Positions 1 to 64,000 of a stretch of DNA of 64,000 nucleotides are shown here, in pieces. The stretch comes from an uncultured Gammaproteobacteria bacterium (GTDB lineage Bacteria > Pseudomonadota > Gammaproteobacteria > CAVZZX01), in assembly GCA_963779865.1 (NCBI GenBank), contig CAVZZX010000003.1, forward strand, positions 1,924,429 through 1,988,428. Reading direction: 5' to 3'. A program made the position numbers and the translations under genes. The notes below the pieces were generated by a model that saw only the letters and a list, made by a program, of their open reading frames with translations, did no database searches and was not told the DNA's origin. The number at the start of each line of letters is the position of its first letter. The first letter of the stretch is position 1.

Positions 1-239
1 TGGAAGGGCACGTGGTCAAGTCCCCGATGGTGGGCACCTTCTATGAAGCCTCCGCCCCCGGCGCAAAGCCGTTCGTCACCGTCGGCCAGCAGGTCGGGGT
101 TGGCGACACGCTCTGCATCATCGAGGCGATGAAGCTGCTCAACCAGATCGAGGCCGACCAGGCCGGGAGCATCAAGGCCGTGCTGGTCGACAACGGCCAG
201 CCCGTGGAATACGGCCAGCCGCTGTTCATCATCGGCTAA
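1..239 (+). CDS. accB: Biotin carboxyl carrier protein of acetyl-CoA carboxylase, C-terminal part (5' end outside window)
   Basis: Biotinyl-lysine motif region [15 protein letters not shown]; followed immediately by accC; ORF open to window start. Confidence 0.85.
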
Positions 240-303
240 TGGCAACGTGCGGTCCGCGCGCGTGCGCCGGGCCCCGCCCCCAGACAGCGACGATCCCGCA
301 GCA

Positions 304-1644
<1,341 letters not shown>

Positions 1645-1715
1645 AGGCGTACCGCCGAGGCGTAGGCGGCGCCCGCCTCGGCCGGTGCCTCGCGAGCCGC
1701 TGTCGATAACCGCCG

Positions 1716-2594
1716 GTGGCGTGGCTGCAGCTCATACTGGAAACCGACGCCGCGCGTGCGGAGGCGGTGTCGGCGGCGCTCGAAGCCCAGGGCGCCCTGG
1801 CGGTCACCCTGGGCGATGCCGCGGACGACCCCCTGTTCGAACCGCCGCCGGGCAGCACGCCCCTGTGGCGGCACACCCGCGTGACTGCCCTGTTCGCCGC
1901 CGATGCCGACGTCAACGCGGCGCTCGGCCGTGCCGAGGAGGCCCTGGGCTTTGCCCTGGGGGGCTGGCGGGTGGAGCCGCTGGCCGATCAGGATTGGGAG
2001 CGCAGTTGGATGGACGACTTCCATCCCATCCGCTTCGGCGAGCGCCTCTGGATCTGCCCCAGCTGGCACACGCCGCCCGCCCCGGAGGCGGTCAACATCC
2101 TGCTCGATCCCGGGCTGGCCTTCGGCACCGGCACCCACCCGACCACGGCCATGTGCCTGCGCTGGCTCGATGCCCATCCGCCGCAAGGGCGGGAGGTGCT
2201 CGATTTCGGCTGCGGCTCGGGCGTGCTCGCGGTGGCCGCGTGCCGGCTCGGCGCGGCCGACGCCTGGGCCACCGACATCGATCCGCAGGCGCTGCAGGCC
2301 ACGCGCGCCAACGCGGCCAAGAACGGCGTCGAGGCCTGCGTGCGCACCGCGGCGCCCGACATCCTGCCCGCGCCGCTGCAGGTCGACGTGCTGCTCGCCA
2401 ACATCCTCGCGCGCCCCTTGATCGACCTGGCCCCGGCGCTTGCCGGCCGCGTGCGGTCGGGCGGATGGGCGCTGCTATCAGGTATCCTTGCAGAGCAGGC
2501 AGGGACGGTGATCGCCGCCTATGCCCCCTGGATCGACCTGCGCGTCTGGCAACAGGAAGAGGACTGGGTCTGCCTCAGCGGGCGGCGCCGCTGA
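1716..2594 (+). CDS. prmA: Ribosomal protein L11 methyltransferase
   Basis: SAM-MTase motif VLDFGCGSGVLAVAA, N-term WLQL, conserved position after accBC; GTG start. Confidence 0.85.
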   Translation: MAWLQLILETDAARAEAVSAALEAQGALAVTLGDAADDPLFEPPPGSTPLWRHTRVTALFAADADVNAALGRAEEALGFALGGWRVEPLADQDWERSWMDDFHPIRFGERLWICPSWHTPPAPEAVNILLDPGLAFGTGTHPTTAMCLRWLDAHPPQGREVLDFGCGSGVLAVAACRLGAADAWATDIDPQALQATRANAAKNGVEACVRTAAPDILPAPLQVDVLLANILARPLIDLAPALAGRVRSGGWALLSGILAEQAGTVIAAYAPWIDLRVWQQEEDWVCLSGRRR

Positions 2595-2609
2595 GCGAGC
2601 CACGCAGCC

Positions 2610-3554
2610 ATGTACACCGAGTGTCCGCACTGCCACACCCTGTTCCGCATCGGCGCCGAGGAGCTGCGCGCCGCGCGCGGCCTGGCGCGTTGCGGACGCT
2701 GTGCCCGCCTGTTCAATGCGGTGGAGCAGCTGCGCGAGCCGCCGGGTCCCGAGGAGGATGGCGCTGCGCAAACGGCCGCGCGCCCTGCCATCGGCCCCGC
2801 CGATGCGGCGGCGCCCGAGGTCGAGCCGGAGCGCCCCGAACCGCCCCCCCCGCAGGAGGCGGCCGAGGCGCCCGCCCCCTCCGAAGGGACGGCCGCGGAG
2901 CGCGCGCGCGACGAAGAAGACGAAGACCTGCCGCATATCCAGACGCCGCCGCTGGCCCGCGCGGACGAGGAGGAGCGGCGCGTGCGCCGCGCCCGAGTGC
3001 GCGGCATCGAGCCCCTGCCGGCGGAGCTGCGCGAGGGGCCGGCGCCACGGCCACGGGTGCGCATCGGCCGCCTGCTGCTGGGCCTGTTCGCCGCCCTGCT
3101 GCTGCTCGCGCTCGCCGCGGCGCAGCTGAGCTGGTACCGCGCCGGTGAGCTGGCGGCCTGGCAGCCGACGCTGCGCCCATGGCTGGAGCACCTCTGCGCC
3201 GAGCTGGGCTGCGATGTCACCCCGCCCCGCGCCCCGCAGCGCATCGCCCTGCTCGACCACGACGTGCGCAGCCACCCCAAGGTCGCCGGCGCGCTGCTGA
3301 TCAAGGCCACCATCGAGAACCAGGCCGATTTCGCTCAGCCCTTCCCGGACATCCTGGTGACCCTCTCCGATCTGACCGGGACGGTGGTCGCGCAGCGCCG
3401 CTTCCACCCCCGCGAGTACCTGCCGAAAGGGATGCAAGTGAACGCCCACTCGGGCGCCCTGCCCCTGCTTCGGCCGCATCAGCCGGTGTACATCGATCTG
3501 GAAGTGATCGACCCCGGCCGCGACGCCATCAACTACCAATTCGACTTCCTCTGA
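2610..3554 (+). CDS. Zinc-ribbon (MJ0042-type) + DUF3426-like protein
   Basis: N-terminal CPHC...CGRC zinc ribbon, acidic/Pro-rich linker, TM segment, C-terminal conserved domain; commonly follows prmA. Confidence 0.65.
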   Translation: MYTECPHCHTLFRIGAEELRAARGLARCGRCARLFNAVEQLREPPGPEEDGAAQTAARPAIGPADAAAPEVEPERPEPPPPQEAAEAPAPSEGTAAERARDEEDEDLPHIQTPPLARADEEERRVRRARVRGIEPLPAELREGPAPRPRVRIGRLLLGLFAALLLLALAAAQLSWYRAGELAAWQPTLRPWLEHLCAELGCDVTPPRAPQRIALLDHDVRSHPKVAGALLIKATIENQADFAQPFPDILVTLSDLTGTVVAQRRFHPREYLPKGMQVNAHSGALPLLRPHQPVYIDLEVIDPGRDAINYQFDFL

Positions 3555-3638
3555 GCGCCGCCGGGCGGCAGCCTTTTACGGCCGCGGTTTAGCGGGTATG
3601 ATTGCCAGTCCCCTGAGCACCCCGTGCCCCCGGCAGCC

Positions 3639-4625
3639 ATGCAGATCGGTCCCTACAAACTTGGCAACAACCTGATCCTGGCGCCCATGGCCGGCGTCAC
3701 CGATCGGCCCTTCCGCCAGCTGTGCAAGGACCTGGGCGCCGGCATGGCCGTGTCGGAGATGGTGTCCTCCAATTCGCTGCTGTGGGGCAGCACGAAGACC
3801 CAGCGCCGCGCCAACCACGAGGGCGAGACCGAGCCCAAATCGGTGCAGATCGCCGGTGCCGACCCGCAGATGATGGGCGAGGCGGCCCGCTTCAACGCCG
3901 ACCGGGGCGCCCAGCTCATCGACATCAACATGGGCTGCCCGGCCAAGAAGGTCTGCAACGTCATGGCCGGCTCGGCGCTGTTGAAGGACGAACCGCTGGT
4001 GGGCCGCATCCTCGAAGCGGTGGTCGGCGCAGTGCAGGTGCCCGTCACCCTGAAGATCCGCACCGGCTGGGACCGCGACCATCGCAATGCCCTGCGCGTG
4101 GCGCGCATCGCCGAGCACAGCGGCATCCAGGCCCTGGCCATCCACGGGCGCACGCGCGCCTGCGGCTACACGGGCGAGGCCGAATACGAGACCATCGCCG
4201 CGGTGAAGGACGCCGTCGGCATCCCGGTGATCGCCAACGGCGACATCACCACGCCGCAGAAGGCCGAGCAGGTGCTCGCCCTCACCGGCGCCGATGCGGT
4301 GATGATCGGGCGCGCCGCCCAGGGCCGGCCGTGGATCTTCCGCGAGATCGAGCACTATCTGGCCACCGGCGAGGAGCTGCCCGAGCCCGGACCCGGCGAA
4401 GTGTGCGACATCCTCATGGGCCACCTCGAGAACCTCTACGCCTTCTACGGCGAGCACACCGGGGTGCGCATCGCCCGCAAGCACATCTCCTGGTACAGCA
4501 AGGGCCAGCGCCACGGCGCCGCCTTCCGCCAGCAGGTCAACCGGGTGGAGAGCGCGGCCGAGCAGCTGGCCATGACCCGTGACTTCTTCGACGCCCTGGC
4601 GGCGGGCCGGGCCCTCGCGGCATGA
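3639..4625 (+). CDS. dusB: tRNA-dihydrouridine synthase B
   Basis: MQIGPYKL...LAPMAGVTDRPFR, TIM-barrel Dus motifs; followed by overlapping fis. Confidence 0.85.
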   Translation: MQIGPYKLGNNLILAPMAGVTDRPFRQLCKDLGAGMAVSEMVSSNSLLWGSTKTQRRANHEGETEPKSVQIAGADPQMMGEAARFNADRGAQLIDINMGCPAKKVCNVMAGSALLKDEPLVGRILEAVVGAVQVPVTLKIRTGWDRDHRNALRVARIAEHSGIQALAIHGRTRACGYTGEAEYETIAAVKDAVGIPVIANGDITTPQKAEQVLALTGADAVMIGRAAQGRPWIFREIEHYLATGEELPEPGPGEVCDILMGHLENLYAFYGEHTGVRIARKHISWYSKGQRHGAAFRQQVNRVESAAEQLAMTRDFFDALAAGRALAA

Positions 4626-4900
4626 ACGCCTCGCGCCGCGACAACCTGCAGGTGGACGCCGACAGCGACGGCAAAACCCTGCGCGAGTGCGTCGCCTTGG
4701 CGCTCCGCGAATACCTCAAGCACCTCGACGGCCACCCGCCCGGCAATCTCTACCAGATGGTCCTCCAGGAAATGGAGGCGCCGCTGCTGGAGGCGGCCCT
4801 GCAGCACACCGGCGGCAACCAGAGCCATGCAGCCGAGATCCTCGGCATCAGCCGCGGCACCCTGCGCAAGAAACTCAAGCTCTACGGGCTGGACAAGTGA
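4622..4900 (+). CDS. fis: DNA-binding protein Fis
   Basis: C-terminal HTH GNQSHAAEILGISRGTLRKKLK; 92 aa; ATGA overlap with dusB. Confidence 0.85.
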   Translation: MNASRRDNLQVDADSDGKTLRECVALALREYLKHLDGHPPGNLYQMVLQEMEAPLLEAALQHTGGNQSHAAEILGISRGTLRKKLKLYGLDK

Positions 4901-4994
4901 GCCCCCCAGCCGGGCCGCGGACGCCGTCGGCAGACGCGCGCCCGGGCGGTGACGTAAGCCTAGCCAGAACCACCAGCGAAACCAGACCATAGCC

Positions 4995-6566
4995 ATGCAC
5001 AAGATCAAGCGCGCGCTCATCAGCGTCTCGGACAAGAGCGGCATCGCCGAGTTTGCCGCCCGCCTGCACCGCGAGTTCGGCGTGGAGATCCTCTCCACCG
5101 GCGGCACGGCCCGCCTGCTCGCCGAACAGGGGGTCCCGGTGGTGGAGGTCTCCGACTACACCGGCTTTCCCGAGATGATGGACGGGCGGGTGAAGACCCT
5201 GCACCCCAAAGTCCATGGCGGGCTGCTCGGCCGCCGCGGCATCGACGACGCGGTGATGGCGGAGCATGGCATCCCGCCCATCGACATGGTGGTGGTCAAC
5301 CTCTATCCCTTCGAGCAGACCGTGTCCAAGCCCGACTGCACCCTGGCGCAGGCGATCGAGAACATCGACATCGGCGGCCCGACCATGCTGCGCGCCGCGG
5401 CCAAGAACCACGCGGCGGTCGCGGTGGTGGTGGACGCCGCCGACTACGCGCCGGTGCTGGGCGAGATGGCCGAGCGCGGCGGTGCGTTGAGCGACGCACG
5501 CCGCTACGACCTCGCGGTGAAGACCTTCGAGCACACGGCGCGCTATGACGGGGCCATCGCCAACTACCTCGGCGCGGTCTCCGCGAGCGGGGAGCGCAGC
5601 GCCTTCGCGCGCACCTTCAACCTGCAGCTGCGCAAGGCGCAGGAGATGCGCTACGGGGAGAACCCGCACCAGGCGGCGGCCTTCTACGTGGAGGACGCGC
5701 CCGAGCCCGGCAGCGTCGCCACCGCCCAGCAGTCACAGGGCAAGGCGCTGTCCTACAACAACATCGCCGATACCGACGCGGCGCTGGAGTGCGTGAAGCA
5801 GTTCGCCGAGAGCCCCGCCTGTGTCATCGTCAAACACGCCAATCCCTGCGGCGTAGCGCTCGGGCACAGCCTGCTGGAGGCCTACGAACGCGCCTTTCGC
5901 ACCGACCCGACCTCCGCCTTCGGCGGCATCATCGCCTTCAACCAGCCGCTGGATGCGCAGACCGCGCGCACCATCGTCGAGCGCCAGTTCGTCGAGGTCA
6001 TCATCGCCCCCGCCGTCGAGCCGGAGGCCGCCGACGCCGTCGCGGCCAAGAAGAACGTGCGCCTGCTGGCCTGCGGCGACTGGCCTGCGCAGCCGTTGCC
6101 GGTGCTGGATTTCAAGCGCGTCTCCGGCGGCCTCCTGGTGCAGGAGCGCGACAGCGCCATGGTGGCGGAGGACGCACTGAAGGTGGTCACCCGTCGCGCC
6201 CCGGAGCGGCGCGAGCTCGAGGACCTGCTGTTCGCCTGGCGGGTGGCGAAATTCGTCAAGTCCAATGCCATCGTCTATGCCCGCGAGGGCACCACCATCG
6301 GCGTCGGCGCGGGGCAGATGAGCCGCGTCTACAGCGCGCGCATCGCCGGCATCAAGGCCGCCGACGAGGGTCTCACCGTGGCCGGCTCGGTGATGGCCTC
6401 CGATGCCTTCTTCCCGTTCCGCGACGGCATCGACGCCGCGGCGCAGGCCGGGATCACCGCCGTTATCCAGCCGGGCGGCTCGATGCGCGACGAGGAGGTC
6501 ATCGCCGCCGCCGACGAGCACGGCATGGCCATGGTGTTCACCGGCATGCGCCACTTCCGGCATTGA
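4995..6566 (+). CDS. purH: Bifunctional AICAR formyltransferase / IMP cyclohydrolase
   Basis: N-term [16 protein letters not shown]-like and AICARFT domains, 523 aa. Confidence 0.9.
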
Positions 6567-6602
6567 CTTCGCGCCGCGCGCGGCGATTACGGGGACGCGG
6601 AT

Positions 6603-7895
6603 ATGAAGGTACTGATCATCGGCGGCGGCGGACGCGAGCACGCCCTCGCCTGGAAGGCAGCGCAGTCCCCCGGCATTGAAACGGTCTACGTCGCCCCCGG
6701 CAACGCCGGTACCGCACGCGAGCCGAAGCTCGAGAATGTGGCGATCGCCGCGGAGGACATCGACGCCCTGCTCGCCTTCGCCCGCGGGGCGCAGGTCGGG
6801 CTCACCATCGTCGGGCCCGAGGCCCCGCTGGTGGCCGGCGTGGTCGACCGCTTCACCGCGGCCGGGCTGCGCTGCTTCGGCCCGAGCGCCGCGGCCGCAC
6901 GGCTGGAGGGCTCCAAGGCCTTCAGCAAGGACTTCCTCGCCAGGCATGGCATTCCGACGGCCGGCTACCGGGTGTTCACGGAAATCGAGCCCGCGGCCGC
7001 CTACGTGCGCGAGCGCGGCGCGCCGCTGGTGGTCAAGGCCGACGGCCTGGCCGCCGGCAAGGGCGTGGTGGTCGCGCCAAGCGTCGACGAGGCGCTGGCC
7101 GCGGTGCAGGAGATGCTGGCGGGCAACCGCTTCGGCGAGGCCGGCCACCGGGTGGTGGTCGAGGACTTTCTCAGCGGCGAGGAGGCCAGCTTCATCGTCA
7201 TGGTCGACGGCGAGCACGTCCTGCCGATGGCCAGCTCACAGGACCACAAGGCGCGCGACGACGGCGATCGCGGGCCCAACACCGGCGGCATGGGCGCCTA
7301 TTCCCCCGCGCCGGTGGTCACCCCCGATGTGGAGCGCCGCATCCTCGAGGAGGTGATCCTGCCGACCGTGCGCGGCATGGCCGCCGAAGGCCACCCCTAC
7401 ACCGGCTTTCTGTATGCCGGGGTGATGGTCGACGCGGACGGCCGTCCGCGCGTACTCGAATACAACTGCCGCTTCGGCGACCCCGAAACCCAGCCCATCA
7501 TGATGCGCCTGCGCTCGGACCTGGTCGCCCTGTGCGAGGCGGCGCTGGACGGCCGGCTCGATACCGTGCGCGCCGAGTGGGACCCGCGCGCCGCGCTCGG
7601 CGTGGTGCTGGCCGCCGGCGGCTACCCGGACACCTACCGCAAGGGCGAGCGCATCCAGGGCCTTCCCGAGAAGGATGCCCCCGACGCCAAGGTCTTCCAC
7701 GCCGGCACGGCCGCGGCGGACGGCGGCGTAGTCACCAGCGGCGGCCGCGTCCTGTGCGCCGTGGGGCTGGGGGAAAGCGTCGGCACCGCGCAGCGCCGCG
7801 CCTACGCCCTGGCCGATGCCATCCATTGGGACGGCGTCTACTACCGCCGCGACATCGGCCACCGCGCCATCGCCCGCGAGGCAGGCGCCGGCTGA
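6603..7895 (+). CDS. purD: Phosphoribosylamine--glycine ligase
   Basis: MKVLIIGGGGREHALAWK, ATP-grasp; 430 aa; directly after purH. Confidence 0.9.
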   Translation: MKVLIIGGGGREHALAWKAAQSPGIETVYVAPGNAGTAREPKLENVAIAAEDIDALLAFARGAQVGLTIVGPEAPLVAGVVDRFTAAGLRCFGPSAAAARLEGSKAFSKDFLARHGIPTAGYRVFTEIEPAAAYVRERGAPLVVKADGLAAGKGVVVAPSVDEALAAVQEMLAGNRFGEAGHRVVVEDFLSGEEASFIVMVDGEHVLPMASSQDHKARDDGDRGPNTGGMGAYSPAPVVTPDVERRILEEVILPTVRGMAAEGHPYTGFLYAGVMVDADGRPRVLEYNCRFGDPETQPIMMRLRSDLVALCEAALDGRLDTVRAEWDPRAALGVVLAAGGYPDTYRKGERIQGLPEKDAPDAKVFHAGTAAADGGVVTSGGRVLCAVGLGESVGTAQRRAYALADAIHWDGVYYRRDIGHRAIAREAGAG

Positions 7896-8011
7896 CCCGC
7901 CACTCGCCCGATTGACCGCCCCCCGGGCCGGTGCAATGATGCCCACGGGGGGGAAAACACATGCCGGCGATCCCGGGGGAGAAGCGCGGCATGGGCTCCC
8001 CTGCCTGAACC

Positions 8012-8035
8012 CATAACGACAACACATAACGACAA
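8012..8035. repeat. Tandem direct repeat cataacgacaa (2 copies, 13-bp period) in AT-rich leader
   Basis: cataacgacaaca cataacgacaata seen directly; AT-rich island in a GC-rich genome, about 15 nt upstream of the DUF898 gene start. Confidence 0.5.
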
Positions 8036-8049
8036 TAAAGGGGGGCGCC

Positions 8050-9117
8050 ATGAACGCGCAGAGCACCCACCGCTTCGCCCATCTCGGCACGGGCGGCGAG
8101 CTGTTCCTCATCTTCATCGTCAACCTGCTGCTCACCATCCTCACCCTGGGCGTCTACAGCTTCTGGGCCAAGAGCCGGGTACGCCGCTATCTGTGGAGTC
8201 AGAGCCGCTTCGACGACGAGCCGCTGGAATACACCGGCACCGGCCGTGAGTTGTTCGTCGGCTATCTGCTCGCCATGGGCCTGCTGCTGCTCGGCGTCCT
8301 CGCTCTGGTGCTGGTCGGCGCGCTGCTGGCGCAGGTGAACCCGTCCCTGGTGTTCGTGCCGATGCTGCTCGGCTATGCGGCGTTTTTCGTGCTGATCGGC
8401 GTCGCCATCCATCGCGCGGTGCGCTACCGGCTCAGCCGCACCCGCTGGCGCGGGATCCGCCTGGGGCTGGAGGGCTCCTCACTGAGGTACGCCGGGCTGA
8501 TGATCGGCTACGGGCTGCTCAGTGCCCTCACCCTGGGCCTGGCAATGCCCTGGATGCGCAGCCGCCTGTACGGCCAGATCGCCGGCCATGCCAGCTTCGG
8601 TTCGGCCGCGCTGCACTACGACGGGCGCGGCGGCCGGTTGCTGCGCCCGTTCATGCTGGTGTGGGTGCTCGGACTGGCCGGCTTCGCCGGCTACGCCGCG
8701 GTGGCGTTCTCGGTGGCGCTGCAGGCCCAACAGGCCGGCGCCCCGGCCGAGCCCGGCGCCATGGCGGCCCTGCCGCTGCTGTTGCTGCTCTTCTGGCTCC
8801 CGGCCGGCCTCGCCTGGCTTTGGTATCGCGCCCGCGAGCTGCGTTACTTTGCGGCGCACACCCACCTGCAGCAGGCCCGCTTCGCCAGCGACATCCAGGC
8901 ACGGGGCTTTCTGCGGCTGATGCTCGGCAACCTGGCGCTGCTGATCCTCACCGTGGGGCTCGCCTTCCCCTGGGTGCTCACGCGCTCCATGCGCTTCTTC
9001 GCCGCGCATCTGACGCTCGAGGGGCCGCTGGACTTCGCCGCCATCGCACAGAACACGCAGCAGGTGCCGCACACCGGCGAGGGGCTGTTCGAGGCCTTTG
9101 ACCTCGGTGCGCTCTGA
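8050..9117 (+). CDS. DUF898 (YjgN-like) family inner-membrane protein
   Basis: Multiple hydrophobic helices, repeated architecture; N-term pattern resembling YjgN family. Confidence 0.55.
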   Translation: MNAQSTHRFAHLGTGGELFLIFIVNLLLTILTLGVYSFWAKSRVRRYLWSQSRFDDEPLEYTGTGRELFVGYLLAMGLLLLGVLALVLVGALLAQVNPSLVFVPMLLGYAAFFVLIGVAIHRAVRYRLSRTRWRGIRLGLEGSSLRYAGLMIGYGLLSALTLGLAMPWMRSRLYGQIAGHASFGSAALHYDGRGGRLLRPFMLVWVLGLAGFAGYAAVAFSVALQAQQAGAPAEPGAMAALPLLLLLFWLPAGLAWLWYRARELRYFAAHTHLQQARFASDIQARGFLRLMLGNLALLILTVGLAFPWVLTRSMRFFAAHLTLEGPLDFAAIAQNTQQVPHTGEGLFEAFDLGAL

Positions 9118-9119
9118 GC

Positions 9120-10307
9120 TTGTCCGAACGCGCCGCCCAGGACGCCGGGCCGCACCACCCCGGGTCGTACCTCGACGGGCAGTACTACGACGGCCGCACC
9201 GCGGCCCGCCATGCGGTGACCGTCTGGCTGCGGGGAGCCTCGCTGTGCATCGAGGACGCGGCCCGCGCGGAGGAACGCGCGCACTGGAGCTATGCCGGCC
9301 TGCGCCTCTGCGAGGAGGTCCACGCCGGCGGCCCCGCCCGGCTGCGCCACGCCGAGGCGGGCGATGCCCGGCTGGTGGTGGAGGCAGCGTGCTTCGCGGC
9401 CCTGATTGAGCGGGCGCCGCAGCTGCGCCGCCGGCGCGTCGCCCGGCCGCTGGGCCTGCGCATCGGAGCCGCACTCGGCGTGCTGGGGCTGCTCGCGGGA
9501 GGCCTGGTACTGGGCGTACCGCGCCTGGCCGGGCCGCTCGCCCGCGCGCTGCCACTCGCATGGGAACGCGCCCTGGGGGCGCAGGTGGCTGCCGGTATGG
9601 AGGCGCAGACCTGTCACCAGCCTGCCGGCGAGGCCGCGCTCGCCGTGCTGGTGCAGCGGCTGGCGGCACACGCCCACAGCCCCCTGGCCTTCACGGTGCG
9701 CGTGCTGCAGGACCCCGACCGGCCGGTGCTCAACGCCTTCGCCGCGCCCGGAGGCCAGATCCTGATCTACCGCGGGTTGCTCGATTTCACCCACAGCCCG
9801 GACGAACTGGCGGGGGTGCTCGGCCACGAAATGGCGCACGTGCGCCATCGCCATCCCACCGCGGGGCTGATCCGCGCGCTCGGCCTGCGGCTGGCCGCCA
9901 GCGCGCTGTTCGGCGACCTGGGCAGCATCGGCGCCACCGCGGGCGGCCTGGGCGCCAGCCTCCTCGATCTCTCCTATGGACGCGATGCCGAGCGCGAGGC
10001 CGATGCCGGCGCCGTGAACATCCTGCAGGAGGCCGGCTATGACAGCCGCGGCCTGGCGCGCTTCTTCGAGCGCCTCGCCGCGGACAAGGAGGCCCCCGGC
10101 ACCGCCCTGCCCGCCCTGCTCTCCACGCATCCGCTCACCGCCGAGCGGATCGCCCAGCTGCGTCGCAGCGGCCGATCCGGGGCGGCGCCCCTCAGTCCGC
10201 GCCAATGGGAAGCGCTCCAGGCCATCTGTGGGCCCCCGGCCACCGGCGACGGCGGGCCGGCGAGCGCACCGGCACGAACAAATTCCTCCGACGGGGCAGG
10301 GACTTAG
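9120..10307 (+). CDS. M48 family metallopeptidase with N-terminal extra domain
   Basis: HEMAHVRHRH zincin motif (HExxH), downstream E; TM segment before peptidase; TTG start 2 nt after DUF898 stop. Confidence 0.65.
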   Translation: MSERAAQDAGPHHPGSYLDGQYYDGRTAARHAVTVWLRGASLCIEDAARAEERAHWSYAGLRLCEEVHAGGPARLRHAEAGDARLVVEAACFAALIERAPQLRRRRVARPLGLRIGAALGVLGLLAGGLVLGVPRLAGPLARALPLAWERALGAQVAAGMEAQTCHQPAGEAALAVLVQRLAAHAHSPLAFTVRVLQDPDRPVLNAFAAPGGQILIYRGLLDFTHSPDELAGVLGHEMAHVRHRHPTAGLIRALGLRLAASALFGDLGSIGATAGGLGASLLDLSYGRDAEREADAGAVNILQEAGYDSRGLARFFERLAADKEAPGTALPALLSTHPLTAERIAQLRRSGRSGAAPLSPRQWEALQAICGPPATGDGGPASAPARTNSSDGAGT

Positions 10308-10441
10308 CCGAGGGCGCCGCGCGCAGGCGCGGCTATCGAGACTCAGCCGCTTGATTTCACTACAATGTGCGCCTTTCGCGAGCGACCGGAACAGGGCGCC
10401 GCGCCGAATTCGTTGTGCCAAAAGCTTGTAAGGAGAAATCG

Positions 10442-11320
10442 ATGTCGAAGAAGCATCCAGTCATTGCGGTGACCGGCTCGTCGGGCGCCGGCACCAGCAC
10501 CGTCAAGAGTGCGTTCGAGCACACCTTCCGGCGGCTCGAGGTCAACCCGGCGGTGGTCGAGGGCGACAGCTTTCACCGCTACAACCGCACGGAGATGAAG
10601 GCGGCGATCGCCAAGGCCGCTGCGGAAGGGCGGGACATGAGCCATTTCGGCCCCGAGGCGAACCTGTTCGACAAACTGGCCGAGACCTTCAAACAATACG
10701 GCGACACGGGCATGTGCCAGCGCCGCTACTACATCCACAGCGAGGAGGAGGCCGAGGCCTGGAAGGACCTCGCTCTGAACCCCGGCGAGTTCACACCCTG
10801 GAAGGACATCCCGGCCGACACCGATCTGCTGTTCTACGAAGGCCTGCACGGGGGCGTGCAGACCGATGAGGTCGACGTCGCCAAGTACGTGGACCTGCTG
10901 GTGGGCGTGGTCCCGATCGTCAACCTCGAGTGGATCCAGAAGATCCACCGCGACGCCGCCGAGCGCGGCTACTCGCCCGAGGCGATCGTGGACACCATCC
11001 TGCGGCGCATGCCCGAATACGTCACCTGCATCACCCCGCAGTTCTCGCGCACGCACATCAACTTCCAGCGTGTGCCGACGGTGGACACCTCCAACCCGTT
11101 CATCGCCCGCGACATCCCCACGCCGGACGAGAGCTTCGTGGTGATCCGCTTCCGCAACCCGAAGGGCGTGGACTTCCCCTACCTGCTGAACATGGTCCAC
11201 GACTCGTTCATGTCGCGGCCCAACAGCATCGTCGTGCCCGGGGGCAAGATGGGCTTCGCGATGGAGGTGATCTTCACACCGCTCATCGAGGAGATGCTGG
11301 AGAACCGCCGCAAGGGCTGA
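10442..11320 (+). CDS. prk: Phosphoribulokinase
   Basis: N-term MSKKHPVIAVTGSSGAGTST (P-loop), PRK/uridine kinase family length about 292 aa; RBS aaggag upstream. Confidence 0.85.
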   Translation: MSKKHPVIAVTGSSGAGTSTVKSAFEHTFRRLEVNPAVVEGDSFHRYNRTEMKAAIAKAAAEGRDMSHFGPEANLFDKLAETFKQYGDTGMCQRRYYIHSEEEAEAWKDLALNPGEFTPWKDIPADTDLLFYEGLHGGVQTDEVDVAKYVDLLVGVVPIVNLEWIQKIHRDAAERGYSPEAIVDTILRRMPEYVTCITPQFSRTHINFQRVPTVDTSNPFIARDIPTPDESFVVIRFRNPKGVDFPYLLNMVHDSFMSRPNSIVVPGGKMGFAMEVIFTPLIEEMLENRRKG

Positions 11321-11348
11321 GGCGCGGGCCCGCCAAGGCAGTTCCAGA

Positions 11349-11377
11349 GGGGCCGTCCGCAAGGACGGCCCCTTTTT
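11349..11377 (+). terminator. Rho-independent terminator after prk
   Basis: Hairpin ggggccgtcc-gcaa-ggacggcccc followed by ttttt. Confidence 0.55.
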
Positions 11378-12696
11378 CATCCGTCGGTGCGCGCGTACAG
11401 GTCGTGCGCATCCGCGGCGCTCACCCGCACCTCGGCGAACTCGCCCACCGGCAAAGCGGCCCCGTCCTCCACCACCACGACCCCGTCGATCTCCGGCGCC
11501 TCGCCGGCGCTGCGCGCCAGGGCCAGCCCGTCCCCGGTCACCTCGTCGACCAGCACGCGCAGGCGGCGGCCGACCTTGTCCTGCAGGCGGTCGGCGCTGA
11601 TCTGCGCCTGCACCTCCATGAAGCGCTCCAGCCGCTCCTCCTTGAGCTCCTCGGGCACGGCGCCCGGCAGGGCATTGGCCGCGGCACCCTCCACCGGCGA
11701 ATAGGCGAAGGCCCCCACGCGGTCCAGGCGCGCCGCCCGCAGAAAATCGAGCAGCTCCTCGAACTCGGCCTCCGTCTCGCCGGGGAAACCGACGATGAAG
11801 GTGCTGCGCAGGGTAAGCTCGGGGCAGTCCGCGCGCCAGCCCTCGATGCGGCGCAGCGCGTTCTCCGCATTGGCCGGGCGGCGCATGGCCTTGAGTACGC
11901 GCGGGCTGGCGTGCTGCAGGGGCACGTCGAGATAGGGCAGCACCCGCCCCTCGGCCATCAGCGGGATCAGCTCGTTGACGTGCGGGTAGGGGTAGACGTA
12001 GTGCAGGCGCACCCAGGCGCCCAGATCGCCCAGCGCGCCCGCCAGTTCGGTGAGGCGCGTCTTCACCGGGCGCCCGCCCCAGAACCCGGTCCGGTAGCGC
12101 ACATCCACGCCGTAGGCGCTGGTGTCCTGCGAGACGACCAGCAGCTCGCGCACCCCGGCGGAGACCAGGGCCTCGGCCTCGCCCAGCACGTCCCCGACCG
12201 GGCGGCTGTCCAGGTCGCCGCGCATGGAGGGGATGATGCAGAAGCTGCAGCGATGGTTGCAGCCCTCGGAAATCTTCAGGTAGGCGTAGTGCCGCGGGGT
12301 GAGCTTGATGCCGCCGGGCGGCACCAGCGAGGTGTACGGGTCGTGCTGCGGGGGCAGGTGGGCGTGGATGGCGCTCATCACCTCCGCGGTGGCGTGCGGG
12401 CCGGTGACCGCGAGCACCTGCGGGTGGGCCTCGCGGACCACGTCACCTTTCGCGCCAAGACAGCCGGTCACGACCACCCGGCCGTTCTCGGCCAGGGCCT
12501 CGCCGATGGCGTCCAGCGATTCCTCGACGGCGGCATCGATGAAGCCGCAGGTGTTCACGATCACCAGGTCGGCCTGCGCATAGTCGGGGGCGAGGAGATA
12601 GCCCTCCGCGCGCAGCTGGGTGAGGATGCGCTCGGAGTCCACGGTCGCCTTGGGGCAGCCGAGACTCACGAAGCCGATTCGGGCCGGTGCCTGCAT
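11377..12696 (-). CDS. rimO: Ribosomal protein S12 methylthiotransferase
   Basis: MTTase N-domain, radical [18 protein letters not shown] domain; 439 aa. Confidence 0.9.
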
Positions 12697-12705
12697 ATTC
12701 GGAAT

Positions 12706-13164
12706 CTACTCGAGGGTGAAATCGGAGAAGTCGTAGTCGATGCGGTTGTCCGCGACATCCAGCCCGGACTCCACGCGCAGCCCCGCGTCCTGGCGGCGCA
12801 GCCGCGCATGGTGGCGGGTCGGAATCTCGTCCAGGATCCAGCCCACCTCGCTGGGGTCCAGCACCCGCCCGTCGGCGCGGGTCAGGTGGCGTACCAGCAC
12901 CTGGTCGGCCTCCACGCGCAGCACCAGCGGCAGCGGCAATTGCAGGGGCAGCACGTGCTCCTGCACCACCTGCTCCAGGGGCGAGGGCCGACCGTGTGCC
13001 TGCCGCAGGTCGAGCCGGAAATAAGCGCCCCCGCCGGGCAGCTTGAGCAGGCGCGCCAACCAGTCGCCCTGAAAGCCGCGATGGACGATGATGCTGCGCC
13101 CGGCGAAGCGTTCGAAAAATTGCGCCAGCGGCGCGCCGCGCCGGCTGCGAAAAAGGCCGAACAT
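12706..13164 (-). CDS. Hypothetical protein
   Basis: ORF with good GC3, start at MFGLF; no motif recognised. Confidence 0.35.
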   Translation of the reverse strand: MFGLFRSRRGAPLAQFFERFAGRSIIVHRGFQGDWLARLLKLPGGGAYFRLDLRQAHGRPSPLEQVVQEHVLPLQLPLPLVLRVEADQVLVRHLTRADGRVLDPSEVGWILDEIPTRHHARLRRQDAGLRVESGLDVADNRIDYDFSDFTLE

Positions 13165-13351
13165 CGCTGTGCCTCTGCCGTCTCCCGGGCGCGGCATTAT
13201 AGCCGATCGACGCCGCTTCCGCGGGTGTTACACTGTTCGCGAGTGCCGCCCGGGTGTTTCAGCCACCTGCGTCGGGCCGCGGCGCGCGGCGGCGCCCCGG
13301 GCGTGTTCGGGCCTCACGGCCGCCATCGGCACCGCTTCGGCGAATCGGCAC

Positions 13352-14449
13352 ATGGACAAATTTCTCTACGCACACGCCGGCGGCGCCTCCGCGGCCGCCC
13401 TGCTCGACCGCTGCCTGACCGGGCTCGGGCCGGTCCCGCGCGAGGCCAATCTCGGCTTCATTTATGCCACCGACACCTTGGCGGACGAACTGCCGATGCT
13501 GCTCGAGGCGCTACGTGCCGGCACCGGCGTGGAGCACTGGGTGGGCACCCTCGGGCTGGGCATCTGTGCCACCGGCACGGAGTACTACGACGAGCCCGCG
13601 CTGGCGGTGCTGGTGGGTGACTTCCCGCCGGGCAGCTTCCGCGTCTTCCAGGGCCTGCCCGCGGCCGCCTCACCGGCCGGCAGCCACGGCAACGCCCGTT
13701 TCGCCGTGGTGCATGGCGATCCGCGCAACGGCAAGCTGCCCGAGCACATCGCCCGCCTGCCCGCCCTGATTGGCGATGGCTTTCTCGTCGGCGGGTTGAC
13801 CGCCTCGCAGGCCAGCTTCCAGCAGGTGGCCGACGGCCTCACCGAGGGACAACTCTCAGGCGTGGTGTTCGAACCCGAGGTCCGGGTGGTCAGCGCACTC
13901 ACCCAGGGATGCAGCCCCATCGGCCCGGTGCATACCGTGAACGAGTGTCAGGGCAACGTCGCCGTGCGCATCGACGAGCGGCCGGCCCTGGACGTGCTCA
14001 AAGAGGACATGGGCGAGCTGCTCGCACGCGATCTGAATCGTGCGGCGGGCTACATCTTCGCGGGCTTCCCGGTGCGCGGGTCCGACACCGGCGACTACCT
14101 GGTGCGCAACCTGCTGGGCATGGACAGCGCCCGCGGGCTGCTGGCCGTCGGCGACCGCCTGGAGATCGGCCAGGGGCTGCTGTTCTGCCGGCGCGACGCG
14201 CAGACGGCGGTGCAGGACCTGGAGCGCATGCTCGCCGACCTGAAGAGCCGCCTGCCGGGCCCGCCGCGCGGCGGCGTCTATCACTCCTGTCTCGGCCGCG
14301 GACACACTCTGTTCGGCGAGGCCTCCGAAGAACTCAGAATCATCGCCGAGGCGCTGGGGCCCGTGCCCCTGGTCGGCTTCTATGCCAACGGCGAGATCTC
14401 CGGCGATCGTCTGTACGGCTACACCGGCGTGCTCAGCCTGTTCGTCTGA
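13352..14449 (+). CDS. FIST domain sensory protein
   Basis: FIST-N/FIST-C-like pattern; start at MDKFLYAHAGG inside longer ORF (frame-derived coordinate). Confidence 0.55.
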   Translation: MDKFLYAHAGGASAAALLDRCLTGLGPVPREANLGFIYATDTLADELPMLLEALRAGTGVEHWVGTLGLGICATGTEYYDEPALAVLVGDFPPGSFRVFQGLPAAASPAGSHGNARFAVVHGDPRNGKLPEHIARLPALIGDGFLVGGLTASQASFQQVADGLTEGQLSGVVFEPEVRVVSALTQGCSPIGPVHTVNECQGNVAVRIDERPALDVLKEDMGELLARDLNRAAGYIFAGFPVRGSDTGDYLVRNLLGMDSARGLLAVGDRLEIGQGLLFCRRDAQTAVQDLERMLADLKSRLPGPPRGGVYHSCLGRGHTLFGEASEELRIIAEALGPVPLVGFYANGEISGDRLYGYTGVLSLFV

Positions 14450-14482
14450 GCGCGCCTCGACAAATCAAGGAGAACCGCGAGC

Positions 14483-15526
14483 ATGCACTACCGCCGTCTG
14501 GGCAATACCGACGTCGAGGTCAGCGCGATCTGCCTGGGGACCATGACCTGGGGTGAGCAGAACACCGAGGACGAGGCCCACACGCAGCTCGACTACGCCC
14601 TCGAGCAGGGCATCAATTTCATCGACACCGCGGAGATGTATCCCATCCCGCCCGCCGCCGAGACCCAGGGGCGCACCGAGACCTACATCGGCAACTGGCT
14701 GCACAAGCGCGGCCGGCGCGAGGACGTCGTGCTCGCCAGCAAGGTGATCGGCCCGCCGTGGGAGGCGCTCAAGCACTTCCGCGGCGGCGCGGCGCGGCTG
14801 GACCGCCCCAACATCGAGACGGCCATCGATGCCAGCCTCAAGCGGCTGCGGACCGATTACCTGGACCTGTATCAGCTGCACTGGCCGGACCGCAAGACCA
14901 ACTTCTTCGGCAAGCTCGGCTACGTGCACGCGCCCGACGACGATCCGGTGCCGATCGAGGAGACCCTCGCCGCGCTGGACGGACTCGTGAAGGCGGGCAA
15001 GGTGCGCCACATCGGTCTGTCCAACGAAACCGCCTGGGGGACCATGAAGTTCCTGCAGATCGCCGAGTCGCGCGGGCTGCCGCGTGTGGTCAGTGTGCAG
15101 AACCCCTACAGCCTGCTCAATCGCAGCTTCGAGGTGGGGCTGGCGGAGGTCGCCATGCGCGAGAGCGCCGGCTTGCTGGCCTATTCGCCGCTCGCCTTCG
15201 GCATGCTCAGCGGCAAGTACAGCGGCGGCGCCCAGCCCGCCGATGCGCGCCTGACGCGCTGGCCGCACTACGACCGCTACAGCAACCCGCAGGCGCGTGC
15301 GGCAACCGACCGGTACGTCGCCCTGGCGCGCGAGCACGGGCTCGACCCGGCACAGATGGCGCTCGCCTATGTGAACAGCCGCCCCTTCGTGACGGCCAAC
15401 ATCGTGGGCGCGACCAGCGTGGAGCAGCTGCGCAGCGATATCGACAGCATCGAGCTGGAATTGCCCGACACGGTGCTCGAGGGCATCGAGGCCATCCACA
15501 CCGAGCATCCCTACCCGAGTCCGTGA
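14483..15526 (+). CDS. NADP(H)-dependent aldo/keto reductase (Tas-like)
   Basis: AKR family motifs MHYRRLG...INFIDTAEMY...LDLYQLHWPD; 347 aa. Confidence 0.8.
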   Translation: MHYRRLGNTDVEVSAICLGTMTWGEQNTEDEAHTQLDYALEQGINFIDTAEMYPIPPAAETQGRTETYIGNWLHKRGRREDVVLASKVIGPPWEALKHFRGGAARLDRPNIETAIDASLKRLRTDYLDLYQLHWPDRKTNFFGKLGYVHAPDDDPVPIEETLAALDGLVKAGKVRHIGLSNETAWGTMKFLQIAESRGLPRVVSVQNPYSLLNRSFEVGLAEVAMRESAGLLAYSPLAFGMLSGKYSGGAQPADARLTRWPHYDRYSNPQARAATDRYVALAREHGLDPAQMALAYVNSRPFVTANIVGATSVEQLRSDIDSIELELPDTVLEGIEAIHTEHPYPSP

Positions 15527-15576
15527 GCGGCCGCCACGCGGTTCGGCCCTGCCGCTCGCACAACCAGGAGAACGAG

Positions 15577-15918
15577 GTGGACTGTATCTTCTGCAAGATC
15601 GCCCACGGCGAGATCGACAGCGACATCGTCTACGAGGACGACGATGTCGTCGCCTTCCGCGACCTGAATCCGCAGGCGCCCGAGCATGTGCTGCTGATCC
15701 CGCGCAAGCACATCGCGACGGTCAACGATCTCACGGCGGCGGATGCGCCCCTGGTCGGCACGCTCTACCTCGGCGCTCGAGAGGTCGCCGCCCGCCTGGG
15801 GGTGGCGCAGGACGGTTACCGGCTGGTGATGAACTGCAACCCACGCGCCGGGCAGAGCGTGTACCACATCCACCTGCATCTGCTCGCGGGGCGCGATATG
15901 GGCTGGCCGCCGGGTTGA
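15577..15918 (+). CDS. HIT family (histidine triad) protein
   Basis: CIFCKI..., histidine triad HIHLHLL; GTG start with aggag RBS. Confidence 0.75.
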   Translation: MDCIFCKIAHGEIDSDIVYEDDDVVAFRDLNPQAPEHVLLIPRKHIATVNDLTAADAPLVGTLYLGAREVAARLGVAQDGYRLVMNCNPRAGQSVYHIHLHLLAGRDMGWPPG

Positions 15919-15921
15919 GGC

Positions 15922-16989
15922 TCAGCCGACCCGCATGCGGGTCGGCACCCCCTGCAGACCGCCCTCGAGCACACTTGCCGCGAAGCCGCTCTGGGCGAGC
16001 AGGAAGCTCGCCGCGGCGCTGCGCCGCCCGGTGCCGCAATAGCACACATAGTGTGTCTGGCGGTCCAGCTCGTCCTGGCGCTCGCGCAGCTCGTGCAGCG
16101 GAATGTTCAGGGCGCGCGGCAGGCGCTGGTGCCGGTACTCGCGGGGATGCCGCACGTCGAGCCAGCGTGCCCCTTCGACGATCCTGCGGCGCGCCTGATC
16201 GACCTCCAGGCGCTGCACCAGCGGCTCGTGCAGCAGCGCATCGAAATCGCTCTTGGCCAGCCGCATCAACGTCCCCGCCGAGGTCATGGTGACGGTGGCG
16301 TTGCGCTCACCGCCGCAGATCAAGGCTTCCTCGCCGAACACCGCACCCGGCCCGATGTCGGCGAGCGCAACGGTGCGCGTCACGCGCGCCGTCCCCTCGG
16401 TGAGTACGTAGTAGTAGTCCCCGGCTTCGCCCTGACGCACCACCACCTCCCCGGCCCTGGCCTGCACCGGGCGCATGCGTTCGAGCAGCGGCCGCACATG
16501 GGCGGACGGGAGGTTCTTGAAGGCCATGATGTGGCGCATGCGCCCCACCCAGTCGCGGGGGGCAGGAGGGGCGGGCTCGGCGAGGCGCTCGCCGGGCTGC
16601 GGATCTGCCTGCAGCGGCGCGGCGCTGAGCTGCTCCCAGCTCAGCATGTAGTCGAGAATGCTGTTGTCGATGCGCAGCAGCGTGACCGCGCTGAGGCTCA
16701 CGGCATCCACCTGATGCGGTTGGCTGGGGTCGAGGGCGGCGCACGCCGCATCGCTGCCGCCGCTCACCACACGCTCGAGGGTGCGGCCGGCGCCGCTCAG
16801 CTGCACATTGCCCTGCAACACGAACACCGACTGCCCGTCGACGTCACCCTTGCGGAAGATGGTCGTGCCCATGCCGAGGCGCTCGACGCAGGAGAGGCCG
16901 AGGAGTTCCTCCAGGCGCGCGTCACTGAGCGACGCGAGCGGCTGGAAGCCGCGCAACTGACTGGGGCCGATCCCCGGGAGAGCGTCCAT
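15922..16989 (-). CDS. Two cyclic-nucleotide-binding domains fused to a rhodanese domain
   Basis: Two CAP_ED-like segments (FGEEALI..., RKGD), C-terminal rhodanese with active Cys (YCGTGRRS). Confidence 0.65.
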   Translation of the reverse strand: MDALPGIGPSQLRGFQPLASLSDARLEELLGLSCVERLGMGTTIFRKGDVDGQSVFVLQGNVQLSGAGRTLERVVSGGSDAACAALDPSQPHQVDAVSLSAVTLLRIDNSILDYMLSWEQLSAAPLQADPQPGERLAEPAPPAPRDWVGRMRHIMAFKNLPSAHVRPLLERMRPVQARAGEVVVRQGEAGDYYYVLTEGTARVTRTVALADIGPGAVFGEEALICGGERNATVTMTSAGTLMRLAKSDFDALLHEPLVQRLEVDQARRRIVEGARWLDVRHPREYRHQRLPRALNIPLHELRERQDELDRQTHYVCYCGTGRRSAAASFLLAQSGFAASVLEGGLQGVPTRMRVG

Positions 16990-17184
16990 GGCCGCGTTCC
17001 TTTGCGTTCTTGTGGGCGACACGAGCCGTGTAACGCACCATTGGTAACGCATCGGTGACACACCCGACGTGACAGCGTTCGCATTTCGCCCGCTCCCCCC
17101 CGGGCTGCGGCATCGTGCGCCCGCCGGCCCGGGCCGCGGACATCGCTGGCTTCCCGCCGCGCCAGGGGCGCAACCGGTCGCCGG

Positions 17185-17805
17185 CTAGACTCCCAAGGCG
17201 CAGTCGAGCGCGGCGGCGATCCCCTTGTCGGCCCCCGGGCCGAACTGCGTGGTGCCCGGCTCGAAGCGGTCGGTGAAGGCGTATTCGTACTTCACGTCCT
17301 GCAGGCCCAGGGCGCCGAACAGGCGCGTCTCGAAAGACTGATCGTCGGCGTGCTCGATCAGCGTCGGCCAACCGTCCGCCCCCGGCTCCAGGATCGGGCC
17401 GAAGAACACCACGCCGGGCTTGTTCTTCAGGCGCAGTGCGCAGCTGCCTTGCGTGCGCCCCGACATGGGCAGAAAGTCGATGGTACGGGTGAGCTTGGTC
17501 TGTGTATTCAGGCTCAGGTCGACGGTGCCCTCGATGGCGGCGACCTCGGCCTCGAAGGCCAGCGCCTCGGCGCCCGAGGCCGCGCGCCAGGCGTCGAGCT
17601 CGTGCGCCCCGAAACGGCTGGGCAGGAAGATGAATTTCAGCGGTGCCAGCGCCTGCAGCGCCTGCAGGGTTTCGGCGGAAAAGGGGGGCGTATTGACCAG
17701 CACGCCGTTGACTTCCCGGTCGACGATGTAATACACCGCAGGATGTCCCGGCGGGACAGGCACGAGATAAATCCTGCGACCGACGATGGAAAGCAGCTCC
17801 TGCAT
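17185..17805 (-). CDS. Hypothetical protein (possibly degenerate MBL-fold)
   Basis: ORF with coding-like composition; no catalytic motif recognised. Confidence 0.35.
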   Translation of the reverse strand: MQELLSIVGRRIYLVPVPPGHPAVYYIVDREVNGVLVNTPPFSAETLQALQALAPLKFIFLPSRFGAHELDAWRAASGAEALAFEAEVAAIEGTVDLSLNTQTKLTRTIDFLPMSGRTQGSCALRLKNKPGVVFFGPILEPGADGWPTLIEHADDQSFETRLFGALGLQDVKYEYAFTDRFEPGTTQFGPGADKGIAAALDCALGV

Positions 17806-17880
17806 GAGAACACCCGTGGAAGAATGGGGCCCCTACCTTAGCCGAAGCCCTGCGGGGCCGCCAGGGCGGAGCGATCCACC

Positions 17881-18513
17881 GTGAGCACCGGGGGCGCGGA
17901 CCTGCTCCTGCTCAGCGGTGGCGTGGAGAGCACGACCCTGCTCTATCGCCTGCGCGGGCAGCCGCTGCACGCCGTAAGCATCGACTATGGGCAACGCGCC
18001 GCCGCACGCGAATACGCCGCCGCACGGTGGCACTGCGAACGCCTGCAGGTGCCATTGACCCGTCTGCAGATGCCCCAGGCGGGGGAGGCGTTCCGGGCGC
18101 ATCAGACGCACAAGCTGCACGTCCCCATCCCGCACCGGAACCTGTTCATCCTCAGCCTGTCCGTCGCCTTCGCCGCCCAGCAGGGGGCACGCCGCATCTA
18201 CCTGTCCATCAACCGGGAGGACAGTGAACGCCACCCGAGCGCGGCGCCGGGGTTCCTCGAACGTTTCAACGCCATGGTGCAGGCGCTGGAGCCGATCGCC
18301 GTGCACACGCCGCTGGCCGCCGATAGCAAGGCGGCGATCATCCTTCAGGGCCTGAGCGCCGGCGTGGATTTCGCCCATACCTACAGCTGCCTGCTCGGCC
18401 ATGCACGCCATTGCGGCGGCTGCCCGCAATGCCGCAGCCGACGCGCCGCCTTCGCGGCCGCGGCGCAGAGTGAGCCGGCGGGTTTCTACCGGCACGGCGG
18501 CGACGTAGTTTAA
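17881..18513 (+). CDS. queC: QueC-like PP-loop ATPase (7-cyano-7-deazaguanine synthase homolog)
   Basis: PP-loop LLLLSGGVESTT, IDYGQR, C-terminal Cys cluster CGGCPQC; shorter and divergent vs E. coli QueC (SGGxES not SGGxDS). Confidence 0.6.
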   Translation: MSTGGADLLLLSGGVESTTLLYRLRGQPLHAVSIDYGQRAAAREYAAARWHCERLQVPLTRLQMPQAGEAFRAHQTHKLHVPIPHRNLFILSLSVAFAAQQGARRIYLSINREDSERHPSAAPGFLERFNAMVQALEPIAVHTPLAADSKAAIILQGLSAGVDFAHTYSCLLGHARHCGGCPQCRSRRAAFAAAAQSEPAGFYRHGGDVV

Positions 18514-18540
18514 GGTGCCCGGTCCCGCGGCCGTTATACG

Positions 18541-19860
18541 GTGAACGAAGGGAACTCGCGCACAGCGCAGAATCGCGGCATGGGCTCACCGGAAATCTCA
18601 CGCACGGCGATCATTCAGAGCCTCCTGGAGGCCGCTCAGGTCAAGACCGCAACGCGGTGCACGCCCGGAGCGATGCCGCGCCGCGGCTGTGCGGTGCTGT
18701 TGCGCCGAGGCGAACAGGTGCTGCTTGCCCTGCACGATACCCGGCGCCGCCTGGACCTCGCCGCGCTCGAGCGGGAGCTCGGCGAAGGGCTGCGCCCGGC
18801 CCGGCCCGAGGAATGCGCCGAGGCGATGTTCATGCACCGGCCCGGCGCCGGCGCACTTCTGCTCGCGGTGGACCTCGACGTGCGTGCCGACGAGACCGTC
18901 GAGCTCGTCGAGGCGGAGCACCGCCTGTACCTTCCCGCCGCGGCCCTGCTCGGCACCCCTGCCGCGCGGCGCGGGCACTTTACGCACGCCCGCGCGCCGG
19001 GCCCCGCAGCCGGGCTGGACGCGCGCCTGCAGCGGCTGGAGCAGCTGCCCGGCCCTCCGCAACTCGCCCGCCGCCTGTTGCTACTCAGGGGCAACCCGCA
19101 CGCGACCGTGGCCGGGCTGTGCACCGTGGTCGAGGAGGACGCCGCGATCGCCGCGCAAGTCATGCGCGTGGCCAACTCCGCGCACTACGGGGCGGGCGCG
19201 GTGGCGACCCTGGAAGCGGCAGTGCTGCGCGTACTCGGCTTCGAAGCGGTGCTGCACATCGCCATGGGCATGGCGGTGCGCAGCGGGCTGGAGCTGCCCC
19301 AGGACGGCCCCCTCGGTGCGCAGCGCCTCACCCGGGACGCCATCTACACGGCGGCCGTGGCCGAACACCTCGCCGCCGCGCTGCCGCGCCGGCGACGCCC
19401 GGTGCCGGGCAGCGCCTACCTGGCCGGCCTGCTGCACGACATCGGCTATCTGGCCATGGCGCAGCTGTTCCGCAGCGAGTATTTCTGGCTCAACAAGCTG
19501 CTGCAGGCCCATCGCGAGGCGGCACCGCTGGACATCGAGTGCCGCCTGCTCGGCACCGATCATGCCGACCTCGGAGGCCGCCTGTGCGCGGCCTGGTCGC
19601 TGCCCGCTGCGGTGATCGCGGTCGCCCATCACCACCACGATCCCGACTACGCCGGCGAACAGGCCGACGCCGTGCGGCTGGTGCAGGTCGCCGAGCGTCT
19701 GCTCGCGAGTCAGGGGCTGGGCGCCAGCGGGCCCGACGAGCTGCCCGAGGCGCTGCTCTCGGCGCTGGGTCTGGAGGAGGAACAGGTGCTCGAACGCTTC
19801 AGCGAGGTGCTGGCGGACCGGCTCAATATCGAGGCGATGGTCGCCGCCGGCACCGCCTGA
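18541..19860 (+). CDS. HDOD domain signalling protein
   Basis: HDOD-like segment LPGPPQLARRLL...VMRVANSAHYG...LLHDIGYL; start uncertain. Confidence 0.55.
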   Translation: MNEGNSRTAQNRGMGSPEISRTAIIQSLLEAAQVKTATRCTPGAMPRRGCAVLLRRGEQVLLALHDTRRRLDLAALERELGEGLRPARPEECAEAMFMHRPGAGALLLAVDLDVRADETVELVEAEHRLYLPAAALLGTPAARRGHFTHARAPGPAAGLDARLQRLEQLPGPPQLARRLLLLRGNPHATVAGLCTVVEEDAAIAAQVMRVANSAHYGAGAVATLEAAVLRVLGFEAVLHIAMGMAVRSGLELPQDGPLGAQRLTRDAIYTAAVAEHLAAALPRRRRPVPGSAYLAGLLHDIGYLAMAQLFRSEYFWLNKLLQAHREAAPLDIECRLLGTDHADLGGRLCAAWSLPAAVIAVAHHHHDPDYAGEQADAVRLVQVAERLLASQGLGASGPDELPEALLSALGLEEEQVLERFSEVLADRLNIEAMVAAGTA

Positions 19861-19902
19861 TCGCCTTGCAGGTCCGCCGGGCGGCCGCTAGAGTTCGTCC
19901 CC

Positions 19903-20586
19903 ATGAATGCCAACCCTGCCCCGCTTCGCCCTCGGCTGATCAGCTTTTCACTGTGTCCCTACGTGCAGCGCTCGGTCATCACGCTGCTCGAGAAGGACGT
20001 CGCCTACGACATCGACTATATCGAGCTGGATGCGCCCCCCGAGTGGTTCCTGCGCATCTCCCCGCTGCGCAAGGTGCCGGCGCTTCGGGTGGGCGACACG
20101 GCCCTGTTCGAGTCGGCGGTGATCAACGAATACCTGGACGAGATCCATCCCCCGAGCCTGCATCCGCCGGCGCCGCTGCGGCGCGCCCACAACCGCGCCT
20201 GGATCGAGGTGGGCTCGGAGTTGATCGGGGATCAGTTCCGGTTGTACACGGCCGCAACCCAGGAGACCTTCGAACAGGCACTGGCCGCCATCGAAAGCAA
20301 GTTCTCGCGCCTGGAGGAACAGCTGGGCGCCGGCCCCTTCTTCAACGGCGAGACGGCCGCGCTCGTCGATTTCGCCTACGCCCCCTTGTTTCAGCGCTTC
20401 GCGCTGCTGGAGGCCTGGCAGCCCCTGCACCTCACCGAGGAGTTCCCGCGCATCGCGGCGTGGCAGGAGGCCCTCGTGCGTCGCCCCTCCACGGCGGCCT
20501 CGGTGCTCGATGACTTCGCCGAGCGCTTCCGCGCCTACATCCGCGACCACGGCGCGTACGCCGCCGGCCAGTTCGCCCGCGCCTGA
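19903..20586 (+). CDS. Glutathione S-transferase family protein
   Basis: Thioredoxin-like N-domain LISFSLCPYVQR, ESAVINEYLDE motif. Confidence 0.7.
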   Translation: MNANPAPLRPRLISFSLCPYVQRSVITLLEKDVAYDIDYIELDAPPEWFLRISPLRKVPALRVGDTALFESAVINEYLDEIHPPSLHPPAPLRRAHNRAWIEVGSELIGDQFRLYTAATQETFEQALAAIESKFSRLEEQLGAGPFFNGETAALVDFAYAPLFQRFALLEAWQPLHLTEEFPRIAAWQEALVRRPSTAASVLDDFAERFRAYIRDHGAYAAGQFARA

Positions 20587-20602
20587 GGCCGCCCGAGCCG
20601 CC

Positions 20603-21538
20603 TCAGCGGGTCTCCTCGCCCAGCGCGTGCATGCCCGCGGCCCGCCCCGCCCGCCGCCACCAGGCGGCCAGCAGGGCGCCGGAGAGATTGTGCCAGATGC
20701 TGAACAGCGCGCCGGGGAGCGCCGCCGTCGGCCCGAAGAACTGCATCGCCAGGGCCACCGCCAGGCCGGAATTCTGCATCCCCACCTCGATGGCCAGGGT
20801 GCGCGCCGTGCGCCGCCCGGCCCCCATGGCACGTGTCAGCCCATAGCCGGCGGCGAGCCCCGCGCCGTTGTGCAGCGCCACCGCGAGGACGAGCACGCCC
20901 GCCAGCGAGGCGAGTCGCTCGCCGTTGAGGGCCACGATGATGGCGATGATCAGCACGATGATCAGCACCGACAGCAGCGGAAAGAGAGCACGCAGGCGAC
21001 GCGTGTAGCGGTGCGCGTAGGTGTTGATCAGCACCCCAAGCAGCACCGGCACCAGCACGATCTGGGCCACGCTCACCAGCATCGCGCCGGCGGGCACCGG
21101 CACACGCTCGCCGACGTAGAACCAGGTCAGCAGGGGCGTTGCAACCACCGCCAACAGCGTCGAGGCGCCGGTCACCAGGATCGACAAGGCCACGTTGCCG
21201 CCGGCCAGATAGCAGATGACGTTGGAGGCCGTGCCACCGGGCGCCGCCCCCACCAGGATCAGCCCCGCGGCGAGCTGCGGCGGCAGATCCAGCGCCGCGG
21301 CGATCAGCCACGCCAGCGCGGGCATCAGCGCGTACTGCAACAGCACGCCGAAGCCGATCAGCTGCGGTGCGCGCAGCACGGCGCGAAAGTGATCGAGCCG
21401 CAGACTCATGCCCATGCCGAACATCACGGCGCCGAGCAGATAGGCGATCGACGGCTTCAGGGCGGCGAAGGGCGCAGGCAGCACGAAGGCGATGGCACTG
21501 GCGAGCAGGGCCCAGAGCGGAAACAACCGCGTGAGCAT
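20603..21538 (-). CDS. Bile acid:sodium symporter (BASS) family transporter
   Basis: Multi-TM protein with BASS-like repeats; start at MLTRLFPLWALL. Confidence 0.7.
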   Translation of the reverse strand: MLTRLFPLWALLASAIAFVLPAPFAALKPSIAYLLGAVMFGMGMSLRLDHFRAVLRAPQLIGFGVLLQYALMPALAWLIAAALDLPPQLAAGLILVGAAPGGTASNVICYLAGGNVALSILVTGASTLLAVVATPLLTWFYVGERVPVPAGAMLVSVAQIVLVPVLLGVLINTYAHRYTRRLRALFPLLSVLIIVLIIAIIVALNGERLASLAGVLVLAVALHNGAGLAAGYGLTRAMGAGRRTARTLAIEVGMQNSGLAVALAMQFFGPTAALPGALFSIWHNLSGALLAAWWRRAGRAAGMHALGEETR

Positions 21539-21927
21539 CAGCAGCACGCGCTGTCCCCCGCGGCGGCGGCGAGCCAGACCACGCCGTCCTCCACGCTCAC
21601 CGGCACGCGGTGCAGAAAGCGGCCGAGGCACGGCCCGTGGATGCACTCGCCGCTCAGCGGATCGAACAGGGCCCCGTGCAGCGCGCACTGCACCCAGCGA
21701 CCCTCCGCATCGAAGAAGCGATCGGCAAGCCAGTTCAGATTCGCACCGGTATGCGGACAACTGTTGCGATAGGCACGCACCGCGTCGCCCCGGCGCAGGA
21801 CGAACAACTCGAGCACGCCCCGCTCGAGGACGAGTTCAACGCCGCGCGCACCGGGATCCTCGAGTGCCTCGAAGCGGCACAGGCGAATGCGGCGCGGCGC
21901 GGATTTGGCGGACGAAGCAGTTGGCAT
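21538..21927 (-). CDS. Rieske (2Fe-2S) domain protein (NirD-like)
   Basis: CPH...CALHG (CxH / CxxH) Rieske motifs; stop overlaps BASS start (TGATG). Confidence 0.65.
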   Translation of the reverse strand: MPTASSAKSAPRRIRLCRFEALEDPGARGVELVLERGVLELFVLRRGDAVRAYRNSCPHTGANLNWLADRFFDAEGRWVQCALHGALFDPLSGECIHGPCLGRFLHRVPVSVEDGVVWLAAAAGDSACC

Positions 21928-21997
21928 GGGTGCGCGACGGCTCTCGGACCGCTACCATTATGCCGAGTCCCTGCCACAGACGGAAACCAGCGCCCCG

Positions 21998-22417
21998 ATG
22001 AGCCCCCCCCACTTCGCCACGCCCGAAGCCGCCGAAGACGCCTTCTATGCCGCCTTCGAACGCATCGACATCGAAGCGATGCAGGCCGTGTGGAGTCCGG
22101 GCGAGTCGGTGGAATGCGTGCACCCGATGGGCGAGCGTCTGCACGGGCGCAGCGCAGTGCTCGACAGCTGGCGGCGCATGTTCGAACACTCGCCGCCGCT
22201 GCGCATTGCACTGAGTCACCGCAGCCGCATCGCCGACGAGCGGGTTGCCGTCCATATCGTCTTCGAGAACATCGACGTCCCGGGCCGCGCGACCCCGCCA
22301 TCGCAGATGATTGCCACCAACGTCTACCGGCTGGAGGCCGACGGCTGGCGCATGGTGCTGCACCACGCATCGCCCGCGCCGCGTCACGCCGAGGCACCCG
22401 CACGCGCCGTGCACTGA
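21998..22417 (+). CDS. NTF2-like (SnoaL/DUF4440-like) protein
   Basis: About 140 aa with NTF2-like pattern; start at MSPPHF. Confidence 0.45.
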   Translation: MSPPHFATPEAAEDAFYAAFERIDIEAMQAVWSPGESVECVHPMGERLHGRSAVLDSWRRMFEHSPPLRIALSHRSRIADERVAVHIVFENIDVPGRATPPSQMIATNVYRLEADGWRMVLHHASPAPRHAEAPARAVH

Positions 22418-22556
22418 ACCGCGCACGCGCCCTGGCGCATGGCATCGACAGTCTCGGCACACTCAATCCACCGCCCGCTCCGAGCGTGTTCGTAAGCGCT
22501 GCGGGGAACCCCGCCACGCAGCGCGAACCGGCGCGCGCGGCAAGCCGCCGCCCGCT

Positions 22557-22964
22557 CTACGTGCCCACGTGCACCAGCAGCTGCCGTCTAGCGCGCTGGC
22601 GGCGATGCTCCCACAGATAGATCCCCTGCCAGGTCCCCAGGGCGAGCCGGCCCTCGAGGATCGGCACCGCGAGCGAGCTGGCCGTGAGGGCCGCCTTGAT
22701 GTGCGCGGGCATGTCGTCAGGTCCTTCGAGCGTGTGCGTATAGAGGGGATCCCCCTCGGGCACCAGCCGGTTCAGCCAGGCCTCGAGGTCGCGCCGCGCA
22801 CTCGGGTCGGCGTTTTCCTGGATCAGCAGGCTTGCCGAAGTGTGCTGTACGAACACCGTGCACAGGCCCTCGCGCACCCCCGCGCGTGCCGCGAGCGCGG
22901 CCACCTCGTCGGTGATTCGGTGCAGCCCCTGCCCGCGCACCTCTACTGCGAATCGCTCTACCAT
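22557..22964 (-). CDS. YjbQ family protein (UPF0047, secondary thiamine-phosphate synthase-like)
   Basis: Conserved YjbQ signature CTVFVQHTSASL...GPDDMPAHIKA...GTWQGIYLWEHR. Confidence 0.75.
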   Translation of the reverse strand: MVERFAVEVRGQGLHRITDEVAALAARAGVREGLCTVFVQHTSASLLIQENADPSARRDLEAWLNRLVPEGDPLYTHTLEGPDDMPAHIKAALTASSLAVPILEGRLALGTWQGIYLWEHRRQRARRQLLVHVGT

Positions 22965-22968
22965 GGGC

Positions 22969-23541
22969 TCATCCTCCGCGCCGCGCGCCCCCTTTGGCGG
23001 GGGGCGCAAAGCGTATTTTGTCGATCCGCCAACCGCCGCGCTCCACGTGCAGAACAAGGCAGCCCGGGCCGCCGAAGGTACGCGTCAGCCCGGCCGCGCC
23101 CGGGTTGAGAATCCACGGCTCGATCTGGGTGTCGCACAGCTGGCGGTGGCTGTGACCATACACGACCGCGCGCGCATCGGCGAAGCTGCGCCGCAGGCGC
23201 CGATGCCGCTCGCGCGCCGCACCATGCCGGTGGCCGTGTACGACCACCAGGTCCCCTCCGGGAAGCTGCAGGCGGATCTGTTCGGGCAAATCGGCCAATA
23301 CGGTACGCTCGGCCAGGGCCCATTTCTCCGGAACGTCGTTGTTTCCGCGCACGGCGAGGACCGTTCCACCGCGCGGGCGCATGGCATGCAGGGCGGCGGC
23401 GGCTCCGACATCGCCGGCATGCACGACGTAATCGCACCCGGCCACCACTGCGCCAATGCGCTCATCGAGCTGTCCGTGGGTGTCGGAGACCAGCGCCACG
23501 CGGCGCGGAAGTACCGTGTTTTTCAGGTCGAAAACGCACAT
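22969..23541 (-). CDS. Metallophosphoesterase (YfcE/MJ0936 family)
   Basis: Calcineurin-like motifs ALVSDTHG, VHAGD, GNND, VVHGHRH, GHSH. Confidence 0.7.
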   Translation of the reverse strand: MCVFDLKNTVLPRRVALVSDTHGQLDERIGAVVAGCDYVVHAGDVGAAAALHAMRPRGGTVLAVRGNNDVPEKWALAERTVLADLPEQIRLQLPGGDLVVVHGHRHGAARERHRRLRRSFADARAVVYGHSHRQLCDTQIEPWILNPGAAGLTRTFGGPGCLVLHVERGGWRIDKIRFAPPAKGGARRGG

Positions 23542-23623
23542 AAAACGCTTCCCGTACAGATATATTATGCTATCGTAATAACGCCTCGTTTCACCCTCTT
23601 ATAACGAGAAATCGGGAGCAGCC
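23542..23623 (+). promoter_or_regulatory. AT-rich leader/promoter region upstream of HU-like gene
   Basis: Locally AT-rich (atatattatgctatcgtaataac) in GC-rich context; RBS gggag before ATG. Confidence 0.35.
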
Positions 23624-24055
23624 ATGGCGACCAAAAAGAAGACCAGCAAGCGTACGGTAAGCAAGAAGAAGACGGCGGCGAAGAAGAAGACCGCGGCAAA
23701 GAAGACGGCGGCGAAGAAGACCACCACCGCAACACGGGTGACGGCCATCAAGGACCCGTACACCAAGTCCACCCTGTACAGCGATCTCGCCGAGCGGACC
23801 GGCCTGACGAAAAAGCAGGTCGATTCGGTCTTCGGAGAGCTGGGCAATATCGTCCAGGCTCACGTGAAGAAGAACGGCGCCGGCGTGTTCACGCTGCCGG
23901 GCATGCTGAAGATGAAGGTGGTGCGCAAGCCCGCGACCCGCGCCCGCAAGGGCACCAACCCCTTCACCGGCGAGCCCACCACGTTCAAGGCCAAGCCGGC
24001 CCGCAACGTGGTGAAGATCCAGCCGCTGAAGAATCTGAAGGAAATGGCGAAGTAG
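23624..24055 (+). CDS. HU-family DNA-binding protein with Lys/Ala-rich N-terminal tail
   Basis: N-terminal KKKT/AAKK repeats, C-terminal HU/IHF fold with DNA-binding arm (RKGTNPFTGEP). Confidence 0.7.
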   Translation: MATKKKTSKRTVSKKKTAAKKKTAAKKTAAKKTTTATRVTAIKDPYTKSTLYSDLAERTGLTKKQVDSVFGELGNIVQAHVKKNGAGVFTLPGMLKMKVVRKPATRARKGTNPFTGEPTTFKAKPARNVVKIQPLKNLKEMAK

Positions 24056-24069
24056 CACTGCGCGCGCCC

Positions 24070-24092
24070 GGGCCGGAGGCTTCCTCCGGCCC
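24070..24092 (+). terminator. Hairpin between convergent genes (putative terminator)
   Basis: gggccggagg-ctt-cctccggccc stem-loop; weak T-tract. Confidence 0.4.
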
Positions 24093-24105
24093 TCTTCACC
24101 CCCGC

Positions 24106-24810
24106 CTACCCCTGCTCGTTCCCGTTCAACATCTCTAACAATGCCGGCAGTTCGCTCACGCCGGGCACCTCGTGCATGGCGGCGGCACGCCGCCGGATCA
24201 TGGCTTCGGCGTCCAGGCGCTCGCGAATGAAGTGCGTGGTCAGCACGGTGGTGAAACCCAGCGCACGGGCACCCCGGTGCTCATCGCTGCCCCCGTCGCC
24301 GACGAACAGACACTCCGCGGCATCGAGCTCGAGCGCGGCGAGTGCCGCTGAATAGATGCCCGGCTCGGGTTTGCGACTGCCGCAGTAACAGCTGAACACC
24401 GCCGCATCGAACAGGTCGGCCAAGGGGGAGTCCTCCCAGGCGGCGACTTCGGCCGAGGAGGCGTTGGACACCAGCGCCAGGCGCAGCCCCGCGTCCCGCA
24501 GTGCCCGCACGGCGGCCACGCTTTGTGCCGGCGGGTTGCGCAGACAATGGTCGAAGCGCCGCTGCCGATCCGCAGCGGCGGCGTGGATGCGCGCCTCGGG
24601 AATGGCGGGATCGATGCTGTGGGCGAGCCGCCGCAAGGTCGCGACGGCCTCCGTCGGCGTGCAGATCTCGTGCAGCGGACCGAAGCAGGCCGCACTCCAC
24701 TGCGCGCGATCCACCCCGAGGATGTCCGCCGTCAGGGCGCCGATCTCGCCCGGCACCTGCCAGACGTCGACGAGGGTGTGGAAAAGGTCGAAACAGATGC
24801 CGCGAATCAT
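24106..24810 (-). CDS. HAD family hydrolase
   Basis: Motif I region CFDLFHTLVD, later LVSNAS, GDGGSDE. Confidence 0.7.
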   Translation of the reverse strand: MIRGICFDLFHTLVDVWQVPGEIGALTADILGVDRAQWSAACFGPLHEICTPTEAVATLRRLAHSIDPAIPEARIHAAAADRQRRFDHCLRNPPAQSVAAVRALRDAGLRLALVSNASSAEVAAWEDSPLADLFDAAVFSCYCGSRKPEPGIYSAALAALELDAAECLFVGDGGSDEHRGARALGFTTVLTTHFIRERLDAEAMIRRRAAAMHEVPGVSELPALLEMLNGNEQG

Positions 24811-24900
24811 CCCGGTTCTCCAGGCCGTGTGCAGCGCGCCGATTGCAAAGGCGCCGCAGATGGACTATCGATTTCAGTAGGACCCCTATCTAGAGGAGGC

Positions 24901-25524
24901 ATGCCGATGGGAGTCGCCTACCAGCCTCTGCCCTCGCGCCGCATGGCGCCGGGCACCCGTTACCACCGCCTGTTCCGGGCCGTGGTCGCGCCGCCGGCGA
25001 AGCTCTCCAGCCCCGCCACCGATGTGATGACCGACCTGCGCAAGGTCCCCGCCGTAACCATTGACGCCGACGAAGGTATCGAAGAGGCCAACAGCAAGAT
25101 GCTGGTCAATCGCATCCGGCTGCTGCTGGTGGTGGATGAGGGCGACCGCATCCTCGGCGTGATCACCGCCACCGACATCCTCGGCGAGAAGCCGGTGCGC
25201 CACCTGCAGCGCACGAGGGGCCGCCGCAGCGAGATCCTGGTCCGCGACATCATGACGGCGGAGCAGGAACTGGAAGTGATGGACCTGCACCAGGTCCAAC
25301 GCGCCCACGCCGGCCACATCGTGGCTCATCTACAGCAGGTGGGGCGCCAGCACGCGCTGGTGGTCGAGCGTGACGGCAACGGTCACGACGAGGTGGTCGG
25401 GCTGTTCTCCACCAGCCAGATCGGCCGGCAGTTGGGCGCCCCGGTCGCCACCACGGCGGTGGCGCGCACCTTTGCCGAGCGCGAGGCGGAGCTGATGGCG
25501 GGCGAGCGAGAGGCCCAGATCTGA
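24901..25524 (+). CDS. CBS domain pair protein
   Basis: Two CBS-like segments (LLVVDEGDRILGVITATDIL; LVVERDGNGHDEVVGLFSTSQI); gaggagg RBS. Confidence 0.6.
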   Translation: MPMGVAYQPLPSRRMAPGTRYHRLFRAVVAPPAKLSSPATDVMTDLRKVPAVTIDADEGIEEANSKMLVNRIRLLLVVDEGDRILGVITATDILGEKPVRHLQRTRGRRSEILVRDIMTAEQELEVMDLHQVQRAHAGHIVAHLQQVGRQHALVVERDGNGHDEVVGLFSTSQIGRQLGAPVATTAVARTFAEREAELMAGEREAQI

Positions 25525-25612
25525 GCCGCCCCGGCGGCGCGTCGGCGCCGCCGGGGCCCTGCCCATCCCTATACGCCGGGCCACGCGCCGGGCGCCGCCC
25601 TGCCGGCGCGAA

Positions 25613-26170
25613 CTACCAGCGCAGATGAACGCCGACCGTGGTGGCCACGTCGATGTTCACCTCCGGGCCGTTCTTGAGGTCCGCCGAGATATCGTGGCGT
25701 TCGACGTACACGTTCGCCTGCGGCATCAACTGGTAGCTCACGCGCGCGGCGAGTTCGGTCAGCCCGTCCGCATCGCCGAAGGAAACGATGCGCGGTGCGT
25801 AATAGGCATGTCCCCCGACACCCAGACCGTGCCAGTTCTGGGGCGCATACATGAAGCGGCCGCCCAGGGCCAGTCCGCCGAGTTCGTTCGGTCCGGTGTC
25901 CACGTAGTAGAAGCGGCCGCCGATGCCCAACTCGAGCGGACTCTGCCAGGAATCGTTGTATACGAGCATCCCTGCATCCAGAAGCACGTCATCGTCCGTG
26001 TCGTACAACAGCCCGCCTTCGACCTCCACTCGCCCGTACTGCTGCCCCCACATCGGGGTGGCGTAGCGCACGCGCGCGGTCTCGTCGTTGAGCGAAAGCT
26101 CCAGCGACTGGGCATGGGCGGCGCCGGCGGCCAACAGGGCCAGTCCGGCGAATAACGGATGAAAACGCAT
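25613..26170 (-). CDS. Outer-membrane beta-barrel protein (YfaZ-like)
   Basis: Signal peptide LLAAGAAHA, alternating beta-strand pattern, C-terminal aromatic residue. Confidence 0.5.
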   Translation of the reverse strand: MRFHPLFAGLALLAAGAAHAQSLELSLNDETARVRYATPMWGQQYGRVEVEGGLLYDTDDDVLLDAGMLVYNDSWQSPLELGIGGRFYYVDTGPNELGGLALGGRFMYAPQNWHGLGVGGHAYYAPRIVSFGDADGLTELAARVSYQLMPQANVYVERHDISADLKNGPEVNIDVATTVGVHLRW

Positions 26171-26260
26171 GTGAGGCTCCCGTATTGCTGCAGTGACGGC
26201 ACCGGCTGCGGCGCCCGGCGTATCATATCGACTCCGCGCCGCCTTGGCACCTCGCCGCGT

Positions 26261-27220
26261 TCACCGTTTGAGGATGCGTTGCAGAGTATCGCGGTAGCGA
26301 TCGAGGTGGGCGTCGCCGGCGGCCAGGGCACGGCGGGCGTAGACTTCGGCCGCCGTCCAACGGCCGCGGTCGGCCAGCACGCTGGCCAGATTGTTCAACG
26401 CCGGGGCATAGTCCGGCGCACGCTCGATCAGGCGTCGATAGGCCTGTTCGGCACGCTCCAGATCGCCGGCGCGGTAATAGGCGTTGCCCAGCCCCATGGC
26501 GGCGATGCGGCTCTCCGGCCAGCGCGCCAGGGCCCCCGCATAGGCGGGGATCGCGGCGGTGGCGTCCCCACCCTCTTCCAGGGCCGCCACAGCAGCCAGA
26601 TACGGGCTCGGCGACGCGCTCACCGGCAGCGTGCCCGGCGACAGGGCAAGCAGGGCCCAATGCCCCCCGCGCGCCCAGGTGCGCTCGAACAGCGCCAGCG
26701 TCTCGCGGTGTCGACGCTCGGTGCCCGAACGCAGCACCAGCACACCGTCCTGCAGGTCGTAGCCAACCACCACCGCATAGTGCCAGCGCGGCAGCCAGCT
26801 CAACCCCAGGTTCTGCAGCACCAGCACCGGATGTCCCGCGGCGACTTCCGCGAGCAGGTCTTTGAGGTGCGGCGGCAGCACGTAGGCGACGCGGCCCTGG
26901 GCACGCGCCGCCGCCACCAGCTCGAGCTGCAGGCTCCCCTTGCGGGCGGGCACGTAGACCGCCGGCGTGAGCTGCTCGGGCTGCACGTGCAGCCCGCTCC
27001 AGTCGAGCACCGTGGCCAGGGCGGCCGGGCCGCACTGATGCAAGGTCTGCGGGAAGAAGGGCACGTCGGTGAGCTCCGCGCGCGGCGCCAGGCCCGGAGG
27101 CGGCGCGCTCCGCAGGTGCGCGCTCTGCGGCGCGCTGGCGCAGCCGCCCAGGAGCAACAGCAAGAGTATCCACAGCAGACCGCCCGGACGCAGCCGGGCG
27201 GTCGGGGGCGAGGCGAACAC
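26261..27220 (-). CDS. PA2778-family cysteine peptidase-like lipoprotein with TPR region
   Basis: Lipobox LLGGC, C39-like peptidase pattern (QCGPAALATVL...HYAVVVGY), C-terminal TPR-like repeats. Confidence 0.55.
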   Translation of the reverse strand: MFASPPTARLRPGGLLWILLLLLLGGCASAPQSAHLRSAPPPGLAPRAELTDVPFFPQTLHQCGPAALATVLDWSGLHVQPEQLTPAVYVPARKGSLQLELVAAARAQGRVAYVLPPHLKDLLAEVAAGHPVLVLQNLGLSWLPRWHYAVVVGYDLQDGVLVLRSGTERRHRETLALFERTWARGGHWALLALSPGTLPVSASPSPYLAAVAALEEGGDATAAIPAYAGALARWPESRIAAMGLGNAYYRAGDLERAEQAYRRLIERAPDYAPALNNLASVLADRGRWTAAEVYARRALAAGDAHLDRYRDTLQRILKR

Positions 27221-27233
27221 CCTTATCGCAGCC

Positions 27234-27638
27234 TCACTGCACGGTCTTCTTCACGAACGGAAACACGTCGGTGTAGCCGAGGATGTCCGTCGCCAACAGC
27301 ACCAGAAACACGAATACCGCTGCCCCGAGCAGATCACCGCCGGCGGGCATGTCCTGCATGCGCTGCGCCAGCGACTGCGCCTCCCGGTCGCTGAGCCGGG
27401 CGATACGCGCCTGGGCCTGTTGCGGGTCCACGCCCCATTGGACGAGCTGCTTCTGCACGGCATCGCGGGCGAGAAAGGCGTTGAGCTGGGCACGGCTTTG
27501 CTGCGCCGCCGGCGCCTGGGCCAGCAGCTCACTGGTGCCCACGACCGACGCGGCGGCGGGCGAGGCCATGGAGGCGAGCACCAGGGCCGCCGCGGACAGA
27601 TGCACCCAGAGGCGGGCACGACGTCGACACAATTCCAT
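27234..27638 (-). CDS. PA2779-family protein (signal peptide + C-terminal TM anchor)
   Basis: About 134 aa, N-terminal signal, helical middle, C-terminal hydrophobic segment; 13 nt upstream of PA2778-like gene. Confidence 0.5.
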   Translation of the reverse strand: MELCRRRARLWVHLSAAALVLASMASPAAASVVGTSELLAQAPAAQQSRAQLNAFLARDAVQKQLVQWGVDPQQAQARIARLSDREAQSLAQRMQDMPAGGDLLGAAVFVFLVLLATDILGYTDVFPFVKKTVQ

Positions 27639-27724
27639 AAGGGCCTCCCTAGTCGGTTGCTTGCTGTGGATTTGAGAAGAGCCAGGGTCGAAAACGGAAG
27701 TGTGCACCACGGGCGCAGCGCGCG

Positions 27725-28669
27725 CTAGGTGTGTAAACCCACCAGGTTGTTCACGATAAGCCGTGAGATCGGAGGCCGATAGCCGAGGCTGGCGTGCGGT
27801 CGGTGCCAGTTGTACTGATGCAGCCAGGGCAGGAGGTGCTCGGAGCGCTGGTCGGAGGAGACGTAGGCGCGGGCATAGGCCCATTCGCGTAGCGCGGTCT
27901 GGATGAAGCGCTCGGCCTTGCCATTGGTGCGCGGGGTGTAGGGCTGCGTGCGCAGATGGCGCAGCCCCAGACGACGGCACAGGCGCGCAAAGCGCCGGGA
28001 CAGATAGCAGGCGCCGTTGTCGGTCAACACCCGCTGGAAGCGGATGCCCAGTCCCCGGTAGTAGCGCAGCACCTGCAGCAGAAAGGCGCAGGCGCTGCGG
28101 CCGGTCTCATCGGGGTGGATGGCGCCGAAGGCGACTCGGGAGTGGTCATCGATGGCCACGTGGACATACTCCCAGCCGGCCCCGCGGGAGCACTGGCGTC
28201 GGTCCTCGGTGGCGCGGTGCCCCGGGACGCGAAAGCGCCCGAGTTTCTTGATGTCCAGGTGCAGCAGCCCGCCGGGCTGGGCGTATTCGTAGCGCCGTAC
28301 CGGCGGGGCGGGCTCGAGCTGGGCCAGGCGATTGAGCCCCATGCGGCGCAGCCAGCGCCCCACCGTGCTGTGACCGATCCCCAGCCGCTGGCTGATCTGG
28401 CGGTAGGTCTGACGGGCCCGGCGGCATTCGACCAGCTGGGCCCGGCGCTGCGAGCAGAGTGCGTGCGGGCTGTGATGGGGACGCGAGGGGCGATTCGCCA
28501 GGCCCGTCGGCCCCTCCTCGCGGTAGCGCTGGAGCCACTTGTAGGCGGTGCGCACGCTCACGCCGGCCGCCTGGGCCGCCTCGCGGGGGCGCAGGCCCTG
28601 CTCGAGGATGCGACGCACCAACAGCTCTCGACCATGGACGGTTAATCGGGCATTTTTATGGTTGTTCAT
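27725..28669 (-). CDS. IS481 family transposase
   Basis: N-terminal HTH, rve integrase core domain (DDE); stop codon formed at flanking CTAG. Confidence 0.85.
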   Translation of the reverse strand: MNNHKNARLTVHGRELLVRRILEQGLRPREAAQAAGVSVRTAYKWLQRYREEGPTGLANRPSRPHHSPHALCSQRRAQLVECRRARQTYRQISQRLGIGHSTVGRWLRRMGLNRLAQLEPAPPVRRYEYAQPGGLLHLDIKKLGRFRVPGHRATEDRRQCSRGAGWEYVHVAIDDHSRVAFGAIHPDETGRSACAFLLQVLRYYRGLGIRFQRVLTDNGACYLSRRFARLCRRLGLRHLRTQPYTPRTNGKAERFIQTALREWAYARAYVSSDQRSEHLLPWLHQYNWHRPHASLGYRPPISRLIVNNLVGLHT

Positions 28670-28753
28670 TCGGGGCTCCCGGAGGTTGGATTTGGTTTGC
28701 ACCTCCAGTCTTCCGGGTAAGCCCCGAGTGAACAACCTACTGAGAGATCACAG
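27729..28753 (-). mobile_element. IS481-family insertion sequence
   Basis: Single DDE transposase ORF; imperfect about 30-bp terminal inverted repeats sharing AGGTTGTTCAC; flanked by CTAG on both sides (27725-27728 and 28754-28757). Confidence 0.8.
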
Positions 28754-29716
28754 CTAGGCATTGTGCTCGTCGGGCGGAGGGCAGGCCGGGGCGCCCGCCA
28801 TCCGCCCCATCTCGCCGAGCATGCGTTCGAGCTGCGCCCGCGAGTCGGGAAAGCGGCCCGCCTGGTGCAGCTCATGGCGGCGGTTGTGGGCGACCTGATC
28901 GATGCGGTCACGTACGTCGGGGTTCTCCTGGATGAAGGCGAGAAACGGTGCACAATCGATACGCAGGACCTCCAGGTCGCTGCTTGCGGTCACCGTGGCG
29001 GCGCGCGGCGCGCCCGTGAGCAGCGACCACTCGCCGAAGTAGTCGCCGGGCCCGAGCAGGGCGAGGTTGAGTGCAGGCCCGCCGGCCCGGTGCGAGACGC
29101 GCGCCGCGCCGTAGACGATGACGAACAGCGCATCGCCGGGCTCGCCCTCCACGACGATCGGCGTGCCGGCGCCGAAACACAGCAGCGCGGCCTGCTCCAG
29201 CAGTTGGTCGCGCGCCTCTTCGGGCAGATAACGCAGCAGCGGCACCGCACGCAGGCCGGTATGCAGGACCCGGCTTCGATAGCGTTCGAGCACCCCCTCG
29301 CGCACGCGCGGGTTGCGGGCAATCAGCGTGGCGAGCACAGCGCCGGGGATTTCCAGCAGCAGGGTTTCGCGGCTGGCGGTGGCCGTGGACAGGCGCGCCG
29401 CGCCAAACAATGCCCCGATTTCCCCGCACAGCTCGCCACAGCCCAGGCGCGCCAGACGCACCGGCTCGCCGTCGACCACTTCGGACACGGCCACCTCTCC
29501 GGAGAGCAGGAGGAAGGCACGCTCGTCGCGCTCGTGCTGGCGGCAAAGCACCGCGTCTGCGGCCACCCGGCGCAGCACGCCGTGCTCCACCAACAGCTCG
29601 CGATCGGCGTCGCTCAACAGGGCGCCGAAGGCGGACGGCCGGCTCAGCACCCGCTGTACGAGCTGCAGCAACTGCGCCGCACCGGGAGCCGCACGATCGT
29701 CGAGTTTGTGCGCCAT
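28754..29716 (-). CDS. Protein with two cyclic-nucleotide-binding domains
   Basis: Two CAP_ED-like segments (GEVAVSEVV..., FGEWSLLTGAPRAATV); stop codon lies in the CTAG at the IS boundary. Confidence 0.6.
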   Translation of the reverse strand: MAHKLDDRAAPGAAQLLQLVQRVLSRPSAFGALLSDADRELLVEHGVLRRVAADAVLCRQHERDERAFLLLSGEVAVSEVVDGEPVRLARLGCGELCGEIGALFGAARLSTATASRETLLLEIPGAVLATLIARNPRVREGVLERYRSRVLHTGLRAVPLLRYLPEEARDQLLEQAALLCFGAGTPIVVEGEPGDALFVIVYGAARVSHRAGGPALNLALLGPGDYFGEWSLLTGAPRAATVTASSDLEVLRIDCAPFLAFIQENPDVRDRIDQVAHNRRHELHQAGRFPDSRAQLERMLGEMGRMAGAPACPPPDEHNA

Positions 29717-29893
29717 GTTCCCACACCTGCACGTATTGATCGTCTATGGTCCACGGCCCTTCGGCCGCAGGACAGGAAACCGGTCACAAATCGCAGCGGG
29801 CGCCGCCCCACCCGCCGGAAACCAGAGCGTGGCGCTTTATGGCGCACCCCAGGCCGGGTACTATCGTGCGCGTCGCCGTGAAGAGCGCCCGGG

Positions 29894-31357
29894 ATGTTCA
29901 TTCCGCTCCACCGCAAGCTGGACCTGCGCAACCCGCCACTGGCCACCGTCGCCCTGATTTTGGCCAACCTTGCGGTATTCCTGTTCTGGCAGCACAACGA
30001 TGCCGCCCTGGAGCAGGCCGCGGTCGACTACTACCTGCATTCGGATCTGCCGGCGCAGGAGCTGCCGCGCTACCGCGACTACCTCCGGCACCATGCCGAG
30101 CAGGGCCCGGCCGCAGGACAGTCTGCGCTGCTCCTGCAGCGGATGCTCGCCGACGCCCCGTTCATGGCCGCGCTGCGCGACGGTGCGCTAGTCACGCCCC
30201 GGGCCCCCGGCTATGCACAGTGGCAGCGCCAGCGCGCGCAGTTCGAGGCGCTGCTGCAGCAATCCACCGCCTGGCGCTACGGCCTCAAGCCGGCGGCGCT
30301 CTCGCCCGCGGCACTGGGCCTGCACATGTTCCTGCACGCCGATCTGCCCCATCTGCTCGGCAACATGCTGTTCCTGTTCCTGTTCGGATTCGTGCTCGAG
30401 GGGGTGCTCGGCTGGCGCCTGCTGCTCGGCGTCTACCTGCTCGCCGGGCTCGCCTCGGCCGGCGTCGACATCCTGGTGCGGCCCGACAGCCTCGCCCCCG
30501 GGATAGGCGCCTCGGGCGCCATCGCCGGGCTGGCCGGCGTCTATACGGCCCTGTTCGGGCGCCGCCGCATCCACTTCTTCGTGGCGCTGGGGGTGTATTT
30601 CGATTACGTCCGTGCGCCCGCGGTGGTGCTGCTGCCGGTGTGGCTTGCCTACGAGGGACTGCTGCAGGTTCTGGCGCCGGGGGCGAGCAATCGCATGGTC
30701 CACATCGGCGGCCTGCTCGCCGGCGCCGCCATTGGCCTGGGTGCCCGCCACCTGCTCTCCGAGCGCGGCCACGACACGCTGGAGGCCGAGGCGAAACGCG
30801 ACGCCCGCAACCGGCAATATACCGAAGCGCTCGATCTGATCGCCGACATGGAGCTGGACGCGGCGCGCCGCCTGCTCGAAGAGCTCCATGCGCGCGACCC
30901 CGCCGACCGTGACGTGCTGCTCCAGCTCTATCACATTGCCCGCTTTGACCCGAGCTCGGCCGCCTATCACGACTATACGCACCGGCTGCTGGCCCTGCCG
31001 GGCAGCGACCCCTCGACTCTGCGCCTGGCGCACGACATCTACGAGGAATACATCCGCGATGCCCGGCCCGCGTTCCGCTTCACCGGCGGCGACCTGCTCG
31101 GGCTCGCCATCCGCTTCGCCGGCGGCGGCTATGCCGCGAGTGCCGAACGCATCGTCGCCTGGTTCCTGCAGCACCGACGCGAGCATCCGCGCAATGCCGA
31201 AGCCCTGCTCGCGCTCGCTGGCGGCTTTCGCCGCGAGGGTGACGAGGACAAGCACACCCGGGCGCTCGAGCTGCTGATGCGGCTCTACCCGGAAAGCCCG
31301 CAGGCATTGCTGGTGCGTACCGGCACGCGTGAGCCGGCCGGCTCAGGCGCTGCGTGA
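29894..31357 (+). CDS. Rhomboid family intramembrane serine protease with C-terminal TPR-like domain
   Basis: Rhomboid GxSG (GASGAIAG) and downstream His in TM helices; soluble helical C-terminal region. Confidence 0.65.
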   Translation: MFIPLHRKLDLRNPPLATVALILANLAVFLFWQHNDAALEQAAVDYYLHSDLPAQELPRYRDYLRHHAEQGPAAGQSALLLQRMLADAPFMAALRDGALVTPRAPGYAQWQRQRAQFEALLQQSTAWRYGLKPAALSPAALGLHMFLHADLPHLLGNMLFLFLFGFVLEGVLGWRLLLGVYLLAGLASAGVDILVRPDSLAPGIGASGAIAGLAGVYTALFGRRRIHFFVALGVYFDYVRAPAVVLLPVWLAYEGLLQVLAPGASNRMVHIGGLLAGAAIGLGARHLLSERGHDTLEAEAKRDARNRQYTEALDLIADMELDAARRLLEELHARDPADRDVLLQLYHIARFDPSSAAYHDYTHRLLALPGSDPSTLRLAHDIYEEYIRDARPAFRFTGGDLLGLAIRFAGGGYAASAERIVAWFLQHRREHPRNAEALLALAGGFRREGDEDKHTRALELLMRLYPESPQALLVRTGTREPAGSGAA

Positions 31358-32764
31358 CACCGAATCGATGAGGTCGCGATAGGCACGGACCTCGGCCGCC
31401 AGGGGATGGTGCGCATAGCGTACGAGCACGAAGTCGAGCACCCGGCGCGCCTGCTGATCCTGCCCGTACTTGTCGCACATCAGGTGCGCCGCCAGCAGAT
31501 AGGCGCCGGGGGTCTCCGGGCTGTCCGGGTACGCCTGGTGGAAATTGCTGAGCAGGCCCAGTGCCGAGCGCGGATCGCCGCTCGCCACGAAGGCCTCGGC
31601 CAGGCGCACCGCAGCGCGCGCGCCGAGCGGCTTGCAGGCGGCGTCCGCCGCGGCGCAGTCCCGGTAGACCGCCATGGCCCGCCGCGTGCGCCGTTCCAGC
31701 AGCAGCCGCGTGACGTAATCGCGCCCGTGCGCCACCAGCCGCTGCGGCTCGGCCCGCACGCACAACAGCTTGTGCAAGCGATCGCGCAGTACGAAGTCGG
31801 TGGGCGCCGCACGCGCGCCCTGCTCGAGCACGTGCAGCGCCTCCGCGTAACGTCCCTCCTTGACCAGCACCTCCGCCTGCCTCAGCACGGGGCTGCCCTG
31901 CGGGGCCTCGTCCGCCGCCTCGACTGCGCCGGGGTCGACCTCCACCGCATGGCCGAGCTGCTCGTGATACTGGTACACCACATAGCCCATCATCGCGAAC
32001 ATGACGAGGCAGAAGTACATCGCGATGAGGCTGTACGCGGGCGGCAGCGCCCACGCGGGCCGCATGCCGGCGAACAGCTCGGCGGCCGCCGACGAACCGA
32101 GCAGCAACAGCGCGATGAACAGGCACAGGATGAAGTACGGCGCGCCGATGCGGGCGATGAAGGTGCCCAGGGTGAGCGGATTGAAGGCGCGGAAGAAGCT
32201 GCGCTCCACCGCGAGCACCATGACACTGGCCGGCAGCGCGAGGACCGTCAGGCCCAGGCCGACCCCGTAGGCGATGCGGCCGAACAGGTCGAATATCGCA
32301 AAGTTCGCAAACGCCAGCACGAAGAACACCAGCACCTGCTTGAACGGCAGTTCCAACTCCCCGGCCAGCGAGGCCCCGGCAAGCCCCGGCGGGTCCGCGT
32401 GGCCCGCGGCGACCCGCTCCAGGGCCGCATAGGCGTACTTCATAAAGCCGAAACCCACGACAAGCATCACCACGAAACCGAGCACGTCCACCTGCGAGAG
32501 CAGGGTCAGGGCGGCGAACAACAGCAGCATCCCGAGGCTCGCCGGATGCAGGGGATAGGCGAAGAACGTGGGCAGCCGATGCCAGAACGGCTCGATCGCG
32601 TTGCCCGCGCCCAGCGGCTCGAGCGCCCGGGCGCACACCGGGCAGGCGGGCGCCTGCTCATGCGGCGCCTGGTGAATGCAACGCGGGCAGTAATTAATGT
32701 GACAGGCGCGGCACACCCAGCGCGCGGGGGCGTCGGGGTGATACTTGCACGTGACGGTCGACAT
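31343..32764 (-). CDS. Membrane protein with N-terminal Cys-rich zinc-finger and C-terminal TPR-like region
   Basis: CKYH...CRAC...CPRC...CPVC Cys cluster, several TM helices, helical repeats at C-terminus. Confidence 0.45.
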   Translation of the reverse strand: MSTVTCKYHPDAPARWVCRACHINYCPRCIHQAPHEQAPACPVCARALEPLGAGNAIEPFWHRLPTFFAYPLHPASLGMLLLFAALTLLSQVDVLGFVVMLVVGFGFMKYAYAALERVAAGHADPPGLAGASLAGELELPFKQVLVFFVLAFANFAIFDLFGRIAYGVGLGLTVLALPASVMVLAVERSFFRAFNPLTLGTFIARIGAPYFILCLFIALLLLGSSAAAELFAGMRPAWALPPAYSLIAMYFCLVMFAMMGYVVYQYHEQLGHAVEVDPGAVEAADEAPQGSPVLRQAEVLVKEGRYAEALHVLEQGARAAPTDFVLRDRLHKLLCVRAEPQRLVAHGRDYVTRLLLERRTRRAMAVYRDCAAADAACKPLGARAAVRLAEAFVASGDPRSALGLLSNFHQAYPDSPETPGAYLLAAHLMCDKYGQDQQARRVLDFVLVRYAHHPLAAEVRAYRDLIDSVSRSA

Positions 32765-33071
32765 CGGATCGAAGCAGGCTCCCGCACCCTGCGGCCGCAG
32801 GCCGCCTGGAGCGGCGCGGCGCGGAGCAGGTTGATATGACGTGTCAGCGCCGGCGGCCCCTTGCGGCAGCGCGCCGCCTCGTGAGGCCGTGCAGCGCCCA
32901 GGCCACGACAGTGCCGCGCTGACTGCCCGCAGTGGCAGCGCCCTACTATAAACGCTGCGCAACCGGGGTGCACGGGGAACAGGGTGGGAGGAACTGGCGC
33001 CGAGCCGGGCCCCCGCCGCGCTGACGGGCGGGCCCGCTCCGCGCGGCGGGGGGAAGCTGTGCGGCCGAGGG

Positions 33072-33311
33072 TTACGCCACGCTCACGGCGTGGCGAGGCG
33101 GACAGTGGCTGTCGGGCAGCCGCGCCAGGAGCTCTGCGCTGAGCCGATCGAGCGCCGCGGCGTCCATCGCCTGCAGCTCGAGCGTGCTGCGCAGATCGTG
33201 AGCGGCGGCCACGCTCGCCAGCGAGGGTTCATGGAAGCGGATGCCGGGGTAACGCTTGCGCGCCTTCACGTGGATGAGAATCTTCACTGCGTCGCTTTCA
33301 CAAAAGCACAT
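33072..33311 (-). CDS. Hypothetical small protein
   Basis: 80-aa ORF with high GC3; no motif recognised. Confidence 0.3.
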   Translation of the reverse strand: MCFCESDAVKILIHVKARKRYPGIRFHEPSLASVAAAHDLRSTLELQAMDAAALDRLSAELLARLPDSHCPPRHAVSVA

Positions 33312-33432
33312 GGCTCGTCCCTCCCGTTCGGTGACGATCTTGACCGTAGATCCGGCACCGGTGCTGCGCAAGCGCAACGGCACGTCGCGACTATACTTGC
33401 GCCGATCATCGCACCGAGCTGTGGAGGCCGAC

Positions 33433-33675
33433 ATGGACATCGAAATGGTGGACGTCACGCTGCATTTTGCGGACCCGCTGGAGCGCGAGCGCCTGCAGGC
33501 GCTGGAGGACGGAGTGCATCGCCTTCAGGGCGTGGTCAGCACCCACGTGTCGAAGGACAACCCGCGCATGATGATGGTGGAGCTCAACCCGCGGCAAACG
33601 AGCGACCGCGCCGTGCTCGAGTACGTGCAGGGCCAGGGGGTCACGGCCGAGCTCACCGTGCCCGCGCATCTGTAG
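33433..33675 (+). CDS. Small HMA-like (ferredoxin-fold) protein lacking CxxC
   Basis: 80 aa; ggagg RBS; pattern shared with ORF at 52288-52518. Confidence 0.4.
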   Translation: MDIEMVDVTLHFADPLERERLQALEDGVHRLQGVVSTHVSKDNPRMMMVELNPRQTSDRAVLEYVQGQGVTAELTVPAHL

Positions 33676-33771
33676 GGCGGCCCGCGCAGCGCCGGCCGCC
33701 GTTGGACCGGAGCTTGTCAGGGCCGCGCAGAGTGGCCATCCTGCCGGCAGGCAACCACGAGGAGAAACTGC

Positions 33772-34134
33772 ATGCCGCAGGATGGGAGCGAAGACATCTA
33801 CATCGAGAACGCCGCCGGCGAGCGCAAACGCTTCGACGAAATGGCCCTGATGGTCGCCGCCGCGAGCGACTACAGCGGCCACAAGGAACTCAAGCTCGGC
33901 GCGGCGGGGCCGCCGAGCGAGCTCGCCGGCGCCCCGGGTTACATCTATCGGCGCGGCGAGCTGGCGCTGGTGCTGAGCAAGGAGGAGCTGTTGCGGCTGG
34001 TGTTCTGGGCCCTGCGCCCGGCCGAATACCGCGCCCTGCGCGAACGCCACGGCGCGTTCGCGGAGATCGGCGCGGACAAGTACGACCCGGCCGAGGGCCG
34101 CGCGCTGCAGCCGAAGGTCAAGGTCCCCGAATGA
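33772..34134 (+). CDS. Hypothetical protein
   Basis: 120-aa ORF, gaggag RBS upstream. Confidence 0.4.
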   Translation: MPQDGSEDIYIENAAGERKRFDEMALMVAAASDYSGHKELKLGAAGPPSELAGAPGYIYRRGELALVLSKEELLRLVFWALRPAEYRALRERHGAFAEIGADKYDPAEGRALQPKVKVPE

Positions 34135-34138
34135 GCGC

Positions 34139-34864
34139 CTACCACCACTTCTCGTAGCGGATGCGCTCGCTGGGGATCCCCAGCGACTCGAGCATGAGCG
34201 CGGTCTCCTCGACCATGCCCGGCGGCCCGCACAGGTAGTACAAAGACGCGACGTCGAGCCCGGCTTCCTGCACGGCGGCGGCGTCGATGCGGCCGCGGCG
34301 GCCGGGCCAGCCCGGCGAGGGCTGGCTGACGGTGATCAACAGCCGGATACGCTCGCGTTCGGACGCCAGGCGCTCGAGCTCCTCGCGGAACAGAATCTCC
34401 TCCGCAACGGCGACCCCATAGAGCAGCGTGGCATCCACCTCGGGCGCCGCCTCGGCCACGTAGCGCAGGATGCTCAGCATCGGCGTCACGCCAATCCCCG
34501 CCCCGATCAGCACCAGGCGCTCGGCCATCCCCTCCCGGAAATAGAACTCGCCGCTGCCTTGCGAGATCCATACGCGGTCGCCGACCCGGGCGCGCGCATG
34601 CAGAAAATGGGTCAGCGCATGGGAATCCGAATACTTGATCGCCAGTTCAATACTGCCGCGCCGCAAGGGGCTGGAGGTCATCGAGTAGCCGCCGACCCGC
34701 AGCTCGCCCCCGATTTCGGCATACAGGTCGATCCATTGGCCGGCCAGGAACTCGAAGGGCGCCTCGCCATAGTCGATGACGAAGCTCTTGATGGTGGGGG
34801 TCTCCTGCCGGATCTCGGCGATGCGTGCGGGTATTCTCACAAATTCCACTCGGGCAATGCGCAT
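34139..34864 (-). CDS. Ferredoxin-NADP reductase-like FAD/NAD(P)-binding oxidoreductase
   Basis: FAD-binding RxYS-like (GGYSMTS), NAD-binding LIGAGIGVTP, C-terminal CGPPGM. Confidence 0.7.
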   Translation of the reverse strand: MRIARVEFVRIPARIAEIRQETPTIKSFVIDYGEAPFEFLAGQWIDLYAEIGGELRVGGYSMTSSPLRRGSIELAIKYSDSHALTHFLHARARVGDRVWISQGSGEFYFREGMAERLVLIGAGIGVTPMLSILRYVAEAAPEVDATLLYGVAVAEEILFREELERLASERERIRLLITVSQPSPGWPGRRGRIDAAAVQEAGLDVASLYYLCGPPGMVEETALMLESLGIPSERIRYEKWW

Positions 34865-35003
34865 GGGCGCCGCGGCGAACAGCTCCGCGGTCCGCGGCCA
34901 AAGCGCCATTCTAGCGCACATGCCGGCCCGGATTCAGGCGCCCTGGCGACCGGCGGCGCTTTTGCCTATCCTGTGGGCGCACATCCACGGCACTGCGACG
35001 CCC

Positions 35004-35504
35004 ATGGCCGACTCCGAGCACGACAAACCCACACGCTATCGCGGTGCACCGCACCGGGGTCCGCAGCATCAGGCCCCCTACCCGGTCAGCCGCATGGCTC
35101 CCGCGGTCGACCTGGTGGATATGGCGCGCGAGATCGCCCAGGCGGACGCGATGGTGAACACCCGGGTGTCGGCCAAGCTCGAGGTGATCGCCGAGCAGAT
35201 CCGCACCCTGCAGCGCCAGGCGCGCGAGGTGCTCGAGCAGGCGGCCCGCGACCGCGATCTGCACCGCGCCGACTGTCGCTTCAAACGGGTCCCCGGGCGC
35301 GTCTACCATCTGTACCGGCGCGCGGACGCGTCCTGCTACTTCTCCATGTTGGCGCCGGCGGAATGGGGCGGCGATCCGCCGCATGGATATGCCGGGGCCT
35401 ACCGCCTGGAGGCCGATCTGTCCTGGACGCCGGCCGGCGAGCGGGGCCTCGAGGACGAGGGTCGCGAGTTGCTGGCCCGCCTGCTGGGCGAGGATTCGCG
35501 CTAG
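35004..35504 (+). CDS. Hypothetical protein
   Basis: 166-aa ORF in frame with good codon bias; start at MADSEHD. Confidence 0.4.
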   Translation: MADSEHDKPTRYRGAPHRGPQHQAPYPVSRMAPAVDLVDMAREIAQADAMVNTRVSAKLEVIAEQIRTLQRQAREVLEQAARDRDLHRADCRFKRVPGRVYHLYRRADASCYFSMLAPAEWGGDPPHGYAGAYRLEADLSWTPAGERGLEDEGRELLARLLGEDSR

Positions 35505-35629
35505 GCATTCTCCCCTCTCGTGCCCATTCCAGGCATGCGCCCGGCAGCGTGCACGGCGGCCGCCGCGTGTCGGCGCGTCTGCTGTGCTAAGGTGCCGCAG
35601 CACACTCTGAGGCGGCAAGCGGCCGGCGC

Positions 35630-36799
35630 ATGGAACACGACGCACTCGTATTCACCATCTTCCTGGTCTTCACCGGCGCGGCGGGCCTCGCCACCTTCGC
35701 CCTCTATGCGCGCCAGGCGATGCTGGTCGCCTACATCGTGCTGGGCGTGCTCCTGGGGCCCTCCGTGCTGGACCTGGTGCCCCGCCCGGAACTGATCGCC
35801 GACGTTTCCAATATCGGCATCATGTTCCTGCTGTTCCTGCTGGGGCTGAACCTGCACCCGCAAAAGCTGCTGCAGCTGCTGCGCGAGACGCTGGTGGTCA
35901 CCGGCGTGAGTTCGCTCCTGTTCGCGGCCCTGGGGATCGCCGTGGGCAGCGTGCTGGGCCTGAGCTGGACCGAGCGGTTGGTGGTCGGCGCGGCCACCAT
36001 GTTCTCCAGCACCATCATCGGACTCAAGCTGCTGCCCACCAGCGTGCTTCACCACCGCCACACCGGGGAGATCATCATCAGTGTGCTGCTGCTCCAGGAT
36101 CTCATCGCCATCGTGATCCTGTTGCTGCTCCAGGCACTCGGCCACGGCGGTGTGCCGCTATGGGACGCCGGGCGGCTGCTGCTTTCATTGCCGCTGTTGA
36201 TCGGGGTGGCCATCGCGGTGGACCGCTTCGTGCTCGATCCCCTCATGGCGCGCTTCGACACCATTCAGGAGTATCTGTTTCTGCTGGCGATCGGCTGGTG
36301 CCTGGGGGTCGCGGAGCTGGCCGTGCAGCTGGGCCTGTCGCACGAGATCGGCGCCTTCATCGCCGGCGTGGCGCTGGCGACCAGCCCCATCTCCACCTTC
36401 ATTGCCGAAAGCCTCAAACCGCTGCGCGACTTCTTTCTGGTGCTGTTCTTCTTCTCGCTCGGTGCAGGCTTTGACATGCAGACCCTGCCCGCCGTACTCG
36501 TCCCGGCGCTGGTGCTGGCCGCCGCGGCGCTGGTGCTCAAGCCACTGGTCTTCCGGCTGCTGCTGCAGCGCTCGGGGGAGGCACGCCATCGGGCAATGGA
36601 GGTGGGGGTGCGCCTGGGGCAAATCAGCGAGTTCTCGCTGCTGATCGCCGTGCTCGCGCTGGACCTGCACGTGATCGGCGAACGCGCCTCGACGCTGATC
36701 CAGGCCGCGACGCTGCTCACCTTCGTGGCCTCGTCCTACTTCATCGTGCTGCGCTATCCCAGCCCGATGGCGGTGGACGCGCGTCTACGGCGCGACTGA
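35630..36799 (+). CDS. Cation:proton antiporter (CPA family Na+/H+ exchanger)
   Basis: About 11-12 TM helices, Na_H exchanger-like motifs. Confidence 0.8.
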   Translation: MEHDALVFTIFLVFTGAAGLATFALYARQAMLVAYIVLGVLLGPSVLDLVPRPELIADVSNIGIMFLLFLLGLNLHPQKLLQLLRETLVVTGVSSLLFAALGIAVGSVLGLSWTERLVVGAATMFSSTIIGLKLLPTSVLHHRHTGEIIISVLLLQDLIAIVILLLLQALGHGGVPLWDAGRLLLSLPLLIGVAIAVDRFVLDPLMARFDTIQEYLFLLAIGWCLGVAELAVQLGLSHEIGAFIAGVALATSPISTFIAESLKPLRDFFLVLFFFSLGAGFDMQTLPAVLVPALVLAAAALVLKPLVFRLLLQRSGEARHRAMEVGVRLGQISEFSLLIAVLALDLHVIGERASTLIQAATLLTFVASSYFIVLRYPSPMAVDARLRRD

Positions 36800-36835
36800 A
36801 GCGGGGCCGGGGCAGCGCCGCCGGCCCCGTGTGCT

Positions 36836-37318
36836 CTACGCCGCCTTTTGCTTGGTCTTGGTCCGACGCCGCTTCGCCTTGGGTCGATTGAGCGCGGATT
36901 CGGCCTTCGCTGCCGCCTTCTCCAGCGTGGTGAAGCGCTTGGCGCCGTCGCGCAGGGCACGCTCGTTTTCACGCACCTCGGCGAGCTTGGGGCGCTCCTG
37001 CTTCAACTGCTCGGCAATCTTCTTGTAGTCGCGCTCGATGCTGCGCAGCGCCTTGGTGGCTGCGGCCGTCGCCTTGTTCTCCACCCGGGCCTTGGCCTTC
37101 TTGAAACGCTCGGCAAGCTGCTGTCGCTTCTTATTGAGCGCATCGACGTTGCGCTTCTGCACGTTGAGCTCACGCTTCGCCGTGGTGGTCGCCCGCTTGT
37201 AGGCGCGCTCCACGTCCTGGCGCAGACGGGCCAGGTCTTTTTCCATCGCGTCGATGTCGGTGCGGGTCGGTGCGGGTTTGGCCTTTCGCGCTGCGGTCTT
37301 TTTCTTTCGCACTGCCAT
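36836..37318 (-). CDS. Basic Lys/Ala-rich coiled-coil protein (histone H1-like)
   Basis: Highly basic, K/R/A-rich, predicted coiled coil; start at MAVRKKK. Confidence 0.45.
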   Translation of the reverse strand: MAVRKKKTAARKAKPAPTRTDIDAMEKDLARLRQDVERAYKRATTTAKRELNVQKRNVDALNKKRQQLAERFKKAKARVENKATAAATKALRSIERDYKKIAEQLKQERPKLAEVRENERALRDGAKRFTTLEKAAAKAESALNRPKAKRRRTKTKQKAA

Positions 37319-37472
37319 GCGGTGTTCCCCGTCGTTGTGTTTTCTCAATGAGTGCGTGTTCCCTCTCCCGAGCTGCCGTCCCTTGCCGCCGCAGCACTGC
37401 TGCGCCGCAACGTTGCAGCGCCTACTTTAATACATCGAGCCCGATATTCCACCCTCGCTGCGCGACACGCGA

Positions 37473-38462
37473 TCACGGGTCGCCGTCGTCGTCAGCCCAA
37501 CGCACCACGCGCAGAGGGATCTCGCGCGGGTGAATGTGTTCCTCGGAGAACACGCGCCCGCGCACCGAGATGCCCGCTTCGTGGACGCTGTTCGGGTCGC
37601 GCGTGAGCAGTGGGTGCCAACCGCTGAGGTCGCGCCCTTCGCTGATCCGCCGATAGGCGCACGAGGGCGGCAGACGCGCCAGCAGATCCGTGCGCTGCGG
37701 CTTCAACACCATGCAATCGGAAACCCTGCGGGTGCGCGCCACGTAATCGCCGCAGCGAGCGCTGTCGCCATCGAGCAGACGGCAGGCGACATCGGTGCGC
37801 AGGATGCGGCCGTCGCTCTCGTCTTCGAAGGTATGCACGCAGCAGCGGCCGCAGCCGTCACAAAGCGACTCCCACTCCGTGGGGCTCATCTCCTCGAGCG
37901 ATTTGTGCCGCCAGAAGGTTTCCGATTCCCCCATCGCCGGTTCGCTCACGCCCGGCTCGTGCTCGAGCAGCGCGAATGCGCGCCGCGCGCGGCGCACGTC
38001 GGGGTCCACCCGTGTCGTGACCGCCTCGATCGCCGCCAGATAGTCGGCCGGAAAGCCATGCACCCGCGCGCCGTGCAGCACCAGTGCCCGGTACCATGAG
38101 AAGGGCTGCAAGTGCGGCTCGATATGGCTGGGCTCGGCGATGTAGGCGAAGGCCTGCAACGATCGGCCTTGCGCGTCCGCCACGGTCAACTCGCGAACGG
38201 CATAGCCCGCCCCTTCCGCGCGGTCCAGGGCGGCCTTCTCCTCAAGGGCGATCTCGTACACCACGCCATGCACGCGGTGCTGCGCAGCGCCGGTAAAGCA
38301 GGCGTCGCCCTTGCCCGAGCCGTCCGCCCCGCGCTTGTGGAAGGCCAGACGATAGCCGGGCAGGGTGGCGCGCACCGCCACGCGGCACGAGGGGGTGCGC
38401 GCGCGCAGTCGCGGGGGCAGCAGGTTCGAGCCATAGGCGAAGTAGTTCAACGTGCGACCCAT
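37473..38462 (-). CDS. Fusion protein: gamma-glutamyl cyclotransferase-like (AIG2/GGCT) domain + YcgN (UPF0260) Cys-rich domain
   Basis: N-term YFAYGSNL (GGCT fold); C-term LCDGCGRCC...VACRLLD...CGDY resembling E. coli YcgN. Confidence 0.6.
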   Translation of the reverse strand: MGRTLNYFAYGSNLLPPRLRARTPSCRVAVRATLPGYRLAFHKRGADGSGKGDACFTGAAQHRVHGVVYEIALEEKAALDRAEGAGYAVRELTVADAQGRSLQAFAYIAEPSHIEPHLQPFSWYRALVLHGARVHGFPADYLAAIEAVTTRVDPDVRRARRAFALLEHEPGVSEPAMGESETFWRHKSLEEMSPTEWESLCDGCGRCCVHTFEDESDGRILRTDVACRLLDGDSARCGDYVARTRRVSDCMVLKPQRTDLLARLPPSCAYRRISEGRDLSGWHPLLTRDPNSVHEAGISVRGRVFSEEHIHPREIPLRVVRWADDDGDP

Positions 38463-39487
38463 TCGTCCTCCTCCAGAACACGTGTCTCGCCGTGCCGCAA
38501 AACCTGAAACTCCTCGGGCGCGAGACCGGCGGCTTGCGCCGCGGCGCGCAGCCGCTTCGGAGGTTCATCCAGCGGCTCGTCGGTCAGGGGAAAGGTCCCC
38601 CAGTGAATGCCGACCGAGCGACGGCTGCGCAGATCACAATGCACCTGAACCGCCTCCTCGGGGTCCATGTGATGGGCACGCATGAACCAACGCGGTGCAT
38701 AGGCGCCGATGGGAATGGCGGCCAGGTCGAAGGGCCCCAGGCGGCGTCCGATATCGGCAAAATCCGGAGAATACCCCGAGTCGCCCGCGAACAGGAAACG
38801 CAAGCCATCGACGCTGGCCGCCCAGCCACTCCACAGGCTGCCGTTGCTCGAAAAAGGTGTCCGCTTGCTCCAATGCTGCACCGGCACCGGCATGATGCGC
38901 AGGCCGCGATGAGTCGTGCCCTGCCACCAGTCGAGCTCGATCACTTCATCGATGCCGCGCCGCGCAAACCAGCGCTTGAGCCCGAGGGGCACGAAGAACA
39001 CCGTGCGGCCGCCGCCGCGACGATGCAGCTTGCGGATCGTCGCCGCATCGAGCGAGTCGTAGTGGTCATGGGAGATGAGCACCGCGTCAATGGCGGGCAG
39101 GTCCTCCAGGGCGATCCCCGGGGGCACCACGCGCCGGGGTCCGGCCCACTGCACGGGCGAGGCGCGGCGCGAGAACTGCGGGTCGGTGAGCACGTTGCGC
39201 CCTGCCATCTGCAGCAGCAGGGTGGCATGGCCTATCCAGGTCAGCGTGGTACGTGCCGTGTTTGCCCGCAGCGCCGCAGGATCATTGGCGGCGAGTTCAA
39301 ACCGCGGGGTGGGCGGCGCACCGCGGCCCCGCTGCTCGAGCTTCCAGCGCAGAAAGTCGGCGAAGCCCGGTGGCCGATAGCCGGGGTGCACGTTGCGAAA
39401 GCCGTGCGCGGCGTGATGCGGCAGCGCCGCATCCGGCGAGGGCACGCGGGTGAACAGCTGGCTCACGGAGCCGAACAGATGGCGCAC
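38447..39487 (-). CDS. MBL-fold metallo-hydrolase (NAPE-PLD-like)
   Basis: HxHxDH-type motif ISHDHYDS, FRNVHP N-terminal pattern; GTG start with aagggagg RBS; 16-nt overlap with downstream gene. Confidence 0.7.
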   Translation of the reverse strand: MRHLFGSVSQLFTRVPSPDAALPHHAAHGFRNVHPGYRPPGFADFLRWKLEQRGRGAPPTPRFELAANDPAALRANTARTTLTWIGHATLLLQMAGRNVLTDPQFSRRASPVQWAGPRRVVPPGIALEDLPAIDAVLISHDHYDSLDAATIRKLHRRGGGRTVFFVPLGLKRWFARRGIDEVIELDWWQGTTHRGLRIMPVPVQHWSKRTPFSSNGSLWSGWAASVDGLRFLFAGDSGYSPDFADIGRRLGPFDLAAIPIGAYAPRWFMRAHHMDPEEAVQVHCDLRSRRSVGIHWGTFPLTDEPLDEPPKRLRAAAQAAGLAPEEFQVLRHGETRVLEEDEWVAR

Positions 39488-39597
39488 ACCGAGACCTCCC
39501 TTGGGTGTGAACGGGCCGAAACCTACTGGGTTCGACGGGTTCGGGGGGGCGGGGGTTCCCTCGGCGCGCCTTGGCGGCGGGCACGGCGCGGTCCCGG

Positions 39598-40062
39598 TCA
39601 GACGAGACCGGCCTTGTGCATGGCGCGGTGCTTGGCGGCGATGAAATCGCGATGCGGGACGTACAGCAGATCGGCGATCTTGCGCACCAGATGCTCCTCG
39701 TACTTGTCCAGCTCGCGGTCGGCAAAGGCGACCTGCCACATCAGCTCGATGAGGTGTGTCTTCTGCTCGGGGGAGAAGTGATCCTTGATGAGCGAGGTGA
39801 ACTGGTAGTGCGAGGTCGAATTGTTCGCCCGCCGCCCCGCCACGTCGATGAGCTCACTGGTGGCCTCCTCATCCAGGTCGAAGGTGCGCTGCACCGCACG
39901 GCGTAGCGCCTCCACCTCCGCGGCCTCCTCGCTGTGGTCGGCCCGTGCGGTTTCGATCAGCAGCGCGGCCGCCGCCAGCCGCACGCGCCGCTCCAGATCG
40001 GCCTCGGCCGCACCGTCCGTCTCGAGGTGCTGCGCAAAGAAGCGTTTTATGGCGTCTATCAT
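39598..40062 (-). CDS. TerB-family (tellurite resistance TerB-like) protein
   Basis: All-helical about 150 aa with TerB-like acidic pattern. Confidence 0.6.
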   Translation of the reverse strand: MIDAIKRFFAQHLETDGAAEADLERRVRLAAAALLIETARADHSEEAAEVEALRRAVQRTFDLDEEATSELIDVAGRRANNSTSHYQFTSLIKDHFSPEQKTHLIELMWQVAFADRELDKYEEHLVRKIADLLYVPHRDFIAAKHRAMHKAGLV

Positions 40063-40110
40063 GGGGATTCCTCCACTGCGTTCAGAATAGCAGGAGGGCG
40101 GCCGTCGTTC

Positions 40111-40992
40111 TCAGCCGCGCACCGCCTCCTCGGCCTCCGCCGCGGGCGGGGGCGGCAGTGCGGCGGCGGGGCTCACGGCCTGAATGTTGTAGGCCTGCAG
40201 CGCGCCCTCCTTCACGGCCGAGCGCCCGATGTCGAACTCGAAGATCACGTCATGGCTGGGCAGGGACGCCGCGCGCACGTGTTCGGGGAGGTCCGAATCG
40301 CTGAAGAAGATGGACCCGTAGGGCGAGTCCTCGCGGCGGCTGTCGGTGATCCACAGATTGCCACCCACGTGCTTGAGATAACGCAGGAAGCCGTAGCCCT
40401 CGCGGCTGTGAAAATAACAGGTGCCGCGCACGCGCGAATCGAGCTCGCCCCAGGCCGTGCGCTCCTGCCCCTTGGGCGCGACCAGGTTGGGAATCAGATA
40501 GCCGGAGACGAAAACGTCCGCCTCCCGGCGCAATTCGGCAGACACGTTGTCGAAGGCGACCACCTCGACGCGGCAGCCCTTGTTCTGCAACGCGCGCACC
40601 ACCTGCACGAAGTCGCCGTCGCCGGTCCCCAGCAGCACGCGCCCAAGGTTCTCCGACTGCAACAGCGCGTCGACGGCCATGTCGAGGTCGGCATTCGCCT
40701 TGGCATAGGCGTTGCCTTCGTCGTCGCGGTACCACTTGTAGTTCTTGACGATGACCTTGTAGCCGACGTCGCGCAGGGCGGAGAAGTAGCGGTGCGTCCG
40801 GGTCTTGTACGGGCGGTCGCGGCGGCCGCGCTCCTCGTCATAGGTGACGTAGGCGTTGAGCCGCACCGGCTCGCCGCCGTCGTGACAGGCGTACTCGCGC
40901 AGCACGTCGTACTGCATCCCGTAGCCGCCGTTGCTCTGCAGGTTGGCCGAGTCGACGTAGACGCCGACGCCGCTGCGGTTGAATGCCGCCAT
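40111..40992 (-). CDS. NYN (PIN-like) domain protein with C-terminal cold-shock domain
   Basis: NYN/LabA-like N-domain (VYVDSANL...LLGTGDGDF), C-terminal CSD (GTCYFHSREGYGFLRY...SIFFSDSDL). Confidence 0.7.
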   Translation of the reverse strand: MAAFNRSGVGVYVDSANLQSNGGYGMQYDVLREYACHDGGEPVRLNAYVTYDEERGRRDRPYKTRTHRYFSALRDVGYKVIVKNYKWYRDDEGNAYAKANADLDMAVDALLQSENLGRVLLGTGDGDFVQVVRALQNKGCRVEVVAFDNVSAELRREADVFVSGYLIPNLVAPKGQERTAWGELDSRVRGTCYFHSREGYGFLRYLKHVGGNLWITDSRREDSPYGSIFFSDSDLPEHVRAASLPSHDVIFEFDIGRSAVKEGALQAYNIQAVSPAAALPPPPAAEAEEAVRG

Positions 40993-41291
40993 CAGGCCTC
41001 GTTCTCGGCCGCCCCTACCCAGCCCTGCAGCGCGTCGATGATCTTCTGGGCCTGCTCGCGGCTGGAAATGTTGAATTTCGACTTCTGCCGAAATTCACCG
41101 TAGCGCTTCTGATAGCGCCGGATGGAATACTTCTCGGACCCGTAGTCGTTCGCCTTCGCGTCCCATTCCTGATAGCGGAACAGGATGGTCGTCCAGGCGC
41201 CGCGGGTGAGAACGACCTTGTCCAGCTCCTTGACCAGCTGGATGCCGCCCTCTTCGTAGTCGATGGTGATGTCCTCGATGTTCTCTGCCAT
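40992..41291 (-). CDS. Hypothetical small protein, translationally coupled to NYN-CSD gene
   Basis: 99-aa ORF; stop overlaps downstream start; no motif recognised. Confidence 0.45.
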   Translation of the reverse strand: MAENIEDITIDYEEGGIQLVKELDKVVLTRGAWTTILFRYQEWDAKANDYGSEKYSIRRYQKRYGEFRQKSKFNISSREQAQKIIDALQGWVGAAENEA

Positions 41292-41387
41292 CGCACCGCT
41301 CCGGTTGTGATCGAGGGGGCGGCGGCAGCGCCGCCGCGGGGGGAGCATGCTACTACAAATGGGCGCGCACGGGCGATGCCGCGGCGC

Positions 41388-42107
41388 TCAGTCCGCGGCG
41401 CGGCGCTGCGGCTTGAAGTCGAAGTAGGCCGAGAACTCGTCAAGATAGCGGCTGCGGTGAAAGACCCAGCCGGGCTCCTCGTCGAGCACCTTGACGAACA
41501 CCTCGCCGGCCAAGCGCAGGCCCAGCGCATGGAGCAGCAGCACCAGGGCCGTCTCGTAGAGCCGAAACAGCTGCTGGTTCAATCCCGCCGCGCCCAACTC
41601 CGAGCAGAAGCCGGGATAGGCGCCCTCCTCGAGCCGCGCCAGGCGCCGACCGAGCTCCTCGCGCGACAGCGGGTCGGCACGGCGGCAATCGTCGTAGAGG
41701 CGTCGTACGTCGGCCTGGAAGGCACGCCGCACATCGTCGCGGAAGGCGTCCAGGCGCAGCGCCACCAGCTTGTCCAAACCACTGTGCGCGACCTCGCCCT
41801 GCAACCGGTGCAGACGCTGCCCCATGGGCTGGCTACGCCACTGCTGGTCGACATAGACGGTCTGCACCAGCAGGCGCAGCAGGTGCCGGATCTCGCGCTG
41901 CACGGGCGTGTGCAGGCCCTCGCCGGCCAACCGAAAGATGGCCAGCGCGCACTGCACGACGTCGTCGAGCTGGCGCAGGGTGAGGGAGTTCGAGGCCGCC
42001 TCGCGCGAGCGTTGCGCGAACTTCCAGCAGTTCTGCACTCCGAAGAGGAAATCCCGCGTCAATGCGGCGAGACGGTCCTGCGGTTCGGAGCGGCGGCGCT
42101 GCTGCAT
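41388..42107 (-). CDS. Hypothetical protein
   Basis: About 240-aa ORF, helical; start at MQQRRR. Confidence 0.4.
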   Translation of the reverse strand: MQQRRRSEPQDRLAALTRDFLFGVQNCWKFAQRSREAASNSLTLRQLDDVVQCALAIFRLAGEGLHTPVQREIRHLLRLLVQTVYVDQQWRSQPMGQRLHRLQGEVAHSGLDKLVALRLDAFRDDVRRAFQADVRRLYDDCRRADPLSREELGRRLARLEEGAYPGFCSELGAAGLNQQLFRLYETALVLLLHALGLRLAGEVFVKVLDEEPGWVFHRSRYLDEFSAYFDFKPQRRAAD

Positions 42108-42174
42108 GCGTGGATCGGTCCGGTGGCCGGCGATTGGCCGGATTCTACCACCTTTGGCGGCCGCTTCGCCCCCC

Positions 42175-42465
42175 TCAGGGCGCGCGCGAGGAGAGGTGCT
42201 CGATGCGGGCACCGATGTCGTCGAAGATCTTCAGCAGGCCCTCGCCCGCGTCGTCCTGCACCCAGGCCTCGGCGTCGCGCGTGCGCAGCTCGACGAGGCG
42301 GTCCTCCGCCTGCAGACGCTCCTTGCGCAAGGTGTGGATCTCCTGGCGGTAGGCCTCGCGCTGCGCGGGCTCGGCCTGGGCCAGGCGCCGCTCCAGGCTG
42401 ACCAGCTCGCGGTCCCAGCGCGCCAGCCGCTGCTCCAGGTCCTCGATCAGCTCGTTGCGTTCCAT
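42175..42465 (-). CDS. Hypothetical coiled-coil protein
   Basis: 96-aa ORF, charged heptad-like sequence. Confidence 0.4.
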   Translation of the reverse strand: MERNELIEDLEQRLARWDRELVSLERRLAQAEPAQREAYRQEIHTLRKERLQAEDRLVELRTRDAEAWVQDDAGEGLLKIFDDIGARIEHLSSRAP

Positions 42466-42519
42466 TCGCTCGCTCCATGCCGCTGCCGGGGAAATACCAC
42501 TCAGGGAAGTATAGGCCCG

Positions 42520-43578
42520 CTACGGTGGGCCGACTGGATCGCCGATCACGTCCTCGATGTAGAGCAGGCGCACCGCCACCATGATGGCAACGGCCAGGGG
42601 TGTGGCGAGCAGCACCCCGAGCACGCCGGCCCAGACGCCCATGATGAGCTGCATGGTGAGCAGCAGCGCGGGGGGGATGGAGACGGCGCGCTGCTGGATG
42701 AAGGGCGTGATGAAGTAGCTCTCCACGGTCTGCACGCCGATATAGAGCAGCACGACATAGGCGGCCATCATCGGGCCGAGCGAGAGCGCGGTGAGCACGG
42801 CCGGCAGGGCGGAGACGATGGGCCCGATGTTCGGGACGAAGGACAGCAGCCCGGCGAGCACCGCCAGGGTGAAGGCGAGCGGCATGCCCAGCGCCATCAG
42901 GCCCGTCCAGGTGAGCACCCCGACCACGGTCATCGAGCTGATCCGCCCCAGCAGCCACCAGCGCAGGCTGTGGCCCTGGGCGGCGAGCACCTCGCGCGTG
43001 CGCTCCCGGCGGTGGTGCGGGATCAGCAGGATGAAGCTGTGCGTATAGACGCGTGGGTCGACGCTCAGGTAAAGCCCGATGACGATGATCACGAGCAGGC
43101 TGGTCAGCCCGCCGAGTGCGGTGGCGAAGATCCCCGCCAGATGCGAGAACACCTTGTCGCTGAGCCCTTCCTTGACCGAGCTGTAGGCGTGATTGAGGAG
43201 ACGCTGCAGCCATTCGACCTGACTGAGTTGCTGCGTGAACTGCTGCACCGATTGCGGGATATCCTGGGCGAGGCGGTCCAGCCCCTGCATGAGGTGGGGC
43301 CCCATCAGCCAAATCGCCGCACCGAGCAGGAGAAAGAAGGCCACATCCACCAGCAGCAGGGCCCAGCCCTCGCGCAGACGCGTGTGCGCGTGGATCACGT
43401 CGGCCAGCCCGCGCAGGCCCACGGCGAGCAACGTGCCGGCAAAGAACAGCAGCAACACCTGAAAGACCCGCCAGGCGAGCACGAGGATGGCGGTGACCAG
43501 GGCCACGATGCTGACCGCGATCAGCACCCGCCGCGTGAAGTCACCGTGCGGGGTGAGGGTTCGAACGTCCTTGTTCAT
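42520..43578 (-). CDS. AI-2E family transporter (PerM/YhhT-like)
   Basis: Multi-TM protein with AI-2E pattern; start at MNKDVRT. Confidence 0.75.
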   Translation of the reverse strand: MNKDVRTLTPHGDFTRRVLIAVSIVALVTAILVLAWRVFQVLLLFFAGTLLAVGLRGLADVIHAHTRLREGWALLLVDVAFFLLLGAAIWLMGPHLMQGLDRLAQDIPQSVQQFTQQLSQVEWLQRLLNHAYSSVKEGLSDKVFSHLAGIFATALGGLTSLLVIIVIGLYLSVDPRVYTHSFILLIPHHRRERTREVLAAQGHSLRWWLLGRISSMTVVGVLTWTGLMALGMPLAFTLAVLAGLLSFVPNIGPIVSALPAVLTALSLGPMMAAYVVLLYIGVQTVESYFITPFIQQRAVSIPPALLLTMQLIMGVWAGVLGVLLATPLAVAIMVAVRLLYIEDVIGDPVGPP

Positions 43579-44270
43579 GCGGATTCCTGCGCGCGGCCGT
43601 GGCGCGGGGCCGCCCAGCGGACCGCGTTGAGGAGCACGCGCTGCACCTCGGGCTGGTGGTATGTGGGATAGGTCTGGTCGCCCGGCCGGAAATAAAATAC
43701 CCGTCCCTTGCCCCGATAATAGCAACAGCCACTGCGGAAGACGTCGCCGCCGGCGAAGCCGCTCACCAGCACCAGCTCATCGGGCGCGGGGATGTCGAAG
43801 GGCTCGCCATAGGTCTCCTCGGCCGGGATGCGGAATCCACGGCCGAGCCCCGCTGCGATCGGATGCCCCGGCGCCACGCACCAGAGGTGCTCGCTCTCGC
43901 CCGCGTCGCGCCAGTGCAGGCTCCCGGAGGTGCCCATCAGGCGGCGGAAGATCTTCGAGTAGTGCCCCGAGTGCAGCACCAGCAGGCCCATCCCGGCGAG
44001 CACCGCCTGCTGGAGGCGGTCCACCAGGCCGTCCTCGACCGCCTCGTGGGCGCGATGCCCCCACCACAGCAGCACGTCGGTCACGGCGAGCGTCGCGGCG
44101 GGCAGCCCCTGTCCGGGCTGCTCCAGCGTCGCCGTGCCCACGGTCAGACCGGCCGCGCGCAGCGGTGCCGCAAGGGCGCCGTGCAGCCCCTCGGGATACA
44201 GGCCGGCCACGTGCGGGTCCTCGCGCTCGTGAACGTGCTCGTTCCAGACGGTCACGCTTGGCCGGTCCAC
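43575..44270 (-). CDS. ThuA-like (class I glutamine amidotransferase-like) protein
   Basis: N-term VTVWNEHVHE..., LLWWGH motif resembling ThuA family. Confidence 0.55.
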   Translation of the reverse strand: MDRPSVTVWNEHVHEREDPHVAGLYPEGLHGALAAPLRAAGLTVGTATLEQPGQGLPAATLAVTDVLLWWGHRAHEAVEDGLVDRLQQAVLAGMGLLVLHSGHYSKIFRRLMGTSGSLHWRDAGESEHLWCVAPGHPIAAGLGRGFRIPAEETYGEPFDIPAPDELVLVSGFAGGDVFRSGCCYYRGKGRVFYFRPGDQTYPTYHQPEVQRVLLNAVRWAAPRHGRAQESA

Positions 44271-44291
44271 GGCCGCCCTCCCTTGTTTGGG

Positions 44292-44948
44292 TCACCCACA
44301 GTCCTGCAGCCAGCGCCGCACCGCACCGCGCCGTTGCCGCCAGCGGCTGAGCTGGCGGGTCTCCGCCGCGAGTGGCCGCACCGTCAGCCCCTCCTCGCCC
44401 ATCTTCACCGCGAAACGCCGTGCCGCCCCGAGCGGCTGCGTGAAGTGGCCGTGGAGGAACACCGCCCTGATCTCCACCGTACCGAGATTGGCGACGAATT
44501 CCCGGAAGCGCGCATCGCTCGCCGCGCGCTCGGCACCGGTGTGTCCCACCGGCGCATGGATCACCCGCCGCAGCAAGGCGTCGAAGGTGCCCAGGGTGAT
44601 GAAATAGCCCGGCAGCACCGGCCCCTGCTTGAGCACGTCCTCGATGGCGATGTGGTCGTCACGCTCCGGACTGAAGCCCGCGTAGTCGGTGATTTTCTGC
44701 ACGACCTGCTTCCCGTCGAGCTCGAGCACCAGCATCACGCATTCAACGTGCACCGGTTCGGCGCTGAGGTTGCTGACGAAACAGGTGGACTCGGGCCCCG
44801 CGCCCTGTGCATGGATGTAGACCAGCGGCGTGCGCTGGCGCTGGTACGAGCGGTACAGGAGATTGGCGTAGAAGATCCAGACCAGCAGCAGGAGCACGTA
44901 GGTGAGGCTGGAGATCAGCTGGCTGTTCTGGCGCAACCACTCGAGCAT
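44292..44948 (-). CDS. Hypothetical membrane-anchored protein
   Basis: N-terminal TM helix then soluble domain. Confidence 0.4.
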   Translation of the reverse strand: MLEWLRQNSQLISSLTYVLLLLVWIFYANLLYRSYQRQRTPLVYIHAQGAGPESTCFVSNLSAEPVHVECVMLVLELDGKQVVQKITDYAGFSPERDDHIAIEDVLKQGPVLPGYFITLGTFDALLRRVIHAPVGHTGAERAASDARFREFVANLGTVEIRAVFLHGHFTQPLGAARRFAVKMGEEGLTVRPLAAETRQLSRWRQRRGAVRRWLQDCG

Positions 44949-45047
44949 CGGTCCTCCCTGACCGCATGTTGCGCGCCGCGACGCGGGCGCCGACTCGGTG
45001 GTAAGCCTAGCAGCCGACGCCGGAATCCCGGCGCGCCGGCCCCCCGA

Positions 45048-45413
45048 TCAGCCCCGCGGCAGGAACTCGCACAGCGTGTGCTCGGCCGCCGCGCGGATCG
45101 CCGGCCAACGGCGGTGGCCGCGCGCATCGGCGATCCGCTCGGGCGGCATCGACGTGAACAGCAGCCGTGCGTGCGCGGCCTCCTGCGCGCTGTCGGGCAG
45201 GAACAGCACCGCGAGACGACCGTCGTAGGCGGCGCTGCGATCCACCCGCCCGGCGGGGGTCAGGCGTGCGTAGAGCGGCTTGGCACAATAGTGGCCGAGG
45301 AAACGGCCAGCGCAGGCCAGCGGGGCGAAGTCCGCCGGACGCAGCGGATAGCGGAAGTAGTGCGCAACCTCGGGACGGCGGCGCAGCGCCGCAAGCAGGC
45401 GCTCATCGAGCAC
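45048..45413 (-). CDS. Hypothetical protein
   Basis: 121-aa ORF; no motif recognised. Confidence 0.35.
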   Translation of the reverse strand: MLDERLLAALRRRPEVAHYFRYPLRPADFAPLACAGRFLGHYCAKPLYARLTPAGRVDRSAAYDGRLAVLFLPDSAQEAAHARLLFTSMPPERIADARGHRRWPAIRAAAEHTLCEFLPRG

Positions 45414-45747
45414 CGCCGCGCGGCCCCTCGATCAGGCGATCGAAGCGGCGGATCAGCTCCAGCAGCGCCGCCGCCGCGCCGTCCCCCGCCAGCGGCGATT
45501 CCTCGGCATAGGCATGAATGCCGCTGCGGGCCGGCAGCGGTGCGCCGGCCTCGATGATCCGGTACATGCGCGGCAGGAAGATCCATTGCAGCCACTGCTC
45601 CAGCGAGAGACGGTCGCAGCAGAACGGCGCATCGCTCTGCAGTGCCTCGTCGGAGGGGGGCGTTGCCTCCCAGCGCTCGAGCCGGCGCAGTTCGAGCTCG
45701 ATGCGCAGCACCAGGTCGGCCGCGCGCGCGTGCTGCTCAGGCGCCAT
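45403..45747 (-). CDS. YqcC family protein (DUF446)
   Basis: Pattern LEQWLQWIFLPRM typical of YqcC. Confidence 0.55.
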   Translation of the reverse strand: MAPEQHARAADLVLRIELELRRLERWEATPPSDEALQSDAPFCCDRLSLEQWLQWIFLPRMYRIIEAGAPLPARSGIHAYAEESPLAGDGAAAALLELIRRFDRLIEGPRGGAR

Positions 45748-45967
45748 TGCCGCGCCCTGCGTGTGCCGCCGGCAGGATGTTGCAGCTGCCGGTCTCCGGG
45801 TCGTAGAGCAGCCAGGCCTCGCCGCGCTCGAGCTGGCGCCGCACCTGGTCCACCTTCCGGGCGAGCGGCACCTCTTGTGCGCCGTACTCCGTGCCCTCGC
45901 GGGTGACGAATTCCTCGATCACCGCCGCCAGGGTCTCCGCCGCGAGGGCCTCAGGGGGTATGCGCAT
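45737..45967 (-). CDS. YheU family protein (UPF0270)
   Basis: IPPEAL..ETL..VIEEFVTREGTEYG pattern as in E. coli YheU. Confidence 0.65.
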   Translation of the reverse strand: MRIPPEALAAETLAAVIEEFVTREGTEYGAQEVPLARKVDQVRRQLERGEAWLLYDPETGSCNILPAAHAGRGNGA

Positions 45968-46018
45968 AAACCCTCCATGTCGGGTCCAGTGTAGCAGCCC
46001 GGGCAGGGGCGGCGCGGC

Positions 46019-47089
46019 TCATGAGGAGGGCGCGCTGAGCAGTCGCCGCACCAGCGCCGTGCCCCTGGCGAGCACCCCCTCGCGCCAACGGCGCGAGGAC
46101 GGACAGAACGCCGTGCGCAGCCGCCGCTTGCTCGGATGGTCCAGGGTGCCGGCGCCGTAGTGATGCCAGCGGTTCTCCTCGCGCATCGCGTGCAGCACGC
46201 GCAGTGCGCCGCGCGTGCCGAATTCCTGGGTGAGCGCGGTGACGCGCACCCCCGGCAGCCAGTGCACGAGGGCCGGCGCCAGGCCGCCGCGGTTGAGGTA
46301 GCCGCTGCGCATCCCCGGCTCGACCCACTGCACCCACCGTACATCGGGCCCGAGCCGCGCCTGCAGTGCGGCCCGCTCGCCGCCGGCGGCCTCGACGAAC
46401 AGGGTCTGCCGGCCACCTCGCCCCAGTCCGGTGTGCACGTCCACGGCCCACACCTGCTCCACGCCGCGCAGGCGCCGCTGCAACCACTGGCGATAGCGGC
46501 GCGGTCCCTCCTCCAGCTCGCGGCCGCCGTAGAACAGGCCCTTCGGGTACTCGTACTGGCCGCCCGCCACCGCCGCCTGCAGCGCGCGGAAGCCGTGGCG
46601 CAGCACGGCCCCCACGGCCTGGCGATAAAAACCGTCGGACGCCGGCGGCGAGGCGGGGTTGAGCAGCGGGTCCAGCGCCCGATAGAACGGGGGGGCGCCG
46701 CACCAGGCCTCGCCCGGGCCGGGGCAGTTTCGGTTCAGGTCCACGTTGTGCTCGTTGACGCGCCGCAGCCAGGCCATGCCGAAGGGGTTGAGGGCGTGCA
46801 CCAGCACCAGTGCCTGGTCGGCGGCGAGCGGCGGCGGCTCGGCGAGCAGCGCCAGCTGCACCGCGGCGCCCGCGAAACCCTCGACGCCGTGCAGGCCGCA
46901 GGAGTGCAGCAACACGCGCCCCGCCCGCGCCGGCCCCAGCCAGGCGATGTCGATCCCCAACGCCTCGCCGCGGGGGCCGCGGCCGGAGAGCAGCAGGCTG
47001 TCGAAGCCGGCACCGGCGGCAGCCGCAGCGCGTCGGAAGCGCTCGCGGGCCAGCGCATAATCGGGCGAGAACCGTTCCGCGGCGGGCAT
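46019..47089 (-). CDS. DUF2817 / M14 carboxypeptidase-like protein
   Basis: Zn-binding-like HSCGLHGVEG, succinylglutamate desuccinylase/aspartoacylase-like fold pattern. Confidence 0.55.
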   Translation of the reverse strand: MPAAERFSPDYALARERFRRAAAAAGAGFDSLLLSGRGPRGEALGIDIAWLGPARAGRVLLHSCGLHGVEGFAGAAVQLALLAEPPPLAADQALVLVHALNPFGMAWLRRVNEHNVDLNRNCPGPGEAWCGAPPFYRALDPLLNPASPPASDGFYRQAVGAVLRHGFRALQAAVAGGQYEYPKGLFYGGRELEEGPRRYRQWLQRRLRGVEQVWAVDVHTGLGRGGRQTLFVEAAGGERAALQARLGPDVRWVQWVEPGMRSGYLNRGGLAPALVHWLPGVRVTALTQEFGTRGALRVLHAMREENRWHHYGAGTLDHPSKRRLRTAFCPSSRRWREGVLARGTALVRRLLSAPSS

Positions 47090-47091
47090 GG

Positions 47092-47790
47092 TCAGTACGA
47101 CTGCGGTGGGGCCCACAGGCGCACCCCGCTGCGCTTGAACACAGGCACGAGCAGCAGCCCGGCCACGAAGCCGCCGATGTGCGCGAACCAGGCCACCCCG
47201 CCTTCCTCCTGGGCCCCTGCCACCGAGCTGAACAGCTGCAGCGCAAACCACAGCGCCAGCACCAGGGCCGCCGGCAGCTTGATGAACAGGGGGATGAAGC
47301 CGAGCGGGATCAGCACCGTTACGCGGGCATGCGGGTGCAGCAGCAGGTAGGCGCCGAGGACCCCGGCGATGGCGCCGCTCGCCCCAATCATGGGCAGGGT
47401 GGAGTCCGGCGCGGGCAGGGATTGGGCGAGTGCGGCGGCGACGCCGCACAGCAGATAGAAGCCCAGGAACCGCGCATGGCCCATGGCGTCCTCGACATTG
47501 TTGCCGAAGATCCACAGGTAGAGCATGTTGCCGAGCAGGTGCAGCCAGCCGCCGTGCAGGAACATCGCCGTGAACACGGTGGCCGCGGGCGGCAGCACCG
47601 CCAGCTGCGGCGGCAGCCGCGCGTCGCCGAACAGGAGGGCCGGCACCAGACCAAAGCTGTAGGCGATGGCCTGCTGGGCCTGTTGTGGATGGGCGTTCTG
47701 CCACAGAAACACCAGCACGCAGGTCGCGATCAGGGCCACCGTGACCACCGGCGGGCGGCGCGTGGGGTTGTCATCGTGGAGCGGAATCAT
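47092..47790 (-). CDS. Rhomboid family intramembrane serine protease
   Basis: GxSG (GASGAIAG) and HIGG motifs in TM helices. Confidence 0.75.
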   Translation of the reverse strand: MIPLHDDNPTRRPPVVTVALIATCVLVFLWQNAHPQQAQQAIAYSFGLVPALLFGDARLPPQLAVLPPAATVFTAMFLHGGWLHLLGNMLYLWIFGNNVEDAMGHARFLGFYLLCGVAAALAQSLPAPDSTLPMIGASGAIAGVLGAYLLLHPHARVTVLIPLGFIPLFIKLPAALVLALWFALQLFSSVAGAQEEGGVAWFAHIGGFVAGLLLVPVFKRSGVRLWAPPQSY

Positions 47791-47891
47791 TGCTGTACCT
47801 TCGGAGCGCGCCTCGATTCTGCGGGCTCGGGCCGCGCGGGTCCAGGCGGCCGGGTTGCCGCCGCGCCCCCGCTGCCCCAACATAGCGCATC

Positions 47892-49277
47892 ATGATGTCC
47901 CGAGCCGTCCCCTCCTCGCTGGCGTTTCTCGCCGGCGCCGCGCTGCTGGTCACCGCCGCGATGCCGCTGCGCGCGCACGCGGCCGCGGCCGCCACCCGCC
48001 TGAGCCTCTATCGCGACGGGCTCGCCCTGGTGCAGGAGCAGCGCCACACCGCCCTGCAGAAGGGAGAGAACGAGGTCGCCTTCGGCGACCTGAGCCGGCA
48101 ACTGCAGGCCGACACCGTGTTGCTCGAGCCCGGTGCGCCGGGCGTGCACGTCGTGCAGCAGCGCTTCGAGGCGGGCGGTCTCACCCCGGAACGCCTGCTG
48201 CAGGCCTATATGGGCAGGCGCATCGAGCTGGTGCGCACCAACCCGGTCACCGGCAAGGAGCAGCGCGAACCCGCCCGCGTGTTGAGTACCCAGGGCGGGC
48301 TGGTCCTGCAGCTCGGGGACCGGGTCGAGACCGGCGTCAGCGGCCGGCTGTCCTTTCCCGGCGTTCCGCCGACGCTGCACCGAGGCCCGCAGCTGCAGGC
48401 GCGGATCGCGGCGGCGCATGGCGGCCGGGCCGCTATCGAGCTGAGCTATCTCACGGGCGGGCTCGGCTGGGACGCCGATTACGCGGCCGAGCTCGAGGGC
48501 GACCGGATGCAGCTGCACGCCCGCGCCCGCATCCGCAACGACACCGGCGTGGACTTCCAGGCCGCCCGCGTGCGTCTCATCGCGGGCAGCCCGCACCGGG
48601 TGGCCGCCCCCGCGCCACAGCTCTACGCCGCACAGCGTGCCGGCGCATCGGCGGGCGCGCGCACCAGGAGCTTCGAATACCACCGCTACGCGCTGCCCGG
48701 GACCTTGACCCTGCCGGCCGGCACGACGTTGCAGACGTCGCTCTTCGAGCAAGCGCACGTCCGCGTCGAGCACGGCTACCTGCTGGAGGGGGACCCGGCG
48801 CCGTTTCGCATCCGGCGCCCCGAGCGGGAGGCACTTGCGGTGCAGACGCGGCTGCACTGGCGCAGCGCCGCCCCCGTGCCCGCCGGGGTGCTGCGCGTCT
48901 ACCGCCGCGCCGCGGACGGCGGGCGCGAGTTCCTGGGCGAGGCGCGCATCGGCCCCGCACCGGCCGGCGCCCCCATCGACGTCCCTCTCGGGCAGGCCTT
49001 CGACCTGCGCGCCGAGCGCGTGCAGACGGTGTATGAACGCCGCGCCACCGTGGCGCCCTACGAGCACGCCGTCCTCAGTGCCTATGCCATCTCCCTGCAC
49101 AACGCCGGCGCCCGCGCGGTGAGCGTCACCGTGCGCGAGCCCATCCCCGGCGACTGGCACATCGAGCAGGAGAGCCATCCGCATCAGCGCACCTCGGCCG
49201 GCACGGCCCAATGGCAGCTGCAGGTTCCGGCGCATGGCGAGACGGTGCTCCGTTACCGCGTCCTGAGTCGCTCCTAG
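47892..49277 (+). CDS. DUF4139 (MuiA-like) protein with signal peptide
   Basis: Signal peptide, about 460 aa beta-rich with conserved N- and C-terminal segments. Confidence 0.6.
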   Translation: MMSRAVPSSLAFLAGAALLVTAAMPLRAHAAAAATRLSLYRDGLALVQEQRHTALQKGENEVAFGDLSRQLQADTVLLEPGAPGVHVVQQRFEAGGLTPERLLQAYMGRRIELVRTNPVTGKEQREPARVLSTQGGLVLQLGDRVETGVSGRLSFPGVPPTLHRGPQLQARIAAAHGGRAAIELSYLTGGLGWDADYAAELEGDRMQLHARARIRNDTGVDFQAARVRLIAGSPHRVAAPAPQLYAAQRAGASAGARTRSFEYHRYALPGTLTLPAGTTLQTSLFEQAHVRVEHGYLLEGDPAPFRIRRPEREALAVQTRLHWRSAAPVPAGVLRVYRRAADGGREFLGEARIGPAPAGAPIDVPLGQAFDLRAERVQTVYERRATVAPYEHAVLSAYAISLHNAGARAVSVTVREPIPGDWHIEQESHPHQRTSAGTAQWQLQVPAHGETVLRYRVLSRS

Positions 49278-49456
49278 GACGGGGGCAAGCGGGCAGCGTT
49301 TCTCGCGCTTCACGCAACCGCGCTACACTCCAGAGACATCGCCATGGGTATCAGCCTCGACAGCGCAGGGCACGAGCGCCCCGGAGCGTGCCGCCCTCCC
49401 GTGGACCGGCCCGCCCGGGGCGCGCCGGGCGCACGCGCGGGCCGCTAGGGCCTCCC

Positions 49457-49840
49457 ATGCCGCTGCGCGTCCCGCCGCAGGCACGCCGGCTGTACGCGGC
49501 CGCCTGCGGCGAGCCGGTCCCGCCGGCCCTGGTGCTGCGTTGGCGCTGGTGGTGGGGCGCCTTTCGGGGCCTGGCGCTCGGACCGCTGGTGCTGGTGGCC
49601 GACCCGCGCGACGCGGCTCTGGTCTGCCACGAACTGTGTCACGTGCGCCAGTTCTACCGACAGCCGCTGAGCTTCGCGCCCCGCTACCTCTGGGAGCTGT
49701 ATCGCGTGGGCTACCGGCGCAACCGCTTCGAGCGGGAGGCCGCCGCAGTGGCGGCGGCCGTGCGCGCCCTCACTGCTGCTGGGTCCAGTCCAAGAACTGC
49801 TGGCGCTGGTCCGGATCGGCCAGCTTCCACCAGAACTTGA
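49457..49840 (+). CDS. Hypothetical small protein with HExxH-like motif (possibly degenerate)
   Basis: CHELCH motif; C-terminal tail low-complexity and overlaps convergent gene. Confidence 0.3.
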   Translation: MPLRVPPQARRLYAAACGEPVPPALVLRWRWWWGAFRGLALGPLVLVADPRDAALVCHELCHVRQFYRQPLSFAPRYLWELYRVGYRRNRFEREAAAVAAAVRALTAAGSSPRTAGAGPDRPASTRT

Positions 49841-50435
49841 GCCGCTCCAGCCGGTCGGCCTCGAGCACGCGGCGCTCCGCCGCCGCCGTGCCATCCGCCC
49901 CCGGCGCAGCAGCCGCGCTCGCCGCCCCGCCGCCCGCGAACGCGCCGCGGATCGCGCGGTTGATCTGGCTGCCGCCCGCGGCCACGGCGACGGCCTCCAC
50001 CCGCGTTCCGGTCGCCGGATCGGTAAGCCAGGCGCGCGGCTCGTCGGCGTAGGCGGTGGCGGCGGACTCGTCGGCGAGCTGCGGATAGTCGATGCGGTAG
50101 GTGGCGCCCGCACGCGCCTGAAACTGCAGGGCCATCACATCGGACACCACCAGCATGCTCGAGATGGAATCGCCCCACAGGTGTTTGTACACGAGCTGCA
50201 GGCGGTGCTCGCCCGGCAGCAGCTGCACCTCGTAGCGGCCCTCCGGGCGGTAGGGGATCTCGACCTTCTTGCCGTCGATGCGGCGCACCTCCAGGTCCAC
50301 GGGCACCATGACGCAGGCGATCTCGCCGGCCGGCCGCGGGGCACCGGAGTAGCTGCGCACCGGCCCCTTCACCGAGGCGCAGGCCGACAGGAATACGGCT
50401 GCGCAGAGCAGCCCCAGCACTTTTTTCGTGATCAC
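49770..50435 (-). CDS. Lipoprotein (possible transport-auxiliary lipoprotein)
   Basis: Lipobox FLSAC after GTG start with aaggag RBS. Confidence 0.5.
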   Translation of the reverse strand: MITKKVLGLLCAAVFLSACASVKGPVRSYSGAPRPAGEIACVMVPVDLEVRRIDGKKVEIPYRPEGRYEVQLLPGEHRLQLVYKHLWGDSISSMLVVSDVMALQFQARAGATYRIDYPQLADESAATAYADEPRAWLTDPATGTRVEAVAVAAGGSQINRAIRGAFAGGGAASAAAAPGADGTAAAERRVLEADRLERLKFWWKLADPDQRQQFLDWTQQQ

Positions 50436-50494
50436 GAACAGCTCCTTTCGGCGCGAGGGCCTCGATAAAAACCGGGAAGCGCGCGGGGCGGCCG

Positions 50495-51001
50495 CTACGC
50501 CACCAGGGCGCGCCGGGCGCGGCCGGCCACCTGGGCGGTGGCGAGCATGGCGAGCAGCACCGAGGCGGCATAGGCGTAGAGCCCGTAATGCAGCTCGACA
50601 TGCCCCAGGGCGCCGAGCTTGACACTCACCAGCAGCACGGCGACCACGAAGACGTCCAGCATCGACCACTTGCCGTACTGCGCCAGCCATTCCAGCGAAC
50701 GCGCGTGGCGGCGATGCAGCACCCCGTTCCACACCCGCGCCAGCAGCGCCAGCTTGAGCAGCGGCACCAGCAGCGTGAACAGGGCCAGCAGCACGAACAC
50801 GAACAGCTGGCGCTCGCGCCAGAGATCGGCCAGCGCGGTCAGCACGCTGACCGTGTTGCTGAACACGAACAGCTTCTCGAAGGTGAACAGCGGCGCCATG
50901 ATGCCCACCGCGTACAGCGCGAAGGCCGCGATCAACTCGAGGTTCAGCAGCGGCCCCAGGCGCGGGTGGCGGCGGGCCAGACGGGGCGATGTCGGTGCCA
51001 T
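50495..51001 (-). CDS. Paraquat-inducible protein A (PqiA) family membrane protein, short form
   Basis: PqiA-like TM core (WSMLDVFVVAVLLVSVKL). Confidence 0.55.
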   Translation of the reverse strand: MAPTSPRLARRHPRLGPLLNLELIAAFALYAVGIMAPLFTFEKLFVFSNTVSVLTALADLWRERQLFVFVLLALFTLLVPLLKLALLARVWNGVLHRRHARSLEWLAQYGKWSMLDVFVVAVLLVSVKLGALGHVELHYGLYAYAASVLLAMLATAQVAGRARRALVA

Positions 51002-51055
51002 GGCGCGCCTATGCTAGGATGTGCCGCTCCTGCAGACAAGCGTTCCGGCGCCCCC

Positions 51056-52249
51056 ATGAATCGCAACGTCCTCCTGTTGTCCGCGGCCCAGGCGCTGATG
51101 ATGAGCGGCAACTCGCTGCTGGTCGCGACCTCGGCACTGGTCGGCATCGCCCTGGCGCCCGATGCCGCCCTGGCCACCCTGCCCCTGGCGCTGCAATTTC
51201 TCGCCACCATGAGCGCCAGCATCCCGGCCTCGCTGCTCATGCAGCGTATCGGGCGCCGGGCGGGCTTCGTGCTGGGGGCGGCCATCGGCGCGGCCGGGGC
51301 ACTGCTGGCCGCCAGCGCCATCGTCGACGGCGACTTCGTGCGTTTCTGCATGGGCACGGTGCTGGTGGGGACCTTCAACGGCTTCGGCATCTACTTCCGC
51401 TTCGCCGCCGCGGAGGCGGCCGCAGAGGCGGCGCGCAGCCGGGCCATCTCCTACGTGCTGGCCGGCGGGGTGGTGGCGGCCTTCGTCGGTCCCAACCTCG
51501 CCAACTGGACCCAGGACTGGCTGCCGGGCGCCCAGTTCGCCGGCAGCTACCTGGTGCTGAGCAGCCTCTACGGCATCGCGCTGGGGGTGCTCGCCCTGAT
51601 CCACATCCCGCGGCCCACAGCGGACGAGCGCCGCACCGCCGGGCGCCCGCTGCGCCGCATTGCCGCCAACCCGCTGTTCGTGGTGGCGGTACTCGGGGCC
51701 ATGTTCGGCTACGGCATCATGACCTTCCTGATGACGGCCACGCCGCTGGCCATGCGCGGGCTTGCCTACCCGTTCTCGACCGCGGCCTTCGTGATCCAGT
51801 GGCACGTGTTCGGCATGTTCGCGCCGTCATTCTTCACCGGGCGGCTGATCGAAGCCTTCGGGGTACTGCGCATCATGCGCGCCGGGGCGCTGCTGATGGG
51901 CGCTTGTGTCGCCATCAACCTGTCGGGGACGGCGCCCTGGCAGTTCTGGCTGGCGCTGCTGCTGCTCGGCGTGGGCTGGAACTTCCTGTTCATCGGCGCA
52001 ACCACACTGCTCACGGAGACCTATCGCCCTGCCGAGCGGGCCAAGGCGCAGGCGGGCAACGACTTCCTGGTCTTCACCACCGTGGCGGCCGCGTCCCTGT
52101 CCGCGGGCAGCCTGCACTATCACTTCGGCTGGACCGCGGTGAATCTGGGCGTGCTGCCGGTGCTGGCGCTGGTGCTCATCGCCATCGCCGTGGCCGACCG
52201 GCACCGCCGGCGCACGGGCAGCGCGGCCGGCCTGGCGGCGCGGCAATAG
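51056..52249 (+). CDS. MFS transporter
   Basis: 12-TM architecture, MFS motif-like GRR between TM2-3. Confidence 0.8.
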   Translation: MNRNVLLLSAAQALMMSGNSLLVATSALVGIALAPDAALATLPLALQFLATMSASIPASLLMQRIGRRAGFVLGAAIGAAGALLAASAIVDGDFVRFCMGTVLVGTFNGFGIYFRFAAAEAAAEAARSRAISYVLAGGVVAAFVGPNLANWTQDWLPGAQFAGSYLVLSSLYGIALGVLALIHIPRPTADERRTAGRPLRRIAANPLFVVAVLGAMFGYGIMTFLMTATPLAMRGLAYPFSTAAFVIQWHVFGMFAPSFFTGRLIEAFGVLRIMRAGALLMGACVAINLSGTAPWQFWLALLLLGVGWNFLFIGATTLLTETYRPAERAKAQAGNDFLVFTTVAAASLSAGSLHYHFGWTAVNLGVLPVLALVLIAIAVADRHRRRTGSAAGLAARQ

Positions 52250-52287
52250 GGCTACACTTTGCGGCAGCGACACGCAACGGGGGATTC

Positions 52288-52518
52288 ATGGCGCAGCCGA
52301 TCGAACAGGTGGTGGAGATCGTCCAGGACTTGGACGTGGACGCCCGCCAGGAATTGGTGGAGAAGCTCGAGCACCAGCGCGGCATCCTCGCCGCCTGGTT
52401 TCCGGACGAGCCGCCCGGGCACCTCCTGACCGTGCGCTACGACCCCGAGTACTTCAGCCCCGCGACGCTGCTCGGGTTCATCGGCGAGCACCGCGTGAGG
52501 GGCCGCCTCCCGCAGTAG
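52288..52518 (+). CDS. Small HMA-like protein lacking CxxC (paralog of 33433-33675)
   Basis: 76 aa; shares conserved pattern with ORF 33433-33675. Confidence 0.4.
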   Translation: MAQPIEQVVEIVQDLDVDARQELVEKLEHQRGILAAWFPDEPPGHLLTVRYDPEYFSPATLLGFIGEHRVRGRLPQ

Positions 52519-52619
52519 TGCCCGCCCCCAACATGCCCGCCCGGAGTGGCGCCCGATTTCGGAGTCGCGCCCACGCGGTGGGGCGGCATCAGGCCCGGTC
52601 GCGCCGTGCCGCACCGCCC

Positions 52620-52811
52620 TCAGCGCCCGCGGCCGCCTTCGCGCTCACGGTCGGGACGTTCGCGCTCCCAGCGATCGAAGCAGTCCGTCCCGCAAAAATA
52701 CAGCGCGTAGTCCTCGCCCTCGCGCGTCTTCGCCTCCGAGCGCGGGATCTCCTTGAGACAGACCTCGCAGCTGACGTGCTCGTCCTGATACGGGCGCTCG
52801 GGTCCGGGCAT
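52620..52811 (-). CDS. DUF3330-like small zinc-ribbon protein
   Basis: CEVC...CGTDC Cys4 pattern in 63 aa. Confidence 0.5.
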   Translation of the reverse strand: MPGPERPYQDEHVSCEVCLKEIPRSEAKTREGEDYALYFCGTDCFDRWERERPDREREGGRGR

Positions 52812-52895
52812 GGCAGGGCCTCCTCCGTGTGCGGTAAAGCATCCAACCCCGCAAGTCTAGCGCAGCGCCGCGGTGCCACGCCGGCGGCGGCCCGC

Positions 52896-53276
52896 TCAGG
52901 CGCGCAGCGCGGCGATGCACAGCAGGACCCAGGCGGCCAGGAAGGCCGTTCCCCCGAACGGGGTCACCGCACCCAGCCAGCGCACCCCGCTGAGGGCGAG
53001 CAGATACAGACTGCCGGAAAACAGCACGATGCCGGCCAGCATCAGCCAGCCCGACCATTTCAGCAGGCCGCCGGCCGGCAGGTGCGCGGCGAGCAGGCCA
53101 ACCGCGAACAGGCCGAGCGCGTGATAAAAGTGGTACTGATTGCCGGTGTGGTACACGGCGAGCAGTTCGGGCGAGACGCGCCCGCGCAGCGCGTGGGCAC
53201 CGAAGGCGCCAATGGCGACCGCGAGAAACGCATTGAGGGCGCCGAGGAACAGGAACAGCTTTGCGAGGTACGGCAC
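52896..53276 (-). CDS. DUF423 (YgdD/TMEM256 family) membrane protein
   Basis: 4-TM, GAFGAH motif. Confidence 0.7.
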   Translation of the reverse strand: MPYLAKLFLFLGALNAFLAVAIGAFGAHALRGRVSPELLAVYHTGNQYHFYHALGLFAVGLLAAHLPAGGLLKWSGWLMLAGIVLFSGSLYLLALSGVRWLGAVTPFGGTAFLAAWVLLCIAALRA

Positions 53277-53506
53277 GGGAAAGCCTCCGCAGACTGGGGC
53301 CGAGGCAGTCTACGGCAAGCCCGCATTGCGCCACAAACCAGGCTCAGCGCTGCTCGCCCGCGGCGGGCGCTTCGACGGGCGGTCCCTCCGCCTTCTTGTA
53401 CCAGAGCGGCGCGAAGGCGGCGAAGACCAGAATGAGGATGAACAAGGCGAGCGCGATGTAGCCGAGTCGACGCTTCATGAGCCGCAGTTCCCTGTCGTTC
53501 GCGCGA

Positions 53507-53713
53507 CTAGTCGGCGGAAGTCACCCCGGAGGGGACCTCCAGCCAGACCTGGGCCGGGTCCCGGGCCAGCAGTTGCGCCGCCTGCTCCACCGAGAGACCT
53601 TCGCCCTCGGCGGCCCCGTCCGGGAGCAGCTTCTGGTTGAGGCGCACGCCGTGCCGGCGTGCATACTCCAGCGCCTCCTCGCCCTTCAGGACCACACTTC
53701 GATTGTCCGTCAT
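53507..53713 (-). CDS. Hypothetical small protein
   Basis: 68-aa ORF starting MTDNRS inside longer track ORF. Confidence 0.3.
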   Translation of the reverse strand: MTDNRSVVLKGEEALEYARRHGVRLNQKLLPDGAAEGEGLSVEQAAQLLARDPAQVWLEVPSGVTSAD

Positions 53714-54041
53714 CGCTCGTGTCCTCCGCGTTTCCCGCCCGCGGCCTACCGCGCGGGCGCGCTCTGCTGCGTCGCCGGGCCCGGGGCTTCGTGCACCACC
53801 CGCGGGCCGAAGGTAAGCACCAGGAGAATGATGGCCACCACGACCACCGCGATCCATGCCAACATCCGGCCCACGCCTGCGCCCTCCTCGGCTCGCTCGT
53901 CCTCCCGAGTCTAGCAGGACGCTGAAAACCGCAGCGCGGGTTCCGTACCGCAAGGCCGGACGCATGCGGCGCAGCGCCGGGGCGTCGCCCGGCCGCGCGA
54001 GGCCGCCGCGGGAGGGTTCGGCTGGCCGGCCGGCGGGCCGC

Positions 54042-54308
54042 TCAGGGCAGACGGCCGCTGGCCAGCAGCGCCAGCAAGACGGCTTCCGCGGCCATGCGCA
54101 GCACGCCGACGTTCAAGCCTGCCCGGGCGAGCCGCGGCCAGCGCGGCGGCCCCCGGTAGCGGCGGGCGGCGCGCCGGATCCCCACGTCGATGAACACGAA
54201 CCAGGCGAGCGATGCCGCGTAGATCCCCCAAAGCGCAGGCAGGGCCCGGGGCCCGCCGCTCAGATAAACGGCAATCAGCAAGCCCAGCAGCGACATGTTG
54301 CCGCCCAC
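54042..54308 (-). CDS. Hypothetical small membrane protein
   Basis: Two hydrophobic helices; start uncertain. Confidence 0.3.
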   Translation of the reverse strand: MGGNMSLLGLLIAVYLSGGPRALPALWGIYAASLAWFVFIDVGIRRAARRYRGPPRWPRLARAGLNVGVLRMAAEAVLLALLASGRLP

Positions 54309-54381
54309 CCCCCCACAGCCAGTAGCTCAACGCGAAGCGGACGCGCCCCTGCCAGAAACGGCGCCAGATCGGCAGGCCGAT

Positions 54382-54936
54382 TCAGGCGCCGGGCTCACGC
54401 GGTAACAGCCGGCCCGCCTCCAGATAACGGCGTGCGGCCGCAACGTCCTGCATGAGGCAGGCGAGCGCGGGATCCGCCCCCTCCCACTCCATTTCCAGCA
54501 GGGTGCCGCCGTTCACCGGCCGAAAGCGCAGCACGCCGCGCTGCGGCAAGGCGGCGCCCACCGCACCCTCCCAGGCAACCAGCGCATTGGGCTCATGGCG
54601 TGTGACCACCGCCACCCATTCCAGCGGCGCCGAGCCCGGCGGCTGGACCACCCAGCGCCAGCGGCCCTCGTCCAGCGCCTCGACGCGCCGCACGTGCGCC
54701 ATGAAGTGCGGCAGGCGCGCATAATCCGTCAGGGTCTCGAACACCCGGTCGAGCGGTGCCGCGAGCTGTATGCGCCGCCGCCGCGGTTGCGGGCGTCCGG
54801 CAGAGGCGGCGAGCAGCAGGCCGGCGGCGGCGCCGGCCAGCGCGGCGCCGATGCCGTGCCCCGACCGGCGTCCGGCCAGCAGCGCCACGCCGGTGCCGAG
54901 GCCGGCACCCAGCCAGAGTCGCGCCCGCAGCTCCAT
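54382..54936 (-). CDS. SRPBCC (polyketide cyclase/START-like) protein with N-terminal TM anchor
   Basis: N-terminal hydrophobic segment, SRPBCC-like core. Confidence 0.5.
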   Translation of the reverse strand: MELRARLWLGAGLGTGVALLAGRRSGHGIGAALAGAAAGLLLAASAGRPQPRRRRIQLAAPLDRVFETLTDYARLPHFMAHVRRVEALDEGRWRWVVQPPGSAPLEWVAVVTRHEPNALVAWEGAVGAALPQRGVLRFRPVNGGTLLEMEWEGADPALACLMQDVAAARRYLEAGRLLPREPGA

Positions 54937-54954
54937 GACCCGGCCGGGCGCGCC

Positions 54955-56121
54955 TCAGTGGACCGCCGGCTCGGTCCCGCCCGGCTGGCGGGCCGCGTCG
55001 CGTGCGGGCGTGCCGGTCTCGATGAAGGACTTCAGCCGCAGCAGGTCAGCGTCCAGCCGATGTTTGGGATCGCTCCCCAACAGCGCCAGCAGTGCATGAC
55101 CGGCCGCGCCCGCGACCGGGTTGTAGGTGAGCTTGACATCCAGGTTGGTGGAGCCGTCGTCCAGGCGCATGAAGCGCACGATTCCGGCGTGCTCCACGCT
55201 CGCGCCGTCGTCCGTGCGCCAGGCCAGCAGCTCGTTGGGGACCTCGGAGACCAGCTCGGCAATCCATTCCAGGCGCACGCCGCCGGGGGCGGCCAGCTTC
55301 CAGCGCGAGCGTCGGGCGTCCAGGCGCTCGACCTCCCGCACCTGCGACATCAGCCGCGGAAAGTTCTCATAGTGCGTGAACATCTGATAGACGCGCTCCA
55401 CCGGCGCCTCGATGTGGATGCTCTTCTGGATGTCCACCGCGCGGCGCCCGGCGCCAATGCCGAACAGCCGCCGCAGCTCCAGGTTGGTGACGGCACGCAG
55501 CAGCGCCAGCGCACCCGCGAGACCGGCGGTTGCCGCGGCCGGCGAGCGCCGCGAGGTCCCGTACAGCGCGGCCGCCGCCCCCGCCGTGCCGACGAGCAGG
55601 CGTGCCGTGGGGGACCAGTTCGCCTGCATCAGCTCGAAGCGGCCGCGCCCGGCCCGCGTGAGCGCGCCCTGCAGCCCGGGGACATGCGCGGGCGAGTCGT
55701 GGACCTCCAGCTCGTCGCGGACCTCGCGCACCCCGCGAATGGCGCGCACCCCGCGCAGCAAGGGCCCCACCTCGCCGGCGATCACGGGGCCGCCGAGCAC
55801 GATCGTCCCCTGCTCGCTGTGCACCCGGATCGAGTGCGGATGGCTGACCAGCCGCCCGAGCCCCGCGCGCACCCGCTCGGTGAGGACGCGCTCGTCGGCG
55901 TGATCCTCCCGCAGCCGCCGGCGCAAATCCGCACCCAGGCCGCGCGAGCGGTTCACGAGGTCGCGCCGCGTCAGGTCGATCGCGGCGCCGGTGCGGCGCG
56001 CCGCATGCAGGCTGCGGTCGCGCAGCACGCTGCGTCGGCGGCGCCCGCGATCCGGGTCGAGCAGGTACATGAGACCGGCACCGAGGCCGGCGCTCACCAG
56101 CAGCGAAACCGCCTTGTTCAT
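54955..56121 (-). CDS. Membrane-anchored BON domain + SRPBCC domain protein
   Basis: BON-like segment (RVHSEQGTIVLGGPV...GVREVRDELEV), SRPBCC C-domain; aggagg RBS. Confidence 0.5.
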   Translation of the reverse strand: MNKAVSLLVSAGLGAGLMYLLDPDRGRRRRSVLRDRSLHAARRTGAAIDLTRRDLVNRSRGLGADLRRRLREDHADERVLTERVRAGLGRLVSHPHSIRVHSEQGTIVLGGPVIAGEVGPLLRGVRAIRGVREVRDELEVHDSPAHVPGLQGALTRAGRGRFELMQANWSPTARLLVGTAGAAAALYGTSRRSPAAATAGLAGALALLRAVTNLELRRLFGIGAGRRAVDIQKSIHIEAPVERVYQMFTHYENFPRLMSQVREVERLDARRSRWKLAAPGGVRLEWIAELVSEVPNELLAWRTDDGASVEHAGIVRFMRLDDGSTNLDVKLTYNPVAGAAGHALLALLGSDPKHRLDADLLRLKSFIETGTPARDAARQPGGTEPAVH

Positions 56122-56326
56122 CGCTCCACCTCCTTGTCGGTCCGCCGAATCCAGGGGCGGCGGCGGGGCCGCTTGCGCCGCCGCAGAGTGTTGAGAGTCT
56201 AGTCGATCGGCAGCGGCCGGGCGGGCGCGGGAACAAGCGCTGGCCCCGCCCGCCGCCGGCCCGCCAGCCCCACGGGGGGCTACGCTTAGGGGACGAGTCG
56301 CGACCGGCGCAACACTGCGGGATACC

Positions 56327-57451
56327 ATGGAATCACACCGCACCATCGCTGCCCTGCTCGGCGAGCGGCACCAACGCATCCTTGCGCGCTGGCGCAAGGC
56401 CGTGCGGGAGCTGCCCGCGGCGCGTGGGCTGGAGGGACCGGCGCTGCGCGATCAGGTGCCCGACCTGCTCCGGGAGATCGCCCGCAACGTCGCCGTGGGC
56501 GAGTTCCGGGAGAAGAGCGGCAATCCCACGCCGGTACAGCTTGCCGCCGCCCACGGCATCGAGCGCATGCGCGCCGGCTTCGACGTCGAGGAGGTCGTCG
56601 CCGAATACAACCTGCTGCGCCGCAGCATCTTCGACGAGCTCGCCCAGCAGGGACAGAAGCTCAACGGCGCGAGCGCCAACTTCATCAACCGCTTGCTCGA
56701 CCTGGCCATCGGCGAATCGCTCAGCAGCTACGTGCGGCAGAAGTCCATCAGCGAACACGAGCGTATCACCGAGTATCTCGCCTTCGTGATGCACGACATG
56801 AAGTCGCCGCTTGCGGCCCTGACTGCCAGCCGGGACCTGCTCCACACCCGGGCGGGGGAGGATGCCGATCTCGCGACGGTGGACCGCAGCATGGGACAAA
56901 GCCTGGAGCAGCTCAACGCCCTCGTGCAGCGCCTCCTGGAGGAGTCGCGCAGCATGTCGCAGGACGTCGAAAACACGCTGCGCCCCGAACACCTGCCGCT
57001 GAAGGCGGTCGTCGATGCGGTGTTCTCCGCCATGCACGGCCCGGCCGACGCCCGAGGGGCGCAGCTGCTCAATCACGTTCCGGAGGATGTCGTCGTCGAC
57101 GCGGACCCGAACCTGCTCGACACGGTGTTCTCGAATCTCGTGCACAACGCCATTGAGCATGCCGCGGCGGCCCGTATCGAGGTCGGCGCCGAGACGAGCG
57201 GGGACATGCTGCGCTGCTGGGTCGCCGACGACGGCAGCGGCATCCCCGCAGACGGGCTGGGGCAGCTCTTCGAGCCCTACGCGACCGGCAATCCGGCGCG
57301 CGGCACCGGCCTGGGGCTGTACATGGTGCGCCGCTACGTGGAGGCGCACGGCGGCCGCATCCGGGTGCAGCCGCGCCACGACGGCGGGACCCGCTTCGAG
57401 TTTACGCTGCGTCGCGGCGGGGCCGGCGAGGACCCGTCCCCTGCCGCCTAG
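56327..57451 (+). CDS. Sensor histidine kinase (cytoplasmic)
   Basis: H-box FVMHDMKSPL, N-box LVHNAIEH, G-boxes DDGSGI, GTGLGL. Confidence 0.7.
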   Translation: MESHRTIAALLGERHQRILARWRKAVRELPAARGLEGPALRDQVPDLLREIARNVAVGEFREKSGNPTPVQLAAAHGIERMRAGFDVEEVVAEYNLLRRSIFDELAQQGQKLNGASANFINRLLDLAIGESLSSYVRQKSISEHERITEYLAFVMHDMKSPLAALTASRDLLHTRAGEDADLATVDRSMGQSLEQLNALVQRLLEESRSMSQDVENTLRPEHLPLKAVVDAVFSAMHGPADARGAQLLNHVPEDVVVDADPNLLDTVFSNLVHNAIEHAAAARIEVGAETSGDMLRCWVADDGSGIPADGLGQLFEPYATGNPARGTGLGLYMVRRYVEAHGGRIRVQPRHDGGTRFEFTLRRGGAGEDPSPAA

Positions 57452-57457
57452 GGTGGC

Positions 57458-58390
57458 TCAGCCGGGCGCCACGGCGGGCGCGGCGGCGCGATGGCGCTCG
57501 GCCTCCACGAACACGCGCTGGACGCGGGGAAAGCGCTGTTTGATGCCGTGATCGAGCGCGGCGATGGCCCGCTCGATGTCGGTGGCCGTGGCCGCATCGG
57601 CGAAGTCCACGCTCAGGTTCACCAGGATGAAGTCCGGCCCCATGTGCAGGGTCAGCACCTCGTTGATGTGCTCGACGATGGGACTGGCCGCGGCGATCTC
57701 GCGGATCCCCATCACCACCCCCGGCCTCGCACTCTCCCCGATGAGCAGGCCCTTGGTCTCGTAGGCCAGCCACCAGGCGGTCCCGCCGAGGATCAGACCG
57801 ATGAGCAGCGAGGCGATGCCGTCGAAATAGGGCCACCCGGTGAGCTCGCCCAGCAGGATGCCCACAAAGGCGACCGCCAGGCCGAGGATGGCGGCGGAGT
57901 CCTCGAACAGGACCATGAAGAGCGTCGGGTCCTTGCCGCGATGCACCGCCTCCACATAGCCTCGCTCGCCCTTGCTGCGCGAGAACTCGCGCAGCGCGAA
58001 GTACCAGGCCCCGCCCTCGAACAGCAGCGCCAGAGCGAGCACGATGTAGTTGATGAAGGCGTCGGTCACCGGCGCCGGATGCAACAGGTGCAGGATGCCT
58101 TCGTAGATCGAGATGCCGGCGCCCAGCGCGAAGATGAGGATGGCGACCACGAAGCTCCAGAAGTAGATCTCCTTGCCGTGGCCGAACGGGAACTGCGCAT
58201 CGGCGGGCCGGCGCGCGCGCCGCATGCCGTACAGCAGCAGCCCCTGGTTGCCGGTGTCCACCAGCGAGTGGATGCCCTCGGCGAGCATGGCCGAGCTGCC
58301 GGTGAACAGGGCCGCAAAGAACTTGGTGACGGCGATCAGGGTGTTGCCGATGAGGGCGGCGTAGACGACCTTGCGGGAGCCGGCGGACAT
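57458..58390 (-). CDS. Cation diffusion facilitator (CDF) family transporter
   Basis: 6-TM with HSLVD motif, C-terminal cytoplasmic domain. Confidence 0.8.
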   Translation of the reverse strand: MSAGSRKVVYAALIGNTLIAVTKFFAALFTGSSAMLAEGIHSLVDTGNQGLLLYGMRRARRPADAQFPFGHGKEIYFWSFVVAILIFALGAGISIYEGILHLLHPAPVTDAFINYIVLALALLFEGGAWYFALREFSRSKGERGYVEAVHRGKDPTLFMVLFEDSAAILGLAVAFVGILLGELTGWPYFDGIASLLIGLILGGTAWWLAYETKGLLIGESARPGVVMGIREIAAASPIVEHINEVLTLHMGPDFILVNLSVDFADAATATDIERAIAALDHGIKQRFPRVQRVFVEAERHRAAAPAVAPG

Positions 58391-58473
58391 GGTCGGGGTT
58401 CCATCCTGCGACGCCCGGACATCGGGCAGTGCCCTAATCATGGCGGCCCGCACCGGCGCCGATCAAGGCGGCC

Positions 58474-59037
58474 TCAGCCCTCCAGCGCCTCGCGCAGCTC
58501 GCGAAACAGACGGGCGAAGTCCGCCGGACGGTGGTGCGCGTTGGCCCCGCTCGGGTTGGGCAACACCCACAGCAGCGTGTCGCCGAGCGTCTCCGGCTGC
58601 CGTCCCAGCGCCGCGTGCGGCCGCTCGAAGGCGACGCGGTAGGCGCCGATGCCGAGCACCGCCAGACAGCGCGGCCGGTAGCGCTGCACCCGGCGGCGCA
58701 GGGCGCGCCCGCCTTCGATATAGTCCGCGCGCTCCAACTCGCCGGCCGAGGCGCTCGCCCGTGCCACCACGTTGGTGATCCCGCAGCCGTACTCGAGCAG
58801 GCGGCGTTCTTCGGCGGGCGCGAGCTGGCGGGGCGTGAACCCGCCGGCGTGCAACGCCGGCCAGAAGCGATTGCCGGGGCGGGCGAAATGGTGGCCGACC
58901 ACGGCGGTGTAGAGGCTCGGATTGATCCCGCAGAACAGCACGCGCAGCGCCGGGGCAATCACGTCCGGCACCCTCTTGTCGGCGGCGGCGCGAAGCTCGG
59001 CCGGGGTGGGGCGGTGCACGGGAACGGAAGGTCTCAT
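58474..59037 (-). CDS. mug: G/U mismatch-specific DNA glycosylase
   Basis: FCGINPS, NRFW, VLPNPSG motifs closely matching E. coli Mug. Confidence 0.8.
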   Translation of the reverse strand: MRPSVPVHRPTPAELRAAADKRVPDVIAPALRVLFCGINPSLYTAVVGHHFARPGNRFWPALHAGGFTPRQLAPAEERRLLEYGCGITNVVARASASAGELERADYIEGGRALRRRVQRYRPRCLAVLGIGAYRVAFERPHAALGRQPETLGDTLLWVLPNPSGANAHHRPADFARLFRELREALEG

Positions 59038-59121
59038 GCGGGCATGATACCGGAGCCGCCGCCCGCGGCCGAATGCCGGGCGCGCGCCGCGCCCGATTGG
59101 GGCCGGCCCCGCAGCGGGCCG

Positions 59122-59508
59122 CTAGTGCCGCTGGATGGTACCCGCCACGCCCGGCAGGGCGAGAAATTCCTCGGTGGGCCCACCCAGTTCCAGGAGCAGA
59201 TCCAGGTAGGCCGGCTCCAAGTAGCAGATGGTCAGGGTACGCGACACCAGAGCCTCCGCGGCCGCCGGGGCGAGCGGCCAGCTGGCCAGTTCGAGCCGCC
59301 GCGCCTGCGGCAGGAAATGGCGCCGGTAGAAGCCCTCGTGCTGCCCGGGTCCCGCGTACAGGAACTGGCGCCGCAGCCACAGCGGGACCTCGCGGAACAG
59401 GTGCGCGCCCTGCGGGCGCAGGACCAGCAGCCCGCTGCGTCCGGCGGCGGCCAGATTGAAGCCCAGCGCCGGGAGCGCGGTCGCGCCCGTTTCAAATAGC
59501 GTGATCAT
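59122..59508 (-). CDS. Hypothetical protein
   Basis: 128-aa ORF starting MITLFETG. Confidence 0.35.
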   Translation of the reverse strand: MITLFETGATALPALGFNLAAAGRSGLLVLRPQGAHLFREVPLWLRRQFLYAGPGQHEGFYRRHFLPQARRLELASWPLAPAAAEALVSRTLTICYLEPAYLDLLLELGGPTEEFLALPGVAGTIQRH

Positions 59509-59599
59509 GAGTGGTCCGTCCTGCTGCGCATGCGAAGTGCGCCTAGGATAGGCCTGCAAGTGCGCGGCGTCGCGACCGGCGCCACAGATCGCCGGCCCG

Positions 59600-60025
59600 C
59601 TACAGCGCAGGTGCGCCCGGATCGCCCGCCGTGTGATGCGCCTCCGGTGCTGCGGGCAGCGGCACGGCCTCGTCCCACTCCTGCAGCTCCAGGGCGCGGG
59701 CGATCTTGTCCTCGCGCAACAGGAGCATCGCAGAGGTAATGACGCGGATGCCGTCGGGGTATTCACAAAACTCGGTGAAGGCGAGCCGATCCTCGCCGAG
59801 CACCTCGTCCTCGATGCGATGCACCATGTCACGAGTGAACACATCGCGCAGGTGGGCGGCAATCGCTTCGCGACCGCGGATGTCCAGGGGCTCGCTGGGC
59901 GGGTGGTTGCGGTCGACGATGCGCAGCTGCGCGTCCTCGTGATAGAGGCTCAGGAGCAGTTCCACGTCGTGGGCCTCGACGGCGCGGTGCAGGGATTTGA
60001 AGAGGTTTGCTGTGACCTCGCTCAT
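59600..60025 (-). CDS. NTF2-like (SnoaL/DUF4440-like) protein
   Basis: 141-aa ORF with NTF2-like pattern. Confidence 0.45.
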   Translation of the reverse strand: MSEVTANLFKSLHRAVEAHDVELLLSLYHEDAQLRIVDRNHPPSEPLDIRGREAIAAHLRDVFTRDMVHRIEDEVLGEDRLAFTEFCEYPDGIRVITSAMLLLREDKIARALELQEWDEAVPLPAAPEAHHTAGDPGAPAL

Positions 60026-60079
60026 GTCCGTCCTCCGGATCGGGAAGTACGCCCGCGGCAGGGCAGCCGGGGGCAGGGC

Positions 60080-60334
60080 CTAGACACGGTCGAGGACCTG
60101 CTCGAAGTCCAGGGCGCCGCGCATCCCGCGCTCCAGGAGTCGGTGCGCCCGGCGGCTGCCATTGTTCACCATGAACTCCAGCCGCCGCACCTTCGGATCG
60201 CTCTCGTGGCCGTGCACCTGGGCCGCGGCACGGACGAGCGTCAGCAACTCCGCGGTTTCGAACGCCGAGAGGTCCGGCTCCGGCGTGCGGCGTATCAGCT
60301 GCGCAAGCACCTGCAGCGGCGTGCGCTGTCCCAT
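60080..60334 (-). CDS. Hypothetical small protein
   Basis: 84-aa ORF starting MGQRTPLQ. Confidence 0.3.
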   Translation of the reverse strand: MGQRTPLQVLAQLIRRTPEPDLSAFETAELLTLVRAAAQVHGHESDPKVRRLEFMVNNGSRRAHRLLERGMRGALDFEQVLDRV

Positions 60335-60510
60335 GTGCGTGTCTCCTTCGGGGCCTTTCCGTCCGTGGCCGCCCTCTCTGCGCCCCGTTCGCTGCGGAAC
60401 GCCTCGTCTGACAATAGCCCTCAGACGGCACAAATCAAACGCCCATCAGGCATTCGCCTGCCGCGGCTGGACGGCGCCCGAGGCTCGTCTACCATCATCA
60501 GCATTTCGCC

Positions 60511-61020
60511 ATGCACTCATGGACGCTGCCGATGGTGGACTCACCGCTGCTTGGACCCGTGGAACGCCGCAGGGGCGGCACCCTGCGCGTCAAAGTCCTG
60601 CTCGCCCACGCCTTCTCGGCCATTTTCCTCGCCCTGTCCATCGCCCTGGCCGGCTTCTCGGTATTCGAGTTCCTGAGCATCCCCTTCCGCGACGAACCGC
60701 TGGTGGGCAACGTACTCCACGCGATCAACACCGCCGTGATCGCGCTGGCCACCTTCGAGCTGTGGCTGGGTATCGCCAAGGAGTACACCAAGGACGACGC
60801 GGGGGAACATATTTATCACGGCATCCGCCGCAGCATCGCGCGCTTCGTGAGCGTGGGCTGCACGGCGCTGGTACTCGAGAGTCTGATCATGGTGATCAAG
60901 TACAGCCAGCTCGAGCTCGCCGGCAATCTCTACTACCCGGTGGCCATTGTCGCCGCCGCGGCCCTGCTGTTGATGGCGCTCGGCGTCTTTCTGCACCTCA
61001 CCCGCCCCGACTGCAACTGA
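60511..61020 (+). CDS. Hypothetical membrane protein
   Basis: 4 predicted TM helices. Confidence 0.4.
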   Translation: MHSWTLPMVDSPLLGPVERRRGGTLRVKVLLAHAFSAIFLALSIALAGFSVFEFLSIPFRDEPLVGNVLHAINTAVIALATFELWLGIAKEYTKDDAGEHIYHGIRRSIARFVSVGCTALVLESLIMVIKYSQLELAGNLYYPVAIVAAAALLLMALGVFLHLTRPDCN

Positions 61021-61343
61021 GGTGGCGGTGGGGCTTTTGCCCCGCGTCGGTGGGGGATATCCCCCAGCTGGGCGCCGCTCCCGGCCGGCACGGCGTGCGC
61101 GCCCGATGGCACGATCCGTGCCCACGTTCATCCCACCGCCGTATCCGGAGACATGCGCGTGCCAGCCAACCCCCCTGCCGCGGAAGGGCCCGGCGCCCAG
61201 CGCGGACCGTCCCGCCCTGAGCTGGCCGGCGCCGGGCGATGAGCCGGCGCAACGAGGTCAATCGGCCGAGCCGGCCAGAATCGCTTAGAATCGGAGAGGG
61301 AAAGTCCGTTTCGTCCTCCGGAGAAGCCCCCCTGCAGCTGCGC

Positions 61344-62775
61344 ATGAATCGCACTCGCATCTACCGCTGGTTCTGGCTCTCGGCGATCGTGCTCGGCGTC
61401 CTGCTGCTGGGCGCGGCGGTGCTGCTGGTGGCGACCAGCTGGCGGGGCATGCAGCGCCTGCAGCCGCTCAACGCGCATCTGGCGGACCTCAGCCGCGTCC
61501 AGGAGACCGGGCTGCGCATCCAGGACACGTTGATCGACATCCTGGAGCACGGCGGCAGCGCACCCGCGGCGCGCGTGGCGGCGCTGCGCACGCAGCTGCA
61601 CGCCCTGGTCGCGGAGAACACCGCGCTGGTGCCCGCCACACGCGCCCGCCTCGCGGCGGTCGACCATCTGCTCGAGCGACTGCAGCAGCAGCCCGACCGG
61701 GCGCTCATCACGGCCACCATCAAGCAGCTGCGCGGCGTGCTCTCAAGGGAAATCGGGGCGCACCAGGCCCTGCTTCGCGCCGTGGACGCGGACACCCGGG
61801 ACGAGTTCCACATCGCCGTCACCGGGGTGGTCGCCTTCGTGCTGCTGGCCGCCCTCGCCTTCGGCTTCCTGCGCCGCCGCATCCAGCGTCCGCTGGGCAA
61901 CCTGGCCTCGCTCATGGGGCTGCTGGCCGAGCGCGATTACCGATCGGTGCCCACCGACGACGTGGCGCCGCCGCTGCAGCCGCTGTTCTCGAACTACAAC
62001 CGCATGGTCGAGCGTCTTGCGCGGCTGGAACGCGAGGACCAGGCGCGGCGCGACTCGCTGGAGCGGGAGGTGCGCACCGCCACCGAGGCCCTGCTCGAGC
62101 AGCAGCGCAACCTCGGCCGCGCCGAGCGTCTGGCGGCCGTCGGCGAAGTGGCCGCCGGGCTCGCGCACGAGCTGCGCAACCCCCTTGCCGGGATGCAGAT
62201 GGCGCTGGTGAATCTGCGCCAGGACGTGGGCGAGGCGCAGCGCGAACGCCTCGATCTGGTGATCAGCGAACTGCAACGCATCGTTCACCTGCTCAACACG
62301 GCGCTGGGCCAGGCCCGGCAGCAGCCCGAGCCGGCGACCGACATCGTGCTGCCGGTGCTGGTGGCGGAGCTGCTGTCGCTCACCCGCTACCAGATCCCGC
62401 CGCGCATCGAGCTGCGCAGCGAGGTGCCCGACCCGCTGCGCCTGCACGCCCCTGCCGGCCAGCTGCGCCAGGCGGTGCTCAACCTGGTCCTCAACGCCGC
62501 CCAGGCCATGGACGGGCAGCCGGGCTGCATCAGCGTGCGCGCCATGAAGCAGCACGCCGACATTGTCCTGGAGGTGTGCGACGAGGGGCCCGGCTTCGCC
62601 CGCGAACTGCTCGACAGCGGCGTGCGCGCCTTCGGCAGCTGGCGCAAGGACGGCACCGGGCTGGGCCTGGCCATGGTCCGCCGCTTCGCCCACGATCTCG
62701 GCGGCGAGCTGCATCTGTCCAATCGCAAGCCGCGCGGCGCCTGTGCGGCGCTGCGCCTGCCGCAAAGGGAGCCCC

Positions 62776-62783
<8 letters not shown>
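61344..62783 (+). CDS. Membrane sensor histidine kinase
   Basis: TM helices flanking periplasmic region, H-box LAHELRNPL, N/G boxes (GTGLGLAM). Confidence 0.75.

Positions 62784-64000
<1,217 letters not shown>

Follow-up and report, generated by a model that had tools for sequence, protein, structure and literature searches.

The five genes that lie close together on the minus strand at 37473–41291 of the 64,000-nt stretch of gammaproteobacterial DNA analyzed here (the window) raise the question of whether they constitute a functional system or are simply neighbors. The first-pass annotation had described five co-oriented genes with overlaps of 1 and 16 nt and had assigned to them NYN plus cold-shock, TerB, MBL-fold and GGCT–YcgN domains. 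All five open reading frames and both overlaps were confirmed at its coordinates, and profile and homology searches revealed that its domain calls were essentially correct. The cluster comprises the following features:

40992–41291, minus strand: small99, 99 aa, from a very conserved family that lacks annotation (open reading frame call)
40111–40992, minus strand: NYN plus cold-shock-like protein, 293 aa, LabA-like (Pfam NYN match)
40504–40968, minus strand: NYN (PIN-like) nuclease domain of this protein, residues 9–163
40177–40437, minus strand: its putative cold-shock-like five-stranded barrel, residues ~186–272 (RNP1-like GYGFLR motif and VFFHD-like motif)
39598–40062, minus strand: stand-alone TerB-domain protein, 154 aa (full-length PF05099 profile match)
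38447–39487, minus strand: NAPE-PLD-type MBL-fold hydrolase, ~346 aa (PF12706; start inferred from the Shine–Dalgarno sequence and the L163 ortholog)
37473–38462, minus strand: GGCT(AIG2-like)–YcgN fusion, 329 aa (Pfam GGACT/AIG2_2 and CxxCxxCC; NCBIfam YcgN)
~38013–38462, minus strand: GGCT part of the fusion
~37494–37928, minus strand: YcgN part of the fusion

The small99 gene, which has a GGAG 10 nt 5′ of its ATG, ends in a TGA, the final A of which is also the first base of the NYN start codon (TGATG). A 48-nt gap separates the NYN gene from the TerB gene and one of about 110 nt separates the latter from the MBL gene, which in turn overlaps the GGCT–YcgN gene at 38447–38462. No terminator-like site was detected in any intergenic gap of the cluster, which, together with the tight spacing, indicates that the five genes may be co-transcribed here; an operon is plausible for these co-oriented genes. 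The promoter scan, uninformative at 69% GC, returned no sigma-70-like site, and no Rfam RNA element matched within the window. The GC content across the cluster (0.66–0.69) dips only slightly from ~0.70, and on both flanks (~34.1–44.3 kb) the genes examined belong to ordinary chromosomal classes and include neither an integrase nor a transposase. Stress-type genes, encoding an sll1863-family protein and a CPA2 antiporter, are found nearby. Further along, the single tRNA call in the window (46029–46127) is doubtful. The best database matches suggest an Ectothiorhodospiraceae-like gammaproteobacterium as the source of the DNA.

The NYN domain of the second protein was supported by a Pfam match (PF01936; E = 1.2e-23, 84.7 bits against a cut-off of 24.2) over residues 9–163, and its fold agrees with that of VPA0982 (2qip) and of the NYN domain of MARF1. 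Residues D14, D102, D108, D125 and D127 were invariant across 23 orthologs, and the GDGDF motif aligns with VPA0982. The acidic metal-binding residues of the LabA-like NYN family are present, and nuclease activity is predicted from the sequence. Residues 165–293 produced no Pfam match to the cold-shock domain (PF00313) at E ≤ 10, and an hhalign comparison of the C-terminal region with CspA aligned only 13 residues and was not significant (E = 0.02). The putative barrel differs from cold-shock domain proteins of the CspA/UNR type (PF00313) both in this respect and in the ~18 residues inserted between its RNP1-like and VFFHD-like motifs. A passage in PMC5499597, citing Anantharaman et al. 2010, presents the NYN plus OST-HTH/LOTUS architecture as a predicted stand-alone RNA-degradation system, and according to the same source no bacterial LabA-like NYN member had been functionally studied. 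The present protein resembles these LabA-like NYN (NYN.COG1432, PF01936) plus OST-HTH/LOTUS proteins in its LabA-type NYN domain, its acidic residues, its fused putative RNA-binding module and its occurrence as a solo gene, whereas the appended module is here a putative cold-shock-like β-barrel; its activity and substrates are predictions. By analogy with the predicted NYN plus OST-HTH RNases, it would act as a metal-dependent endoribonuclease in which the cold-shock-like barrel holds single-stranded RNA. At least 509 species representatives encode the solo NYN plus cold-shock-like architecture, and our literature searches returned no description of an NYN–TerB system or of an NYN–CSD family; this widespread putative nuclease possibly merits specialist attention. 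A copy with 47% identity was found on a plasmid of Burkholderia gladioli, where an integrase, a RES/Xre toxin–antitoxin pair and H-NS lie close by; the 100-aa open reading frame 5′ of this copy was considered and is not a small99 homolog.

The TerB protein matched PF05099 (E = 4.7e-35) with the profile covered over its full length. It has this full-length domain in common with the Ter (tellurite-resistance-type) stress clusters but is stand-alone here, as members of the TerC, TerD, TerZ, TerA and TerE families were absent from the ten proteins scanned at 34.1–42.5 kb. It is probably a small, helical protein linked to stress. The MBL protein matched Pfam Lactamase_B_2 (E = 1.2e-41) and resembles human NAPE-PLD (4qn9) over nearly its full length (phmmer, residues 30–342, E = 2e-88). 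Its 430-aa open reading frame, running up to 39739, is over-extended, and the likely start is the GTG at 39487 behind a GGGAGG, giving 346 aa; the ortholog in L163, a contig related at the same-genus level, was called at 352 aa. Unlike the human enzyme, the bacterial protein does not have an intact metal-binding motif: HxHxDH reads SHDHYDS, with Ser in place of the last His. The same position is Ser in L163 too and His in four other bacterial homologs as well as in human NAPE-PLD. The protein may be a phosphodiesterase of NAPE-PLD-like type whose metal binding is possibly altered.

The last gene combines two families in one product. Matches to the GGACT/AIG2 profiles (E ~ 4e-11) and to human GGCT (E = 1e-10) were accompanied by a match of residues 179–323 to the NCBIfam YcgN equivalog model NF003501 (E = 1.7e-58, 196.7 bits, cut-off 167). 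In comparison with stand-alone YcgN (UPF0260, NF003501) and GGCT/AIG2 proteins, both domains are significant here but occupy one open reading frame. Among the best 120 of 1104 matches, this architecture was observed only in the window genome and in L163, the remaining top YcgN matches being YcgN proteins of 180–230 aa. In the product, a Cys-cluster protein would be joined to a gamma-glutamyl-cyclotransferase-like domain. Searches of PHROGs yielded only GGCT, YcgN-like and one marginal match, the latter to the NYN protein (E = 0.007).

Whether these genes belong together was examined through the genomic neighborhoods of their homologs. Not one of the other four genes was found at any of the 83 loci harboring NYN orthologs (56–78% identity, at least ten phyla), in regions of up to 10 kb per side. 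The 80 genome loci of this set at 56–72% identity, which were searched by tblastn at E ≤ 10 and by profiles within 4 kb, are spread through Ectothiorhodospiraceae, Nitrospirae, Chloroflexota, Desulfobacterales, Acidobacteriota, Fibrobacterota, Hydrogenedentota and other lineages. The closest NYN relatives (78% and 74% identity) adjoin NnrS/MgtC or a UvrD-type helicase. The 150 immediate neighbors of the NYN genes match 119 Pfam families, none of which recurs in more than five neighbors, and are mostly of housekeeping type, such as RF-2, MtnA, guanylate kinase, Fur and two-component systems. Likewise, an NYN ortholog, TerB or MBL was present at none of the 82 small99-anchored loci. The neighbors of MBL homologs on four replicons from four genera, and of a TerB homolog on a 1.8-Mb Halomonas replicon whose record describes it as a plasmid, were all unrelated, in a small sample of five replicons that consists of plasmid or chromid records only. 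Co-location across diverse genomes was thus found at 0/83 NYN, 0/82 small99 and 0/5 MBL/TerB loci. The first-pass annotation had left the choice between a stress or defence module and unrelated neighbors, and had itself named a lack of co-conservation as grounds for giving up the module; this lack is what we observed, and it supports the second of these readings.

Two relatives of the window bear on how the cluster may have arisen. The five-gene order is repeated only in L163, with identities to the window from 96% (small99) down to 71% (MBL) and with the small99/NYN overlap retained. L087, which is more distant and colinear with the window over ~23 kb, harbors small99 followed, after a 12-nt gap, by a stand-alone 179-aa YcgN, and the NYN, TerB, MBL and GGCT sequences are all absent from it. 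Given this arrangement, insertion or accretion specific to this lineage appears to have brought in the NYN, TerB and MBL genes and the GGCT part. We consider it likely that the cluster consists of chromosomal genes with independent functions that lie side by side at the genus level, and that it does not form a conserved multi-gene system. The older arrangement was probably small99 directly followed by a stand-alone ycgN; in the window lineage, ~2.9 kb would have come to separate the two, comprising the NYN plus cold-shock-like RNase gene, terB, the MBL gene and the GGCT gene, the reading frame of which continues in frame into ycgN and would thereby have produced the fusion. The genes most likely act independently, each product on its own, though they may be co-transcribed here. 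Tight spacing and co-orientation in one genome are no evidence of a system, and the NYN/TerB defence or stress module, plausible at first sight, can be dropped as a candidate system.

Defence nevertheless deserves weighing, as NYN/PIN and TerB domains are found in some defence loci. An anti-phage or abortive-infection module, in which the NYN RNase would be the effector and TerB and MBL would have accessory roles, could draw on the match of the generic PADLOC NYN model PDLC01154 to 94 residues (6.4e-10) and on the surroundings of the B. gladioli copy. This generic match was, however, all that the defence-catalogue check proposed in the first-pass annotation produced: no system was matched, and the other four proteins had no PADLOC match at E ≤ 1 (PADLOC-DB v2). 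The ordinary flanks and the slight GC dip also speak against such a module, as do the varied, mostly housekeeping-type NYN neighborhoods, in which defence-model matches across 79 genomes were few and scattered, and the identity of ~60% maintained across phyla, which is atypical for fast-evolving defence genes. We regard this explanation as very improbable. The overlap of a small 5′ gene with a PIN-like nuclease gene is also the geometry expected if small99 were the antitoxin and the NYN–CSD RNase the toxin of a type II pair. Even so, apart from the window genome and L163 the two genes are never adjacent (0/80 and 0/82 loci), both families also occur as solo genes, small99 is conserved far above usual antitoxins, and no PADLOC toxin–antitoxin model matched either protein, which leaves a toxin–antitoxin pair extremely unlikely.

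The small99 protein itself had no family match and no annotation in any library searched. Its predicted structure is a long antiparallel β-sheet with a C-terminal helix, and its family (~95 aa) is very strongly conserved, with only 339 clusters at 50% identity. Evidence from domain fusions was rejected: the extra sequence in the few longer relatives comes from parts of DAGK or GDE and not from NYN, and these relatives may stem from incomplete or wrong gene calls. The protein is basic and possibly binds nucleic acids. Strongly conserved yet without annotation, this family is possibly worth specialist attention.

The same protein is central to the remaining alternative, a recently assembled, lineage-specific stress operon in which the co-transcribed genes would be functionally linked, for example with small99 modulating or targeting the NYN–CSD RNase and with TerB, MBL and GGCT–YcgN sharing a membrane, redox or metal stress. 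Such an operon would agree with the retention of the TGATG translational-coupling geometry in L163, with the terminator-free gaps and with the nearby sll1863-family and CPA2 genes. We nonetheless judge it unlikely, since none of the 165 other loci conserves the arrangement, which is shared with one genus-level relative only, and since L087 has small99 without the other genes, indicating that it works without these partners. A narrower proposal, that small99 is a nucleic-acid-binding partner or regulator of nucleases, newly coupled translationally, in the window lineage, to the NYN plus cold-shock-like RNase to form an RNA-processing or stress pair, appears distinctly improbable. The stress operon can also invoke one other lineage (L110/L111), in which small99 adjoins a second, unrelated stand-alone NYN gene in convergent orientation, and the nucleases that lie beside small99 elsewhere, namely ExoI in 4–5 and RNase D in 3 of 118 neighbors, although these few adjacencies may reflect synteny among related genomes.

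The five genes claimed in the first-pass annotation were all present as co-oriented open reading frames, and the overlaps at two of their junctions were confirmed:

40992-41291, minus strand: small99, a 99-aa protein whose ATG is preceded by GGAG at a distance of 10 nt
40111-40992, minus strand: NYN nuclease protein of 293 aa (Pfam NYN, E=1.2e-23)
39598-40062, minus strand: TerB (PF05099, E=4.7e-35)
38447-39487, minus strand, stop at 38447: NAPE-PLD-type MBL-fold hydrolase (Lactamase_B_2, E=1.2e-41)
37473-38462, minus strand: GGCT-YcgN fusion protein (GGACT/AIG2 domain; YcgN part above the NCBIfam cut-off)

At the small99/NYN junction, TGATG, the A of the small99 TGA is shared with the ATG of the NYN gene, and the MBL and GGCT-YcgN genes overlap by 16 nt. 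The longest MBL reading frame (430 aa) reaches into terB and is over-extended; a length of ~346 aa was adopted because a GTG at 39487 lies behind GGGAGG and the orthologous gene in L163, a Logan contig from a close relative, is called at 352 aa. No intrinsic-terminator-like site was detected in the intergenic gaps of the cluster, the sole minus-strand site of this kind lying within the NYN gene.

Co-location was examined from four anchors, namely the NYN protein (NYN-CSD, after its cold-shock-like barrel), small99, MBL and TerB, and the five-gene order was recovered outside the window only in L163. The RNA-targeting stress or defence module suggested at first is thus unsupported, and the fallback that the genes are simply unrelated neighbours proved correct. 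NYN-CSD has more than 2000 homologues at ~60% identity, and when each species was represented by a single genome, at least 509 species were confirmed to have a relative. Its best 80 loci spread through Ectothiorhodospiraceae, Nitrospirae, Calditrichia, Chloroflexota, Desulfobacterales, Syntrophobacteraceae, Fibrobacterota, Hydrogenedentota, Acidobacteriota, KSB3 and Cytophagia, and none of them harbored small99, TerB, MBL or GGCT-YcgN in tblastn searches with twelve window proteins, even at E<=10; a small99 profile likewise matched no ORF within 4 kb of NYN-CSD in these loci. The nearest relatives (78% and 74% identity) adjoin NnrS/MgtC or a UvrD-type helicase. When 150 immediate neighbors were pooled, 119 Pfam families were matched, each in at most five neighbors and chiefly of housekeeping type (RF-2, MtnA, guanylate kinase, Fur, P-type ATPases and two-component systems). 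MBL homologues on Ralstonia, Roseomonas, Aureimonas and Pseudomonas replicons had unrelated flanking genes, as did the one plasmid-collection match to TerB (Halomonas); the window TerB stands alone, no other Ter family having turned up among the scanned neighbors. Together, these observations indicate that the five genes most likely act independently, possibly being co-transcribed.

A role of the cluster in anti-phage defence is very unlikely. PADLOC gave a partial, generic match to the NYN protein and none to the other four, with only scattered matches among NYN-CSD neighbors elsewhere, and PHROGs matches were limited to GGCT, YcgN-like and a marginal one for the NYN protein. The GC profile dips only slightly across the cluster (window ~69%), and the flanking genes examined are of ordinary chromosomal types (ThuA, AI-2E transporter, sll1863-family protein, CPA2 antiporter and FNR-like reductase). 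Two genes close to the cluster are also kept in L163: one at 36836-37348, whose 170-aa coiled-coil product is rich in lysine and matched no family, and one at 42175-42465, whose 96-aa product is a stress-response protein of the sll1863 family (NCBIfam NF052504, E=7e-12).

The small99 family is large, unannotated and extremely constrained: 5702 homologues were recorded, the family makes up >5,700 clusters at 90% identity but only 339 at 50% identity, and identity is ~65% among members from Gammaproteobacteria, Deltaproteobacteria and gut-metagenome contigs. The core of small99 is basic (IRRYQKR...SKFNIS), and the protein had no match among the models of Pfam, NCBIfam, PHROG and PADLOC. In a sample of 80 metagenome loci and two others (L081-L162), an NYN-CSD orthologue, TerB or MBL occurred in 0/82, and YcgN adjoined small99 in four, on the same strand in L087 and convergently in L130, L139 and L157. 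It behaves as a solo gene with variable neighbors, such as an ankyrin-repeat protein (12/118), DUF446 (4/118), ExoI (4-5/118) and RNase D (3/118). The only other small99/NYN juxtaposition found was in a single low-GC metagenome lineage (L110, 2454-3357; L111, 10001-10904), where the small99 homologue and a different NYN gene, which encodes 169 aa and stands alone, converge. A toxin-antitoxin pair formed by small99 and the NYN protein was excluded in practice, since in the loci examined the two families adjoin only in the window and L163, and small99 shows unusual conservation. It is unlikely that small99 acts as a nuclease-associated factor that has recently become coupled to the NYN RNase, a reading drawn from the 1-nt overlap kept within one genus, the one other NYN adjacency and the few ExoI/RNase D adjacencies.

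Between L163 and the window, identities of 96% for small99 and 92% for NYN, with the lowest, 71%, for MBL, correspond to a same-genus-level divergence; a functional operon specific to this lineage is unlikely, if less so than the preceding readings. The more distant contig L087 keeps the gene order of the window between ~58 kb and 35.6 kb; in it, small99 is followed after a 12-nt gap by a stand-alone YcgN of 179 aa and, at a greater distance, by the CPA2 antiporter, whereas in the window lineage NYN-CSD, TerB, MBL and the GGCT reading frame lie between small99 and ycgN, GGCT being joined in frame to ycgN. The arrangement may have arisen through gain in the window lineage or loss in L087, either of which would fit. 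At 46029-46127, ARAGORN called a 99-nt tRNA-Asn (anticodon at position 39), its only tRNA call in the window; Rfam at gathering score detected no tRNA in the entire window, similarity to L087 at the protein level overlaps this stretch, and ARAGORN's call is probably spurious.

Regarding the individual proteins, the acidic residues of NYN are invariant in 23 orthologues, which makes an active nuclease plausible. The "cold-shock domain" label probably holds as a fold, while sequence searches did not bear out membership of the family: Pfam detected no CSD, and the hhalign alignment of the barrel to E. coli CspA was limited to the RNP1-like GYGF stretch (E=0.02). The nearest analogue is the LabA-like NYN group, which includes an architecture with OST-HTH in place of the barrel; this NYN + OST-HTH form has been predicted to work as a stand-alone system of RNA degradation, and bacterial members lack functional study (PMC5499597). 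A full-length NYN + cold-shock-like gene of 47% identity also occurs at 5992-6795 of NZ_CP031451.1, a Burkholderia gladioli plasmid. An integrase, an H-NS gene and a RES/Xre toxin-antitoxin pair lie close to it, a mobile-element-like setting in contrast to the housekeeping ones of most genomes.

MBL is a NAPE-PLD homologue (E=2e-88 to human 4qn9) with an altered metal motif, SHDHYDS near residues 139-145. The last His of the canonical HxHxDH, which binds zinc in MBL enzymes, is conserved in human NAPE-PLD and four other bacterial homologues, whereas it is Ser in the window and also in the L163 protein (7467-8525). The GGCT part of the fusion aligned with human GGCT (E=1e-10), and among the best 120 of 1104 matches the fusion was restricted to the window genome and L163. 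The start region of stand-alone YcgN proteins aligns with a Met inside the fusion, near residue 176, so the fusion gene might also give rise to YcgN as a protein of its own.
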